Source: Haliotis rufescens
Lineage: Eukaryota
Assembly: GCF_023055435.1 (NCBI RefSeq)
Contig: NW_025964212.1
Coordinates: 1,426,001-1,490,000, forward strand
DNA length: 64,000 nt
Direction of reading: 5' to 3'
In this document: piece after piece, positions 1-64,000 of the stretch
How the letters are laid out: each line of letters begins with the position of its first letter
How positions within the stretch are numbered: the stretch's first letter is position 1
Translations under genes and position numbers: made by a program
The notes under the pieces: generated by a model
The model's database searches: none
Seen by the model: the letters and a program-made list of their open reading frames with translations, nothing else
What the model was told of the DNA's origin: nothing

Positions 1-102
1 ACCGGGATTCGAACCAACAATCATGATTTCTGGCGAGCCCAACGGAGACAAGTATGCTCAGTGACTTGCGGCGCCTCAGACGACTTGACCACCTTTGCTC
101 CC
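1..102 (-). mobile_element. SINE family C head (tRNA-Leu-like), runs off the window edge
   Basis: Reverse complement matches the head at 39078 (A box GGTGGTCAAGTCGTCTGAGGCG, B box GGTTCGAATCCCGG). Confidence 0.8.
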
Positions 103-1780
103 TTGTTTACGAGAAGATGTAATTTTGTTTTAACAAAAGATGTTATAATGGCGTCATAATTAAGTATCTGAGGTGGCGGTTAAAATCTGCTTTTTCAGAT
201 GAAAATAATGTGATTGTATTATATTAGAGTAATTCATTATTCCGGAAACATGAACATCCGGAAGATTTCACGTGGAAAAAAAAAGTCTGCGTTATAGTTT
301 CTGTGTACTGCTGAAATACACCGTTGACTAGAACATGAAAAATAGCATGAAGCCACTTATGGTTTTTTTTAGCTTTCTTTGTCTTGACCCATTTCTCCAT
401 GTAACAAGACTTTTGGGGATGCAAGACGTTGCCATGAATCTCAGATAATTATGACTATCTTAACTTGGCTCTCTTCTATAAGAACACACCATCACTGGAA
501 TGGAAATCAGCGATGTTTAGGTATTCCGTATATTACAGGTTTCATTTGCATGATAACTGGAGACCAACATCAATATTGATAATCTTCTGTAAAAAGGGTT
601 TGATCAATACATGTCCTTATAGATGAAGATAATTTTCTTTTGAAGCGTATGAAAAATGTTATTAACTGATTTCATAAGCCATTGAATGCTGTTTATATTC
701 CTCGACTGACACAGCATTACCACACAAAATAGCGAAATAAGTCACATCGACATTTTTTATATCCAGCTGTTGTGCTTGTATTAGGATGACAAGATATTCA
801 GTTAACGTCCTTCTCCGGTACATCAATGTTCATGTCAGAATGTATCGTTGGCATTCAGTGCTATAAAAGGGTGCGATCGTATTTGGCAAAACATAAGCGG
901 TGACCTTTTTTCTTAATATTAAAGTTATTTCAAGGTGTTGATCTCAAAGAAAAGCATTCGTTATTATGAAACTTCAAGCGCCTGAATCAAGCAGTAAATC
1001 GCTACAACATAAAGTTTATCCGTCAAAGAGAAACTTCAACATAGGACCAAACAGAACGCAAAGCTTTGATAACTAGCAGCTGAAGGTTGGCAAGTGTAAT
1101 GAAACTGAAAGAAAGGCTGGGGCATGTGGAAAAAGTAAGTTAATTATTGTAATAGCTGACGAAATGGGAGTTAATAAGAGGCTTTGAAACATGAAGCATG
1201 TAAGGTGATTATGTTATTACTTCTTTTGTGATGATTGACAATGAGTGACTAAAAACACGGGAAATATATATCAAGAATGTCAGTGGAAGTAAACCGACAC
1301 GTCGACGAATGTTTTGTTTTTAAAATAGTGCAAGAGACATGCAAAGAGTGATTGCGTTGGGTTTAAAGTCGTCTTGAAATGTACTTTAAATATATCACGA
1401 AATATGGAATAAATGAAAGCGACAAAATCCTTTCATAATTATTAGAAGGTAATGCACAGGAAAGCCATAATAACGCATGTCGTATACGTTTACCACTCCT
1501 GGAAACCCACGAACACCACTGACAGATTCAGGATTATTACTGTGGCAGAAATGTGTTAAACCAGACTTACATTATCCGACGAGTCAGTACCGTTGTCAGT
1601 TCATATTCCCTGGTATTATTGTTTGACATTCTCTGTAGGGGTTTCTGACATTCCCCGAAAAGCCTACTTTGGAATGCACTGGAACTTAACCTACATGTAC
1701 ATGTAAGGTCGTCGTTATTATAAACACAGGCTGAATCATTTATGAAGATATACATGCAATTGGTTTGTGTTTCAAAATTT

Positions 1781-2049
1781 GGTTGGTTGGTTGGTTTGTT
1801 GTTTAACGCCTCACTCAGCAATATTCCAGCTATATGACGGCGGTCTGAAAAAAATCGAGTCTCGACCAGACAATCCAGTGATTGACATCATGAGCATCAA
1901 TCCACGCAATTGGGATCAATGACATTCATCAACCAAGACAGCGAGCCTGACCACCCGATCTGTTTTGTCGCCTCTTACGACAAACATAGTCGCCTGTTAC
2001 AGCAAGCATGGGTTGCTGAAGACATGGTCTACCCCGGATCTTCACGGGT
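1781..2049 (-). mobile_element. SINE-like family A, full length
   Basis: Reverse complement of the ~270 bp GACCCGTGAAG...CGGCGTTAAACAAC(AACC)n consensus. Confidence 0.9.
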
Positions 2050-3354
2050 GTTCAGGCCCTGTGACTTAGCTGACTGAATGCCATCGGCGTCGTGGGACGT
2101 TGCTTATATCAATTTTTGTGTGTCTGTGTCAGATCCTTTTAATTTCCAACCGCTGGAATATTGTTAAGTTCGGCGTTAAACAATAAACAAATGAGTTAAA
2201 CAATAAACAAATAAACAAACAAACAAACAAGACATAGGCATGTATTCAAGTACAATGTACAAATATAGGAACACACACGCTCGGTTCATACACCGTGATA
2301 TATTATAAGTGGCGTAAAACCATATTCACTCACAGATACGAAAAAAACTAACACTTTTGACACACACGTTTACGTTTATATGTATTTACACATAGTATGT
2401 TGAAATAAGTTATACATATAAATTACTTTCAACCTAATTATAAATTTGGAAGTTCATATGCATTTGCATAGAATGTTGAAATACGTTGTATATATCAGGA
2501 AGTGTCAATTGACGAACACATCTTCGTAGTTTGATCACATTTGAGGGCTTGGAAATGTAATCTAAATCACATTGAAATTGCTACGTGATCAGACTATAAG
2601 AACCAGCATGAAATTCGCAGTATCTAAACACCCCATTGTATTTCAGCTGTGGAATAAACTCGACTGACCTCGATGAGGTAGAATTGATTGACTTTGATCC
2701 AAATCAAGAGTTTGTATTGCGTCGAATGTTGCGTTTACTGTGTTCATCAGAGAAGCACCATAACAATTGTTGCACATTTCTGGACTTTCACTAACAAGAT
2801 GTAAACTATACTTTAGGTTTCGTACCCAGTTGATTTAATTAGGAGATGAACATATTGTGTTTTCAATTTAGAGCTAGGTTACCTGTAGATTTAACAGCGC
2901 TAAATTGAATTTGGAACCGAACGCGCAGCTAAAACAACACTTTAACAAGTTATTGACAAGAAGCATAGACAGCCAATGAAACCTGGAGGTCAAGACACAT
3001 GATTTTGACGAGTGTTTTATACGAGGGTGCGGACGTCGGAGAGGTCAGCTAGGGAAATATAATAGTCTTGAGACTTTAGCCTAAGTGTGTTTCTTAACAT
3101 AGGGAATACTCATGCTAACTACAAAACCAATATGGGTGGTGTAAGTACCAAAATATAGCGCTGAACATAAGCTATCCAACGATACCACTAATGATTTACA
3201 ACCAGATATGTACACCTATTAAGAGTGTAAAAACGATCATCTATACATGAGACATATCTATGAGTACAAACAGCGCGAAAATTTAAAGTCATAAAAACAT
3301 TTTTAACTCATGAATAAAGAAGCAAACATATACGAAATACCAGATATCATATAA

Positions 3355-3436
3355 GAGGGTACAATGGGTGCTATCCCCCGCCGTGATATTGCTGGAATGT
3401 TGCTAAAAGCGGCGTCAAACCAAACTCACTCACTCA
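3355..3436 (+). mobile_element. SINE family D 3' fragment
   Basis: GGGTACAATG...CGCCGTGATATTGCTGGAATGTTGCTAAAAGCGGCG...(CTCA)n, as in the copy at 56129. Confidence 0.7.
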
Positions 3437-3774
3437 AATAAGTCTATGATAAAAGTGTGCCATCAAATCACTAGAAAATCAAAATTATGGGTCGTTAATT
3501 CTCACAAGGAATGCAAAAACACTGGACAATGATGATGGTGACGGAAGCCAACAATTAAAGCGAGGGAACGCTGCGGTCACTAGACCGTGACTAGACTAGT
3601 TTTTGACCCTTTGACAGGGTCAAATCTAATTTTCAAGTGTATACTTTCTTTTGCTTGGTAAGTTAGTTTAATGTAATATATGAATGCTCTGGGGACATCT
3701 GGAATCTAGTCATGCTGTGTTGTAACCGAAAGAACGGAGTACCCATGGTTTATGTTTTCTCTCTAACGGAATGA

Positions 3775-4046
3775 GACCCGTGAAGATTCCAGGGTAGAAT
3801 AGGCCTTCAGGGACCCATGCTTGCCGTAAAAGGTGACTATGCTTGTCGTAAAAGGCGACTAACGGGATCGGGTTGTCAGGCTCGCTGACTTGGTTGATGC
3901 ATGTCATTGATCCCAATTGCGTGGATCGATGCTCATGATATTAATCACTGGATTCTCTGGTCCAGACTCGATTATTTACAGACCGCCGTCATATAGCTGG
4001 AATATTGCTGAGTGCGGCGTTAACAACAAACCAACCAACCAACCAA
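3775..4046 (+). mobile_element. SINE-like family A, full length with TSD
   Basis: Starts GACCCG and ends in an (AACC)n tail. 12-bp TSD TCTAACGGAATG at 3762-3773 and 4047-4058. Confidence 0.95.
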
Positions 4047-5209
4047 TCTAACGGAATGTTAAGTATTATTCTTCGACCTCTTAGATTATTTCAAAGTTAA
4101 TGTTGTTTATAATCCGTTGACTTTATCTTGTATATTCGTTGTACCATGAATACAGACATTTTACCTGTAAATTGCTGTCAAACAACGGTTCGATGCAGAC
4201 ATGCTTATGATATAGTCGGAATCGTACAATGGCCTCTCCTGTCAGCAGAAGATCTTATGATTATTGACAGGACTTTTCCAAAAGGAGCATATGGTTAGGC
4301 AGATGGAGATGTTTCAAGTAATCTGTTCATTGTATGGCATCAAATATGATTCTCTAAGCGTCACACAAATATCCATGCAAAGCCCTTAAACAATATTAAA
4401 AGGAGTGCACCGTGTGACTGAACATGTGTGTAGAACCTTGACAACCTCAAGTTTGAACAATGATTGATCTAATGAACCCACGTCTATCCTCTAAATTGCC
4501 AGGAAACAGGGAAGAACGTTACATGTAGATTCGTCGTGTTGCCTCGCAATTTGACTTTTGATAGACAGTTCTGACAGTTCTAATGTCAGCCGTCAAGAGG
4601 GATGTAATATCAGAAAGAAAATGCACACGAAATGCTGGTGATTTGTCAAGAAAAACGCCTCGTTGGATAATGACCTATTGATTGCGTGTAGTGATGAAAT
4701 GTGTACATATGAATGCGATGGGAAAGGAATTGAGAAGAGTCATCTGGAATAAACAAGAAAATTGAATTGAGAATCGTCCTTTTCACTGCAATTGATAGCT
4801 GGACACTCGAAAGTTTTCGAATAAAAAATATCTTGAACAGTATATAAAAAAATATAATGATATGGCAGTACACAATCGTCAATGTTTTCGAAAACACGAT
4901 GGTACATTGTACAAGTGCAAAGAGTGCAGCTCGTCATGCTGTATTCTTGTTAGCGATATACTTGATATAACGACGAGACAGCTATTGTCGTCACAGATGA
5001 AACGTCAGGAAGCATCGCACAGTCTGTAATCTGAAATCATTACACGTACATTGTATATGGCTCATAGCGGAAAAAATTGTACTGTGAAGATTCCAGGTTA
5101 TAATTGATCTTGTGAGTAGGTTAGTTGGGTGTAATGCAGCTGTGAACAGTATTCCAGTTTTATCACGGCGTTGAAGTTTAAGGTAGGAGGATAGCCCGAA
5201 GTGATGCAG

Positions 5210-5590
5210 GACTCTTGCTCAGAAGTTCTTTCATGAAAGTTACACCATTCAGGGCCTCAGTAAAGCTTTCAAAAAGTTAATGGTAGACATCTGGAGGACA
5301 TTTCAAAATTTGATGCATCAGTGACAAAAATGATGTCCGATGCAATTCCCTATTTTGACTTGTAAATATGTTCACATGTTTTTTCATGTGAACAATTGAC
5401 CTGCCTTTGCATGTGTTTGTGACGGGGGCCACCAGATTAGGATCACCTTTTTGCGAACACCAGGTATCAGAACTATCTGATAGTGATTCATAAACACATG
5501 CTCATGATATAGTCGGAATTGTACAATCGACTCTGCTTTATGCAGAGATTTCTATTGGATATGGAAAAGGTTTTGTCGCTTTATTTAGAC
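5210..5590 (+). mobile_element. Penelope-like element 3' remnant
   Basis: Similar to 45340-45850 and, in reverse, 50120-50330, both of which adjoin KRDDF-type RT fragments. Confidence 0.5.
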
Positions 5591-5699
5591 CCACAAGCAT
5601 GAGTATGGTGCTGACAAACCTAGAAACATAATAAGGGGGTACCAAATACAAGCTGTTCTACTCGTATCAAGATACAACTAGGTGACACTATTTTCTCTC

Positions 5700-7440
5700 G
5701 GACATTGGACTGAAGTGACATTCAACATTATTAAAGAATCTGATATCTTATCGTTGGCAAAGAATAAAAAGTAACCTTTTCCTTCAATCTGCCGAATAGG
5801 TATCAATTCAATGAAGATGTCCATGTCCCCTTCTTAGAAACGTGTAAAGTATTTGACACAGTGTGGCATGGATCTCTTTAGTACAAAATATTCGAGTTCG
5901 GAATCAAAGGGTCTCTATGGCTAGTGCTTGACAACATGTACACATAGATGGTTGTGTGTGTAGACTCAATGTGCTCTAGACCCGTATCCATGAAACAGAG
6001 AATAAGACAAGGTGGTGTGTTGTCGGGGAATTTGTACCTCTTGTACATTGACGCCCTCCTCCAGAAACTGTCGAAATCGTGACTTCGTGCTGTGGTTATG
6101 GATTTGAATACCTGTTCTCCGACGGAAGCCAATGATGTAGCCCTTGTTTCATCAAGAGTGTCAGCATTGAAATTAATGTTGAAAACAGCTGAGGACTACA
6201 GCTGTGACTGGCGATACATATTGTCATCTTCCAAAAGTGAGATTGTATCATTCCCTTGCCGCAAGGGGACTCAACACAGATCTGAACTGAAGCTGTACAG
6301 TGAACCCATTCCATTGACGAACACCATCAGTCATGTTGGTTTGGTACTCTCTGGCAACATGTCATCCCTTGAACAGGTTACTCAAGCTTCAGTCAACCTG
6401 AGGTAAGAACGCTGATTTCACGAGGTTGTCATCCTAGGTTCCTGAATCCTATAACTAGCTTGATTGTGGTAAATAATATGTACCTCCCAAGGACTCTGTA
6501 TGGATCAAATCTATCAAAGGTAGAGCTGCTGGTGCTTGAGAGGTCGTTCAGATATGTCATAAAATCTATCCAAGACGTGCCGCGACTGACCCGTACTGTT
6601 GTCTGCTTGAGTCTTCTTGGTGTTCTACCCATCGAATACCGTATAGATCAAAGAAAGTTGTATTTCCTGGAGCGCATCATCAACATGAACCCGAAGTTCC
6701 TGCCTCACCAACTGACAACCTCATCATCAGGACGCCATCAGATTGTTATCCAAATACAATCTCATGGATCCTCTGCTGTCGTTCCTGCGTTATGGTATCT
6801 TCAAAGGGAAACAGAGGTGGAAACGATTAGTGAGTAAAGCTCTAAAATCTCACCATGGCTCAGCCTGAAGGCAGAGCGTTGCTGCTGATCCAGAACTCCA
6901 GACGTTTAGTCAAATCCATCGACTATAAGATGTCCATCCAGCCTGGCAGATCTCCTTAGACGACCCAACTCTGAGACTGAACTCTAACTTTGTGATAAGG
7001 ACATGTGCCACCGCAAAGGACATGTGTGATACAGGACTGTGCCACAAATGTTGTTTTGTGTATCGTGATCCAGTGACACATGCAGTTGTTGAGTGTGAAT
7101 GTACGTGTGACATTCGGGATCAGCTCTGGATGAAGTTGATCAATATCGGTGATGTTGACTTTAGCTGCTACCTGCATGGTATGGACTCTGCAAAGCTCAC
7201 TGAATATATGTTGTCTTGCAGAACAGATTACAGAATATGTGATAAAGATGCAAAAGACTTTGCAAGAGTGTGTGTTAAATATGTAAAGCCAATGTTTACA
7301 ATGGTGTTCAAATAACTCTCAATATATCAGCATTACCATTCTGCATATTTAATGCAAAATAATATGTTGTTCTGATAAATGTTCATCATTATTTTCGTCT
7401 TTTTTGTACTCTTCTTTGGAGGAATAAAAGGTTATATATT
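5700..7440 (+). pseudogene. Degenerate non-LTR retrotransposon ORF2 (RT plus C-terminal CCHC knuckle; RTE-X/L2/CR1-group-like)
   Basis: Translated motifs FLETCKVFDTVWH, KQRIRQGGVLSGNLYLLYID, PTEANDVAL (YADD position) and LCHKC...HAVVEC. Interrupted by stops and frameshifts. Confidence 0.85.
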
Positions 7441-8046
7441 CAAGGTGTTGAACTGAAAGAGTAAAATCCGCAATACGTCTTGCTCCACGAGTGAGCTGGT
7501 TGCCAAAGGCAAAGTTACAAACCTGCATCACTTCTGTCGCAGGCTGTAATGTCTTTGAACTAAAACTTCCTGTCATTTGTATTCCAACCAGAGTTACAAT
7601 ACCGTTTTTCTGTCGTATTCGTGTCCTCGAAATCCTCTGCTGCTTTCAATACCACAATAATTACGGATGTGTCAAGGAAAGTGTTTTTCCCGCGCCATGT
7701 CAGTGCCACGAAATACCATAAATCATGTCCCTCAAAAAGAAACTTCAGCTTACGACCGAACAGATCTAAAAATGCAGGACTTTGATAACCTCGGAACTGC
7801 AGGTTGGCAAGTGTAATGTAATTAAAGAAAAGACTAGGGCCTGTTAGTGGATTATTGTGATAGCCGATGGAATTCGAGTTCATAAGGGGCTTCATTAAGA
7901 TGGATGCTAACGTAAACCCCTGTATTCACCCTTGGTTATATAATAAGAATGTTTATTAAGCTCCTGTGGCTCGAACAAAGTATATAATATGCCATGTAAT
8001 TACAACAAGAATATTGACCGTTCATTTTCTACAATCCTGGAGAAGT

Positions 8047-8643
8047 TCAATATTGTCGAGTTCAAAAGGTTCCTATAATTAATATCTAAAAGAAATGCCA
8101 TTATTTGAAAACTATCTCTATATACCTAAATCTGTTTTTTACCGCACTAGTAACCACAGTTATCAATATTGTCGAGTTCAAAAGGTTCCTATATATTATT
8201 AATATCTGAAAGAAATGCAATTATTTGAAAACTATCTCTATCTACATAAATCTGATTATTAACTGCTCTTAACATTCCACACTATTAACCACAATTTACC
8301 AGTCGAGACTGGCCGCTGGGGTAATGTACCCAGAGAACAACGTCTATGTTCACTTTGTAACCCCCCGGCAATAGCTGATGAATTCCATTATATATTTCGA
8401 TGTCAAGCTTTTGATAACAAAATACTTTCACTTATTCCATTTCTAATTTGGTTAAATGTGTTTTCATCAAAAAATCTATTTTCAACAAAACTAAACGAGC
8501 TTAAACGTCTATCATAATGTATTATTTGTAATTACCACTTTGCACACAGCCTTCTTGATGTACATATTCTATTTATTTCTGTACCGTATATATGCTTTGT
8601 ACCACCGTCGGTCGTCTATGGAGAAATAAAGAATCTGAGTCTG
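8047..8643 (+). pseudogene. LINE 3' end fragment (zinc knuckle plus tail) with a ~115 bp local duplication
   Basis: PVETGRWGNVPREQRLCSLCN...ADEFHYIFRC at ~8299-8403. AATAAA near 8625. 8047-8160 is duplicated at 8162-8295. Confidence 0.8.
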
Positions 8644-9801
8644 TAAAGCAAGAGGGCTGATTATGGAGACCTTTGCTACCTATAGATCTAGAGCAGGATA
8701 AATTATTCTTACCTCCTTTCGCGAACACATGGTGTCATCAATGATGTTTAGTGATTCATTCGTGTAATTTTCACAGCTGTTTTACTATTTACGCCCATTG
8801 GTATGTATTTTGGCAGATAATCAAGATGAGTTATTCACTTACGTTGACATTTATATGACATGAATGTCTGTGGAAATAAACCAACAAGTCGATGAATGGT
8901 CCTTTGTCATCTTCATCAGCATTAATTTTAAATATATCACAATGGACATTAGCTTAAATGTTGAATGGAAGCCATACTATATGTCATATGTCAGACGTTT
9001 ACCACTTTGGAGAATCCCACGAAGACGACTGATGGATTCAGGATTATTATCGTGGCGAGACGGAAATGTATTAAGAATTGACTTCCATTATATGATGACT
9101 TAGTAACTTTAACAGGTGATGTACTATTGTTTCACATCAAAGATGACAGGATGACCTTATAACGTTATCAGTTCCTTAATGACTGGTATAGCTGTTGGGT
9201 CTTCTCGTGGCGGGTTTTGCACTTGTGTGACGTCTTCTCTGCTTCATGTTGGAGCAAAACACTCATTTACGTTCATCACTTTATAACTCGTGATCACACA
9301 CCAACTATCATTATCGTGGTGACAGGACGAAGAAGACAAATCGTAATGGTTTACTTACACTGACCCGCAGCTAGATTTACATCACATGATGGCGTAGTAG
9401 CGTCATCCAAGAGATGGTCAATTAGCGACATCACTGGAATGCGTGCTGGCATAGGTTACACGTTCTGTACGTATTGAACGGTATTGTGTCTGGTACAGTG
9501 GTCTCCCGTTATTATGCTCGAAAGGTTACCCGGTTCATGTTGCTGAATGAAAGGTTTAAGGTCTGTAGGCCCTTATACATACTTCCCGCAATCTGCTGGT
9601 TGCTCTTTGTCCACTTGTGTCCCACCACAGCTGGCGCTGAGGAAACGATCATTGAGATGCAGTATTCGCAGATACCAGTCGCCATGGGGGGATTTGACAC
9701 GCGATATACCCGTTATCAGATATGTGGCGGCAACACGGGAACAGTCCTCGGTATATGACGGTGGATCCTCACCCATCACTCCCGTTGTTTATGTTGGCAG
9801 T

Positions 9802-10147
9802 GACCGCCTCCGTGGTCTAGTGGCGTCCGCCCGGAGAGGGAAGGTCCGGGTCCGATCCTCGGGCGCGTCATACCAAAAGACGTTAACCTATGGTACACGT
9901 TGTTGCCCTGTCTGGCGTTCGGCATTAACGGGCTAAAATAAGGACTGGTCGTCTCGGAGTCAGTATACTGTTGTCTGAGTGGAGTATTCATGTTAAACTG
10001 CGGCATGGTATCTCAGTGGGCTAGCACTATAAATCGGCATGAGTCCGGACTAGTACAAGCAGCCACACACACACACGTGCATGCACGTCGCTATATGATA
10101 GCAATAATCCTGGATGCGACGTAAAAAAAACCCCTTTCACCTCACCT
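9802..10147 (+). mobile_element. SINE family B (tRNA head plus Meta/MESC-like central domain)
   Basis: A box TGGTCTAGTGG, degenerate B box, core GTCATACCAAAAGAC...GGCATTAA, (CACCT)n tail. Domain name assigned from recalled similarity to molluscan MetaSINEs. Confidence 0.85.
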
Positions 10148-10283
10148 TATGCTGTCAGGTTTTGCATTCTGATAATGTGTATGCATGATGAATGTTCACT
10201 TCAACATTTTTGGGCTCACTGAAAAGCTTGCTTGTGCTTTTCGCAAACAAAGCATCCACTTCACAGTTGTCAGGCTGGTTCTA

Positions 10284-10285
<2 letters not shown>

Positions 10286-10333
<48 letters not shown>
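10286..10333. repeat. (GT)n microsatellite
   Basis: About 24 perfect GT units. Confidence 0.99.
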
Positions 10334-10334
<1 letters not shown>

Positions 10335-10927
10335 GGGGCTATGGTTCGCATTTGTTGCATTCGATTGAGTCTGTAAATGATTTAATCGCATGTTCAGTTT
10401 GGTTAAGTTTAGTTTGGCCGTGCTTATTTCGTACATTTGATATACACATCGCTCAATAAGAGAAACCTTACATACAACGTTTGACATACACGTCAAAGCT
10501 GATATGTCTATACTTGTACATTGATCGGAAACTTCTGAGTTAAATCAGGACTTGGAAACGTAATCCAAATCGTTGTGAAATTGCTTCATGATTAGAATAT
10601 AAACGTCGGCATTACGTTGGCAACTTTTGCCATTCTAATTATCGCTTGGCCATAATTCTGTATGAGCATGGAATAGACCCCGCTAAACATGAGTAGGTGC
10701 AGTTGACTTGCCGTAAAAGGCGCTTGTCGTGCGAAGCGACTAACGGGATCAGGTGGTCAATTTCGCTGATTTGGTTCATTAATTTATTGACAGTAAATTG
10801 AAACAATAGTTCTGTTTAGATGTTTTTGGTTTTATGGGAAAATTATATTAAACATATCAATATAATAATATTTACTTAATTTCATTACAAACAAATAAAA
10901 ACTGATCGGGTCTACACTTAGTATAAA

Positions 10928-11181
10928 GTTTGTTTGTTTTTTACGCCGCACTCCGCAATATTCCAGCTATATGACGGCGGTCTGTAAATAATCGAGTCTA
11001 GACCAGACAGTCCAGTGATTGATATCATGAGCATCGATCCACGCAATTGGGATCGATGACTTTCAAGTCAGCGAGCCTGACCACCCGATCCCGTTAGTCG
11101 CCTTTTACGACAAGCATAGTCGCCTTTTACGGGAAGCATGGGTTGCTGAAGACCTATTCTACCCCGGAATCTTCACGGGTC
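10928..11181 (-). mobile_element. SINE-like family A
   Basis: Reverse complement of the consensus, ending ...CTTCACGGGTC. Confidence 0.9.
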
Positions 11182-11196
11182 CAGAGAGAAAAGGAA

Positions 11197-11287
11197 TGTT
11201 GTGAACTTAATAAAACAAATGTAGGGAAGTTGACATCCATAAATTCTCTTCCTTATGTGTATCTCTTGAAAATGCCTTCCAAAGACT
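11197..11287 (+). mobile_element. Penelope pseudo-LTR 3' module fragment
   Basis: GAAGTTGACATCCATAAATTCTCTTCCTTATGTGTATC...AAATGCCTTCCAAAGAC is near-identical to 39383-39443. Confidence 0.7.
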
Positions 11288-11439
11288 TGACACAAATGTA
11301 AACCTGAAACATAGCATTTATTTGTAAAAATTTGGAGTTTTAGCACTTCTTGATTCTGATATGATTTTACACTGGTTTTCGAACACATGCTCCTTTTTGA
11401 GCTTTTTTCTCTTGCATTCAGCCTAGTGCCTCAAACATG

Positions 11440-12480
11440 CAAAGTGCACACTATGTTCAAAGTGAAATTTTCTCTCCTGCTGGAAGACCGAGGTCAATGC
11501 TGTTCATAGATGTTTTTTTAAAAATGGCTTTATGTAGTGCTGATCTCCTAGAACTAGATTTATCTGTCCGTTTTAACAACCTTATTAGTACTGTAGTAGA
11601 AAAAAAAATTCACATGGCCATTTATTTGTACATTGTGCTTGGTAGCATGCCCCCATGTCCCCCTGGGGTTTTAGTTGATAGATATATGCCTTCATGTTTC
11701 AAATTAACTTGCCTTCAAGAGTAATCATTTATTGTATTGTAAATTTAAATTCAGTTACACATTTGTATCTTGTTCATATACTGGTTGTATGTCTGATGTT
11801 GAACTTGTTCAGTTTAGCGTTATATTCGACTACTAGAGCCCGGTGATAGTGTCATGGCTGACAAGGGATTAGGTGAGGTGAGGTGAAATTGGGTTTAACG
11901 TCGCGTCCAAGATTATTGCACTTATATAGCGACGTGCATGCACGTGTATGTGTGTGTGTGGCTGCTTGTACTAGTCCGGACTGATGCCGATTTATAGTGC
12001 TAGCTCACTGAGATACCATGCCGCAGTTTAACATGAATACCCCACTCAGACACAGTATACTGACTCCGAGCCGACCAGTCCTTGTTTTAGCCCCTTAATG
12101 CCGAGCGCCAGACAGGGTAACAACAAGTACAATCTTTTAACGTCTTTTTGTATGACGCGGCCCGGGATCGAACCCTGGACCTTCCGCTCTCCGGGCGGAC
12201 GCTCTACCACAAGACCACGGAGGCGGTCGACAAGGGATTAACTACAGGCAAGAAGTTGAGTGAAATCAATGTTGGTCTTAACATCTCACCACTCTTACAT
12301 TCTCGCCGTCAGTTTAGTAAGAGCGAGGACATACAGAAATGATTGCCTCCCTCCGTATCCATGTTGAGCGTGCCATGAGCAGAGTAAAAGACAATGACAG
12401 CATTATTCCCCTTAATCTTGTTGGATTCATCAATTAACTTTGGACAGGAGCTGCTCTTATTGTCAACGTTGAGGGCCCAT
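11440..12480 (+). pseudogene. Degenerate PIF/Harbinger-ISL2EU-type transposase (HTH_Tnp_4 plus DDE_Tnp_4-like), split by a SINE B
   Basis: GRPRSM..IDVF....LLELDLSVRF..ISTV...MPSCFK, then LLEPGDSVMADKG / LNISP....QFS / IASLRIHVERAMSRVK. Confidence 0.8.
11872..12228 (-). mobile_element. SINE family B with TSD
   Basis: Full reverse copy. 12-bp TSD GACAAGGGATTA at 11860-11871 and 12229-12240. Confidence 0.95.
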
Positions 12481-12564
12481 TTAAACAAGTTGAAAAAATT
12501 ATCAGTTGCTACTTGTATAACACACCTTAAAACTGTAAAGTATAACTACAAAGTCAGGATGAAT

Positions 12565-12762
12565 ATGGTCTGTAAATAATCAAGTCTGGATCAGACAATC
12601 CAGTGATTGATATCATGAGAATCGATCCACGCAATTAGGATACGATGACATGCATCAACCAAGTCACCGATCCCGTTAGTCGCCTTTTACGACAGGCATA
12701 GTCACCTTTTACGGCAAGCAAAGGTTGCTGAAGACCTATTCTACCCCGAAATCGTCACGGGT
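12565..12762 (-). mobile_element. SINE-like family A lacking its tail
   Basis: Matches the reverse consensus from GGTCTGTAAATAATC to CACGGGT. Confidence 0.85.
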
Positions 12763-12769
12763 GCAGTCG

Positions 12770-13310
12770 ATTAATGTGGTACAAAATCACTTTATCAAAC
12801 TGAACACATCATGCTGTATTAAGGTTTCTCCTGCAGGTCACTTTCATTCATTGGACTAGAGGCGGGTGTTCTGTTTACAGACTGACTCTCCAACATTACC
12901 CCGTTGAAAGTTGGCATCGTGTGGCCAGATGAAGGTAAATCAGGAAAGGGTAAAGGGTTAAATATGTTCATAACAAAATCACCGCTGACAAATCAAAGGA
13001 CTGACCTTAGGAAAGGAACCAAGATGTGTCGATAGTGTAGGTAGATAATAAGGAAACTCTGGAAGAACTGTCAATAATGAAACAGAACTGTCAAGAGATT
13101 ACAATGAAGATGCATGGCCTGACAATGGGTTGTAAAGGGGAGACGTCAATGGCCTCTTTCTTCTTTCCTGGTGTGTTCTCTCACCTGCAGGGAATGGTCT
13201 GTCTAGCCCTTGATCTTCACGCCTCGAGGGTTGTGCCAAGTATGGGGGGCCGACTCCTTTCCTTGGATCTTGGTGTTAGCCAGTAGATCCACTCGTACAG
13301 TGTAAAGTTG
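12770..13310 (-). pseudogene. Probable remnant of the convergent YqaJ-type accessory gene of the ISL2EU-like element
   Basis: Minus strand encodes PHTWHNPRGVKIKG (~13205-13250) and a DFVP patch (~12775-12790). Tail-to-tail with the transposase. Confidence 0.5.
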
Positions 13311-13353
13311 CATTTGATTTTAATTTTTAAGAAAAAAGCATACAATACACCTT

Positions 13354-13605
13354 AGTACGGAAGCCTTTTAGGCTAAGTCGAAATTTCAAGATACAAAAGT
13401 TGAAATTTCAAGATATTAAGTTGCAATTTCAAGATACAGAAGTTGAAATTTCAAGATATTAAGTTGAAATTTCAACTTATTATCTTGAAATTTATTATTA
13501 TCTTGAATTTTCAACTTATCTTGAAATTTCAACTTCTGTATCTTGAAATTCAAGATAGTATCAAAAACCAAAAAAACCAAAATGGCCCTAAAAGGCTTCC
13601 GTACT
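13354..13605. mobile_element. MITE with 19-bp TIRs and internal tandem/inverted ~21-bp units
   Basis: AGTACGGAAGCCTTTTAGG ... CCTAAAAGGCTTCCGTACT. Internal AAGTTGAAATTTCAAGATA units switch orientation near 13475. Confidence 0.85.
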
Positions 13606-13736
13606 TTAGCATATGTATATATGATACGACTCATGCATGCATGCATGCATTGCGAGTGCACCATATTTTGAACGATTTAATTATTTCCGAGTTCCTGTCA
13701 GGTAGGCCTCGTGTTCGATTCCCTTATCAATAATAA

Positions 13737-14165
13737 GACCCGTGAAGATACCGGGGTAGAATAGGTCTTCAGCAACCCATGCTTGCCGTAAAGGGTGACT
13801 ATGCTTGTCGTAAAAGGCGACTGACGGGATCGGGTGGTCAGGCTCGCTGACTTGGTTGATTTGTTTCTATAAAATAATTTAGGTTTTCTGATAAGAAAGA
13901 TTGGGTGAGTGATTTGGGTTTAACGCCGCTTTGATTCTGATTAGAAACTGTATGGGAGTTTTTAAGTGATTGACAACTAGAATAAATTTCTCAGTGCTCT
14001 GTTTTTTTATTTAACACCGCCGTCAGCAATGTTATAGATATTTGACGATGTGTAAATCAATGATATTAATCACTGGATTGTCTGGTCCACATTCGATTAT
14101 TTACAGACCGCCGTCACATAGCTGGAATATTGCTGAGCGAGGCGTTGAATAATAAACAAACAAAT
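13737..14165 (+). mobile_element. SINE-like family A split by ~200 bp of other sequence
   Basis: 5' half at 13737-13860 and 3' half at ~14060-14165. Confidence 0.8.
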
Positions 14166-14238
14166 TGATGACAGTATTACGAAATTAGCAAGGTCGATTG
14201 TCGTAAAATTAGTGCAATAAGATTAGCACTGAAATTAA

Positions 14239-14596
14239 GGTGAGGTGAGGTGAATTTGGGCTTAACGTCGCGTCCAAGATTATTGCACTTATATAGCGAC
14301 GTGCATGAACGTGTGTGTGTTTGTGTGGCTGCTTGTACTAGTCCGGACTGATGCCGATTTATAGTGCTAGCTCACTGAGATACCAGGCCGCAGTTTAACA
14401 TGAATACTCCACTCAGACACAGTATACTGACTCCGAGCCGACCAGTCCTTGTTTTTAGCCCCTTAATGCCGAGCGCCAGACAGGGTAACAACAAGTACAA
14501 TCTTTTAACGTCTTTTGGTAAGACGCGGCCGGGGATCGAACCCCGGACCTTCCGCTCTTCGGGCGGACGCTCAACCACTAGACCACGGAGGCGGTC
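14239..14596 (-). mobile_element. SINE family B
   Basis: Near-identical to 11872-12228, with intact A and B boxes on the minus strand. Confidence 0.93.
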
Positions 14597-14748
14597 CTGA
14601 ATTCAAGCATTACTTGCATTGGTTCAACAACAGGAAACATACAATCCGAATGTCTTGGCTGCAACCCCCAGCTTTCCTCGTCTATAAACGTCAGACACTG
14701 TCAACTTATACACGTTCGTAGGAGGTGAAGGATGTATCCAGTATCTAC

Positions 14749-15147
14749 ATCTAGAGGGGATGCAAGACAGACGCTCAAATTATATAGAGACCTCCTATAG
14801 GCTTTAATTTGTTACCGCAGACTGTCTCTTCCGACACTATTTTCTTACATATAAATGCACAATAGCGATGAGGGAGTAAACTCTTTTCAAGTTTGTTGTT
14901 CATACAGTTCTTGAACGGTTTCTTGTGGTCTGTTTATTCTCTGTCCTTGTCGTTTAGATTTGCGTAGGCATCAAGGGGTTCGACCATTTTATTTCTAGAG
15001 GGGATGCAAGACAGACGCTCAAATTATACATAGTACTCCTGTAGGCTTTAAGTAGTTACCGCAGACTGTCTCTTCCGACACTATTTACTTACATATAAAT
15101 AAAGTTTAGATGTGCGTAGGCATCAAGGGGTTCGACCATTTTATTTC
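14749..15147. repeat. Local tandem duplication (~245 bp unit; second copy internally deleted)
   Basis: TCTAGAGGGGATGCAAGACAGACGCTCAAATTATA at ~14750 and ~14994. Both copies end GGCATCAAGGGGTTCGACCATTTTATTTC. Confidence 0.85.
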
Positions 15148-15246
15148 CATTTAATTTGTACCGACAACACACGCACACACACACGCACACTGTTCTATAC
15201 AGTTAAATATAAATGACTGTATAATATAAATGACTATATGGTAGAA

Positions 15247-15514
15247 GACCCGTGAAGATTCCGGGGTAGAATAGGTCTTCAGCAACCCATACTTGCCGTA
15301 AAAGGCGACTATGCTTGTCGTAAAAGGCGACTAACGGGATCGGGTGGTCAGGCTCGCTGACTTGGTTGATAGATGTCATCGATCCCAATTGCGTGGATCG
15401 ATGTTCATGATATTAATCACTGGATTGTCTGGTCCAGACTCGATTATTTACAGACCGCCGTCATATAGCTGGAATATTGCTGAGTGCGACGTTACACAAC
15501 AAACCAAGCAACCA
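15247..15514 (+). mobile_element. SINE-like family A with TSD
   Basis: TSD ACTATATGGTAGAA at 15233-15246 and 15515-15528. Confidence 0.95.
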
Positions 15515-18500
15515 ACTATATGGTAGAAGAGAGTTGTTCTGTATATACTGATCTTGTTTTATAAATTAGCTTTTAATTCACTTTAGTATTTTGTCAGTAA
15601 TGTATATTTGTATACAGCAATGACTTATTGTATTTCTCATTTCAGGCTGCATAAGATGTTTAAGTTTGTTTACAACTTGTCGTAAGAAGCGACAAACGGG
15701 ATTGGGTATATGTCATTATATTTGAATTGGAATTTGTATCCCAAACACGTACCCATATACATACATATAACATGTTTCACATGTTCTCAATTATTGACTT
15801 TCGTATACAGTAAACGGCTCAAATTAATCGTATTTTTTTCGTCGTGGATTATGTCTAAACGTAATCGTCTTACGGTTTCAAAGCATTTACCTTTCAGGCA
15901 GCTGTCAATAACTATCTTGGAATGTATCCAAAGCCATTCGCATACTGATATTACATGGTGTTTACGACAGCAATGCTCGTCATCCATTAGGATATGTTTA
16001 TATATGATATGACTTATGCATGCATTGCGGGCGCGCCGTATTTTGAACGATTTATTTCCGGGTTCCTGTCAGATAGGCCTCGTGTTCGATTCCCTCATGA
16101 ATATTCAGGAAGGAATTTTAAGAATGACGTGTCTGATGTGTCGTTTCATCTTAAATCCAGATCAGGGGATACACCTTTATTTTCCAAGGCAATTCAGACG
16201 TCGGTATAACCAGAAACTAAAAACTCAATAAACACAGGACACTTCCAACAATGTTGCCACGACCTTACATGACAGTGGACAGAGAAAGAGAATATACTGT
16301 TTCAAAAAGATGGTTTAACACTGTTTTTATGATTTTCCAACTTCGCCTAAACGTCACAATAAAACTATGTCTAAACGTAATAGTCTAACTGTTTCAAAGC
16401 ATTTACCTTTCAGGCATCTGTCAATAACTATCTTGGAATGTATCCAAAGCCATTCGCCTACTGATATTATTTGGTGATTACGACAGCAATGCTCGTCACC
16501 CAAATCAAATCCATGTGATACAACACCTGTAATTACCATCATAATACATTGTATCTACACTTCATCTGGTCTGTGCTTTAATCAAAACGTCTTATTTAAA
16601 CGCAAAGAATCTCATAACCTACTTTCGCCTCAATTAACACGATTTCTAAATGACTGTCATTGATCTCGTCTTACATATACATGATAGAGTCTCAGAAGGT
16701 AATTTGTCTGTGATTCTCCGGTTTCAAAACTTAAAAACAACTAAAATGTCACATCCTGCCTTCGCATTTCGAAGGAACAAATCGATAGAGTATTTGCAAT
16801 TTCAGTTTAAAGTTTTAACTTCACATCCAAATGATAGCACTGGGGACAAAGCTATTCGCCCTCAGTATGTGTTGTGCATATTTTGTATACTGTTGGTTTA
16901 GTCTTCGATAAGATGAATTGATTCTTCTGAGTGGAACTTTCTCATCGCCTTGATTTGCATAAGAATGTCTACTGAAGAACACTCAGTGCAAAGTGCTGAG
17001 ACATGTACGTGGTCCTTACACCCATGCTACTTCATATTCCTACGGTAAAGTCCACGTTATACTGGTAATGAAACACGCCTTGGTTTCCGTGGAATGTCAT
17101 CAGGGTGCACGTAATTGACGTAAATGAATGGCTTGGGTTTGTGAAGAAAGTTTAATGTCACGGCATTTAGTGAAACGAGTTGTAATATAAGAGTTGGAGC
17201 TGTAAAAACGGGTATTAGGATTACAGTCACAAAGCGTTTCAGGGGCTACTTTATAAACCTTTCACATTTATAAGACCTCGGTCTAGTGGATAGAGCGTCT
17301 TATCGAAGAGCGAGAAGTCGCTGGTGCGATCCCCTGGCCGCGCCAAACCAGAATACTTTAAGAGATGGTACTTGTTGTTACACTGCCTGTCATTCAGCAT
17401 TTAAGGGATAAAACAAAGACTGGTAGGCGCGGAGTCAGTATAATGTGGGGTGTTCTTGTTAAGCAGAGGTATGGGATTTCAATGGGACCAGACAATCCAG
17501 TGATCGATATTGTGAACACCTATCCACGCCGTAGGTGTACGATGACAAGTAATGAAACACGTCATGGAATGTGACCATCCGATCCATTTGGTCGCCTCTT
17601 ACAGCCAGCATAAGTTGCTGAGGATCTGATCGAACCCAGTTACCCGATGGGGTCCCCGTGAGAGGAAGAATTATTAGTGAACATGTCAATCCGGCATACA
17701 TAGACGCCACTTAATTTATTTCATTTAAGTATCAAACATCTATGCCTTTATATTAACCATCCCATACTTACCTTAGAAAACATTAAGCATCACTCCTTTA
17801 TCTTCATATACACCGAACTTTTTGTTTTATACTGAGTGCGGCGTAAAACAACAAACTAACCAACCAATCATAGCGTCTGTGGTCCAGTCGTCTGATGCAC
17901 AACAGTTCGTTGTCCGGTGTTGCGTTCCTTAGGCGTGCCAGAAACCTATGCTCGACCCTGATTATGATCTTACTAGGTTTGTCGTGCGTTATACTATACT
18001 CTTGTGGTTCATTAAAGAGGTAAACTTGTATGAGCTACATCACTTAGTCCTTTCCTCCCACATTAAGCTGAAACGCCGTGATATAACTGAAATACTCTTA
18101 AAAAGCGGCGTTATACCAAACTGACTCACTAGAATACATTTCAATATGAGTATATCACTTTCTGATAATGTTATTCTGGGTACGATTTTATTAATGATTT
18201 TTCATTTTTGAAAATACACAGAAGGCGGTGCTTCACCTTTTGCAGGTTGCGATAAATGGACTGATCGAATTCAATTCGGAAAACTATAACTACTGTAAGC
18301 TGTGGTATTCACGACCACATGTCAGCTGCAGTCGTTGTTTGTCTGAACAAGCCAATTCAGTGATTGACAGTATGGGCATCGATGTACGCAATTGGTATAC
18401 GATGACATCCATCAACCACTTGCAAGTCCGCGAGTCTGATCACCCGATCCAGTCAGTCGCCTCTTATGACAAGCGCGTGTCATCTGAAGTGTTGATGATG

Positions 18501-19121
18501 TGATAACCACGCTAAGATGGTTTCATTTATGGAGACGCCTTGCAGACCATCGACCAAAACACAGACGTATGGAGCAGCAAATTACCATCAATTCACCAAT
18601 CATGAAACTGAGGTAATAATTAATCAAAGTCGACCACTCGACTTGTACTCGGGGGAGGCCATAATCTCTCAATTTTCTTCCATCCATTGGACACGGACAA
18701 TGTGCGCATTCATATCATTTAACAGGTAAACGGTACGACTTCTCAGCACTAGGACAACACTGTGTATAGAGAAGTCATCAATGTTTTTGCACGAAAGGAC
18801 CAGTCAACAAAAAAATATTGATGAACGGTTGCATGCTGTTTAAAGGGAGACTCCCCTTCAGCACAAGTTTATTTTCCAGTTTTCATATTGTCGTATCAGT
18901 GACTGGGTTTTGTCTTAAACCAGTACTACGGCAGCAAGACTCCAGAAATGGGCTTCGAGCATTGTACCCATGAGGGGTATCCATACCGGGTCGTCTCCCT
19001 GACGAATCTTCCTTGTACAAAGGTAAAATGTTTTGATAATAGCACTAATATTATCCCGAAATTCGTTTTTTTTCGAAGTAGTGCTATATCGAACATGTAA
19101 TTTGTAAAGTTTTCATATACA

Positions 19122-19341
19122 GTTATATGACGGCGGTCTGTAAATAATCGAGTCTGGACCAGACAATCCAGTGATTGATATGAGTATCGATCCATGCAAT
19201 TGGGATCGATGACATGTATCAACCAAGTCAGCGAGCCTGACCACCCGATCCCGTTAGTCGCCTTTTAAGACAAGCATAGTCACCTTTAACGGCAAGTATG
19301 GGTTGCTGAAGACCTATTCTACCGCGGAATCTTCACGGGTC
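19122..19341 (-). mobile_element. SINE-like family A in unit 1 (tail deleted)
   Basis: Same insertion site as 30655-30919. Empty site in unit 2 (~24510). Confidence 0.9.
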
Positions 19342-21607
19342 CATAATAAAGGGAGCTGACCTTGCCACCTAACGGGTGATCCGGTTACCGCGGCTGTGAT
19401 TTAAGCTAGTTGATATTGCAATGACTATTCCTGAAACCTACTTTGTGGTTGACCAGATCCACGCTGATGCCCGTCTCCCAACTTATGTCTTGACATTGTA
19501 ATAAGTGACAAGTGTGAAACTGAGACATTGTTTGTCATAGTTATTACCTAGTTTTGTCTTGTTGCATGTTAAACTTCATAGCAATGTTCTGACTTATGCT
19601 ATATGTCAGTGGAGACTGTTGTAAATTGTGTTGCTAGAGGCAGCAAAAGATTGAAGCGCTAGTAAAATATCGAGCGTTGTCGGCGTTAGCAAGTGGAAAT
19701 TAAAGTTTCCGTCCTTGTTTATGAACACAGCGCGTATTTCTCTGTGCGTGACACCTTCGTTACACGCCTGATAAAACGCTGCCGCCAGTGTGGACACGGC
19801 TATAACAAGAATCTTGTAGTTTGCCCTCTGTCTCCAAATGTAGTGATACCTAACATTTTGTGTCTCTTTGGGAATGCCAAAAGTTATTTAATTAAGTTGT
19901 TTAATTTTAAAGAAAGGTTTACGACAGACTTTACGATGGTTCAATATTCTTGATTACCGGAAAAGCACTAAACTACCTACTTTTATTCTTACTGTATAAA
20001 TTACTGTATGTGTTAGTTAAGATGCAATAAAATTTCGAAAAACAAAATAATTTAGCTGATGGAATAGTGTTCGGCGTCAAGACAGTCATCGCTGATAGAG
20101 CCCACCTATGAAAGCAGTGAGTAGTGACTGGAGGCAGTGATTTTACGAGAAGTTAGGCAGGAGAGAGTTTCTGGAAGGTTCGCAGTACTTGTACAAGAGT
20201 GATAAGAGGGCGGTTTGAGGCCAGGTGCGGTTTGCATACCTCATTGTAAACACCGAACTCCTGCAAGCTTCCAACACTATCTCAGATTCGAGAACAGAGA
20301 CGTGACAAAAACATCTGAACATTCGTGAGTGCACTCACATTACTTACACGGCCTGCTACTTATTGCTGCTGCCACTTTTTGGACACACAGTGTTGCCTTA
20401 AGTGACTGTAAATCTAACATTGTGTGTTTCCACATAATAGATTGATTATTCATTGATCTTGTGTGGTCATTTTCTGATTTCACAATTTAGTTCTCTACGT
20501 ACCAATTTCTGGGTTAACCTTTGCGTTTCAATTCGTCACCTCAGACCACTGCCTTGTTTGATACGGTTTATCAATATGATTATTCTAATAATATCAATGT
20601 CATATTGTTCTTCCAATAGGCATATTTCATAACAATTTGCTTTACGTATTTTGTTTGAAATATAAGAAACCCACGTAAATCTTTGATTCACTCTTTGAGA
20701 AAACATGAGAACAAACACGCCCTACAGTAGTTTATAATTTTTAGTTTCTATCATGGATTTTGTCTCTTGCTTTGAGGTTTGAAAGCCAGACAGTGATTAT
20801 ATATTCTAATTAAAAAGTTCTGACTGGTCTTTAATAATGAGGAATCTTTGTAGGATTTCAATTTGGAATATGTCACACCTTAAAGGCATATCACTGTAAA
20901 GCAGACAAATACATAGACATGCATTATTATAAATACGCAATCAATACCGCCATCCAGACGAGAGACAGATCAGTTTATGGAGGATACGAAATGATAAACA
21001 ATAAACAATATATTATGTATACTCATGTATCAGAATCGTCAACAACAAACATACGTTCACATATACATACAAGCAAACATACATACAATATGTTTAATAA
21101 TCTACCCATTGATGGACTTTCGTATATTTGTACATAACTTATATTATCCATATCATTTTCGTCGTGGATTGTGTCTAAACGTTATCGTCTTACTGTTTCA
21201 AAGCATTTACCTTTCAGGCACCTATCAATAACTATCTTGAAATGTATCTCAAGTCATTCGCCTACTTGTATTTCACAGTGATTATTTCAGCTTAGACAGC
21301 AATGCAACTCATCATCCAAATCAATTCATTGATCTAACAATTGTAATTACCATCACCATACTTAGTGTCTACTCTCTATCTGTTCTGTGCTTTAATCAAA
21401 CTGGTTCTCCTCAGCAAGACGTCTTATTGAAACCAACCTTGTCCAATGTTAACACGATTTCTAAATGACTGTCATTGATCTCGTCTTACATATACATGAT
21501 AGAGTCTCAGAAGGTAATTTGTCTGCGATTTTCCTGTTTCAAAACCTGAAAACAACTAAAATGTTACATCCTGCCTTCACATTTCGAAGGAACAAATCGA
21601 TAGAGTA

Positions 21608-22093
21608 TTTGCAACTTCAGTTTAAAGTATTAACTTCACATTCAAATGATAGCACTGGGGACATAGCTGTTCGCCCTCAGTATGTGTTGTGCATATTTTG
21701 TATACAGTTGGTTTAGTCTTCGATAAGATGAATTGATTTTCTGAGTGGAACTTTCTCATCGCCTTGATTTGCAATTTCAGTTTAAAGTATTAACTTCATA
21801 TTCAAATGATAGCACTGGGGACATAGCTGTTCGCCCTCAGTATGTGTTGTGCATATTTTCTATACAGTTGGTTTAGTCTTCGATAAGATGAATTGATTTT
21901 CTGAGTGGAACTTTCTCATCGCCTTGATTTGCAATTTCAGTTTAAAGTATTAACTTCATATTCAAATGATAGCACTGGGGACATAGCTGTTCGCCCTCAG
22001 TATGTGTTGTGCATATTTTCTATACAGTTGGTTTAGTCTTCGATAAGATGAATTGATTTTCTGAGTGGAACTTTCTCATCGCCTTGATTTGCA
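21608..22093. repeat. Three tandem copies of a 160 bp unit, unique to duplication unit 2
   Basis: TTGCAA(C/T)TTCAGTTTAAAGTATTAAC recurs at ~21609, 21769 and 21929. Confidence 0.95.
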
Positions 22094-22902
22094 TAAGTAT
22101 GTCTACTGAAGAACACTCAGTGCAAAGTGCTGAGACATGTACGTAGTCCTTACACCAATGCTACTTCATATTCCTACGGTAAAGTCCACGTTATACTGGA
22201 AATGAAACACGCCTTGGTTTCCGTGGAATGTCATCAGGGTGCACGTAATTGACGTAAATGAATGGCTTGGGTTTGTGTAGAAAGTTTAATGTCACGGCAT
22301 TTGGTGAAATGAGTTGTAATTTAAGAGTTGGAGCTGTAAAAACGGGTAATAGGATTACAGTCACGAAGCGTTTCAGGGGCTACTTTATAAACCTTTCACA
22401 TTTATAAGACCTCGGTCTAGTGGATAGAGCGTCTTATCGAAGAGCGGGAAGTCGCTGGTGCGATCCCCTGGCCGCGCCAAACCAGAATACTTTAAGAGAT
22501 GGTACTTGTTGTTACCCTGCCTGTCATTCAGCATTAAAGGGATAACACAAAGACTTGTAGGCGCGGAATCAGTGTAATGTGGGGTGTTCTTGTTAAGCAG
22601 AGGTATGGGATTTCAATGGGACCAGACAATCCAGTGATCGATATTGTGAACACCTATCCACGCCGTAGGTGTACGATGACAAGTTATGAAACACGTCATG
22701 GAATCTGACCACCCGATCCATTTGGTCGCCACTTACGGCCAGCAGATGTTGCTGAGGATCTAAACGAACCCAGTATCCCGATGGTGAAGTATTTGTGAAC
22801 ATGTCAATCCGGCATACATAGACTCAATTTAATTTTTTTAATTTAAGGATCAAACATCTATGCCTTTATATTAACCATCCTATACACACCTTAGAAAACT
22901 TT

Positions 22903-23151
22903 CGGGGTAGAAGAGGTCTTCAGCAACCCATGCTTGCCGTAAAGATGACTATGCTTGTCGTAAAAGGCAACTAACGGGATCGGGTGGTCAGGCTCGCTGA
23001 CTTGGTTGATGCATGTCATCGATCCCAATTGCGTGATTCGATGCTCATGATATTAATCACTGGATTGTCTGGTCCAGACTCGATTATTTTACAGACCGCC
23101 GTCATATAGCTGGAATATTGCTGAGTGCGGCTTTAAACAACAAACCAACCA
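22903..23151 (+). mobile_element. SINE-like family A, 5'-truncated, unit 2
   Basis: TSD ACCTTAGAAAAC. Shared with 29014 and absent from unit 1 (~17770). Confidence 0.9.
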
Positions 23152-26100
23152 AAAGAAACCTTAGAAAACGTTAAGCATCACTCTCTTATCTTCATATACA
23201 CCGAACTTTTTGTTTCATACTTAGTGCGGCGTAAAACAACAAACCAACAAACCAATCATAGCATCGGTGGTCCAGTCGTCTGATGCACAACAGTTCGTTG
23301 TCCGGTGTTGCGTCCCTTAGGCGTGCCAGAAACCTATGCCCGTCCCTGATAATGATCTTACTAAGTTTGTCGTGCATTATACCGTACTCTTGGGGTTCAT
23401 TTAAGTGGTAAAGTTGTATGAGCTACATCACTCAGTCTAACTGAAATACTCTTAAAAGCGGCGTTAAACCAAACTGACTCACCAGAATACGTTTCAATAT
23501 GAGGATATCACTTTCTGATAATGTTATTCTGGGGAGGATTTTATTAATGATTTTTCATTTTTGAAAATACACAGAAGGCGGTGCTTCACCTTTTGCAGGT
23601 GGCGACATTATAGACTGATCGAATTCAACTGGGAAAACTATAACTACTGTAAGCTGTAGTATTCACGACCACATGTCAGCTACAGTCGTTGTTTGTCTGA
23701 ACAAGCCAGTGATTGACAGTATGGGCATCGATGTACGCAATTGGTATACGATGACATCCATCAACCACTTGCAAGTCCGCGACTCTGATCATCCGATCCA
23801 GTCAGTCGCCTCTTATGACAAGCGCGTGTCATCTGCTGTGTTGATGATGTGATAACCACGCTAAGATGGTTTCATTCATGGAGACGCCTTGCAGACTATC
23901 GACCAAAAGACAGAAGTATGGAGCAGCAAATTACCATCAATTCACCAATCATGAAACTGAGGTAATAATTAATTAAAGTCGACCACTCGGCCTGTACTCG
24001 GGGGAGGCCATAATCTCTCAATTTTCTTCCATCCATTGGACACGGACAATGTGCACATTCATATCATTTAACGGGTAAACGGTACGAATTCTCAGCAGTA
24101 GAACAACACTGTGTATAGTGCAGTGATCAATGTTTTTGCACGAAAGTCAACAAAAAATATTGATGAACGGTTGCATGCTGTTTAAAGGGAGACTCCCCTT
24201 CAGCACAAGTTTATTTTCCAGTTTTCATATTGTCGTATTAGTGACTGGGTTTTGTCTTAAGCCAGTATTACGGCAGCAAGACGTCAGAAATGGGCTTCGA
24301 GCATTGTACCCATGAGGGACATCCATACCGGGTCGTCTCCCTGACGAATCTTCCATGTACAAAGGTAAAATGTTTTGATAATAGCACTAATATTGACATT
24401 CTCCCAAAATTGTTTTTTTTCGAAGTAGTGCTATATCTAACATGTTATTTGTAAAGTTTTAATATACAAATGTTCATATTGTCGCCTAAGTTCCGAGATT
24501 AAGCATCATTGTAATAAAAGTAGCTGATCTTGCCACCAAAAGATGATCCGGTTACCGTGGCAATGATTTAAGGTAGTTGATATTGCTATGACTATACCTG
24601 AAGCCTACTTTGTGGTTGACCAGATCCACGCTGATGCCCATCTCCAACTTATGTCTTGACATTGTAATACGTGTCAAGTGTGAAACTGAGACATTGTATG
24701 TCTAGTGAGGGAAATCATCAACAGCTACAAAGTGATTGTGGTAACATGATGTCATATCTGTTGAAAAATTCATCTTCGGTTACAGATTTGGCCATTGAAT
24801 TCATAGAACAAATATGCCCATTTTTGGTGTAATTGAACCATAACTATGTACTTGTGGTTGTTCGAGGTTAAGAAAGGAGTATATTAAAGCAATGTCAGTT
24901 ATTTTAACATTTCCATAGTCATTTTTTTCAGAATATATTTTGTGGGATATTATTTCTTCTCTTTTGAGCTGGCGGACAAATCAGGCTTTAGGGAAACAAA
25001 TCAAACATGCTAGGATTGGCAATGGTCTCCTTTGAATAAAAAGAGTTCAATGTGGTACAATGACATACATGGTTGTGATGGTGATAAGGAGAACACACAG
25101 TTATTACCTAGTTCGGTCTTGTTACATGTTAGACTTCATAGCAATGTTCTGACTTATGCTATATGTCAGTGGAGACTGTTGTAAATTGTGTTGCTAGAGG
25201 CAGCAAAAGATTGAAGAGCTAGTAAAACGTCGAGCGTTGTCGGCGTTAGAGAGTGGAAATTAAAGTTTCCGTCCTTGTTTATGAACACAGCACGCTATTT
25301 CTCTGTGCGTAACACCTTCGTTACACACCTGATAAAACGCTGCCGCCAGTGTGGACACGGATAGCTATTGCAAGTATCTTGTAGTTTGCCCTCTGTCTCC
25401 GAATGTAGTGACATATACAATTTGTGTGTCTCTTTGGAAATGCCAAAAGTTATTGTAGAGAATTTTAAAGAAAGGTTTACGACAGACTTTACGATGGTTC
25501 AAGATTCTTGATTACCGGAAAAGCACTAAACTTCCTACTTATATTCTTACGGTATAAATTACGTGTTAGTTAAGAAGCAATAGAATGTCGAAAAACAAAA
25601 TAATTTAGCTGATGGAAGAGTGTTCGGCGTCAAGACAGTCATCGCTGATTGTGCCCGCCAATGAAAGCAGTGAGGAGTGACTGGAGGCAGTGATTTTTCG
25701 AGAAGTTAGGAAGGAGAGAGTTTCTGGAAGGTTCGCAGTACTTGTACAAGAGTGATAAGAGGGCGGTTTCAGGCCAGGTGCGGTTTGCATACCTCGTTGT
25801 AAAAGCCGAATTCCTGCCAGCTTCCAACACTATCTCAGATTCGAGAACGGAGACGTGACAAAAACATCTGAACATTCGTGAGTGCACTCACATTACTTAC
25901 ACGGCCTGCTACTTATTGCTGCTGCCACTTTTTGGACACACTGTGTTGCCTTAAGTGACTGTAAATCTAACATTGTGTGTTTCCACATAATAGATTGATT
26001 ATTCATTGATCTTGTGTGGTCTTTTTTTGATTTCACGATTTAGTTCTCTACGTACCAATTTCTAGGTAAACCTTTGCGTTTCAATTTGTCACCTCGAACC

Positions 26101-27049
26101 ACTACCTTGTTTGATACAGTTGATTAAAATGATTATTCTAATTATATCAATGTCATATTGTTCTTCCAAAAGACATATTTCATAACAATTTGCTTTACGT
26201 ATTTTGTTTGAAATATAAGAAACCCACGTAAACCTTTGATTCTCTCTTTGAGAAAACATGAGAACAAACACGCCCTACAGTGGTTTATAATTTTTAGTTT
26301 CTATCATGGATTTTGCCTATTGCTTTAAGGTTTGAAAGCCAGACAGTCTGGAATATGTGACACCTTAAAGGCATATCACTGTAAAACTGACAAATACATA
26401 GACATGCATTAATTAGATATACACTATCAATACCGCCATCCAGATGAGAGACAGATCAGTATCTGGAGGATACGAAATAATAAACAATATATTATGTATA
26501 TGTATGTATCAGAATCTTTGTATTTTAAAGTGTCACCAATATCAATTTCATCCTCAGTGTATTCTTAAGCCATTTACCATTTGAGGATTTCTACTTGTAT
26601 GTTTTAGCTTTTTTTAAACAAATCAACAGGTAAATCATTATGATGTTCATTAATAGATGAAAATTGAATACTACTAATCATGCTTTTATGCAAAACGGTG
26701 CGTCAAGGACAGTAAGAATGCACAGCGACACCTACTTTTATCATTTGGACAAATACATTGAATCAGTTGGATGTTAATTACTCCTATCTCAGTAAAATGC
26801 CATCAATTCAGAACTTTGTACTTCACTTCAGCTCCGTGCATGTGATCATTGTGTGACCGCATATTGTGGGAAGAGCACTCCAATCGACCCAAAGTCGAAG
26901 ATGTTTACAACATTACATGAGCACGCTGCACTGAACCTCTGTGTGGGCAGGCATGTGTCGCAATATATCGTTAATGTTTGTATTTACTTGTTCTCCAGTC
27001 ATTTAGGCTTTATTTGCAAAATACAGCTCAATTTAAATACAATACACAG

Positions 27050-27490
27050 GTGTCGTAAGGCGACAAACAGGATCGGGTGGTCAGGCTTTCCAAACGCATG
27101 GGAAGATCCGGGGTAGAATAGATCTTCAGCAACCCATGCTTACCGTAAAAGGCAACTTTAATTTGCTTGTCGTAAAAGGCGACTAAGGTGATCGGGTAGT
27201 CAGGCTCGCTGACTTGCTTGATGCATGTCATCGATCCCAATGGCGTGGATCGATGCTCATGATATTAATCACTGGATTGTCTGGTCCAGACTCAATTATT
27301 TACAGATCGCCGTCATATAGCTTGAATTTTGCTGAGTGCGGCGTTAAACAACAAACCAACCAACTAACCAAATGCATGGATCGATACTCAAGAGTTTAAT
27401 CACTTGATTGTTTGGTTAAGACACAATTATTTACTAACCGCCGTCATAAAGCTGGACTATTGCTGAGTGCGGCGTTAACAACAAACATAC
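27050..27490 (+). mobile_element. Cluster of family A pieces at the unit 2/3 junction
   Basis: Fragment at 27050, near-full copy at ~27100-27370, and an older 3' half to 27490. Confidence 0.8.
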
Positions 27491-29013
27491 GTTCTTATAT
27501 ACATACAAGCATACATACATATAATATGTTTCATAATCTACCCATTTATAGCCTTTCGTATATTGGTACAGAACTTCTATTATCCATATCATTTTCGTCG
27601 TGGATTGTGTCTAAACGTAATCGTCTTTCTGTTTCAAAGCATTTACCTTTCAGGCACCTATCAATAACTATCTTGAAATGTATCTAAAGTCATTCGCCTA
27701 CTTGTATTTCACAGTGATTTTTTCAGCTTAGACAGCAATGCAACTCTTCATCCAAATAAATTCATTGATCTAACAATTGTAATTACCATCATCATACTTA
27801 GTGTTTACTCTCTATCTGTTCTGTGCTTTAATCAAAATGGTTCTCCTCAGCAAGACGTCTTATTGAAACCTACTTTGTTCAATGTTAACACGATTGGTAA
27901 ATGACTGTCATTGATCTCGTCTTACCTATACATGATAGAGTCTCAGAAGGTAATTTGTCTGCGATTCTCCGGTTTCAAAACCTGAAAACAACTTAAATGT
28001 TTCATCCTGCCTTCACATTTCGAAAGAAGAAATCGATAGAGTATTTGCAATTTCAGTTTAAAGTATTAACTTCACATTCAAATGATAGCACTGGGGACAT
28101 AGCTGTTCGCCCTCAGTATGTGTTGTGCATATTTTGTATACAGTTGGTTCAGTCTTCGATAAGATGAATTGATTCTTCTGAGGGGAACTTTCTCATCGCC
28201 TTGATTTGTATAAGTATGTCTACTGAAGAACACTAGGTGCAAAGTGCTGAGACATGTACGTGGTCCTTACAGCTACTTCATATTCCTACGGTAAAGTCCA
28301 CGTTATACTGGAAATGAAACACGCCTTGGTTTCCGTGGAATGTCATCAGGGTGCACGTAATTGACGTAAATGAATGGCTTGGGTTTGTGAAGAAAGTTTA
28401 ATGTCACGACATTTGGTGAAATGAGTTGTAATTTAAGAGTTGGAGCTGTAAAAACGGGTAATAGGATTACAGTCACGAAGCGTTTCAGGGGCTACTTTAT
28501 AAACCTTTCACATTTATAAGACCTCGGTCTACTGGATAGAGCGTCTTATCGAAGAGCGTGAAGTCGGTGGTGCGATCCCCTGGCCGCGCCAAACCAGAAT
28601 ACTTTAAGAGATGGTACTTGTTGTTACCCTGCCTGTCACTCGGCATTAAAGGGATAAAACAAAGACTGGTAGGCGCGGAGTCAGTATGAGAGTAGAGTGT
28701 TCATGTTAAGCAGAGGTATGGAATTTCAATGGGACCAGACAATCCAGTGATCGATATTGTGAACACCTATCCACGCCGTAGGTGTACGATGACAAGTTAT
28801 GAAACACGTCTTGGAATCTGACCACCCGATCCATTTGGTCGCCACTTACGGCCAGCAGATGTTGCTGAGGATCTAAACGAACCCAGTATCCCGATGGTGA
28901 ATTATTTGTGAACATGTCAATCCGGAACACATAGACTCAATTTAATTTATTTAATTTAAGGATCAAACATCTATGCCTTGATATTAACCATCCTATACAC
29001 ACCTTAGAAAACT

Positions 29014-29265
29014 TTCGGGGTAGAATAGGTCTTCAGCAACCCATGCTTGCCGTAAAAGGTGACTATGCTTGTCGTAAAAGGCAACTAACGGGATCGGGTG
29101 GTCAGGCTCGCTGACTCGGTTGATGCATGTCATCGATCCCAATTGGGTGGATCGATGCTCATGATATTAATCACTGGATTGTCTGGTCCAGACTCGATTA
29201 TTTTACCGACCGCCGTCATATAGCTGGAATATGACTGAGTGCGGCGTTAAACAACAAACCAACCA
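29014..29265 (+). mobile_element. SINE-like family A, 5'-truncated, unit 3
   Basis: Same site and TSD as the copy at 22903. Confidence 0.9.
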
Positions 29266-30654
29266 AAAAAAAACCTTAGAAAACGTTAAGCATCACTCTC
29301 TTATCTTCATATACACCGAACTTTTTGTTTCATACTTAGTGCAGCGTACAACAACAAACCAACAAACCAATCATAGCATCGGTGGTCCAGTCGTCTGATG
29401 CACAACAGTTCGTTGTCCGGTGTTGCGTGCCAGAAACCTATGCTCGTCTCTTATAATGATCTTACTAAGTTTGTCGTGCATTATACCATACTCTTGGGGT
29501 TCATTAAAGTGGTAAACTTGTATGAGGTACATCACTCAGTCCTTTCCTCCAATATTAAGCTGAAACGCCATGATATAACTGAAATACTCTTAAAAAGCGG
29601 CGTTAAACCAAACTGACTCAATATGAGTATATCACTTTCTGATAATGTTATTCTGGGTACGATTTTATTAATGATTTTTCATTTTTGAAAATACACAGAA
29701 GGCGGTGCTTCACCTTTTGCAGGTGGCGACAAATAGACTGATCGAATTCAACTGGGAAAACTATAACTACTGTAAGCTGTAGTATTCACGACCACATGTC
29801 AGCTACAGTCGTTGTTTGTCTGAACAAGCCAATTCAGTGATTGACAGTATGGGCATCGGTGTACGCAATTGGTATACGATGACATCCATCAACCACTTGC
29901 AAGTCCGCGACTCTGATCACCCGCTCAGTCAGTCGCCTCTTATGACAAGCGCGTGTCATCTGCTGTGTTGGTGATGTGATAACCACGCTAAGATGGTTTC
30001 GTTCATGGAGACGCCTTGGAGACTACCGATCAAAAGACAGAAGTATGGAGCAGAAAATTACCATCAATTCACCAATCATGAAACTGAGGTAATAATTAAT
30101 CAAAGTCGACCACTCGGCCTGTACTCGGGGGTGGCCATAATCTCTCAATTTTCTTCCATGCATTTGACACGGACAATGTGCACATTCGTATCAAGTAACA
30201 AGTAAACGGTACGACTTCTCAGCACTAGGACAACACTGTGTATAGTGCAGTGATCAATGTTTTCCCCCCGAAAGGATCAGTCAACAAAAAATATTGATGA
30301 ACGGTTGCATACTGTTTAAAGGGAGACTGCCCTTCAGCACAAGTTTATTTTCCAGTTTCCTTATGGTCGTATTAGTGACTGGGTTTTGTCTTAAGCCAGT
30401 ATTACGGCAGCAAGACGTCAGAAATGGGCTTCGAGCATTGTACCCATGAGGGGTATCCATACCGGGTCGTCTCCCTGAGGAATCTTCCTTGTACAAAGGT
30501 AAAATGTTTTGATAATAGCACTAATGTTGACATTAACCCCAAATTCGTTTTTTTCGAAGTAGTGCTATATCGAACATGTTATTTGTAAATTTTTCATATA
30601 CAAATGTTCATATTGTCACTTCGGTGAGATTAAGTATCAGCATAATAAAGGTAT

Positions 30655-30919
30655 TGGTTTGGTTTGTTGTTTAACGCCGCACTCAGCAATTTTCCAGCTA
30701 TATGACGGCGGTCTGTAAATAATCGAGTCTGGACCAGACAATACAGTGATTGATATCATGAGTATCGATCCATGTAATTGGGATCGATGACATGTATCAG
30801 CCAAGTCAGCGAGTCTGACCACCCGATCCCGTTAGTCGCCTTTTACGATAGGCATAGTCACCTTTTACGGCAAGCATGGGTTGCTGAAGACCTATTCTAC
30901 CCCGGAACCTTCACGGGTC
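30655..30919 (-). mobile_element. SINE-like family A with TSD, unit 3
   Basis: TSD ATAATAAAGG on both sides. Confidence 0.92.
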
Positions 30920-31383
30920 GATAATAAAGGGAGCTGACCTTGCCACCTATCGTGTGATCCGGTTACCGCGGCTGTGATTTAAGCTAGTTGATATTGCAAT
31001 GACTATTCATGAAGCCTATGTTGTGGTTGACCAGATCTACGCTGATGTCCGTCTCCAACTTATGTCTTGACATTGTAATAAGTGACAAGTGTGAAACTGA
31101 GACATTGTGTGTCGAATGAGGGAAGTCATCAACTGCTACAAAGTGATTGTGATAACATGATGTCATATCTGTTGAAAAATTCATCTTCGGTTACAGATTT
31201 GGCCATTGAATTCATAGAACAAATCGTCCTATTTTGGGTGTAATTGAGCCATAACGATGTATTTGTGGTTGTTCGGGGTTAAGAAAGGTGTATATTAAAA
31301 CCATGTCAGTTATTTTTACATTTTCATAGACATTTTTTTCAGAATAGATTTTGTGGGATATAATTTTTTGTTTTTTGAGCTTG

Positions 31384-31653
31384 GACCCGTGAAGATTCTG
31401 GGGTAGAATAGGTCTTCAGCAACCCATGCTTGCCGTAAAAGGTGACTATGCTTGTCGTAAAAGGCGACTAATGGGATCGGGTCGTCAGGCTCGCTGATTT
31501 GGTTGATGCATGTCATCGATCCAAATTGCGTGGATCGATGCTCATATCAATCACTGGATTGTCTGGTCCAGACTCGATTATTTACAGACCGCCGTCATAT
31601 AGCTGTAATATTGCTGAGTGCAGTGTTAAACGACAAACCAACCAACCAACCAA
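31384..31653 (+). mobile_element. SINE-like family A, seen only in unit 3
   Basis: TSD TTTGAGCT. Empty site in unit 2 (~24963). Confidence 0.92.
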
Positions 31654-34600
31654 CATTTGAGCTGGTGGACAACGCAGGCTTTAGGGGAAACAAATCAAAC
31701 ATGCTAGGATTGGCAATGGTCTCCTTTGAATAAAAAGAGTTCAATGTGGTACAATGACATACATGGCTGTGATGGGGATAAGGATAACACATAGTTATTA
31801 CCTAGTTCGGTCTTGTTAGACTTCATAGCAATGTTCTGACTTATGCTATATGTCAGTGGAGACTGTTGTAAATTGTGTTGCTAGTGGCAGCAAAAGATTG
31901 AAGAGCTAGTAAAACGTCGAGCGTTGTCGGCGTTAGCGAGTGGAAATTAAAGTTTCCGTCCTTGTTTATGAACACAGCACGCTATTTCTCTGTGTGTGAA
32001 ACCTTCGTTACACACCTGATAAAACGCTGCCGCCAGTGTGGACGCGGCCATTGCAAGAATCTTGTAGTTTGCCCATTTGTCTCCAAATGTAGTGACATAT
32101 AACATTTTGTGTCTCTTTGGAAATGCCAAAAGTTATTGTAGAGAACTTTAAAGAAAGGTTTACGACAGACTTTACGATGGTTCAAGATTCTTGATTACCG
32201 GAAAAGCACTAAACTTCCTACTTATATTCTTACTGTATAAATTACGTGTTAGTTAAGATGCAATAGAATTTCGAAAAACAAAATAATTTAGCTGATGGAA
32301 GAGTGTTCGGCGTCAAGACAGTCATGGCCGATAGTGCCTGCCTATGAAAGCAGTAAAGAGTGACTGGAGGCAGTGATTTTTCGAGAAGTTAGGAAGGAGA
32401 CAGTTTCTGGAAGGTTTGCAGTACTTGTACAAGAGTGATAAGAGGGCGCTTTGAGGCCAGGTGCGGTTTGCATACCTCATTGTAAACGCCGATTTCCTGC
32501 CAGCTTCCAACACTATCTCAGATTCGAGAACGGAGACGTGACAAAAACATCTGAACATTCGTGAGTGCACTCACATTACTTACACGGCCTGCCACCTATT
32601 GCTGCTGCAACCTTTTGGACACACTGTGTTGCTTTAAGTGACTGTAAGCCTAACATTGTGTCTTTCCACATAATAGATTGATTATTCATTGATCTTGTGT
32701 GGTCATTTACTGATTTCATAACTAAGTTCTGTACTTGCCAATTTCTGGGTTAACCTTTGCGTTTCAATTTGTCACCTCGAACCACTACCGTGTTCGATAC
32801 AGTTTATCAAAATGATTATTCAAATTATATCAATGTCATATTGTTCTTCCAAAAGGCATATTTCATAACAATTTGCTTTACGTATTTTGTTTGAAATATA
32901 AGAAACCCACGTAAATCTTTGATTCACTCTTGGTGAAAAAATGAGAACAAACACACCCTACAGTGGTTTATAAGTTTTAGTTTCTATCATGGATTTTGCC
33001 TATTGCTTTGAGGTTTGAAAGCCAGACAGTGATTATATATTCTTATTATATAAATTCTGACTGGTCTTTAATAATGAGGAATCTTTGTAGGATTTGGAAT
33101 ATGTGACACCTTAAAGGCATATCACTGTAAAGCAGACAAATACATAGACATGCATTATTATAAATACACAATCAATACCGCCATCCAGACGAGAGACAGA
33201 TCAGTTTATGGAGGATACGAAATGATAAACAATATATTATGTATACGTATGTATCAGAATCGTCAACACCAAACAAAGGTTCACATATACATACAAGCAT
33301 ACATACATATAATATGTTTCATAATCTACCCATTTATAGACTTTCGTATATTGGTACAGAACTTATATTATCCGTATCATTTTCGTTGTAGATTGTGTCA
33401 AAACGTAATCGTCTTTCTGTTTCAAAGCATTTACCTTTCAGGCAGCTATCAATAACTATCTTGAAATGTATCTAAAGTCATTCACCTACTCGTATTTCAC
33501 AGTGATTGTTTCATCTTAGACAGCAATGCAAATCATCATCCAAATCAATTCATTGATCTAACAATTGTAATTACCATCATCATACTTAGTGTCTACTCTC
33601 TATCTGTTCTGTGCTTTAATCAAAATGGTTCTTCTCAGCAAGACGTCTTATTGAAACCAACCTTGTCCAATGTTAACACGATTTGTAAATGACTGTCATT
33701 GATCTCGTCTTACCTACACATGATAGAGTCTCAGAAGGTAATTTGTCTGCGATTCTCCGGTTTCAAAATCTGAAAACAAATAAAATGTTACATCCTGCCT
33801 TCACATTTCGAAGGAACAAATCGATAGAGTATTTGCAATTTCAATTTAAAGTATTAACTTCACATTCAAATGATAGCACTGGGGACATAACTGTTCGCCC
33901 TCAGTATGTGTTGTGCATATTTTGTATACAGTTGGTTTAGTCTTCGATAAGATGAATTGATTTTCTGAGTGGAACTTTCTCATCACCTTGATTTGAATAA
34001 GTATGTCTACTGAAGAACACTCAGTGCCAAGTGCTGAGACATATACGTGGTCCTTACATCCATGCTACTTCATATTCCTACGGTAAAGTCCACGTTATAC
34101 TGGAAATGAAACACGCCTTGGTTTCCGTGGAATGTCATCAGGGTGCACGTAATTGTCGTAAATGAATGGCTTGGGTTTGTGAAGAAATTTTAATGTCACG
34201 ACATTCGGTGAAATGAGTTGTAATTTAAGAGTTGGAGCTGTAAAAACGGGTAATAGGATTACAGTCACGAAGCGTTTCAGGGGCTACTTTATAAACCTTT
34301 CACATTTATAAGACCTCGGTCTACTGGATAGAGCGTCTTATCGAAGAGCGGGACGTCGGTGGTGCGATCTGGCCGCTTCATACCACAATACATTAATAGA
34401 TGGTACTTGTTGTTACCATGCCTGTCATTCAGCATTTAGGGGATAAAACAAAGACTGGTAGGCGCGGAGCCAGTATAATGTAGGGTATTCATGTTAAGCA
34501 GAGGTATGGGATTTCAATAGAGTCAGACAATCCAATGATCGATATTGTGAACAGCTATCCACGTCGTAGGTGTACGATGAAACACGTCATGGAATCTGAC

Positions 34601-36177
34601 CACCCGATGCATTTTGTCGCCAGTTACGGAAAGCATACTAGGTTGCTAAAAAACTGATCGAACCCAGTATCCCGATTTGGCCCCCGTGACAGGAAGAAAT
34701 ATTTGTGAACATGTTTTTGTCAACCCGGCATACATAGACTCAAGTTGATATTTTTTGATTTGAGTTTCAGAACATCTGAACGTTCGTGAGTGCACTCACA
34801 TTAATTACACGGCCTGCCACCTATTGCTGCTGCCACTTATTAGACCCACTGTGTTGCCTTAAGTGACTGTAAGCCTAACATTGTGTGTTACCACATAATA
34901 GATTGATTATTCGTTGATCTTGTGTGGTCATTTACTGATTTCATAACTTAGTTCGATTTACTGGGTTAACCTTTGTGTTTCAATTTGTCACCTCGTACCA
35001 CTACCTTATTAGATACAGTTTATTAAAATGATTATTCTAATTATATCAATGTCATATTGTTCTTCAAAAAGGCATATTTCATAATGACTTGCTTTACGTA
35101 TTTTGTTTGATGTTTAAAACCCCACGTAAACCTTTGATTCAGTCTTTGTGAAAAAAAGAGGAGAAACATGCCCTACATTGGTTTATTATTTTTAGTTTCT
35201 ATCATGGATTTTGTCTCTTGCTTTGAGGTTTGAAAGCCAGACGGTGATTATATATTCTTATTAAAAAGCTCTGACTGGACTTTAATAATGAGGAATCTTT
35301 GACGGATTTCAGTCTGGAGTATGTGATACCTTAAAGGCATATCACTGTAAAGCAGACAAATACACAGACATGCATTAATTAGATATACACAATCAATACC
35401 GCCATCCAGACGAGAGACAGATCAGTTGATGAAGGATACGAAATAGTAAACAATAAATTGTGTCAGAATCTTTTTTATTTTCAAGTGTCACCAATATTAA
35501 TTTCATCTTTCATCATCAGTGTTTACCAAAGGTTAAACAGTCAGTAACTATTTAAGGATAATAGGTAAATCGTTATGATGTTCATTAATAGATGAAAATT
35601 GAAAACTACTCATAATGCTTTTATGCAAAACGGTGCACAAGAATGCATGCACAGCGACCGACACCTTATTTTATCATTTGGACAATCAGATTGAATCAGC
35701 TAGATGTTAATAACTCAAATCTCAGAGACAGTAAAATGCTAGCAATTCAGAACTTTGTTCTTCACTTCAGTTCCCTGTACATGACATTGGAATGACCGCA
35801 TATTGCGGGAAGAGCGCTTCAGTCGACCCAAAGTCGAAGACGTTTACAACATTACATGAGAATACTGCACCGAACCTGTGTGTGAACAGGCATGCGTCGC
35901 AATATATCATTAATAGTATCATTTACTTTTTCTCCAGTCATGTAGGCTTTATTTGCAAAAGTACGATTCAATTCAAATACGACACACCGGTAGCGTAATA
36001 TGTAAATATTCTCCAGAGTGTCAAGCATAACTTCAAGTGTATATATCAAGCAGAGTATCACGTTCTTTTTTGAAAATTGACAAATACGAGTCTCCGATCA
36101 AATGAATTAAATATACCATATGTAATAAATGTAAATACATTGAATTGTTTGGAGGTATTTTGATTATAAGTTTATTA

Positions 36178-36425
36178 TGTTTGTTTGTTGTTTAACGCCG
36201 CACATAGCAATATTCCAGCTATATGACGGCGGTGTGTAAAAAATCGAGTCTGGACCAGGCAGTCCAGTTGTTGACATCATGAGCATCGATCCACACAATT
36301 GAGACACAATGACATGCATCAACCAAGTCAGCGAGCCTGCCCACCCGATCTTACGACAAGCATAGTCGCCTTTTTCGGCAAGCATGGGTTGCTGAAGACC
36401 TTTTCTACCCCGGATCTTCACGGGT
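36178..36425 (-). mobile_element. SINE-like family A
   Basis: Matches the reverse consensus. Confidence 0.88.
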
Positions 36426-36835
36426 ATTGACACTCAATATGGTCTCTAAGAAAACCGAGGATGAAGATAATGGTTGTGACAATTGTAATGTTTGTGATAA
36501 AGGTGCGATTGGAACGCGCTATAGAATCCTTCCCCTAGCATTCTGGATATCTGCAGAGTTTGTAATCTAATTCCTAACACAATGTTCCCCGATTCATTTT
36601 GAATTCTCATTTATTTTTTCCCATGAGATAATGGCATTCAGTTTTTGTGCTGTGTTATAGGATTCTCGAAGAGGAAATTATTCAAAGTAGAAAGAAGTTT
36701 TAATGGACTAACTATGGAAGTCAACTGTCTTGCTGTCATTGTCAGAACAAAAATCAATGGCACTACTTTTACCTGATATTAAAATGAATTATCCTTATTT
36801 TCTACATAAAGAAACAATACGCACGAACACAGTTT

Positions 36836-37150
36836 GACTGCCTCCGTGGTGTAGTGGTAGAGCGTCCGCCCGGAGAGCGGAAGGTCCGGGGTTCGTCCCC
36901 CGCCGCGTCATACCAAAAGACGTTAAAAGATGGTACTTGATGTTATCCTGTCTGGCGCTCGGCATTAAGGGGCTAAAACAAGGTCAGTATAGAGTCAGTT
37001 CATGTTAAACTGCGGCATGGTATCTCAGTGGGTTAGCGCTATAAATCGGTATCAGTCCGGACAAGTACAAGCTGACACACAAGTGTATGCACGTCGCTAA
37101 AAAAGTGCAATAATCTTGGAAGCGACGTTAAACCCCCTTTCCCCTTACCC
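36836..37150 (+). mobile_element. SINE family B
   Basis: A and B boxes, GTCATACCAAAAGAC core, CGTCG...CGACGTTAAAC tail. Confidence 0.9.
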
Positions 37151-37773
37151 CGAGGACAGTTTTAATTTCCTGCCTATGTACATGAACCTCTCATAGACGA
37201 ATGTGCTACATCTAATAGGCTCAGATTAAGTGAGTGTTTGTTAACATAGCTTTCAGCGATAGCCCAACTATATCACGCTGGCCTTTAAGATAACCCCGAA
37301 ATCAGTCGGCTCATACTGCAAGTATGACTCATAACAGTTGGGTTCATATCCAATCGTGTACGTCAAAAGGCCTCGGGGTTATTCCGAGTTCAGCTTAGCT
37401 AAGCTTGCCGAACGATTGTAAAAACGATCGGCCGGTGGGGCTCGGTGACTTGGTTCATTGCGTGTCATCGTACGCCGATGGCATGTATCGTTGCACACCA
37501 TGTCAAACACTAGTTGGGTTGGTCAAGATCCGGTTATTTACAGGCCGCCGTCCTGTGGCTGTAATATTACAAATTACGGTGTTAACAAGAAACAGTGTAT
37601 GAAGAAGGTTGGTTTGTTGTTTAACGCCACACTCAGCAATATTCCTACTGTATGATGGCGGTATGTAAATAAAGCATGTATTGACAAGAGAACGTTATTC
37701 GTGTTACAATTACAAAGTTCTAAACGATAAGCGAATAGAAGGAGTCTTATAAAATCACATGTTCAATGTCATA

Positions 37774-38040
37774 GACGTGAAGATCCGGGGTAGAATAGAT
37801 CTTCAGCAACCCATGCTTGCCGTTACAGGCGACTATGCTTGTCGTAGGAGGCGACTAACAGGATCGGGTGGTCAGGCTCGCTGACTTGGTTGATGCATGT
37901 CATCGATCCCAAATGCGGGCATCGATGCTCATGATATTAATCACTGGATTGTCTGGTCCTGACTCCACTAATTACAGACCGCCGTCATATGCCTGGAATA
38001 TTGCTAAGTGCAGCGTTAAACGACAAACAAACTAACCAAT
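37774..38040 (+). mobile_element. SINE-like family A with TSD
   Basis: TSD CAATGTCATA on both sides. Confidence 0.9.
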
Positions 38041-38726
38041 CAATGTCATAAAACATGATTACTGCACTAATCAACACGTTTCACGGCACGTTTTCCGTTG
38101 TCATAAATGTGGGATCCAAAAGGAAACTTTCCCAAATTGATTTGGCATTCACATCAAAGTCTACATGTAGCTATAATAAGGCAGTAAACTCCCGTTTGAA
38201 CAACATATGACGCCACACTTGGATGCAGGGCGCTCCCGGTGGAGGATACACAGTGACCCTTCAGCTATGTCACGTACCAGTAATTTGACTGCTGTGTGAG
38301 GAACCGAAATCAGGATGTACAAGAGACACGACTGTCATTTTAGATTCCACCCAAGGCATTCGTCCTCTTTGTGGTTATCTTGGGAAATCATCACAAAATA
38401 TATCAACAAGGGCACTATGTCCATTTCGCAAGGCTATTCTGTTTCGTGTGAAGTTGTCATTTCATATTCTTTTTTATCAAATGTGATCCAGATATTAACT
38501 AAATATTAAGGTGATAATTAACTTCAGAAATGTAGTTGTTGCACGTCTTTCACGACTATCATGTGTATTTACGTACATGTTGTAAATCCTATCTTGATAT
38601 GGATTATTTATTTATATCAAAATACGCCTGTTAATTACTTCTTTCCGTTACAACATCATCAAACACGGGGATATGATCGACATCCTGATCCTAAAGACAT
38701 CTGAGCCACCCGTATCACCTTCTTCA

Positions 38727-38985
38727 TAAGATCCGGGGTAGAATAGATCTTCAGTAATCCATGCTTGCCGTAAAGGCGACTACGCTTGTTGTAAGAGGCG
38801 ACTAACGGGATCGGGTGGTCAGGCTCGCTGACTTGGTTGATGCAAGTCATTGTATCCCAAAAACGTTGATCGATGCTCATGATGTCAATCACTGGTTTGT
38901 CTGGTCCAGACTCGATAATTTACCGACCGCCGTCATATAGTTGGAATGTTGCTGAGTGTGGCGTTATAAGCAAACAAGCAAACAA
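38727..38985 (+). mobile_element. SINE-like family A
   Basis: Matches the consensus. Confidence 0.88.
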
Positions 38986-39025
38986 AATCTTACATGTATA
39001 TGCTCTCTGCCTCATAGCATTCATT

Positions 39026-39065
39026 CATCTGATGAAGGAGTAAGCATATACTCCGAAACGTTGTG
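39026..39065 (+). ncRNA. Minimal type-I hammerhead ribozyme motif in a Penelope-type pseudo-LTR
   Basis: CAU-CUGAUGA-A-GGAGUA(AGCAUA)UACUCC-GAAA-CGUU-GUG: core, 6-bp helix II, palindromic ACGU helix III, 3-bp helix I. AATAAA follows once the SINE insertion is removed. Confidence 0.75.
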
Positions 39066-39077
39066 TTCCTCATAATA

Positions 39078-39369
39078 GGGGGCACGGGTGGCCCAGTCGT
39101 CTAAGGCGCCGCGATTCGCTGTGCAGAGTCGCGTCCCTTGGGCACGCCAGAAACCCATGATTGTGGGTTCGAATCCCGGTTCGCCCCGATTATGTTTCTA
39201 GGTTTGTCAGCACCATACCCGTGCTCGTGGGTTTCACCGAAGTGGTCAACGTCTGAGACCTGCATCACTTCGGGCTTTCCTCCCACATTAAGCTGACACG
39301 CCGTAGTATAACTGGAATACTGTTAAAAGCGGCGTTAAACCCAACTCACTCACTCACTCACTCACTCAC
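39078..39369 (+). mobile_element. SINE family C (tRNA-Leu-like head), young, with TSD
   Basis: A box GGTGGCCCAGTCGTCTAAGG, B box GGTTCGAATCCCGG, (CTCA)n tail. 11-bp TSD TCCTCATAATA at 39067-39077 and 39370-39380. Confidence 0.95.
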
Positions 39370-40156
39370 TCCTCATAATAAAGAAGTTGACATCCATAAA
39401 TTCTCTTTCTTATGTGTATCACTTCTAAATGCCTTTCAAAGACACACTCCAGATGTTGTATTAATTCGCCATTGATTGACACACGTCTCTGGACCAAGAT
39501 AAGAGTCGAGTCATGTGGCGAATTCTGTGATATGTCAAGGTTATTTGTTTGTGTAAAATCAATCCACTTGGCGTGTATGTCTCGATGTCACATCCTATCT
39601 TATTACCACCAGTGTGTTTGTCGTGGTGGTTTCATTTGAAGACTGTACAGAACAATGGTTGCCAATTAATCTGCTTAAGAACTCCGCTTGTCGTAAACCA
39701 TCAAAACTAATTTGCACTGATCGATGGCCTCTTTACGAAACTACGATGCCATTGATCACAAGGCTGGTGTGAGTCTAGTCTTCGATATACCAAGACTCAT
39801 TGTGGGTTATGTAATCAGTGCTTCGTCATATTTCCAAATAATAGTAAATTTACGTACAGACACACACTATAGACTATTTAATAGACAGGTGAATTGGAAG
39901 ATTTGTTGCGGGGATTCATGTTCATCCTAATTGTATTCATAATTTGTGTCAAACTGCGCATCAGTGGGGATGGCAAACAGTCTAACATACAAAATCATGT
40001 CGGACAACTTTGCTATTTGTGCTCATGATTACTACTATCTGTGTAATTCAATTAAATTCTAAAATCTACTCAACAACAAAAGTTCCCGTGACACCAATAT
40101 TTAGTGTATTCTTTTAAACAAGTAAAGTTTGGTTTTCAATATATTTGTAGTACATG

Positions 40157-41702
40157 TATGGAATCAAGTCACAAAAACGCAACTGCTACAGAAAAGCATG
40201 CATTCCATGCAAAAGTTGACTTTTATGCAAGCCCCATGCATTTCACTACCCAAGAATGGGTATAAAAACGTGCGTTAACGGAAGTCCATATGCATTGTTT
40301 AGCATCGTGCTGACAACAACAACTCAGAAAAACAACAAAATTACGCAATTATTCAACATTACGAAATGCCACGCCTGTCCGAAAATGAGCGTCTGCGAGC
40401 CATTGGTATGCTTGAAGCAGGATCGAGTCAAGGTGATGTTGCAAGACAATTTAACGTCCACAGAAACACCATTTTGGTGTTTATGGCAACGTTGGCAACA
40501 GACGAATGCAGTCAGAGGGCCATCCTCGGAGTGGCAGGCCACGCGTAACCAATAATCGACAAGACAACTGGATTCGAACAACACACCTACGAAATTCATT
40601 CCAGCCAGCAACAGTGACTGCAAGAAGCATCCCTGGCCTTCGACGAATATCTTCACGAACCGTACGTCGTCGCCTCAGATGTGCAGGTATTGTCGCCAGA
40701 AGACCCGCCAGACGTCCCATTTTGACAGGAAACCACCGTCAAGCACGTCTACAGTGGTGCAGACAGCGTCAACGATGGACGGTCATGCAGTGGGGACCGG
40801 TTCCATTCACTGACGAGTCTCGTTTTCACCTCAGCCACAGCGATGGACGGATTCAAGTGTACCGACGTCGAGGTGAACGTTTCGTCAATCATTGTGTCAT
40901 GGAAGAAGATCGGTTCGGGGGCGGCAGCGTTATGGTATAAGGTGGGATTACAGCAAGACAGAAGACCCGTTTGATAATTGTAGAGGGAAATCTCAATGGA
41001 CAGCGCTACCGCGACGAGACTGTTGTTCTACCATTTTTGCGTCGTCATGGCCCAGGCTTTACCTTTCAACATGACAACGCCCGACCTCATATTGCTCGAC
41101 TTGTTCAGGATTCTCAAAGCATGTGCACCGCCAACTCGTTGTCAACAGACATTTATCAAACCTTTTCATGTCTTTAATCAAGGTACTCGCGTGATTTGAT
41201 GCACTTCGCGATGTAAGACCCGTTTTATCACAATATAGATCTTGATTATCGATCAGATTGTCTTGACTGGCGCCGCCATTTTGATTGAACAAATGCAAGT
41301 GATGGAATCTGATTGGTCCATAGGAGAGGCTTAGAAGGGACATAACTCGTAATAACCACTGGTGGCGCTACGATCGAGCCCAGGAATTCCAGCCTGGTTC
41401 GACAAGGGTGGAAACTGGACTTTTAAAGTCAGTTAACTCTCTTGCCTCGGGAAGATGGGTCCATTCCATAAGAAGTAGATGTGTTGCTTGCATCGCAACC
41501 AGAGTAGACACACACGCTATTGATTTGTAAATTGACATTTTGGCATGTTCATGTTTTTTTTTTATGAAATCACGCATTTTCTTAAGTTAGTATGGCAAAT
41601 TAAACCATTTGAACACTTACAGGAGTCTTTTATCTGTTGCAAACCGAAATTGTTTCAATTTTGGTAAAAAACATAACTTTGCATTACATCTTACTCAATG
41701 TC
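40157..41702 (+). mobile_element. Degenerate Tc1-family transposon
   Basis: MPRLSENERLRAIGML...DVARQFNVH (40366), RSGRPRVT, FTDESRF, GGGSVMV*GGI, FQHDNARPH. Frameshifted. TATA at ~40261. Termini approximate. Confidence 0.9.
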
Positions 41703-41853
41703 ACAGGAACTTTTGTTGTCGGTATAATTATCAATGTGGCGAGGTCGGAGGTAGGAAAATCCCACTGAATGCTTTGGCTTGGGTTGTCACGGATGTGGTC
41801 TGATAGAGCTGATCATTTAAAGTCATCTTTGGAGACTGAGCTTTGATGTTCTT

Positions 41854-42057
41854 CTTTCAGTGGCATTTAGAAGTTGGTGTGACGAAGAAAGACAAGTTCT
41901 ATGGATGAACAACTTCTTTATTACAATTAGTGCCACGTTTCGGTGTAGATCCTAACATGATAAAGATGACTTGCTTGATAAAGGTGTTAGGATCTACACC
42001 GAAACGTCGTACTAATTGTAATAAAGAAGTTGTTCATCCATAGAACTTGTCTTTCTT
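41854..42057. mobile_element. Penelope-type pseudo-LTR insertion with an inverted partial copy (73-bp arms)
   Basis: 41885-41957 is the reverse complement of 41985-42057. Flanked by direct repeat CTTTGATGTTCTT at 41841 and 42055. Confidence 0.8.
41972..42011 (+). ncRNA. Variant (U3-A8) minimal hammerhead ribozyme motif
   Basis: UGC-UUGAUAA-A-GGUGU(UAGGAUCU)ACACC-GAAA-CGUC-GUA, then AATAAA at 42020. Confidence 0.7.
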
Positions 42058-44315
42058 TGATGTTCTTTTATTCGGGTTTTGAGGGGCCTAGATGTTTCTC
42101 CTATGTAAGCTTGTCCACAATTGCACGGAATGTGATACACTGCTCCTGATGGTTCTAGCTTGTGGCTGGATGGTGGTTTCCCTGTGGCTTTAATTGTGTT
42201 CTGAATGGTATGACTACATCAAACTACAAAACTACATCAATGTTGGCCTGTTTCTTTTTAAAAAATTCTAAAACAGTTATCAATGTGGCGAGGTCGGAGG
42301 TAAGAAAATTGTATAATCGTATAATTATTACATTGTTTCCTAATAAATGTTGAATATAAAAAGTATAAAATATTTGATCCCTTGTAATCGGCGAATTTCA
42401 AAATTCAATCCTTTCGGGCTATACCCATATTTGTCAAACATATTGCAGGTGACATTCCGAACCTTAATCTAATGAATCTATCACTGACAAAACATAGTTA
42501 TTTTCGTACTCCAACAGGAAACACACATTATGCCACGGCTCACTGTAATAGCGTGATTTGTGACTACGTTTATGCCTTTTTACGTACTTTAAAGTGGACC
42601 TATCTGTTTATCTGATATCCAATTCAGACGCGTAGATGATAAACAAAAAACATGAAGACAAAAGATTTATCGGTCGATTATTGCTCCAATGTTTTCCAAG
42701 TAGTACAAAGCCGGTTGAGGCCAAACCAGGACATCGGGTCATTATCTCAATATGAATAAACGTGATTGATGGATGAACACAAGAACCCAGACTCAGGGAT
42801 CCAACTACTAGGCTACCCAGCCATCCCTATGAAACGATATTATTTCAATTGAGAGCGATAACTTACAGTTGTAGCGGTTTGTATTGTACATGGAAGAGTG
42901 TTTTTGTTTTCATTAAGTGATCGCGTTCACAGACAGTTGATTCTCAATTATCCATGGCAAGTAATAACAGAGTTCCATGTCCCCATTGTTGTCCGTTTTA
43001 TTCCCGATGATGCAATGATCTCGGTATTGGAATTGAGACTGTTTGGAAAGTAAACAGATATACAAATAAGGCGATCAACTCCATCAATTTTGCAAACCCA
43101 CACACAGGGAATCTCTAAAAGAAATGTAATTGGAAATTGACACGCCTGCGAAGGTTGCGTTGTTACAAGCAGATCAAAGGGTGATGGGCTGTAACTTCAC
43201 GTTTCGAAATCATCTTTATTTGTCATTGATCAACTGGATATCAATAGGAGATCGTTTCACAAACATCAATCGAGTGGATGATCGCCACTGCTGGCAATCA
43301 TGGAATCTCAACTATCGCATAAATTTTCATTTCGTGTACTTAGTAGTCTCCGACTAATACACAGGGACTTGTGACTATGATCACACATCAGGTCATGGCG
43401 AAATGTGTGTGTATGGTTGAGTTGGGTTTTAACCTATTATTTAGTTATCACACTGTGTTGGAATATACGTAATGAAAGAGCCGGAAAGCAAAGGGAATCG
43501 CGACGAAGACATTTACCACTTACGTGAAACCTGGTTATGGAGCTCTTTGTTTTGAAATGTTACTTTGTACCTCAAAGGTTGTGCAGACTTCTTGGCCAAA
43601 TTCCCTTATTCAAAGTTTGCCAATCCGAGCAGAACTTCTGAACATGACTCGTATGCATACAGAAACAGATCAACAAGAAGGAGAGCACAAATGGTACCCC
43701 AAATTTCAAGTCCAGCATGGAATGGGCAAATGGAAGCCAGCAAGAAGCATATCTGGCTTGAAGCATATCTAGCTGGCTTCCATTTGCTCATTGCTATTTC
43801 TATTCTTTTACCTATCAATGCTTAATCCCCAGCCTGCCGTTTACCAATTGTTCATTGTCAATTACAAATCAGTGGTATTTTAAGTCCTGGCTTCCAGGTG
43901 TTCACAACTAAGTCCAGCATTTCCCATTTTGTTTTTCGCAGTAAACTTAGTAAACTTCTCAAAGAGTAACAAATAGTTGAGAGGTTTGTGTGTTGCTGCT
44001 AATTGACATTTGATATATCAACATTTACGCTTTCGTGAAACCTGGTTATGGTGCTCTCTGTCGAAGATCCCGTAACCAGGTCATATACAACAAAAGGATG
44101 CAACTCTGATCTCGAGCCGTAACTCACATTGTATATATCTACCAACACAATAGAAACGCGCTCAACAAACAAAATCTAGAGCACTATTGTTTCCCACTCC
44201 ACACTGATTGATTAAAATGACAATCTGGTGGTTGCAATGTGTGACCTCCATGACTGTTCATCATAAAGCGACGGCGTGGTCGGTTAAATGACGTGTACGG
44301 TTGCTCACTCAATCA

Positions 44316-44599
44316 GTGAGAGATTGAGTGAGTTAGGTTTAACGCCGCTTTTAACAGTATTCCAGTCATATTACGGCGTGTCAGCTTGATGCGGGAGGAA
44401 AGCCCGAAGTGATGCAGGCCTCAGACGTTTACCACTTCGGTGAAACCCACGAGCACGGGTATGATGCTGACAAACCTAGAAACATAATCGGGGCGAATCG
44501 GGATTCGAACCCACAATCAAAGGTTTCTGGCGTGCCAAAGGGACGCAATTCTGCACGGCGAATCGCGGCGCCTTAGACGACTGGGCCACCCGTGCCCCC
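44316..44599 (-). mobile_element. SINE family C
   Basis: Reverse copy of 39078-39369, flanked by CACTCAATCAG. Confidence 0.93.
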
Positions 44600-44889
44600 A
44601 CACTCAATCAGACACTCATCTGTCTAAACACGACTATTTACAGCCAGATGTGACACAATGAATATGGCTGACTGTGACATTTGACAACATCCAATCGTTT
44701 CTTTATCAAAAGTAAAAGAGAGAACAGACATTTTGTTTGCTGATATTCAGGTAAATCGATGATCTGATATCGGTCAACAATAGCCAAATAGCCATTCACT
44801 TCCATTGATTTACCCACCTGAACTAGAAATAAAACAGACCAGTAAAACCGCCTTATCGGTTTCATATTTAGGTCCATTACAGGCGGAAT

Positions 44890-45850
44890 GACATAAACTA
44901 TGACGAGAGGGATGACTTCAACTTTTCAATTGTCAACTTTCCTTTATTTTCTTCCAGCAGCTCATGCCTTCGGTGTCTGCATTTCACAACTTTTGAGATA
45001 CAATCCAGCATGCTCTTTCATCGAGGATTTCAGTCATACTACTCTTGGTTTTTAAGTTTGAGATGGATTACAACATTCGTTCGTTTGTTTGTTGTTAACG
45101 CCGCACTCAGCAGCGTTCCAGCTGTATGACGGCGGTCTGTAAATGATCGAGTCTTGACCAGACAATCCGGTGATTGACATCATGAGCAACGATCCATGCA
45201 ATTGAGATACGATGACATGCATCAACCAAGTCAGCGAGCCTGACCGCCCTATCCCGTTAGTCGCCCCTAACAACAAGCATAGTCGCCGTTTACGACAAGC
45301 ATGGGTTGCTGAAGACCTATTGAAACCCGATCTTCACCCAATGCCTCAGTGAAGCTTACAACAGGTTTTGTTGAAGACTTGTGTTGGAAATTTCCAAATT
45401 TGACGCATCAAATTAATGTCCGATGAATTCCCGATGCCTTTTCCCATTCTTTTATTTTCATGACTATTTTGCCCTTGTATGCTTTTTGCGATGTGTGCCA
45501 CCAGTTTTGTTTGTTTGTTGTTTAACGCCGCACTATTCCAGCTATATGACGGCAGCTATATGACGGCGGTCTGTAAATTATCGAATTTGGATCAGACAAT
45601 CCTGTGATTGACATCATGAGCATCGATCCACGCAATTGGGATACGATGACATGCATCAACCATGTCAGCGAACCTGACCACCCGTCTCGTTAGTCGCCTC
45701 TTACGCCACCAGTGAGCACGATATGCTCTCCCTTTGGCGTACATCTGGTACCATCGTTATTTTATAATGATTCTTAAACAGTGCTTGTGATATAGTCTAA
45801 ATTGTATTCAGTAGAGATTTCGTATGATTATAGAAAGGCTTTTGTCGCTT
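44890..45850 (+). pseudogene. Penelope-like RT C-terminal remnant, interrupted by two family A SINEs (45075-45338 and 45505-45705, minus strand)
   Basis: YDERDDFNFSIVNFP...AFGVCISQLLRYNPAC matches the PLE (Naiad/Chlamys-type) LYDKRDDF...YGVYISQLIRY motif. Confidence 0.75.
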
Positions 45851-46157
45851 TTATTGATCGCAAATAGATATAAGTAACAACCACCACCAACAACTCAATA
45901 CCATAATCCCACACATCACCAATATGTTTCTTTGATTACTATTTCATGATAAGGTTAAGCCAGTGCCAATGCGAAATGAACTTCTAAGTGTCTCTTTAAA
46001 ATACTGTTATGGTGTAGGAACTGTCATAGAAATCGGAAATAACACAAGCTGATATCGGGCGACATAAGCGCCAAATGTCAGCAGTTGGCGTCATAATAAA
46101 AGTTCACTCACATTCTGATGAAATATTCTTGGCCATGATTTCATTTCGCAAGAAGTA

Positions 46158-47437
46158 CAAGGGCTGGTCAAAAAGTTATAAGTCTTACTAACATGTTCTT
46201 ATCGGCCATAACAAAGTGAACTAGTCAAAGTAGTACATTGTTTGGGTAGTTCATTGCAAGTGTATTTGGTCTGTTGAGGCCGTTTGTATATTAGTGACAG
46301 CCAGTTGAACGTGATAGGGGTCCAAATGGACACAGAAACGATAAAGGACGAGTACTTAGCAGTTATCAAGTTTTTGACTTTAGAGAAAAGTACTCCCTTA
46401 GACGTTCTTGACCGCATGTCACAAGCGTATGGGGATAGGTGCCCTAGCTATTCCACTGTTAAACGTTGGGCAGCTACGTGTAAGGGTGGAGAACAAGCCT
46501 TGTTGACACTAGGTCTGGACGTCCCTCAACTTCCATCAATGAAGATTCAATCAAGGAGACAGAAAAACATACACTGTCAGAAAGACGTTTCACCATTGCT
46601 GGACTTGAGGTGGACACAGGTCTAAGCCATGGGTCCATTGACACTAGTATTCATGAACATTTACAGATGAATAAGATATCTGCTCGTTGGGTGCCAAAGT
46701 GTCTAAATTCTGATCTTAAGCAAAAACGAACTGGCATTTCCAGAGAAAATTAAGAGCTAACTAAGGAGGATTTTGACAAATTCGAAAAGAGATTAACGGG
46801 TGATGAAACCTGTGTCTACCACTATGATCCTGAGTCAAAACTTCAATCCATGGAGCGGCACCATTCCACTTCTCCGGCACCAAAGATTCAAGACTTCAGA
46901 ATCTGTAAAGGAAGTTTTGGCCACTGTCTGGGATGCAAAGGGAAGGATCCTGGTTGATTACTCAGAAAGTGAAAAGACAATTACCGGTGTCTACTCTGCG
47001 GATTTGCTTCATCGCCTGAGAGATTCTATCAAAGAAAAGCGGCGAGGAACGCTCACTATTGGAGTTCTGTAGCTCTGGATACAATGCCTCCTCTCACACC
47101 TCTCGACTTGCAAAGGCTGCTGTGAGAAAATGGGGGTTCGAAGAGCTTCCTCACCCTCCATACTTGCCAGACATGGCATCAAGTGATTTAACTACTGTTT
47201 CCTTAACTGAAAGAACACCTTCGTGGAAAGCGCTATGACGACAACGGTGACTTCAAATGTGCCGTGAATTTTTTTTTCAGGGTGGCTTTAGAAAACTTCT
47301 TCCTGACTGGATGTTTCACTATCGATATGAGAAGTGTATTGATAAAGAAGGGAGATAATGTTGAAAAATAAAATTAAAAACATTTTCACAAATGTTGGTT
47401 TTGTTTCTTATGCTTATGACTTTTTGTCCAGCCCTCC
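46158..47437 (+). mobile_element. Full-length but inactivated mariner (DD34D-type) transposon
   Basis: TIRs CAAGGGCTGGTCAAAAAGTTATAAG / CTTATGACTTTTTGTCCAGCCCTCC with TA TSD. Motifs AVIKFL, YSTVKRW, SARWVP, TGDETCVYHYDPE, HPPYLPDMASSD. Frameshifted. Confidence 0.95.
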
Positions 47438-47485
47438 TACATGTAGTTTGTATAGAGGTCTCAACACGGATTCTTTCTGTCATAG

Positions 47486-47750
47486 GACCGCATCCACGGT
47501 TTAGTGGTTGAGCCTTTACCCGGAGAGCGGAAGGCCAGGGTTCGATCCCTAGGCCTGGCCGCAACATAACAAATGATGAAAAAGAGTGTACTTGTTGCTT
47601 CCCTGTCTGAAGCTCGGCATAAATGGGCTAAAAGAAGGACTGGTAGGCTCGGAGTGAGTTTACTGTGACTGAGTGGGGTGTGCATGGAATCTCAGTGGGT
47701 AAGCACTTGTGTTTTGAATGTTGTCAGACATACATGTATCACCTCGCTAC
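47486..47750 (+). mobile_element. SINE family B, diverged
   Basis: tRNA head with B box GGTTCGATCCC and a recognisable core. Confidence 0.8.
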
Positions 47751-49155
47751 AAGGGTGCCCCTTCAATCCTATCAAGAGAGAGTCCCACTCAAGCGTGAGT
47801 GGGTGAGTTTGGTTCCTCGTCACCTTGAACTGGGAAGACACTATATAAATATTTCGTTAATAATTACAGATGCTAATTTCAAAGCAATATCATTGGAAGT
47901 ACTAAAGCTTACAGTTACGGCTTATAGTGCCTTGAGAAGGTCAGAAGTAAAGGACATTATCTTCAGTGAGCAACTTAATCGTTGAAGCTATTTCCTTTAC
48001 TCCCTGTGGGGATCCTATGTACAGGTAATCAGCTATTGTGTGTATTTCAGTAACACAACTTTTTGTTTATTGTCCATCCGAATAACACGATTATGACGTC
48101 CTTGGAAATCACTGAAACTTTGACCTTGATGTCTGATTTGCCTTTATGAAGGACATTCACCTTTGAGTATCTGATTGTTTTTGTGGTAAAATGTAAGTTA
48201 CATTATCAGACTCTAAATTACATTCTAAGTTTGAATGTAAAGTTTGAGTTGTCTTTCTCTAAATTGCAATGAAGAGCTACTTGAAGAGTTTACCATCTGG
48301 TTATTGTCGTATCGATAAAGAAGACGCTGGATAAAAAGAACCAACAGGAAGACAAGTTCCATTCATCCACTATTGACAACATAGCCAGGATCATAAATAT
48401 AAACTGAGCAATGTTCTGATAGTGTGTGCTGAACCATTTTATTGTATTACTTTTACCACATACTGATCTGAATCATAGGCTGTGCCAGTCCAGGTTTTAT
48501 TCACAGGCTATCAGACGTTGTTGTGGAGAAATGCGTTTGGAAACGAAGCTGAAGAGAGCAGTCAGAATATTTAACTTTTCTGACATCCGCATGCATCATT
48601 TAATTCATTCACTTGTTGATCTTTACATTGGCCGGTATCAAATATATCTCGCTCAGTAATCTCCAGAATAATGCTGTAAATAATACGAGCGGAACATGGG
48701 GGAAATAGTTAGACGCAATAAATGACGTGGTCTTTCTATTCTTTCAAAAAGGTGTAACACACGGTCTTATCACGAACATGACTAATTGTATAGATGCATA
48801 TGGGTACTTCTATTCTTCTCTACATTTTCCGATCATGGTGCATCGAACACTCCGAAATAATAATATATCATTTCGCCCGTAACAGCATTTTCCACTCAGG
48901 GAAAGGTCAGCCTCTTGCAAAGACATTCTAAAATCTATTTGATGTCGTAATAATCCCCAAAAAGACAAAATCAAAATAATATTGTTGCTGAGATTGGCAA
49001 ACACACAAAGCTCACAATAGCAGCAGCTGGATCTTCAGAAAACCCGGATTCTTTGGTGTGGGCTTACTGCTCATCGAAGTTAACAAACGTATTGGTTACG
49101 CTGGCACTGTAATCAAACATCATCTGTTTCTTTTATGAGGTATTACCATCAACGA

Positions 49156-49553
49156 GAAAGTATGAATACACAATGCCATTTAGAAAGTGGCCAAATGTAA
49201 CAAACGTTATATTTGAGATAACACTTTCTTAGTGTAGTACAAATTCTGACACCTTTTGGGGGTTGAGTCTTATCCCCGTTTGAACCCACACTCTCAGAGT
49301 GAGGCATCCTATCGCCAGCACACGAAGTCTGTGATCTGAACCACTCAACCACGGAGGCTTTCACGAGCCCACTCAGCTTCCGAAACTTCCACGAGGTGAC
49401 CGAGTGTGTTAAATCGCTGACTTTGTGTGCTAGCGATGAAGTGCCTCGCTCTGACAGTGTGGGTTCGAATCCCAGATGGGACTTAACCCCAAAATATAAC
49501 AAGCATTTGTACTTAACTATGAAAGTGTTATCCCAAATATAACATTTGTTACA
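49156..49553. mobile_element. Head-to-head inverted pair of tRNA(Ser/Leu)-like elements (family E)
   Basis: Right arm has A box GGTGACCGAGTG (49395) and B box GGTTCGAATCCC (49462). The left arm is its reverse complement. Outer arms at 49196-49228 and 49521-49553. Confidence 0.8.
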
Positions 49554-50119
49554 ACGAGAAATTAGTTTTACGTGAAGATGTAGATGAAATACACTCACAA
49601 GAATTAAAGTATGATTGCGTTGGATGCATAATCTGTTTTGTCACCATGGGTTACACACTGTGCACAACTAAAAGAGAACACAGCACATAAGTGAGTGAGT
49701 GAGTATGGTTTTACGCCGTTTTTAGCAGTATTCCTGTAATATCACGGCTGAGGACACTAGAAATGGGCCACTTTCGTAAGTATTTTAAAAGCCTTATTTT
49801 CTTCAGTTTGTTCGAAAACATGGCTTCAACTATCATGATTTAGTAGATGACTTGAAATGTCAGATACGTTTAAGCACCAATTCATCGAATTAGATACCTA
49901 TATCATTTTACGTGAGAATAAACACAATTCCACACATGTATGAGGCACGAATAATAATTATTGAAATGTTTCATATGGATCTATTTGAAGCTTTTCTGTA
50001 TACCAGGAAAACACCTTTTTGTGAATACGTCCAGGCATAACCAACATGTACCATGTCATATACCCATTGCAATTGCTTTGTGATCTCGAAAGGTAGCAGT
50101 CAACAAACACATGCAAGTG

Positions 50120-50510
50120 AATTGTTTACAAGAAAATACACTGGACCCTATGGTACAAATGAAAATAAGGAATTGTATCGGACATAATTTTGTCACTGAT
50201 GCGTCTAATTTGGAAATGTCTTCCAAATGTCTACAATTAAACGGTTTGCTCGCTTTGCTGAGACATGATGAAACCCTGATCTCACAATGTTTGGGAAAGA
50301 GTCGTGGAAAGAACATGTTCAGTTGTACCTCAAAAGCTATAAAGTGTAGACACCAAAGGCTGGAGTTGCAGGAATAGTGCTTGACACAAGTTCCGAGGGC
50401 TGATTAGTGGGTAGTCATCCCTCTTGTCATACAGTCTTGTGGAGTTTGCTATCACTCTAAATCTTTATACATAAATCGAATTATGAAACAGACGAGGTCG
50501 TTGCACTCGT
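50120..50510 (-). pseudogene. Penelope-like RT remnant
   Basis: Minus strand reads TRLYDKRDDY at ~50410-50440. Confidence 0.65.
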
Positions 50511-51840
50511 CTCTTTTATTTCTATTAACTGAAATAGAATAAGTAATCAGGATTTAAAAGCTGTAAAAGACTGCTTGGATCTTATGGTCGTAACTTGAGT
50601 CAACGCTAATGTTGTTTCAACTGAAAGAACTTATTAACGAATATCAATATCAATAGATGAATCCACAGCAGTATAGGATTTATGTTAATACATTTGATGG
50701 GTCAACCCTGGCACTAAGAGGCAACAAATATATTTCAAAATGAATACGTTCATACAGGACACATTTGATAGGAAAGATGAAATGATACCCTCACACAAAA
50801 CAGAATTGCCATGAGATATTTACTTAACACAACTGCCCTTAAGTTGATATATTTTCTGATGATTTTCCCACGACAACCATCAAGAACACGAAATGATGTT
50901 GGTGGTATCTAAAATGACAGCTGTGTCTCTTGAACATCCTGGTTTTTGTTCCTCACGCTGTTTGATATTACCTAAAATAGCGAAAGGGTCATAGTGTCTC
51001 AGCCACTGGTAGTGTCCTGCATCCGTCGAAATAGACAAGATTTACCGCTTTTTACTAGTCTTTGATGTAACTGCCAAAAGAATTTGGAAAGGAACCTCCA
51101 TGTAATTATAAGGGTTCCTTTGAGAGCCCATATTCATGATAACGGAAAACGTCCCATGGAACGTGTAGGTTAGTTCGGTATTTATGTTCTATGACTTTTC
51201 ATATGTGAGTTTAAAAGATTCCTTCTTTTTGTTCACTTACAGAAGGGTTAAAATATTGTAATTTGACCATGAATTGAATTCATTTGTCAACAAGTACCAG
51301 TCTGACGATTGGGAGTTTCTAAAGTTTGGAATGGCTGACGATTGCGGGGAAATGTATATGTGTATAGTCCATCAAAAGATATGAAATATGTACACAACAA
51401 CGAATTCTTTTCTTGTTAAAGAATTATCTGTGACAAATAAACTAAATAAGAAAAAGTTCCTTGTGCATCAGCCCTGCAATATATATCCTGCGCATTAATT
51501 AGTGACATGTTTGCCGCTGAAAAATGGTTAAACGAGGCAAATAGTGTTATCTATATAAAGAACACACTGACATTGTATGAGAGAGCTGAGTTCAATGTAT
51601 TCAAAGCGTTAATTTGTGTTTGCTGGTATTCTTTGTGAGGAAAGAACATAAACAGTGTTCGCCCCTCTCCACTTCGGTTTTAAATAACGAAATTTAAAAC
51701 AGTTCTACCTGTCGCCCTACATTTGACAAACATGTGCCCAAGAAACAATTTGTATTGCAGCCTAGTGTATATTTGTTGAAAGTAACATTTTTATGTTTCG
51801 TGATAGTGAGACCATTTAATTTCTAATTACAATATGAAGA

Positions 51841-52289
51841 ATGAACACACACAAAGCCATTAAGAAAGGGGTCAAATGTAACTCTACAAATGTTATATTT
51901 GGGATAACACTTTCTTTGTAAAGTACAGATTCTCGTATTTTCTGGGTGCCTCAGTCTGGAAGTGTGGTTTCAAGTCCCGAATGGGACTCGACCCCAAAAA
52001 GTACGAGAATATGATTTTACAAAGAAACTGTTATCCCAAATATAACATTTGTTACCTTTGACTACTTTCTAAATGGCAGTGTGTGTGTTCATAGCTTTCG
52101 GCCATGGGAGCTGTGCCATTTTACACCTGTCAGAGGGGTACACAAAATAAGTTGTCATTTTCTGTGGAAGCTTCGGTGGCCGAGAGGGTTAGATGGCTGA
52201 CTTTGTGTGCTGGCGATTAAGTTTCCACTCTGGCAGTGTGGGTACGAGAATCTGTACTTTACAAAGAAAGTGTTATCCCAAATATAACA
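51841..52289 (+). mobile_element. Family E element: inverted partial copy followed by partial tandem copies
   Basis: 51841-51946 is inverted. Forward 3' half at 51946-52162, then a new head GGTGGCCGAGAGGG at ~52174 running to AATATAACAT. Confidence 0.8.
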
Positions 52290-53454
52290 TAAGTTAAATT
52301 AGAAGAATACAAACATGTAGATGGTCAGATACCCTTTGCTGTAACGTTTTTGAGAAAACATACTATTCCAGATCAGTTAACAAGCTAGTGCTTTCGAACT
52401 GAGATGTTGGAGCATGGAAAAATAAAGGTTAGATAGGTAGGTGACGAGGCAGGCAATAGCGTCAGTAAAAGTCGGTCGGATTAGCGGTATGACGAATGGC
52501 ACTAATCAGCCTATACAAACACACTGGTCTGAAAAAAACACATTTTGTAAAAATACATATTGACTAACGACTGCTTATTCTGGACAATTTGAGTCGAGTG
52601 AACAGCCTTTTTTTATAGCGCTAACGAGGCGTAAGGGTATTATCTCATGACAGTAGTAACAGGACAATGAAGGGTCTTTAGTCAGCGTAACATGATAGGG
52701 AACATGACGCATTCACCAGACAGACATATGCATTAACCTTTTCCATTTCGTGTGGCAATTAGCCTGGTCTAGACGCACTGTATCTGGTGGAAAAAAAAAG
52801 GTCGGTGACACACTAACGGAAACGTATGTTATTGTGGAAAACGGGAGGCTTGAGCATGTATGCTTCTTTGAGAAGGACATTCTGTGCCTGTTGCACAATG
52901 AAGACTATACTTTGTATTACCACAAGGGTAAAACATGTCCGTGCACAAATGTTTATAGTGTGCACATATCACTTTCAGTTATTGTAGGAATTTGATTGGC
53001 GGATTGTGAACCCGGACCTTTGCAAGACTACTTCCGCTACATTTATATTCAAATAACAAGATATACGGAAAAGCAAGGAAGACACACTACAGTAATTTTA
53101 TTTCTTATTTTATCATCTGAAGTAGTTTAACAGAAAACACTATCTTATTTCAATAAACATATGCAGTTGATTATCTATTTTGACGAACGAAGGCGTGCGT
53201 GTCCAGGATAACAGAAGTATTTGGATGAGGAAAGACTAGAAGTATTACCCCGCAGCTGACCAATATTAACACAAATTACAAATCACAAAACTGCAAAGTT
53301 AGAAAGCATATTATACTCTTAAATGTTGTGAAGAGCACAAAAGATGAACACATTCAGTTTGACATGATTATTTCTTACACTGCCGTACTGGAGTGGTGTC
53401 CACTTCTGCCCAGTAGATAGCGCCGGCTCCGAGTTCCAAATTCACTAAAGTAAG

Positions 53455-53685
53455 GGAGTGAGATGGGTTTATTGCTGCATCGAACATTTTTCCAGTTATC
53501 TCATGTGTGAGCTTAATGTGGAAGAAAGCTATCCAGGTCTCAGAGGTTTACTACCATGGTGAGACCCAAGGTAAGGTTCAGACAAACCTGGAAACATAAT
53601 CGGGTCGAAACTTGTTTGGAACAAATGATCATAGGTTTCTGGCGCACAGCGAATTGTGACGCCTTAGACGACTGCCCCCACCACT
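53455..53685 (-). mobile_element. SINE family C, diverged
   Basis: Contains ACAAACCTGGAAACATAATCGGG and GACGCCTTAGACGACTG. Confidence 0.75.
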
Positions 53686-54659
53686 CCCCTTCATCTTCAC
53701 TAAAAGTTTTTGTCCATGTGCATGATGTGTATGTAGGCAACACCGCACGTTATCATGACGATGCCGATAAATTACGTCCCACCCATCAGGAATTTCACAG
53801 CTAGCATCACGACAGCCTAACATTTGAGCGTGACTTCAACTGGGCTAAATAAGACGACTTAACGGGCCACAGGTACATGTATCTATTGGAAAATCTGATA
53901 AACTGTCGGTGAATCATTTTCGACAGGATATATTTGGTAGTAGTGTGTGTACAAGCTTGCAAGATTAAAGCGATGTTCTTGTGAATCATCAACCTTGACA
54001 TTTTCAGAAGATGAAATTAGTGACAACCTCTGTATGGAATGTTTGAGGACAAACTGGATGAGTCTGTCTGCTACGTATGTACAGTTCCTTACTACGCACT
54101 TGTGCTTAGACAGGGTAACGAGAGTTAACGCCCAAACTAAATTGTTATAAATGAGCGTTATTTACAATCATGATAATTAAGGCGTTACTACGTGATTTGA
54201 CATTAATACGGCCTTTACAACGAAATATATGTTTGTCGTATGCCCTAATAACTGGAGAAACATTTTTTACACCGCCATGACATCCGCTGTTGTTCTGTAA
54301 AAAAATGTTATAAATGTTGTAAAAAATAGAATATTACAATCGCTTCGATTTGATATCAAGTTTATTTCCCTCGTGAAGGAATTTTCACCCAGAGCATCAA
54401 CTTGATATTCTTTTGAAGGGTATGTCATTTAAATATATGTTTCGAACACTGTTAGTCATCTTGTCTCTTTCAAGACAACCCTCATAGAAGTAAGTAGAAG
54501 CGACTTAACCCTTTCTATACCCACAAGTTATCGATTGTGCGATTCCGAGGGTATCATGAGCATGTGTTTATGAATCACCTTGATCAACAGCTCAATAATG
54601 CTTCATTTTTCTGAAGTTTACATCTGAATTTGAGAGTGAAATTCATTCGTACATATTGT

Positions 54660-56380
54660 GAAGTAATCGATTGTGGTATCGATCGAGATGTACAGGACCA
54701 GGATCGGATCGTTCTCTCACCCGAGGTGCGCCCGGCAAATCAAGCTCAGCTATGTCACGTCCTCACCGTACACATCAGGATCGGATATGCCACAAAGATG
54801 CGTTTTGTGTTATTTCCTACTGACGATTCAGGTACCGTATTCATTTGGCATTATCAACGTTCCGGAAAATCAGAACAGACAAGTTGGCTCGGGGGACACC
54901 CTATGCCAGCCGGTGTTGTATCAGCTACTTTGCTCTGGTGATATAGAAACTGGGCAGATTGAAATTTAACAAGCCACTACTAAGCAGACAAACAGTATCA
55001 TCTATGACGACACAGATGCTGACGGAAAAGGTCGACAAGATACAGAATAAGATGCCAGATGTCGACGATGAGCTCGACAGGCTGGAGGCGTTGAGCCGAA
55101 GAGACAATGCTATTTTCTATGAGTGCGAGAAACGTCAGAAAAGTCACCCTTATTATGTAAAGAAAAGATCAGATTACTTGTCAATGACAGCGAAAAGACT
55201 AAAACGTGGGAGAAATCTGACATTATCCTTGGTCGCCGGCTAGGAATCCAGCGTGACAATCTGAGTAAACGACGACCCTCAATAATGTCATATTAAGATA
55301 CTGATGATAAAGTCAAGACTTTTAAAGCCAGGCCTGTACTATTGGAGGGTCGTTTTGGCGTCTCCAACGATCTCACCTTTCGCCATCGTGACCGTCAAAG
55401 GGACTCGAGAGAAGGGGATTAAAAGGGTATTTCAACCAAGGGAAACAGTACGAAACCAACGTGAGAAGGAACAGGCACCAAGCCAATTGGAGACGTGATC
55501 ATTGACCTCCAGGCGTCCGTTCGTACGTGCCGGTCGTCGAATTGATTGACAGCGAACCGACAGCACTTCAACTAGCTTGGACAGCGGCCTTTTCCACAGG
55601 GGCTATATCCACTGGTGAAATTGACAGCACAAGCTCAAGCCGTTAAATTAACACCTTAAAAGAATCAACACTTCTTCGTTTATTAACTTATAACAAAAAC
55701 GGACTCTCCAGCAATCTTTCAAATTGTGACCTTCTAAAATATTTACAAACATTTCACATTGTATGTCGTGTTGTCTAACGATTTACCAAATAGTTGGTAA
55801 CCTTGTTTCAATAGGCTATCGATGTTTTTTGCTCAGTTACACAAACTCAGAAAACCCCAGGCTATCAAAAAATATTCTTAAATATTTTTTTGACATTGTT
55901 CTAGTTTGTGTATATATTCCACCACGTTGATCTACTTATTATGATAATAAACATATAAACATGTGCTTATAGATCAGCTGCGGTTGTTTTTATCTGATTT
56001 ATTACCCGGTGTATCAGACTGTCATATTGTGATGTGTGGAGACACGAACACCCGTTGTGGTAATAAGAATTGCTATGGCGACTTTAACAAAGGCATCATA
56101 AACAATCCATGTGATTCTTACCCAAGAAGGGGCGGTCGGGTAGCCTAGTGGTTAAAGCGTTCGCTCGTCACGCCGAAGACCCAGATTTGATTTCCAGCAT
56201 GGATACAATGTGTGAAGCCCATTTGTTGTTTCCGCCGTGATATTGCTGGAATATTGCTAAAAGAGGCGAAAAACCATACTCACTCACGTTCCCGAGGATA
56301 CCACATCGCCATTTGAGGATGGAACTTCACAAGATACCAGTCTTAACAGATTCGGTCGCACGTTGTTAAACTTATGTGTG
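54660..56380 (+). pseudogene. 5' half of a degenerate LINE: ORF1 (2A-like motif, coiled coil, RRM-like region) plus APE endonuclease
   Basis: SIEMYRTRIGSF; LLCSGDIETG; LDRLEALSRRDNAIFY; FGVSNDLT; LLTYNKNGL; VCVYIPP; IVMCGDTNTR; SQDTSLNRFGRTLLNLC. Confidence 0.85.
56128..56287 (+). mobile_element. SINE family D (tRNA-Asp-like head) inserted in the APE domain
   Basis: GGTAGCCTAGTGGTTAAAGCG A box, CTCGTCACG anticodon-like loop, shared CGCCG tail, (CTCA)n. Confidence 0.85.
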
Positions 56381-57139
56381 AGTGTGAGTTACAATTTAAC
56401 GTCGCAACGGCATTATTTCAGCCATATAGCGACGAGACCAAGTTTAATATGTTAATAATTGAGTCATTTATGCAGAGTAATATTTAAAATCAATTCATGC
56501 ATACTATATTCAAAACCAATTTATGAAACATATTTGAGCATAATAATACAGTTTAAAACACGGGCTATAGGCGTTTACCAAATTTGTATTTATGTAAATC
56601 TCTGTTGAACTCTCATGATGGAAAAACAATTCTGAGGTTAGCACTATTTGTTTACCATGCACTTTGTCGGCGCAAGAATCTTATAGTATCGTGACGTCAC
56701 TTCGGAACATTATTGTGTACACCCACTTTGTAACAGAATCTGCACATATGTATTGTGTGCAGCACGTCTCTAGCTTTGTACTCACTGTTGTTATCTCTTT
56801 GTACTCTTGTTTTCTATATGAGCCGGATGCAGTACAATAAAACACCGTGATCGTGATCGCGAATCATTATCAAATGGTGATGAAACCAGGTGTGCGCGAG
56901 AAGATGAGAAAAACACACTTATGCATTGGACATAACTTTAGTCAATGATCCGTAAAGTTTGGAAAAGAAAGTCCTCCATATTTCTACCATAAAACGTTTT
57001 GAAAGTTTTACTGAGACTTTCATTGTTGTAACTATAATCTTCTATTGTATTCAGATTTATTAATAAGGAAGCTTTACAGAGGCACACAAGTTCATTCGTG
57101 TATGGTACGCACAGGCGGGAGACCGCATGGTCTTGACAT

Positions 57140-57700
57140 TAAGTGATGACATCATACACATATACTATTATCGTAACAACATCACAGTAACCTTGATCAA
57201 ACAACTTTTGAGCAAGAGTCGTTTGATGCTCTTTGAAGTCTTCATGGAAAGAGCATACTCGATTGTACCTAAAAAGATGCCAAATGAGGACACCAAAGTC
57301 TAGAGAAAGTTGATAATAGGAAAGTTGAAAGTCATCCCTCTTGCCATGCACTCTTGTTGCGAGTGTTTCGTCACTCTTAATCTTTATGCATATATCTAAA
57401 TATAAAACACACGGGGCGGCCTCATTGGTCTCCTTTATTTCATGTTCAGGTTGGTTAATTAGTGGAAGGTAATTGGCCACTTGATGGTTACTGAACGACA
57501 TCAAAACATCGATATACCTGAAGCTTAAGTTGAACAAATTTGACAAATTCCCTTTTTCTTTTCAGCAGGAATTCGGATTCATCTGCATAAGGGAACAGAT
57601 ATGCAGTAAGGGGAGCACACTTGGTGCCAATGAGAATGCCTCCTTCTTGCCTAAATGTCTTACCCCCAAATTTTACATATGATGTTACGTCAAAGCCAGA
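57140..57700 (-). pseudogene. Penelope-like reverse transcriptase fragment
   Basis: FGGKTFRQEGGILIGTKCAPL.A.LF, FRYIDV (YIDD position), YLDI.I, TRVHGKRDDF. Confidence 0.85.
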
Positions 57701-57975
57701 GAATAACCAGTCTCGATTATCCGGGATTTTATTGGGCGTAACAGTGAACATTATATGAATAAAATTGAAAATCAGTGATATAATCAAGCGTTCGCGAAAA
57801 GGGTAAGTATGTCCAGCCCTACGGTAGCAGCCGCCACTCAACCAATGTGCATAAAAAGTTAGTGTCTGACGCCGCAAGGCAGGAGGAAATACGTAATCCT
57901 GCAAGGAACTCATCTGTAAGTGTTTTAGAAACAAGGGTAACGGCAAAGTTGTGACGACGGCGATGCAAATCTTAT

Positions 57976-58438
57976 AAGGGTGACGCTAATTTTCAGGGCA
58001 TTATCATTTACAGAAGCCCGAGGTCTTCCATTAACTGCCAGACGAAGGAGGGCGGTTGAAAAGACCGAGGGCTTCTGCAAATGATAATGCCCTGAAAATT
58101 AGCGTTACCGTTATTATAGCTAAAATGGGTGGAATAAGTGCTATGGGTGCTATAAGATAAATAGAAACAACAATATCGGTTTGGAAACATTTACTGCAAT
58201 CAACACGAATGTCACTTACCCATTATTTTCAAATATGGAAACGTCAGAGAACAAACCATATGACGTCACTATTGAACGTGACGTCACCGTTCCCTATCCT
58301 ATGACGTCACCTAACAACGGGCGTGATAATGGCCCGTCGTCAACCAATATGAGGGCACTATCAAGTTACAGTGGCCCACTCATTTTTGATAACATGCGGG
58401 CGGTTGAATGATAATTCTATCCATTTTAGCTGTAATAG
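57976..58438. mobile_element. Foldback/MITE-like element made of two adjacent inverted-repeat domains
   Basis: ~57976-58112 folds into a hairpin with ~55-bp arms. TATAGCTAAAATGGGTGGAAT (~58114) pairs with ATTCTATCCATTTTAGCTGTA (~58414). Confidence 0.75.
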
Positions 58439-59344
58439 TTAAAAAAGGTAATATGGATAGGTGTAAATAGCGGAATGAGACCAAACTGCTTTAACATCAA
58501 GAAAGATAAATACAGCAAAACAAATTATTGGAAAGGGTTCTTCGATCATGTCCAGTTTGTGAGTGTGTGTCGCAATCTGGTGGATCGAAAATGTTATATG
58601 GGATATCATCAGTCAAATCTCAGAAATATTCTTATGATTACTTTATAATTACAAAATAGATATAATTATATTAAAACGGCCTGCACGTTATCAGGCAAAG
58701 TGCGGGCCACTTATATTTCCTCATGCCCTCATTTTGCCTAACGACGCGGCCGTTTAACGTCTATCGACGTGCATCTCATCGACCAGCAGATATTAATCTG
58801 CCGATGAAAACAAAGATGAAAAAGCTTATTATTAACATCGATATTACAAAGATCACACATGAACTTAGAACAGATAAAAAAAAAAATAATAAAGAAGTCT
58901 TTCATTTGAAATGATAACGTCCACCACTGCGTCATTGGCAACACGTTAACTATCAACATTTCACTTGAAAATGAATGGTTGGAAGGCCTTTAAAAGCCAA
59001 TGATTTCCCGAAAAACACAAAACGTCAAAGCCAGAGAACAACCAGTCTCGATTATCAACCGAAAGAGAATCCAAAAGAGCGCAAAAGACAAAATAGCTTT
59101 AAAAACTGTATGAATGGATCAGTGACATCAGTAATGACACCAGGTGTTCGCGAAAAGGGAATGTGTTTGTTGACAGTGCATCCACCATGCGACAGCGACA
59201 AGAACACATTGGTCTCCATAGTTTAAGTTTAATAATACTTTAATTCTCATAATAAATGTCATTGAAACAAACTTCATCATAACAGATTAGTCAAATAAAG
59301 TTAGTATATATGATATATTGATACTGAATGATTTTGAGTCTATG

Positions 59345-59610
59345 GTGAGTGAGTGAGTTGGGTTTAACGCCGCTTTTAACATTATTCCAGTTATATCAGG
59401 GCGTGTCAGCTTTATGTGGGAGGAAAGCCCGTTGCAGGTCTCAGACGTTTACCACTTCGGTAAAAATCCACGAAGTGTTGACAAACCTAGAAACATAATT
59501 TGGGCGAACCGGGATTCGAACCCACAATCACAGATTTCTTGCGTGTCCAAGGGACGCAACTCTGCACAGCGAGTCGCGGCACCTAAGACGACTGGGCCAC
59601 CCGTGCCCCC
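59345..59610 (-). mobile_element. SINE family C with TSD
   Basis: TSD TTTGAGTCTA at ~59333 and 59611. Confidence 0.92.
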
Positions 59611-60800
59611 TTTGAGTCTATATGTTTACTTTAGATTCCTTTGATTTATTTATTATATTTTTTTAATACTTTTCGAAGTTGGCAATTGTTTTAGAGCAAT
59701 AACTGTGTATCTGATATCTCTCCATGGATGGTACATATAGCAGAGATTTGAAAAATAATATATAGCCTAATAACTTATCACTGGCATCTACACAGGAAAC
59801 AAGGGATAAAAGAAAAAAATATCCAGGAATATGTATACACGTAGGCCCATAACAACATGCTTTGTAGTCTTAACAAGTGTTATAATACATTAACTAATTA
59901 GCAAAAACTGTTGAACAATATTTTTTTTTATGAAGACTAAATAATTGAGTAGAAAAATAAACACAAAGGCAATGTTCTATCTCCTCAGACTTATCTGAAT
60001 GTACACATGTTTTGTCTTTGGTATGGTCCTGTCTGACACAGCCCAAAGTTGCATGGCAAGCTTTGCAATAAGTTCCCTTGATCATACACAATAACAAACT
60101 GTGTCCCTCGTGGAAGCCAAATAGACACGGTGTCTCCTGGACATCCTGAAAGTGTTCCCAGACGGGTCGTGTGTTAAACAATAGCTACGAAACGATACTT
60201 CTATCTGAATATTGATCTCTATGCATACACACACGGGGATGAGGATGCTAATCCCCCTTTGCAATTGTCGAATAAGTGCGAGCTTAGTAAATATTGTTTT
60301 TTCTGCTGCTGTCAGCATTATTCTAGTTAACGGCGATCTGTCAATAATCAAGTCTAGACCAGGCAACTCAACTGAAAATATGGACATCGATTCGGGCACC
60401 ATTGGTCACAGAGTCTAACCAACTGATGCCATTACACTGGCGTCCTGCGGCCAGTTTTGGATTTATTCAAACTTTAAATAACTAATAAATTCGAAAGAGC
60501 AAAAAAAGTGTCGTCACGTAAGTGAAGTGAAACAAGTACACATTGTAACTTTAAGTTCTAGTTTAAATCCTCCATCATGCCAACATGAACGCATAAGTCA
60601 TGTTTATAGAAAAGTTAATTGTTCTCCTGAAAAAATAACCAGGAGAGCATATGTTACAAATCAAAACAGGGAATTGTATTGGACATCTATTCTGTACAGA
60701 TGGGTTGTGATGTCCTTACAGTGACAGTGTCACGTGATTCGGCGAAATCGTAGGAGATCTCTTGGACCGGAATACGCACTATTCGATCTAAGCCGTCATC

Positions 60801-61177
60801 TAGCTGAAAACTACGTTTATAACGAACACGCTTTAAACGAACTGTCGGATATGACGAACTTATGTTTTGTCTCGCCCACATTGTATCTATGCTGCACATA
60901 TACTTATAACGAACTACGGTTTAAACGAACTAAACTTAGTGTCCCCTTTGAGTTCGTTATAACCGTAGTTTACCGTATTTGGTCCTGTAAATACAGCCCT
61001 GTTTATAACGAATATGTTTTTAACGAACTGACGGATATGACGAACTTGTGTTCTGTCTCGGCCACTTTGTATCTATGCTGTACATATGCTTATAACGAAC
61101 TACGGTTATAACGAACTAAAATTAGTGGCCCCTTTGAGTTCGTTGTAACCGTAGTTTACTGTATTATGTCCTGTAAA
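60801..61177. mobile_element. Tandemly duplicated pogo/Tigger-type MITE (2 x ~186 bp)
   Basis: Each copy runs ...GTTTATAACGAA to TTCGTT(A/G)TAACCGTAGTTTAC(C/T)GTA and is followed by the same GTCCTGTAAA flank. Confidence 0.8.
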
Positions 61178-62744
61178 TTTCCGACAGTTCACGATACATC
61201 TGCCGCTTTGGATTTATCAATGGATGGACAAGGTTGTGACTTTTGAAATCCATTGGACATTTCTTATAATATATGTTATTTTTTGTTTTTGAAATGAGTA
61301 AGTTGGTCACGATGGCCCAATTAATAAATGTGATTTTGTATTGAGACCAGCTATTTTTTCAGCTCCTGCCTGTAAAACCAGATGTTTCTCATCAAAATTA
61401 TGATACAAAATAATTTGTTTGTTAAAAATCGTCTTGCAAGAAATTATTTAGCTGACAATAATTAGTCTGAAGTACAGTTATCTTTTTCAAGCATTACCTG
61501 AGTTAACTTCATTGTTTTCGATAAAATCTCAGCCTCTACCTCCTCCCTACACATAGAATATCAAATGATCGACCCCTAACCTCAGTGTTGTTTTAATTCG
61601 CCATTGACAGGCACGTAACACGGATCATTAGAAAGGTCTGACAAATTCCGTGACATGTGACGGTTCAATGTTTGTATAAAACCAATCATCAGTGTCTGCG
61701 TGTCGAAATCTCACTTTCTATCTTATTAACACTAGTTTGTTTGTCATCATTGCAACACAGAACTATGACCTCCACGTGAAGTGATTATAGTGCCTCACAT
61801 GTCGTAAATGATTGAAAACTAATTAGTATTGATCGATGGCCTGGTAGCGAAACTCGCTGATAACCACAAGGCTGGTGTGATCATTCGGCACACCAACACT
61901 TTTTGTGGATCAATATTCAATGTAATCAATGCTACATAACATGTTATGCTTGGGTTTATATATACGAGGCTGACAATCGGCCCAACGTACATGTAGGTTG
62001 TGTCGGTCAATTTGAATGTGGACTTGCTGGCCGTTTCAATCAGTGCAGGCCAATTGCCAGACTGTAGGATTAATAAATGATATTTTGTAATGTGACATTT
62101 TCACGATATGCGGCTTTTCCATTGGACGAGAGGTCGGTCACATGACCGCGAAACTGACGTTCATAAGTGTATAAACGACACATTTTGACGTTCAGACGTT
62201 TTTTCACGTCTTCTAGAAATGGCGTGAACACTGACGGTCCACATCTACATTCCTGGGGAAACCTGACATACAGAAGCGTTGTTTCTTTTCATTTGGACCC
62301 TTTAATCATGATTCCAGCGTTTTAGCATAGATTAGGAAACGTCAGAGAGTTTGACTGCATCATTATTTACGAATATACTCGCTATGACCTATCCAAGTGA
62401 ACAAAACGAAGAATTGCACATCCAAACTATCGTAGTATCGATTCGATCAGTGTCTGGACTGACAGTGGCTGTCAACAGCATTCTGTGAATTAACCTTAGT
62501 ATCCATTTGACACATCTTTACAATAACCTTTCCATGATCGGCCAACTGGTCAATGATGACCACCGCTTTTAATCGCCACAGGTTCACCATGGCAAATCAT
62601 AATATAATTAACTGCACCGACCTACCGACTTATTAAAAACATGAGGTGAAGATAGTCAGTAAAGTTTATTTCATGTACAGCGGATTATATATATAGGTAC
62701 CATATATACAGTTGTTGATATATCCATAGATACATACATAACTA

Positions 62745-62968
62745 TGTTTTGTTTGTTTGTTTGTTGTTTTACGCCGCACTCGGCAATATTCCAGCTGTTG
62801 TACGGCGGTCTGTACATAATCGAGTCTGGAACATCATCAGCATCGATCCATGCAATTGGGATACGGCGACATGCATCAACCAGGTCAGCGAGCCTGACCA
62901 CCGGATGCCGTTGGTCGCCTCTTACGACAAGCATAGTCGCCTTTTACGACAAGCATAGTCGCCTTTTA
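62745..62968 (-). mobile_element. SINE-like family A, 5'-truncated
   Basis: Matches the reverse consensus. Confidence 0.85.
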
Positions 62969-63088
62969 CATAACTATGAAGTGTGTAGAGCTGGTTAAAG
63001 AGGCGGGGAATCACCCGCAAGGTGCCGTCCCCGAAAATGGTCTCGACATCATAGAGGTGTTGTATGTTGATGTAAGTTATAATAAAGG

Positions 63089-63138
63089 AAAACAGATGAT
63101 GTAGTTTCACTGGTTAGTGAAACTACATCATCTGTTTT
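63089..63138. repeat. Perfect 23-bp-arm hairpin
   Basis: AAAACAGATGATGTAGTTTCACT-GGTT-AGTGAAACTACATCATCTGTTTT. Confidence 0.95.
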
Positions 63139-63934
63139 ACATTTAGATCCATGCATAAGGATTCAGAGTGACCAAACAGTCTTCACAAAACTGCATGACT
63201 CAGGGACGACCTCAGCCTTCAGCGCCAGCCTTCTGAGGTATGAATAGTGTTGCAGCATTCTAGGCCTTAGTAATTCATTCATGGGTATGAACGAATCACT
63301 GAAATTCAGTGATGACACCAGGTGTTAGCGAAACGGGTTGAAATGTCCTACCCAACCGGTAGCAATTGGGATCTGCAACAAACCCCCGGAAAGGTGTGCA
63401 ATCAATTGGATTGACATTTGTGTCCCCATATGTCTTCACTTTAATATACTATTAGTCTATCATATTTTGTTAAAAAAGGAATAAAACAACAATATAATGG
63501 CAATACATGTAGTACGTTCATAACATTACAAATGTTTCAGGGCGAATATGCGGAAGATGCAAACGAAATTGTTTGTAAAATTACTTCCATCGGAATTGGC
63601 GTTTGGTAAAATCCCATTATGGAAAAGCGCATCCTTCTATTACCTTCATCTGGAAGTGTCATCTCCAATATGAAACATGCATTATACCATGACTCACTGC
63701 AATAATAATCTTTGGGAAATAATTATGATGGATGCAAAATAATTATTTAAAGTTTCTTGCGTTTGTTTTTTAAAGAAGTTGTAAATGTGAACCTGATGTA
63801 AACTCCTTTAAAGTATTATATCATTCAGTTCGATCCAGTTTTGATGCCATAAATAAGTACATGACTTCTTATCTTCAGATTATTTTTTGAGGTTTTACAG
63901 ACCGCACAATATCGCGATAACGAAAACGTCGTTG

Positions 63935-64000
63935 GAGTGAGTGCGTTAGTTTGGTTTAACGCCGCTTTTAACAGTATATCAGTCACATCACGGCGTGACA
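63935..64000 (-). mobile_element. SINE family C tail at the window edge
   Basis: GAGTGAGTG...GGTTTAACGCCGCTTTTAACAGTA...CACGGCGTG. Confidence 0.75.

Follow-up and report, generated by a model that had tools for sequence, protein, structure and literature searches.

How does a retroposon that carries no recognizable RNA polymerase III promoter acquire a sharply defined 5′ end? This question is raised by the most abundant SINE-like family in the window (the whole 64,000-nucleotide stretch of Haliotis rufescens DNA analyzed here). The initial annotation, made from the sequence alone, had counted about 18 copies, described a fixed 5′ G directly after the target-site duplication (TSD) and a lack of A and B boxes, and suggested a self-processing RNA. 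The copy number held up: BLAST with the copy at position 3775 returned 42 HSPs, 18 of them near-complete or 5′-complete fragments. The annotation’s 22-mer matched 31 times in the window and not once in 100 shuffles, and our covariance model located 26 heads. Genome-wide, one exact head pattern recovered at least 10,740 heads in 1.33 Gb. Strict A and B boxes were indeed not found in these elements, and ARAGORN predicted no tRNA gene; we detected only loose A-like words with one mismatch in the head and one B-like word with two mismatches in the body, at about +150. Rfam and ARAGORN revealed no tRNA, 5S, 7SL or other small-RNA homology in the head, so the family lacks the signature of a Pol III SINE.

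The copy at 3775..4046 (forward strand) represents the complete element. It is flanked by a 12-bp left TSD (3762..3773), followed by one extra A at 3774, and by the right TSD (4047..4058). Behind the head lies the SINE body (3868..3982), and then a 3′ tail (3983..4046) resembling those of Nimb/I-type LINEs and ending in (CAAC)n; SINE and LINE tails align with a mean column identity of 75%. The body includes the GUCAG/CUGAC hairpin (3875-3889), which had been placed in the fold of the head: the hairpin exists, but as a part of the SINE body, and none of the other families that we read has it.

All seven copies named by the annotation begin with GACCCG in the BLAST alignments, but a G directly abutting the TSD was found in only two of them. 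The forward-strand copy at 15247..15516 has a perfect 14-bp TSD abutting the G, and that at 31384..31652 (forward) is gapless but has an imperfect TSD with one mismatch. One extra base intervenes at 3775 and in the full reverse-strand copy at 30654..30919; no TSD was found for the full copy at 10928..11181 (reverse) or for the 3′-truncated copy at 19120..19341 (reverse), and the 5′ part at 13737..13860 (forward) is broken after 124 nt. Two further reverse-strand copies, the full one at 1780..2049 and a single-hairpin one at 36179..36425, lack the 5′ G. The copies at 19341 and 30919, as well as those at 22905 and 29018, share their flanks through segmental duplication and are therefore not independent insertions. 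A segmental repeat, ~5-6 kb long, occurs three to four times between 16.6 and 34.6 kb of the window at 92-98% identity and duplicates several SINE insertions.

The family is very likely a known one. In length, head and tail type, on which the assignment rests, it corresponds to Hdi_LP, one of the LP-SINEs reported from abalone and other molluscs (Matetovici 2016, PMC4758252; this paper is cited here from its accessible part). Like the published Hdi_LP, Hmi_LP, Lsa_2 and Sgl_LP, it is about 255 bp long (the length of the Hdi_LP consensus), is flanked by TSDs, ends in short tandem repeats, and carries a LINE-derived head in place of a tRNA head. In that paper, a head of ~70 bp is common to Hdi_LP, Nimb-17_LMi, I-3_DR and RTE-9_CPB, and is presumed to be a promoter. 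The scallop rows labeled “Nimb-17 homology” in its supplement contain the same hairpin, the same AGAAU word and a covarying first stem as our copies, supporting homology of the head to the Nimb-17 5′ UTR, as do the LINEs of the abalone genome described below. An identity with MetaSINEs of the MESC type was ruled out, since the MESC rows of the supplement are a different sequence and the type needs a tRNA head; an identity with the Ceph domain/RTE 5′ region was also rejected, no word of the motif occurring anywhere in the supplement of PMC5786205. Separately, we observed three loci in metagenomic host DNA (L048, L064, L115) where the motif and a tRNA-like, A-box-like segment directly downstream of it form a fusion, comparable to the scallop MESC SINEs.

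To collect homologues, we searched with a 17-mer of the conserved hairpin, which recovered 7 viral, at least 120 metagenomic and 46 bacterial-genome stretches. Most metagenomic matches read as heads of several repeat families, probably originating from animal host DNA. Among the bacterial matches most are the bare 17-mer. In about nine it is accompanied by further parts of the motif, and in two of these (L197 and L179) the head is followed by an animal LINE ORF1, which probably reflects host contamination. Neither ORF1 fragment gave a useful Pfam match. Using SINE-like patterns from the abalone genome as a LINE search yielded only SINE copies, but the ORF1 of L197 proved to have many relatives in that genome: the head was present on the same strand at 22 of 25 fetched loci, ~530-660 nt upstream of the ORF1 match. 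The module thus heads Nimb/I-type LINEs in H. rufescens. Full-length elements with APE, RT and RNase H start at the head; L518 and L519 are 5.8 kb long, encode ORFs of 436-438 and 1238 aa, and have TSDs abutting the head, and the three domains were identified in ORF2 of L518. The proposal that the head is a structured RNA derived from a LINE 5′ end is supported by these loci, together with the covariation described below.

The 22 head-bearing LINE loci differ in where they begin. The head forms the very start of five of them, a further one is truncated inside the head, and sixteen start 58 nt earlier. In these sixteen, the additional segment can adopt a minimal HDV-like fold, comprising P1 with a G1·U pair, P3, an L3 of UCCUCGU, GG, a CUAA joiner and P2. 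The Rfam HDV model gave this fold 27.5 bits (E 0.07), below its gathering threshold of 44, and covered only the upstream 57 nt. Two 6.2-kb, two-ORF copies (L521 and L523) have TSDs abutting the HDV G1, and the HDV-headed LINEs keep the head module intact. This young Nimb/I-type family (L499:811-868, L506, L510, L521 and L523; ~900 copies) appears to carry a candidate ribozyme of only 58 nt, with a tiny P4. In the accessible part of PMC5786205, the clades listed with HDV-like ribozymes are R1, R2, R4, RTE, Ingi as well as LOA, and Nimb is not named among them. HDV-headed LINEs (L501, L506, L509, L514) often lie inside apparent copies of other LINEs and are clustered on certain contigs.

The motif also occurs in viruses. 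Seven IMG/VR contigs, representing six virus types of which five are clearly RNA viruses, contain the full motif in sense orientation, 4-201 nt past the last stop codon and within ~200 nt of the contig end. RdRp domains were detected in four of the seven and capsid domains only in the other three (two with a tetravirus-type capsid, one with an S-domain capsid and an unassigned long ORF). The 1217-aa ORF of L368 had no Pfam or PDB match, so its status as an RNA virus rests on its capsid and layout. One of the contigs is Hubei tombus-like virus 21, and two (L368 and L392) contain partial duplications of the motif. Viral copies keep every helix, with compensatory changes of their own. When 79 viral loci were scanned with the model, seven scored strongly, six of which were in the training set. 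Searches for relatives of the motif-bearing viruses returned the same viruses only, and looser viral patterns were discarded, as they added mainly chance matches. A complete motif is also found in the iridovirus IIV-6, an insect DNA virus (L381:5981-6057), between two ORFs on the same strand and ~140 nt before 209R.

With these homologues in hand, the first ~90 bases of the head are predicted to form a conserved, covarying RNA structure that differs from the fold initially proposed. In the threaded architecture, the 5′ strand of stem 1 (4-5 bp) is followed by a single-nucleotide loop, which is U in 20 of the 21 families, and the 5′ strand of stem 2 (7 bp); after zero to one base come the partner of stem 1, a loop of between 6-7 and 67 nt that ends in AGAAU(A), and the partner of stem 2. 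A 3′ domain then consists of stem 3 around GCRU and the GUCG hairpin. For the 3775 copy, all on the forward strand, stem 1 would pair 3776..3780 with 3791-3795 (ACCC/GGGU in this copy), loop 1 is the single U at 3781, and stem 2 (3782..3808) would pair 3782-3788 with 3802-3808, enclosing both the 3′ strand of stem 1 and loop 3 (3796-3801, ending AGAAUA). In the predicted 3′ domain (3813..3867), stem 3 joins 3813-3818 to 3862-3867 around GCUU and the hairpins. These are the conserved hairpin GUCG-UANNAGG-CGAC (3845..3859) and a duplicated, partly decayed copy of it (3823..3837) seen in this SINE subfamily.

To compare this fold with the earlier one, we scored pairing within each family against pairing between swapped families, using the same best-of-offsets search for every hypothesis. 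The set comprised 21 representatives of 28 candidate rows, after seven truncated, duplicated or poorly threaded rows were dropped. Since the families are related, kinship inflates covariation statistics, and the permutation p-values are indicative only. Counting Watson-Crick pairs alone, the score was 4.33 within families versus 3.85 between swapped ones for stem 1 (p=0.0004), and 4.24 versus 3.52 for stem 3 (p=0.00005). The outer stem CCCGU/ACGGG of the initial annotation can form, and appears in single-sequence minimum free energy (MFE) structures, but was not supported by covariation across families (3.57 versus 3.50, p=0.34), although it reached p=0.027 when G·U pairs were allowed. Its pseudoknot between GGGU and a downstream ACCC, which is also formable and present in the MFE, likewise lacked such support (3.67 versus 3.65, p=0.51). 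The partners of the pseudoknot are swapped relative to the earlier model; C/G-rich mollusc copies are compatible with both pairing registers. In the annotated stem UGAAGAU/GUCUUCA, the 3775 copy reads GCCUUCA, which leaves an A·C mismatch. The hairpins are present as described, but the UAA that follows them is not conserved.

Further analyses agreed with the predicted structure. Without guidance, RNAalifold arrived at both stem 2 and the hairpin. Among 29 sequences aligned to the model, 92% of cells were paired, compared with 75% after shuffling, and two-sided changes were found in eight pairs, namely all seven of stem 2 and the sole countable pair of stem 1. The hairpin is invariant in this set because the searches had selected for it. 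Apart from a few decayed copies, the 22 held-out LINE heads obtained through the protein search fit the fold by anchors alone, and in them the hairpin loop reads UANNAGG while the following UAA varies. The G·U pairs point to the sense strand. Folding of single sequences was unremarkable, with a z-score of -0.82 for the 3775 copy and a range of -2.29 to +0.09 over six sequences. No Rfam family matched the fold at E values up to 10.

We next examined what is constant about the 5′ end. Among 57 heads in DNA of the abalone genome, 29 had a TSD of at least 9 bp, and 26 of these 29 start 1-3 nt before CCCG. The letters at the start vary by family. TSD-bearing SINE heads begin with GA in 14 cases and with A in 7; position -2 is G in 19 of 30 SINEs and -1 is A in 21 of 30. 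In LINEs that lack the ribozyme, -2 is T in 24 of 30 (some being duplicates) and -1 is C in 27 of 30. The letters at -3 are mixed in both groups, and no extra G precedes the LINE U (5 of 30 at -3). The fixed 5′ G is accordingly not a conserved property, as the first base is G, A or U depending on the family, with SINEs starting GA and LINEs UC. The constant feature is the distance from the start to stem 1, two bases before CCCG. Across families, the length of loop 3 ranges between 6-7 and 67 nt, so the start keeps no fixed spacing to the conserved words. Metagenomic families contributed little to this analysis, with a TSD called for 6 of 41 heads. In three miRNA-seq runs from one study, the SINE copy received 8, 114 and 13 reads and the HDV-LINE head 0, 56 and 2, mostly antisense and with too few sense reads at the head to be informative; starts did not pile up at either 5′ end. 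The antisense reads include ~30-nt piRNA-like small RNAs with dominant starts, mainly in run X21 (window 15420-15450; L506:873-903 and 988-1019), and one of these sites lies on the LINE pseudoknot.

Could the head generate this end by cutting itself, as initially suggested? A new class of self-cleaving ribozyme acting just 5′ of the G would fit the sharp end, the compact pseudoknot and the conserved single-stranded words, and ribozymes have a precedent at LINE 5′ ends (PMC5786205, accessible part); still, we regard it as highly improbable. Cleavage by the head at its own edge, or a transcription start placed there by it, would make copies of the HDV-headed family begin at the head. All 37 loci of that family that we read start at the HDV G1 position, and a start at the head module is seen in none of the first 100 copies listed. 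The exact ribozyme 3′ end is kept upstream in 863 of 907 heads, and all of the first 100 listed copies retain the separate HDV-like module, including ten exceptions that carry point changes. Moreover, cutting within a linear virus genome, where the motif lies in the 3′ UTR, would be expected to sever the 3′ end, and neither the first base nor the UAA is constant. No hammerhead, twister, pistol or other ribozyme of Rfam matched the head, and threading by eye onto the consensus of twister, pistol and hammerhead failed. A descriptor for HDV-like ribozymes (a 7-bp P1 with G1·U, P3 with L3 UCCUCGY, P1.1, the catalytic C of J4/2, and P2), scanned over 324 cores, fitted no SINE head of this genome; it matched 14 sister-LINE loci, in their upstream module, and the metagenomic locus L145.

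We tentatively favor a different explanation, to which we assign somewhat less than even confidence: the SINE is non-autonomous and LINE-mobilized, and its head, a module taken from the 5′ end of Nimb/I-type LINEs, is a candidate roadblock to 5′→3′ exonucleases rather than a ribozyme. Host promoters would give rise to SINE RNA by read-through. Once decapped or cut upstream, this RNA would be shortened by Xrn1 or Xrn2, and the pseudoknot would halt the enzyme about two bases short of CCCG. The LINE reverse transcriptase would then recognize the common 3′ tail and copy the trimmed RNA, whereby new copies would begin at the same place and be flanked by TSDs. Viral RNA with this fold would be reduced to a stable noncoding fragment of its 3′ end, as happens with exonuclease-resistant RNAs (xrRNAs). 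A roadblock would account both for a 5′ end defined by distance and for the position in viral 3′ UTRs. The broader proposal is plausible at best: that the module constitutes a new class of exonuclease-resistant RNA shared by retrotransposons and RNA viruses, which would yield exact 5′ ends from host read-through RNA with neither promoter nor ribozyme and would make LP-SINEs promoterless elements, their ends carved by the decay enzymes of the host.

The topology of the predicted fold differs from that of well-known xrRNA classes, and no described class was matched in Rfam at E values up to 10. In all seven RNA-virus-like contigs the motif lies in sense near the start of the 3′ UTR, and its pseudoknotted fold is backed by covariation. 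In the accessible part of PMC8826918, xrRNAs are located mostly in 3′ UTRs, with some intergenic. As in the flavivirus sfRNA, RCNMV SR1f and BNYVV ncRNA3, the module is a compact pseudoknot shortly past the last stop, is partly duplicated (in L368 and L392), and shows an RNA end close before its first helix (PMC8826918, accessible part). Unlike them, it has no sequence or Rfam match, is of H-type topology with a one-base loop 1, and also occurs on retrotransposons and a DNA virus; its resistance is putative.

The HDV-headed LINEs are where the roadblock is weighed against the strongest rival. The 5′-OH product of HDV cleavage would be no substrate for Xrn1. The roadblock is compatible with this family but does not explain why the module is retained in it, as such a family should not need an exonuclease block. 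Among the first 100 copies listed, none has its start at the module; this offers nothing positive in favor of stalling and hints at a different function, for instance in translation. Retention of the module is in fact the best argument for a cap-independent translation element, similar to a viral 3′ CITE or an IRES, a candidate role that we consider rather unlikely overall; both roles could coexist. Such an element would recruit initiation factors or ribosomes to LINE RNA left uncapped by HDV cleavage and to uncapped virus RNA, and would keep the SINE near ribosomes making ORF2p. Tombus-like and toti-like viruses, among which the motif is found, are uncapped. The module lies directly behind the HDV-like ribozyme, whose product would be uncapped, in ~900 LINE heads, and upstream of ORF 209R in IIV-6, and its sequence-conserved hairpin loop suggests a binding site. 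However, translation alone leaves the 5′ end fixed two bases before CCCG unexplained, and the module is kept in noncoding SINEs. In addition, a 3′ CITE would have a variable apical loop that pairs with the viral 5′ end. Here the loop is nearly invariant, its complement is absent from the first 200 nt of four of five virus contigs (true 5′ ends perhaps missing), and the one contig that has it is an internal fragment.

The remaining alternatives are weaker. An internal Pol II promoter from the LINE 5′ UTR, starting transcription just before the head, is the “LP” idea proposed from position alone in PMC4758252 (accessible part); the conserved sequence of the core words and the placement of the scallop SINE head upstream of the tRNA part speak for it. 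We find it improbable, as the stems covary as RNA, the start of HDV-headed copies lies another 58 nt upstream, the distance between the start and the conserved words differs by more than 50 nt, and one LINE family starts with U with no extra G before it. RNA viruses would also have no use for a Pol II promoter, which counts against this reading. Slightly less probable still is a candidate signal bound by LINE proteins, serving in packaging or 5′-junction formation, that hitchhiked into viruses in the manner of s2m. The module sits at LINE 5′ ends with or without the ribozyme, and an R2 protein is reported to bind a pseudoknotted RNA (PMC12222951, accessible part), but compensatory changes in the viral copies imply selection in viruses that have no LINE proteins, and the same head is reported on both Nimb and RTE clades (PMC4758252).

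Taken together, the SINE family is very likely known, and its head is a well-supported RNA module, so far undescribed in the sources searched, with a putative function that is probably not that of a ribozyme. In s2m, both sequence and fold differ from those of the module. The two are alike in being highly conserved structured motifs at the 3′ ends of unrelated RNA viruses (PMC3197151, accessible part), but the module also defines retroelement 5′ ends. HDV-like ribozymes, found at the 5′ ends of R2, RTE, Ingi/L1Tc and LOA elements (cited in PMC5786205, accessible part), share with it the location and the precise start of non-LTR elements. The module, by contrast, has no P1, P3 or L3 in the descriptor scan, and the true HDV-like fold is a separate upstream unit in one LINE family. 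Neither Rfam nor the literature searched (subscription papers, figures, bioRxiv supplements and Repbase lay outside the search) yielded an account of this fold, of its presence in viruses or of its tandem with the HDV-like module. The accessible part of PMC4758252 presumes a promoter, gives no structure, names the 77-bp trypanosome ribozyme only as an analogy, and mentions neither the viral occurrence nor the HDV tandem.

The same paper called in 2016 for experiments on LP-SINEs, and the source of the 5′ ends of LP-SINE and many Nimb/I LINE RNAs has been open since. Our analysis offers a defined fold of ~80 nt, compensatory pairs that can be mutated, and a natural control within one genome, namely LINEs with and without the upstream HDV-like ribozyme. 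If true, the roadblock would join internal promoters and ribozymes as a third way for retroelements to obtain their 5′ ends, and would mean that viruses and transposons have RNA-stability parts in common. A translation element, if true, would account for the translation of uncapped LINE RNA after ribozyme cleavage.

Several other repeats accompany this family. The copies at 17576-17652, 22710-22787 and 28823-28900 (reverse strand) form an older subfamily that has diverged; its head is decayed and its body longer. A second repeat family with the same 3′ tail and a LINE-like (ACTC)n end occurs at 3378, 23427, 39298, 44378, 56232 and 59403. The tRNA-like head of another SINE was seen at L003:2218-2289 (reverse strand; Rfam tRNA 25.8 bits, below gathering). 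Finally, 7 of 30 unbiased head matches (L594-L596, L613, L614, L616 and L617) consist of the SINE head's pseudoknot part repeated in tandem.

Follow-up and report, generated by a model that had tools for sequence, protein, structure and literature searches.

A 297-nt tRNA-headed repeat without a hammerhead, likely inserted by Penelope-type machinery and probably copied from a circular RNA

The partners of SINEs on record are, to our knowledge, LINEs, and the short animal passengers of Penelope-like elements (PLEs) that we know of are all defined by hammerheads. Two places in the window (the whole stretch of 64,000 nucleotides that was analyzed) carry a repeat, here called family E, in which a tRNA-like head precedes a module resembling PLE pseudo-LTRs (pLTRs). 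This raises the question of which machinery inserts the repeat and which form of its RNA is copied. A preliminary description had proposed a Penelope-mobilized SINE in which a tRNA-derived promoter stands in for the hammerhead. We conclude, with a probability of about 0.55, that family E, a non-coding repeat of 297 nt headed by a tRNA-like sequence and devoid of a hammerhead, is likely inserted by the reverse transcriptase (RT) and endonuclease (EN) of Penelope/Poseidon-type elements, probably from a circular unit-length RNA.

Within the window the repeat is present as two insertions, at 49161-49553 and 51841-52290, in agreement with the two stretches proposed before, and both show the inverted arm first and then the direct arm. 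Their features and those of two PLE comparators are as follows (CM, covariance model built from PLE junctions only; TSD, target-site duplication).

49150-49159, plus strand: insertion 1, left TSD, 10 bp, identical to 49552-49561
49161-49364, minus strand: insertion 1, inverted arm, unit ~1-204 with the whole tRNA-like head and the module, long 3' end (blastn against the family yardstick, 85%)
49161-49229, minus strand: insertion 1, PLE-type module (CM 24.4 bits, E 0.0024)
49229-49222 with 49189-49182, minus strand: 8-bp stem of this module, the loop of which holds the short end
49179-49177, minus strand: relic ATG of this module, with a 34-nt tail
49276-49351, minus strand: inverted arm, A box (49351-49341) and B box (49286-49276), both degenerate
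49365-49392, minus strand: insertion 1, short rearranged piece at the inversion junction, about the first 25 nt of the head (by reading the sequence, no statistics)
49395-49553, plus strand: insertion 1, direct arm, unit ~12-169, short 3' end (87% to the yardstick)
49397-49407 and 49462-49472, plus strand: A box and B box of this direct arm
49552-49561, plus strand: insertion 1, right TSD, which overlaps the terminal bases of the short end
51841-51946, minus strand: insertion 2, inverted arm, unit ~105-203, long 3' end (blast covers 51849-51946; CM 19.4 bits)
51945-52092, plus strand: insertion 2, direct arm, first unit, 3' half of the head and then the module to the long end (CM 25.1 bits, E 0.0017)
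52093-52163, plus strand: insertion 2, spacer, by alignment to PLE ORF starts a relic of where the partner ORF begins and internally deleted in this copy, then the T4 run
52158-52161, plus strand: this T4 run, predicted Pol III terminator and unit junction
52164-52290, plus strand: insertion 2, second tandem unit with head start, A box (52177-52187), deleted B-box region and module cut near the short end
39030-39445, plus strand: comparator from a second PLE family, hammerhead plus module, interrupted by a LINE-type SINE (CM 47.5 bits)
41841-42067, no strand assigned: comparator, inverted hammerhead-type PLE pLTR insertion, not family E (CM 52.9 bits)

The window copies are old, and ARAGORN calls no tRNA in the window. 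The A and B boxes claimed for family E could be located in these copies in degenerate form, and the CGCCG and microsatellite tails of the other SINEs are indeed missing from them. Two statements of the preliminary description were not confirmed as worded. A clean TSD is lacking in insertion 2, where the duplication is only degenerate, whereas insertion 1 lies between perfect 10-bp repeats of the target (49150-49159 and 49552-49561). The restriction to inverted and partial-tandem copies applies to the two window insertions and not to the genome, where 18 of 81 sampled insertions were single 5'-truncated pieces. Features absent from that description are a spacer of ~90 nt with a T-run after the module and the identity of the ATG in CTAAATG with the start codon of the partner ORF.

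Family E is a dispersed repeat: one 32-mer has 750 exact matches in the 1.33-Gb genome versus none for the reversed control, and a first-look search of the genome returned 2265 candidates. The repeat is also abundant in sequencing runs under two other organism labels (16279 and 14535 contigs); in run X24 of organism D only three contigs carry it. The younger copies yielded a unit of 297 nt consisting of the head (~1-102), the module (136-203), the spacer (204-292) and the T-run (293-297), followed by the next head. ARAGORN identified the head as tRNA-Thr(TGT) with a cloverleaf in 8 units from three of four E loci, and its alignment with two genomic tRNA-Thr genes was matched by none of 500 shuffles; the Rfam tRNA model found no match to the head in 8 E loci. 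The unit end is the site of the sole run of four or more T on the sense strand. Scanning of this strand revealed no hammerhead core, GAAA[CTA], canonical HDV, twister or pistol motif and no AATAAA, so that the absence of a hammerhead is well supported. Rfam scans of the window and the 8 E loci detected no ribozyme, in the E loci up to an E value of 5, but these scans are insensitive, because the window's own hammerheads escaped them too. An antisense CTGACAA motif was considered as a hammerhead and rejected (wrong strand, C3-A8 mismatch, no GAAA[CTA]).

A generic pattern of the module has 2757 matches versus 0 for the control, and in all 30 loci fetched from these matches the two strands of the stem covary (19 of the hammerhead-family type, 11 of the E type). 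In elements of the same genome with RT and GIY-YIG domains the module forms the junction of the 3' pLTR end and the ORF start. The 3' end of autonomous PLEs shows the order stop codon, TATA-like motif, hammerhead, AATAAA-like motif and module; in PLE 5' copies the ORF opens at the ATG of CTAAATG, and the spacer of family E starts with a relic of this ORF start. The comparator at 41841-42067 pairs a long end with a short one and is flanked by a duplication of 13 bp (41841-41853 and 42055-42067); its pLTR follows RT/GIY-YIG ORFs at L183 and L194. The pLTR of the comparator at 39030-39445 follows a GIY-YIG ORF at L198. The resemblance proposed between the E module and those at 39378 and 41853-42057 was confirmed; in four modules of the window, AAGAA and CTAAATG are separated by 44-48 nt.

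To compare the module with PLE pLTRs we used a covariance model with 13 PLE junctions and no E sequence as input. It assigned 24-36 bits to E modules of young copies, which were the top 19 of 23 matches (14 loci, 9 of them E loci). Among 26 matches in the window, ranks 1 to 3 were PLE modules and ranks 4 and 5 were E modules (25.1 and 24.4 bits); an unrelated window repeat at 16602 reached 22.8 bits, near the scores of the old E copies. A sequence-only profile of the PLE junctions (nhmmer) had no match on family E, and the pairwise alignment of E to the PLE junction was not significant (265 of 1000 shuffles). No autonomous or hammerhead family with the exact stem of E was found, the 12 scattered matches being point variants, E copies or chance. 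We therefore regard the module of E as only a distant homologue. The autonomous partner was provisionally assigned to the Penelope/Poseidon type by its domain order and the lack of a linker zinc finger rather than by a tree, following the accessible part of the description in PMC8557442. A PDB sequence search with the partner ORF gave no match. A search for the GIY-YIG family returned mostly PLEs ending in (AT)n, a group which we take by motif to be Neptune-like; these were rejected as partners, the module being missing from them among the matches listed.

Several further observations concern PLEs and neighbouring repeats. The repeat at 16602 belongs to window stretches 16550-16900 and 21380-22093, with 160-bp tandem units at 21607-22093; the PLE module model scores them at 22.8 and 17.8 bits. 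The SINE at 39078-39375, between PLE hammerhead and module, is of the LINE type, with a long tRNA-like head, an (ACTC)n tail and an apparent short duplication. The stretch 40360-41150 is, judged by eye, presumably a decayed Tc1/mariner-like transposase coding region. The presumably Neptune-like group rejected above, a second PLE group (L062-L089), has CxxC adjoining GIY-YIG, a hammerhead-like pLTR, (AT)n ends and a different 3' module. In 7 of 24 PLE loci shown (L182, L186, L187, L192, L199, L200 and L181) a LINE with RT and an RNase H-like ORF lies in the pLTR just upstream of the hammerhead, which suggests a targeting preference or a chimeric family. In a tandem array at G000:C90:23613281-23614746 every unit of ~169 bp corresponds to codons 1 to ~39 of the PLE ORF; at L300 such a unit occurs together with a hammerhead and module. 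The array resembles a retrozyme derived from a PLE in which, as in family E, ~100 nt downstream of the ATG have been retained. Poseidon-type families at window 41976-42010, L159 and L194 contain the U3-A8 variant of the hammerhead core, which is reported from other PLEs in the available part of PMC4209133.

The insertion pattern was analyzed in 81 family E insertions, obtained from the first 100 listed of the 750 32-mer matches by merging neighbouring rows; six rows from three repeated C2 sites were excluded, and L033 and L243 may represent one duplicated insertion. The right end was short (~169) in 38 cases, long (~203) in 33 and different in 10, and two fixed 3' ends ~34 nt apart thus account for 71 of the 81 insertions. 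In the contigs of run X15 the loose ends of family E also pile up at two sites 33-34 nt apart. An inverted 5' arm was found in 50 insertions and a crossing of the unit junction in 47; 18 were single truncated pieces. Both ends could be classed in 38 of the inverted insertions, and 33 of these combine one long with one short end (p 4e-6). Target duplications of 8-14 nt were detected in 27 of 50 inverted insertions versus 2 of 31 others (control 1.6%). The ends fall inside the PLE-type module without a simple-repeat tail, and PLE copies of this genome have a short stop at the loop position homologous to the short end of E. The hammerhead-type comparator at 41841-42067 conforms to this insertion pattern.

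Penelope/Poseidon elements show the same habit. As far as the accessible texts go, they form partial tandems in which the 5' copy is inverted and one end bears a tail of 30-40 bp (PMC11167929, PMC8557442). PMC11167929 describes this optional tail as unique to PLEs and attributes it to a pair of internal RT starts within a stem-loop close to where the ORF begins, matching the two ends of E. In contrast to these elements, family E encodes neither RT nor EN and lacks TATA, hammerhead and AATAAA. Since it shares end points, inversions and target duplications with the Penelope elements of the genome, it is likely a SINE-like Penelope parasite. We consider it highly probable that Penelope-like machinery moves family E, as had been proposed, and its standing as a real Penelope-dependent, tRNA-headed repeat is well supported by module kinship and insertion pattern.

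To characterize the template we inspected 163 loci, in which 136 of 145 arm crossings reaching the head start continued beyond it; 5' stops at this position showed no significant pile-up (7 observed versus 3.9 expected, P 0.10). The usual template is hence no linear monomer made by Pol III and must be a circle or a multimer. Tandem units of the same insertion have 251 of 1108 variant sites in common, compared with 545 of 17622 between loci, and agree at 77 of 128 diagnostic alleles, with 16.5 expected. They therefore come from one molecule or one source locus, and the discordance at the other 51 sites is partly later mutation. Among 65 pure T-runs, 15 were T4, 47 T5 and 3 T6, with no T2 or T3; 17 further runs were interrupted. 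The length varies between insertions without a tie to subfamily markers, which may be plain slippage; the G4 run of family E kept its length in 74 of 75 cases. Adjacent junctions of one insertion were the same in all 13 pairs.

The natural unit folds as a closed rod (z -6.1; none of 200 shuffles as stable), and in the predicted fold the first seven bases pair with those just before the T-run. Of 52 linkages tested between variant sites, the strongest (p 1.6e-7) concerns a predicted head-spacer pair with a compensatory change from U-A to C-G in 7 loci, probably by one event. The identical junctions and the closed fold point, as indirect signs, to a circular unit RNA. A tRNA-derived promoter as the source of the unit RNA is plausible from the A and B boxes, the sole T4+ run at the unit end and the paired 5' and 3' ends. 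One point against a joining of the ends is that a Pol III transcript with a triphosphate end is no obvious ligase substrate. For PLEs themselves, circular RNAs have been proposed (PMC4209133, in the part available).

The following route, in which the RNA would become circular without a ribozyme, is advanced tentatively, at slightly worse than even odds. Pol III would start at the head and end at the T4-6 run, and the unit RNA would fold to a rod with its first bases paired to those just before the U-tail. Some activity would then join the RNA ends to a circle. The PLE protein would grip the stem-loop and the spacer and cleave both target strands, cDNA synthesis would begin internally at the long or the short site, and reverse transcription may roll round the circle for up to ~2.9 units. 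Two primings, mostly one long and one short, would produce the inverted insertions.

An alternative that we regard as unlikely is mobilization by PLEs from a linear multimer, generated when Pol III or Pol II reads through tandem copies or through a master array that has escaped notice; it requires no circle and would work with or without transcription driven by the tRNA head. Passage of the head start and identical junctions fit this template equally well, and unprocessed multi-copy RNA works in vitro with ribozyme cleavage being dispensable, according to the accessible part of PMC11167929. However, internal initiation should make daughters shorter than the parent, so that arrays could not regenerate across subfamilies; in the 30 best loci, taken from 40 that were scored out of 4513 candidates, no array exceeded 857 nt or ~2.9 units, and subfamily markers do not track T-run length. 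Because a linear template with internal priming would only shorten arrays, a circle appears to be the simplest account of their regeneration.

We find it improbable that a linear Pol III monomer is copied by an RT that jumps from the RNA 5' end to the U-tail, kept adjacent by the terminal stem. The paired ends of the predicted fold and the slight, non-significant surplus of stops at the head start would suit such jumps, but jumps to a ragged U-tail should vary, whereas all 13 adjacent junctions match and the 65 pure runs include no T2 or T3 junction. Somewhat more improbable still is a retrozyme with another cutter, in which an unrecognized ribozyme or a tRNA-processing nuclease acting at the tRNA-like head releases the unit before ligation. 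Size, tandem habit and the head being callable as tRNA are in line with it; the sense-strand motif scan (hammerhead, canonical HDV, twister, pistol) and, as a weak test, the Rfam scan argue against it. A LINE-dependent SINE, MITE or TRIM with tandem and inverted forms arisen after insertion is very improbable: A and B boxes and variable TSDs are SINE-like and ~3% of bivalve SINE copies are tandem or palindromic (PMC11481361, accessible part), but this reading is already contradicted by the lack of a simple-repeat tail, the two fixed ends, the 62% of inverted insertions with unequal ends, the circular permutation, the near confinement of TSDs to inverted insertions and a module homologous to PLEs and not to LINEs. 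We thus rejected the class of ordinary LINE-tailed SINEs, whose LINE-derived 3' end with an A-rich or simple-repeat tail family E does not have, and the MITEs, as 31 of 81 insertions are not inverted and the inverted ones have unequal ends and variable length, hence no fixed terminal inverted repeats.

Family E was further compared with known systems, on the basis of the accessible parts of the publications cited. Non-LTR retrozymes (bioRxiv 10.64898/2026.07.22.740005) are likewise pLTR-related, with non-coding tandem units of ~300 nt, and are supposed to roll through a circular RNA, as is proposed here for E, but each unit carries a type I hammerhead, where family E has none and a tRNA-like head with A and B boxes instead. 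SM-alpha and Sj-alpha of Schistosoma (review PMC6765202), of which SM-alpha is conceptually the nearest relative of E, share the Pol III-type promoter boxes, the tandem arrangement and the non-autonomous nature; there an active hammerhead, absent in E, frees units from multimers, and for E the start module of the PLE partner is identified here. The TRIMp3 elements Helenus, Ajax and Cassandra (PMC10886601) are also a case of a Pol III promoter captured by a retroelement that does not depend on LINEs. They are LTR-dependent, with two LTRs, PBS/PPT and TSDs of 4-5 bp, whereas E has TSDs of 8-14 bp, variable 5' truncation and no LTR pair. Non-autonomous PLEs of Chlamys such as MRC1 (PMC8557442) resemble E in their pLTRs and head-to-tail insertions; the available text mentions no tRNA head or SINE. 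tRNA-derived SINEs (SINE2) have, like E, a tRNA-like head with A and B boxes followed by a recognition segment derived from the partner. Family E differs from them by a PLE instead of a LINE as partner, internal priming, circularly permuted copies and the lack of a simple-repeat tail.

In the parts available, Penelope is never mentioned in the TRIMp3 paper (PMC10886601) or in two mollusc SINE surveys (PMC4758252, PMC11481361), and a butterfly preprint mentions non-autonomous Penelope elements without tRNA heads. Full-text searches of the accessible literature brought up no tRNA-headed, ribozyme-less PLE passenger; Repbase, Dfam or SINEBase may already have an entry for family E, labelled as a SINE or as unknown. 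Family E may represent a third class of Pol III-promoted retro-parasite besides the SINEs that depend on LINEs and the TRIMp3 elements that depend on LTR elements, a Penelope-dependent SINE with ribozyme-free circular RNA, a classification that we hold with a little less than even confidence. The repeat suggests that a tRNA head can use Penelope machinery without a ribozyme, and it isolates an RNA signal of ~105 nt, stem-loop plus ORF-start relic, that the PLE protein seems to need. If the circle is true, there is a ribozyme-free route to circularize a Pol III transcript. Family E also offers a natural 297-nt substrate for asking whether circular or multimeric RNA lies behind the tandem and inverted insertions of PLEs, and what purpose the hammerhead serves.

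Two loci containing family E showed additional features. Directly upstream of an E copy, L011:48-1415 comprises ~19 tandem 70-bp repeats with part of the E module, which is a minisatellite born from family E. At L017:1273-1990, three small-RNA runs of organism D gave 1, 21 and 2 reads, 24 in all, mostly antisense to family E and revealing no start site of Pol III transcription; five of them share one start, and these small RNAs are possibly piRNA-like.
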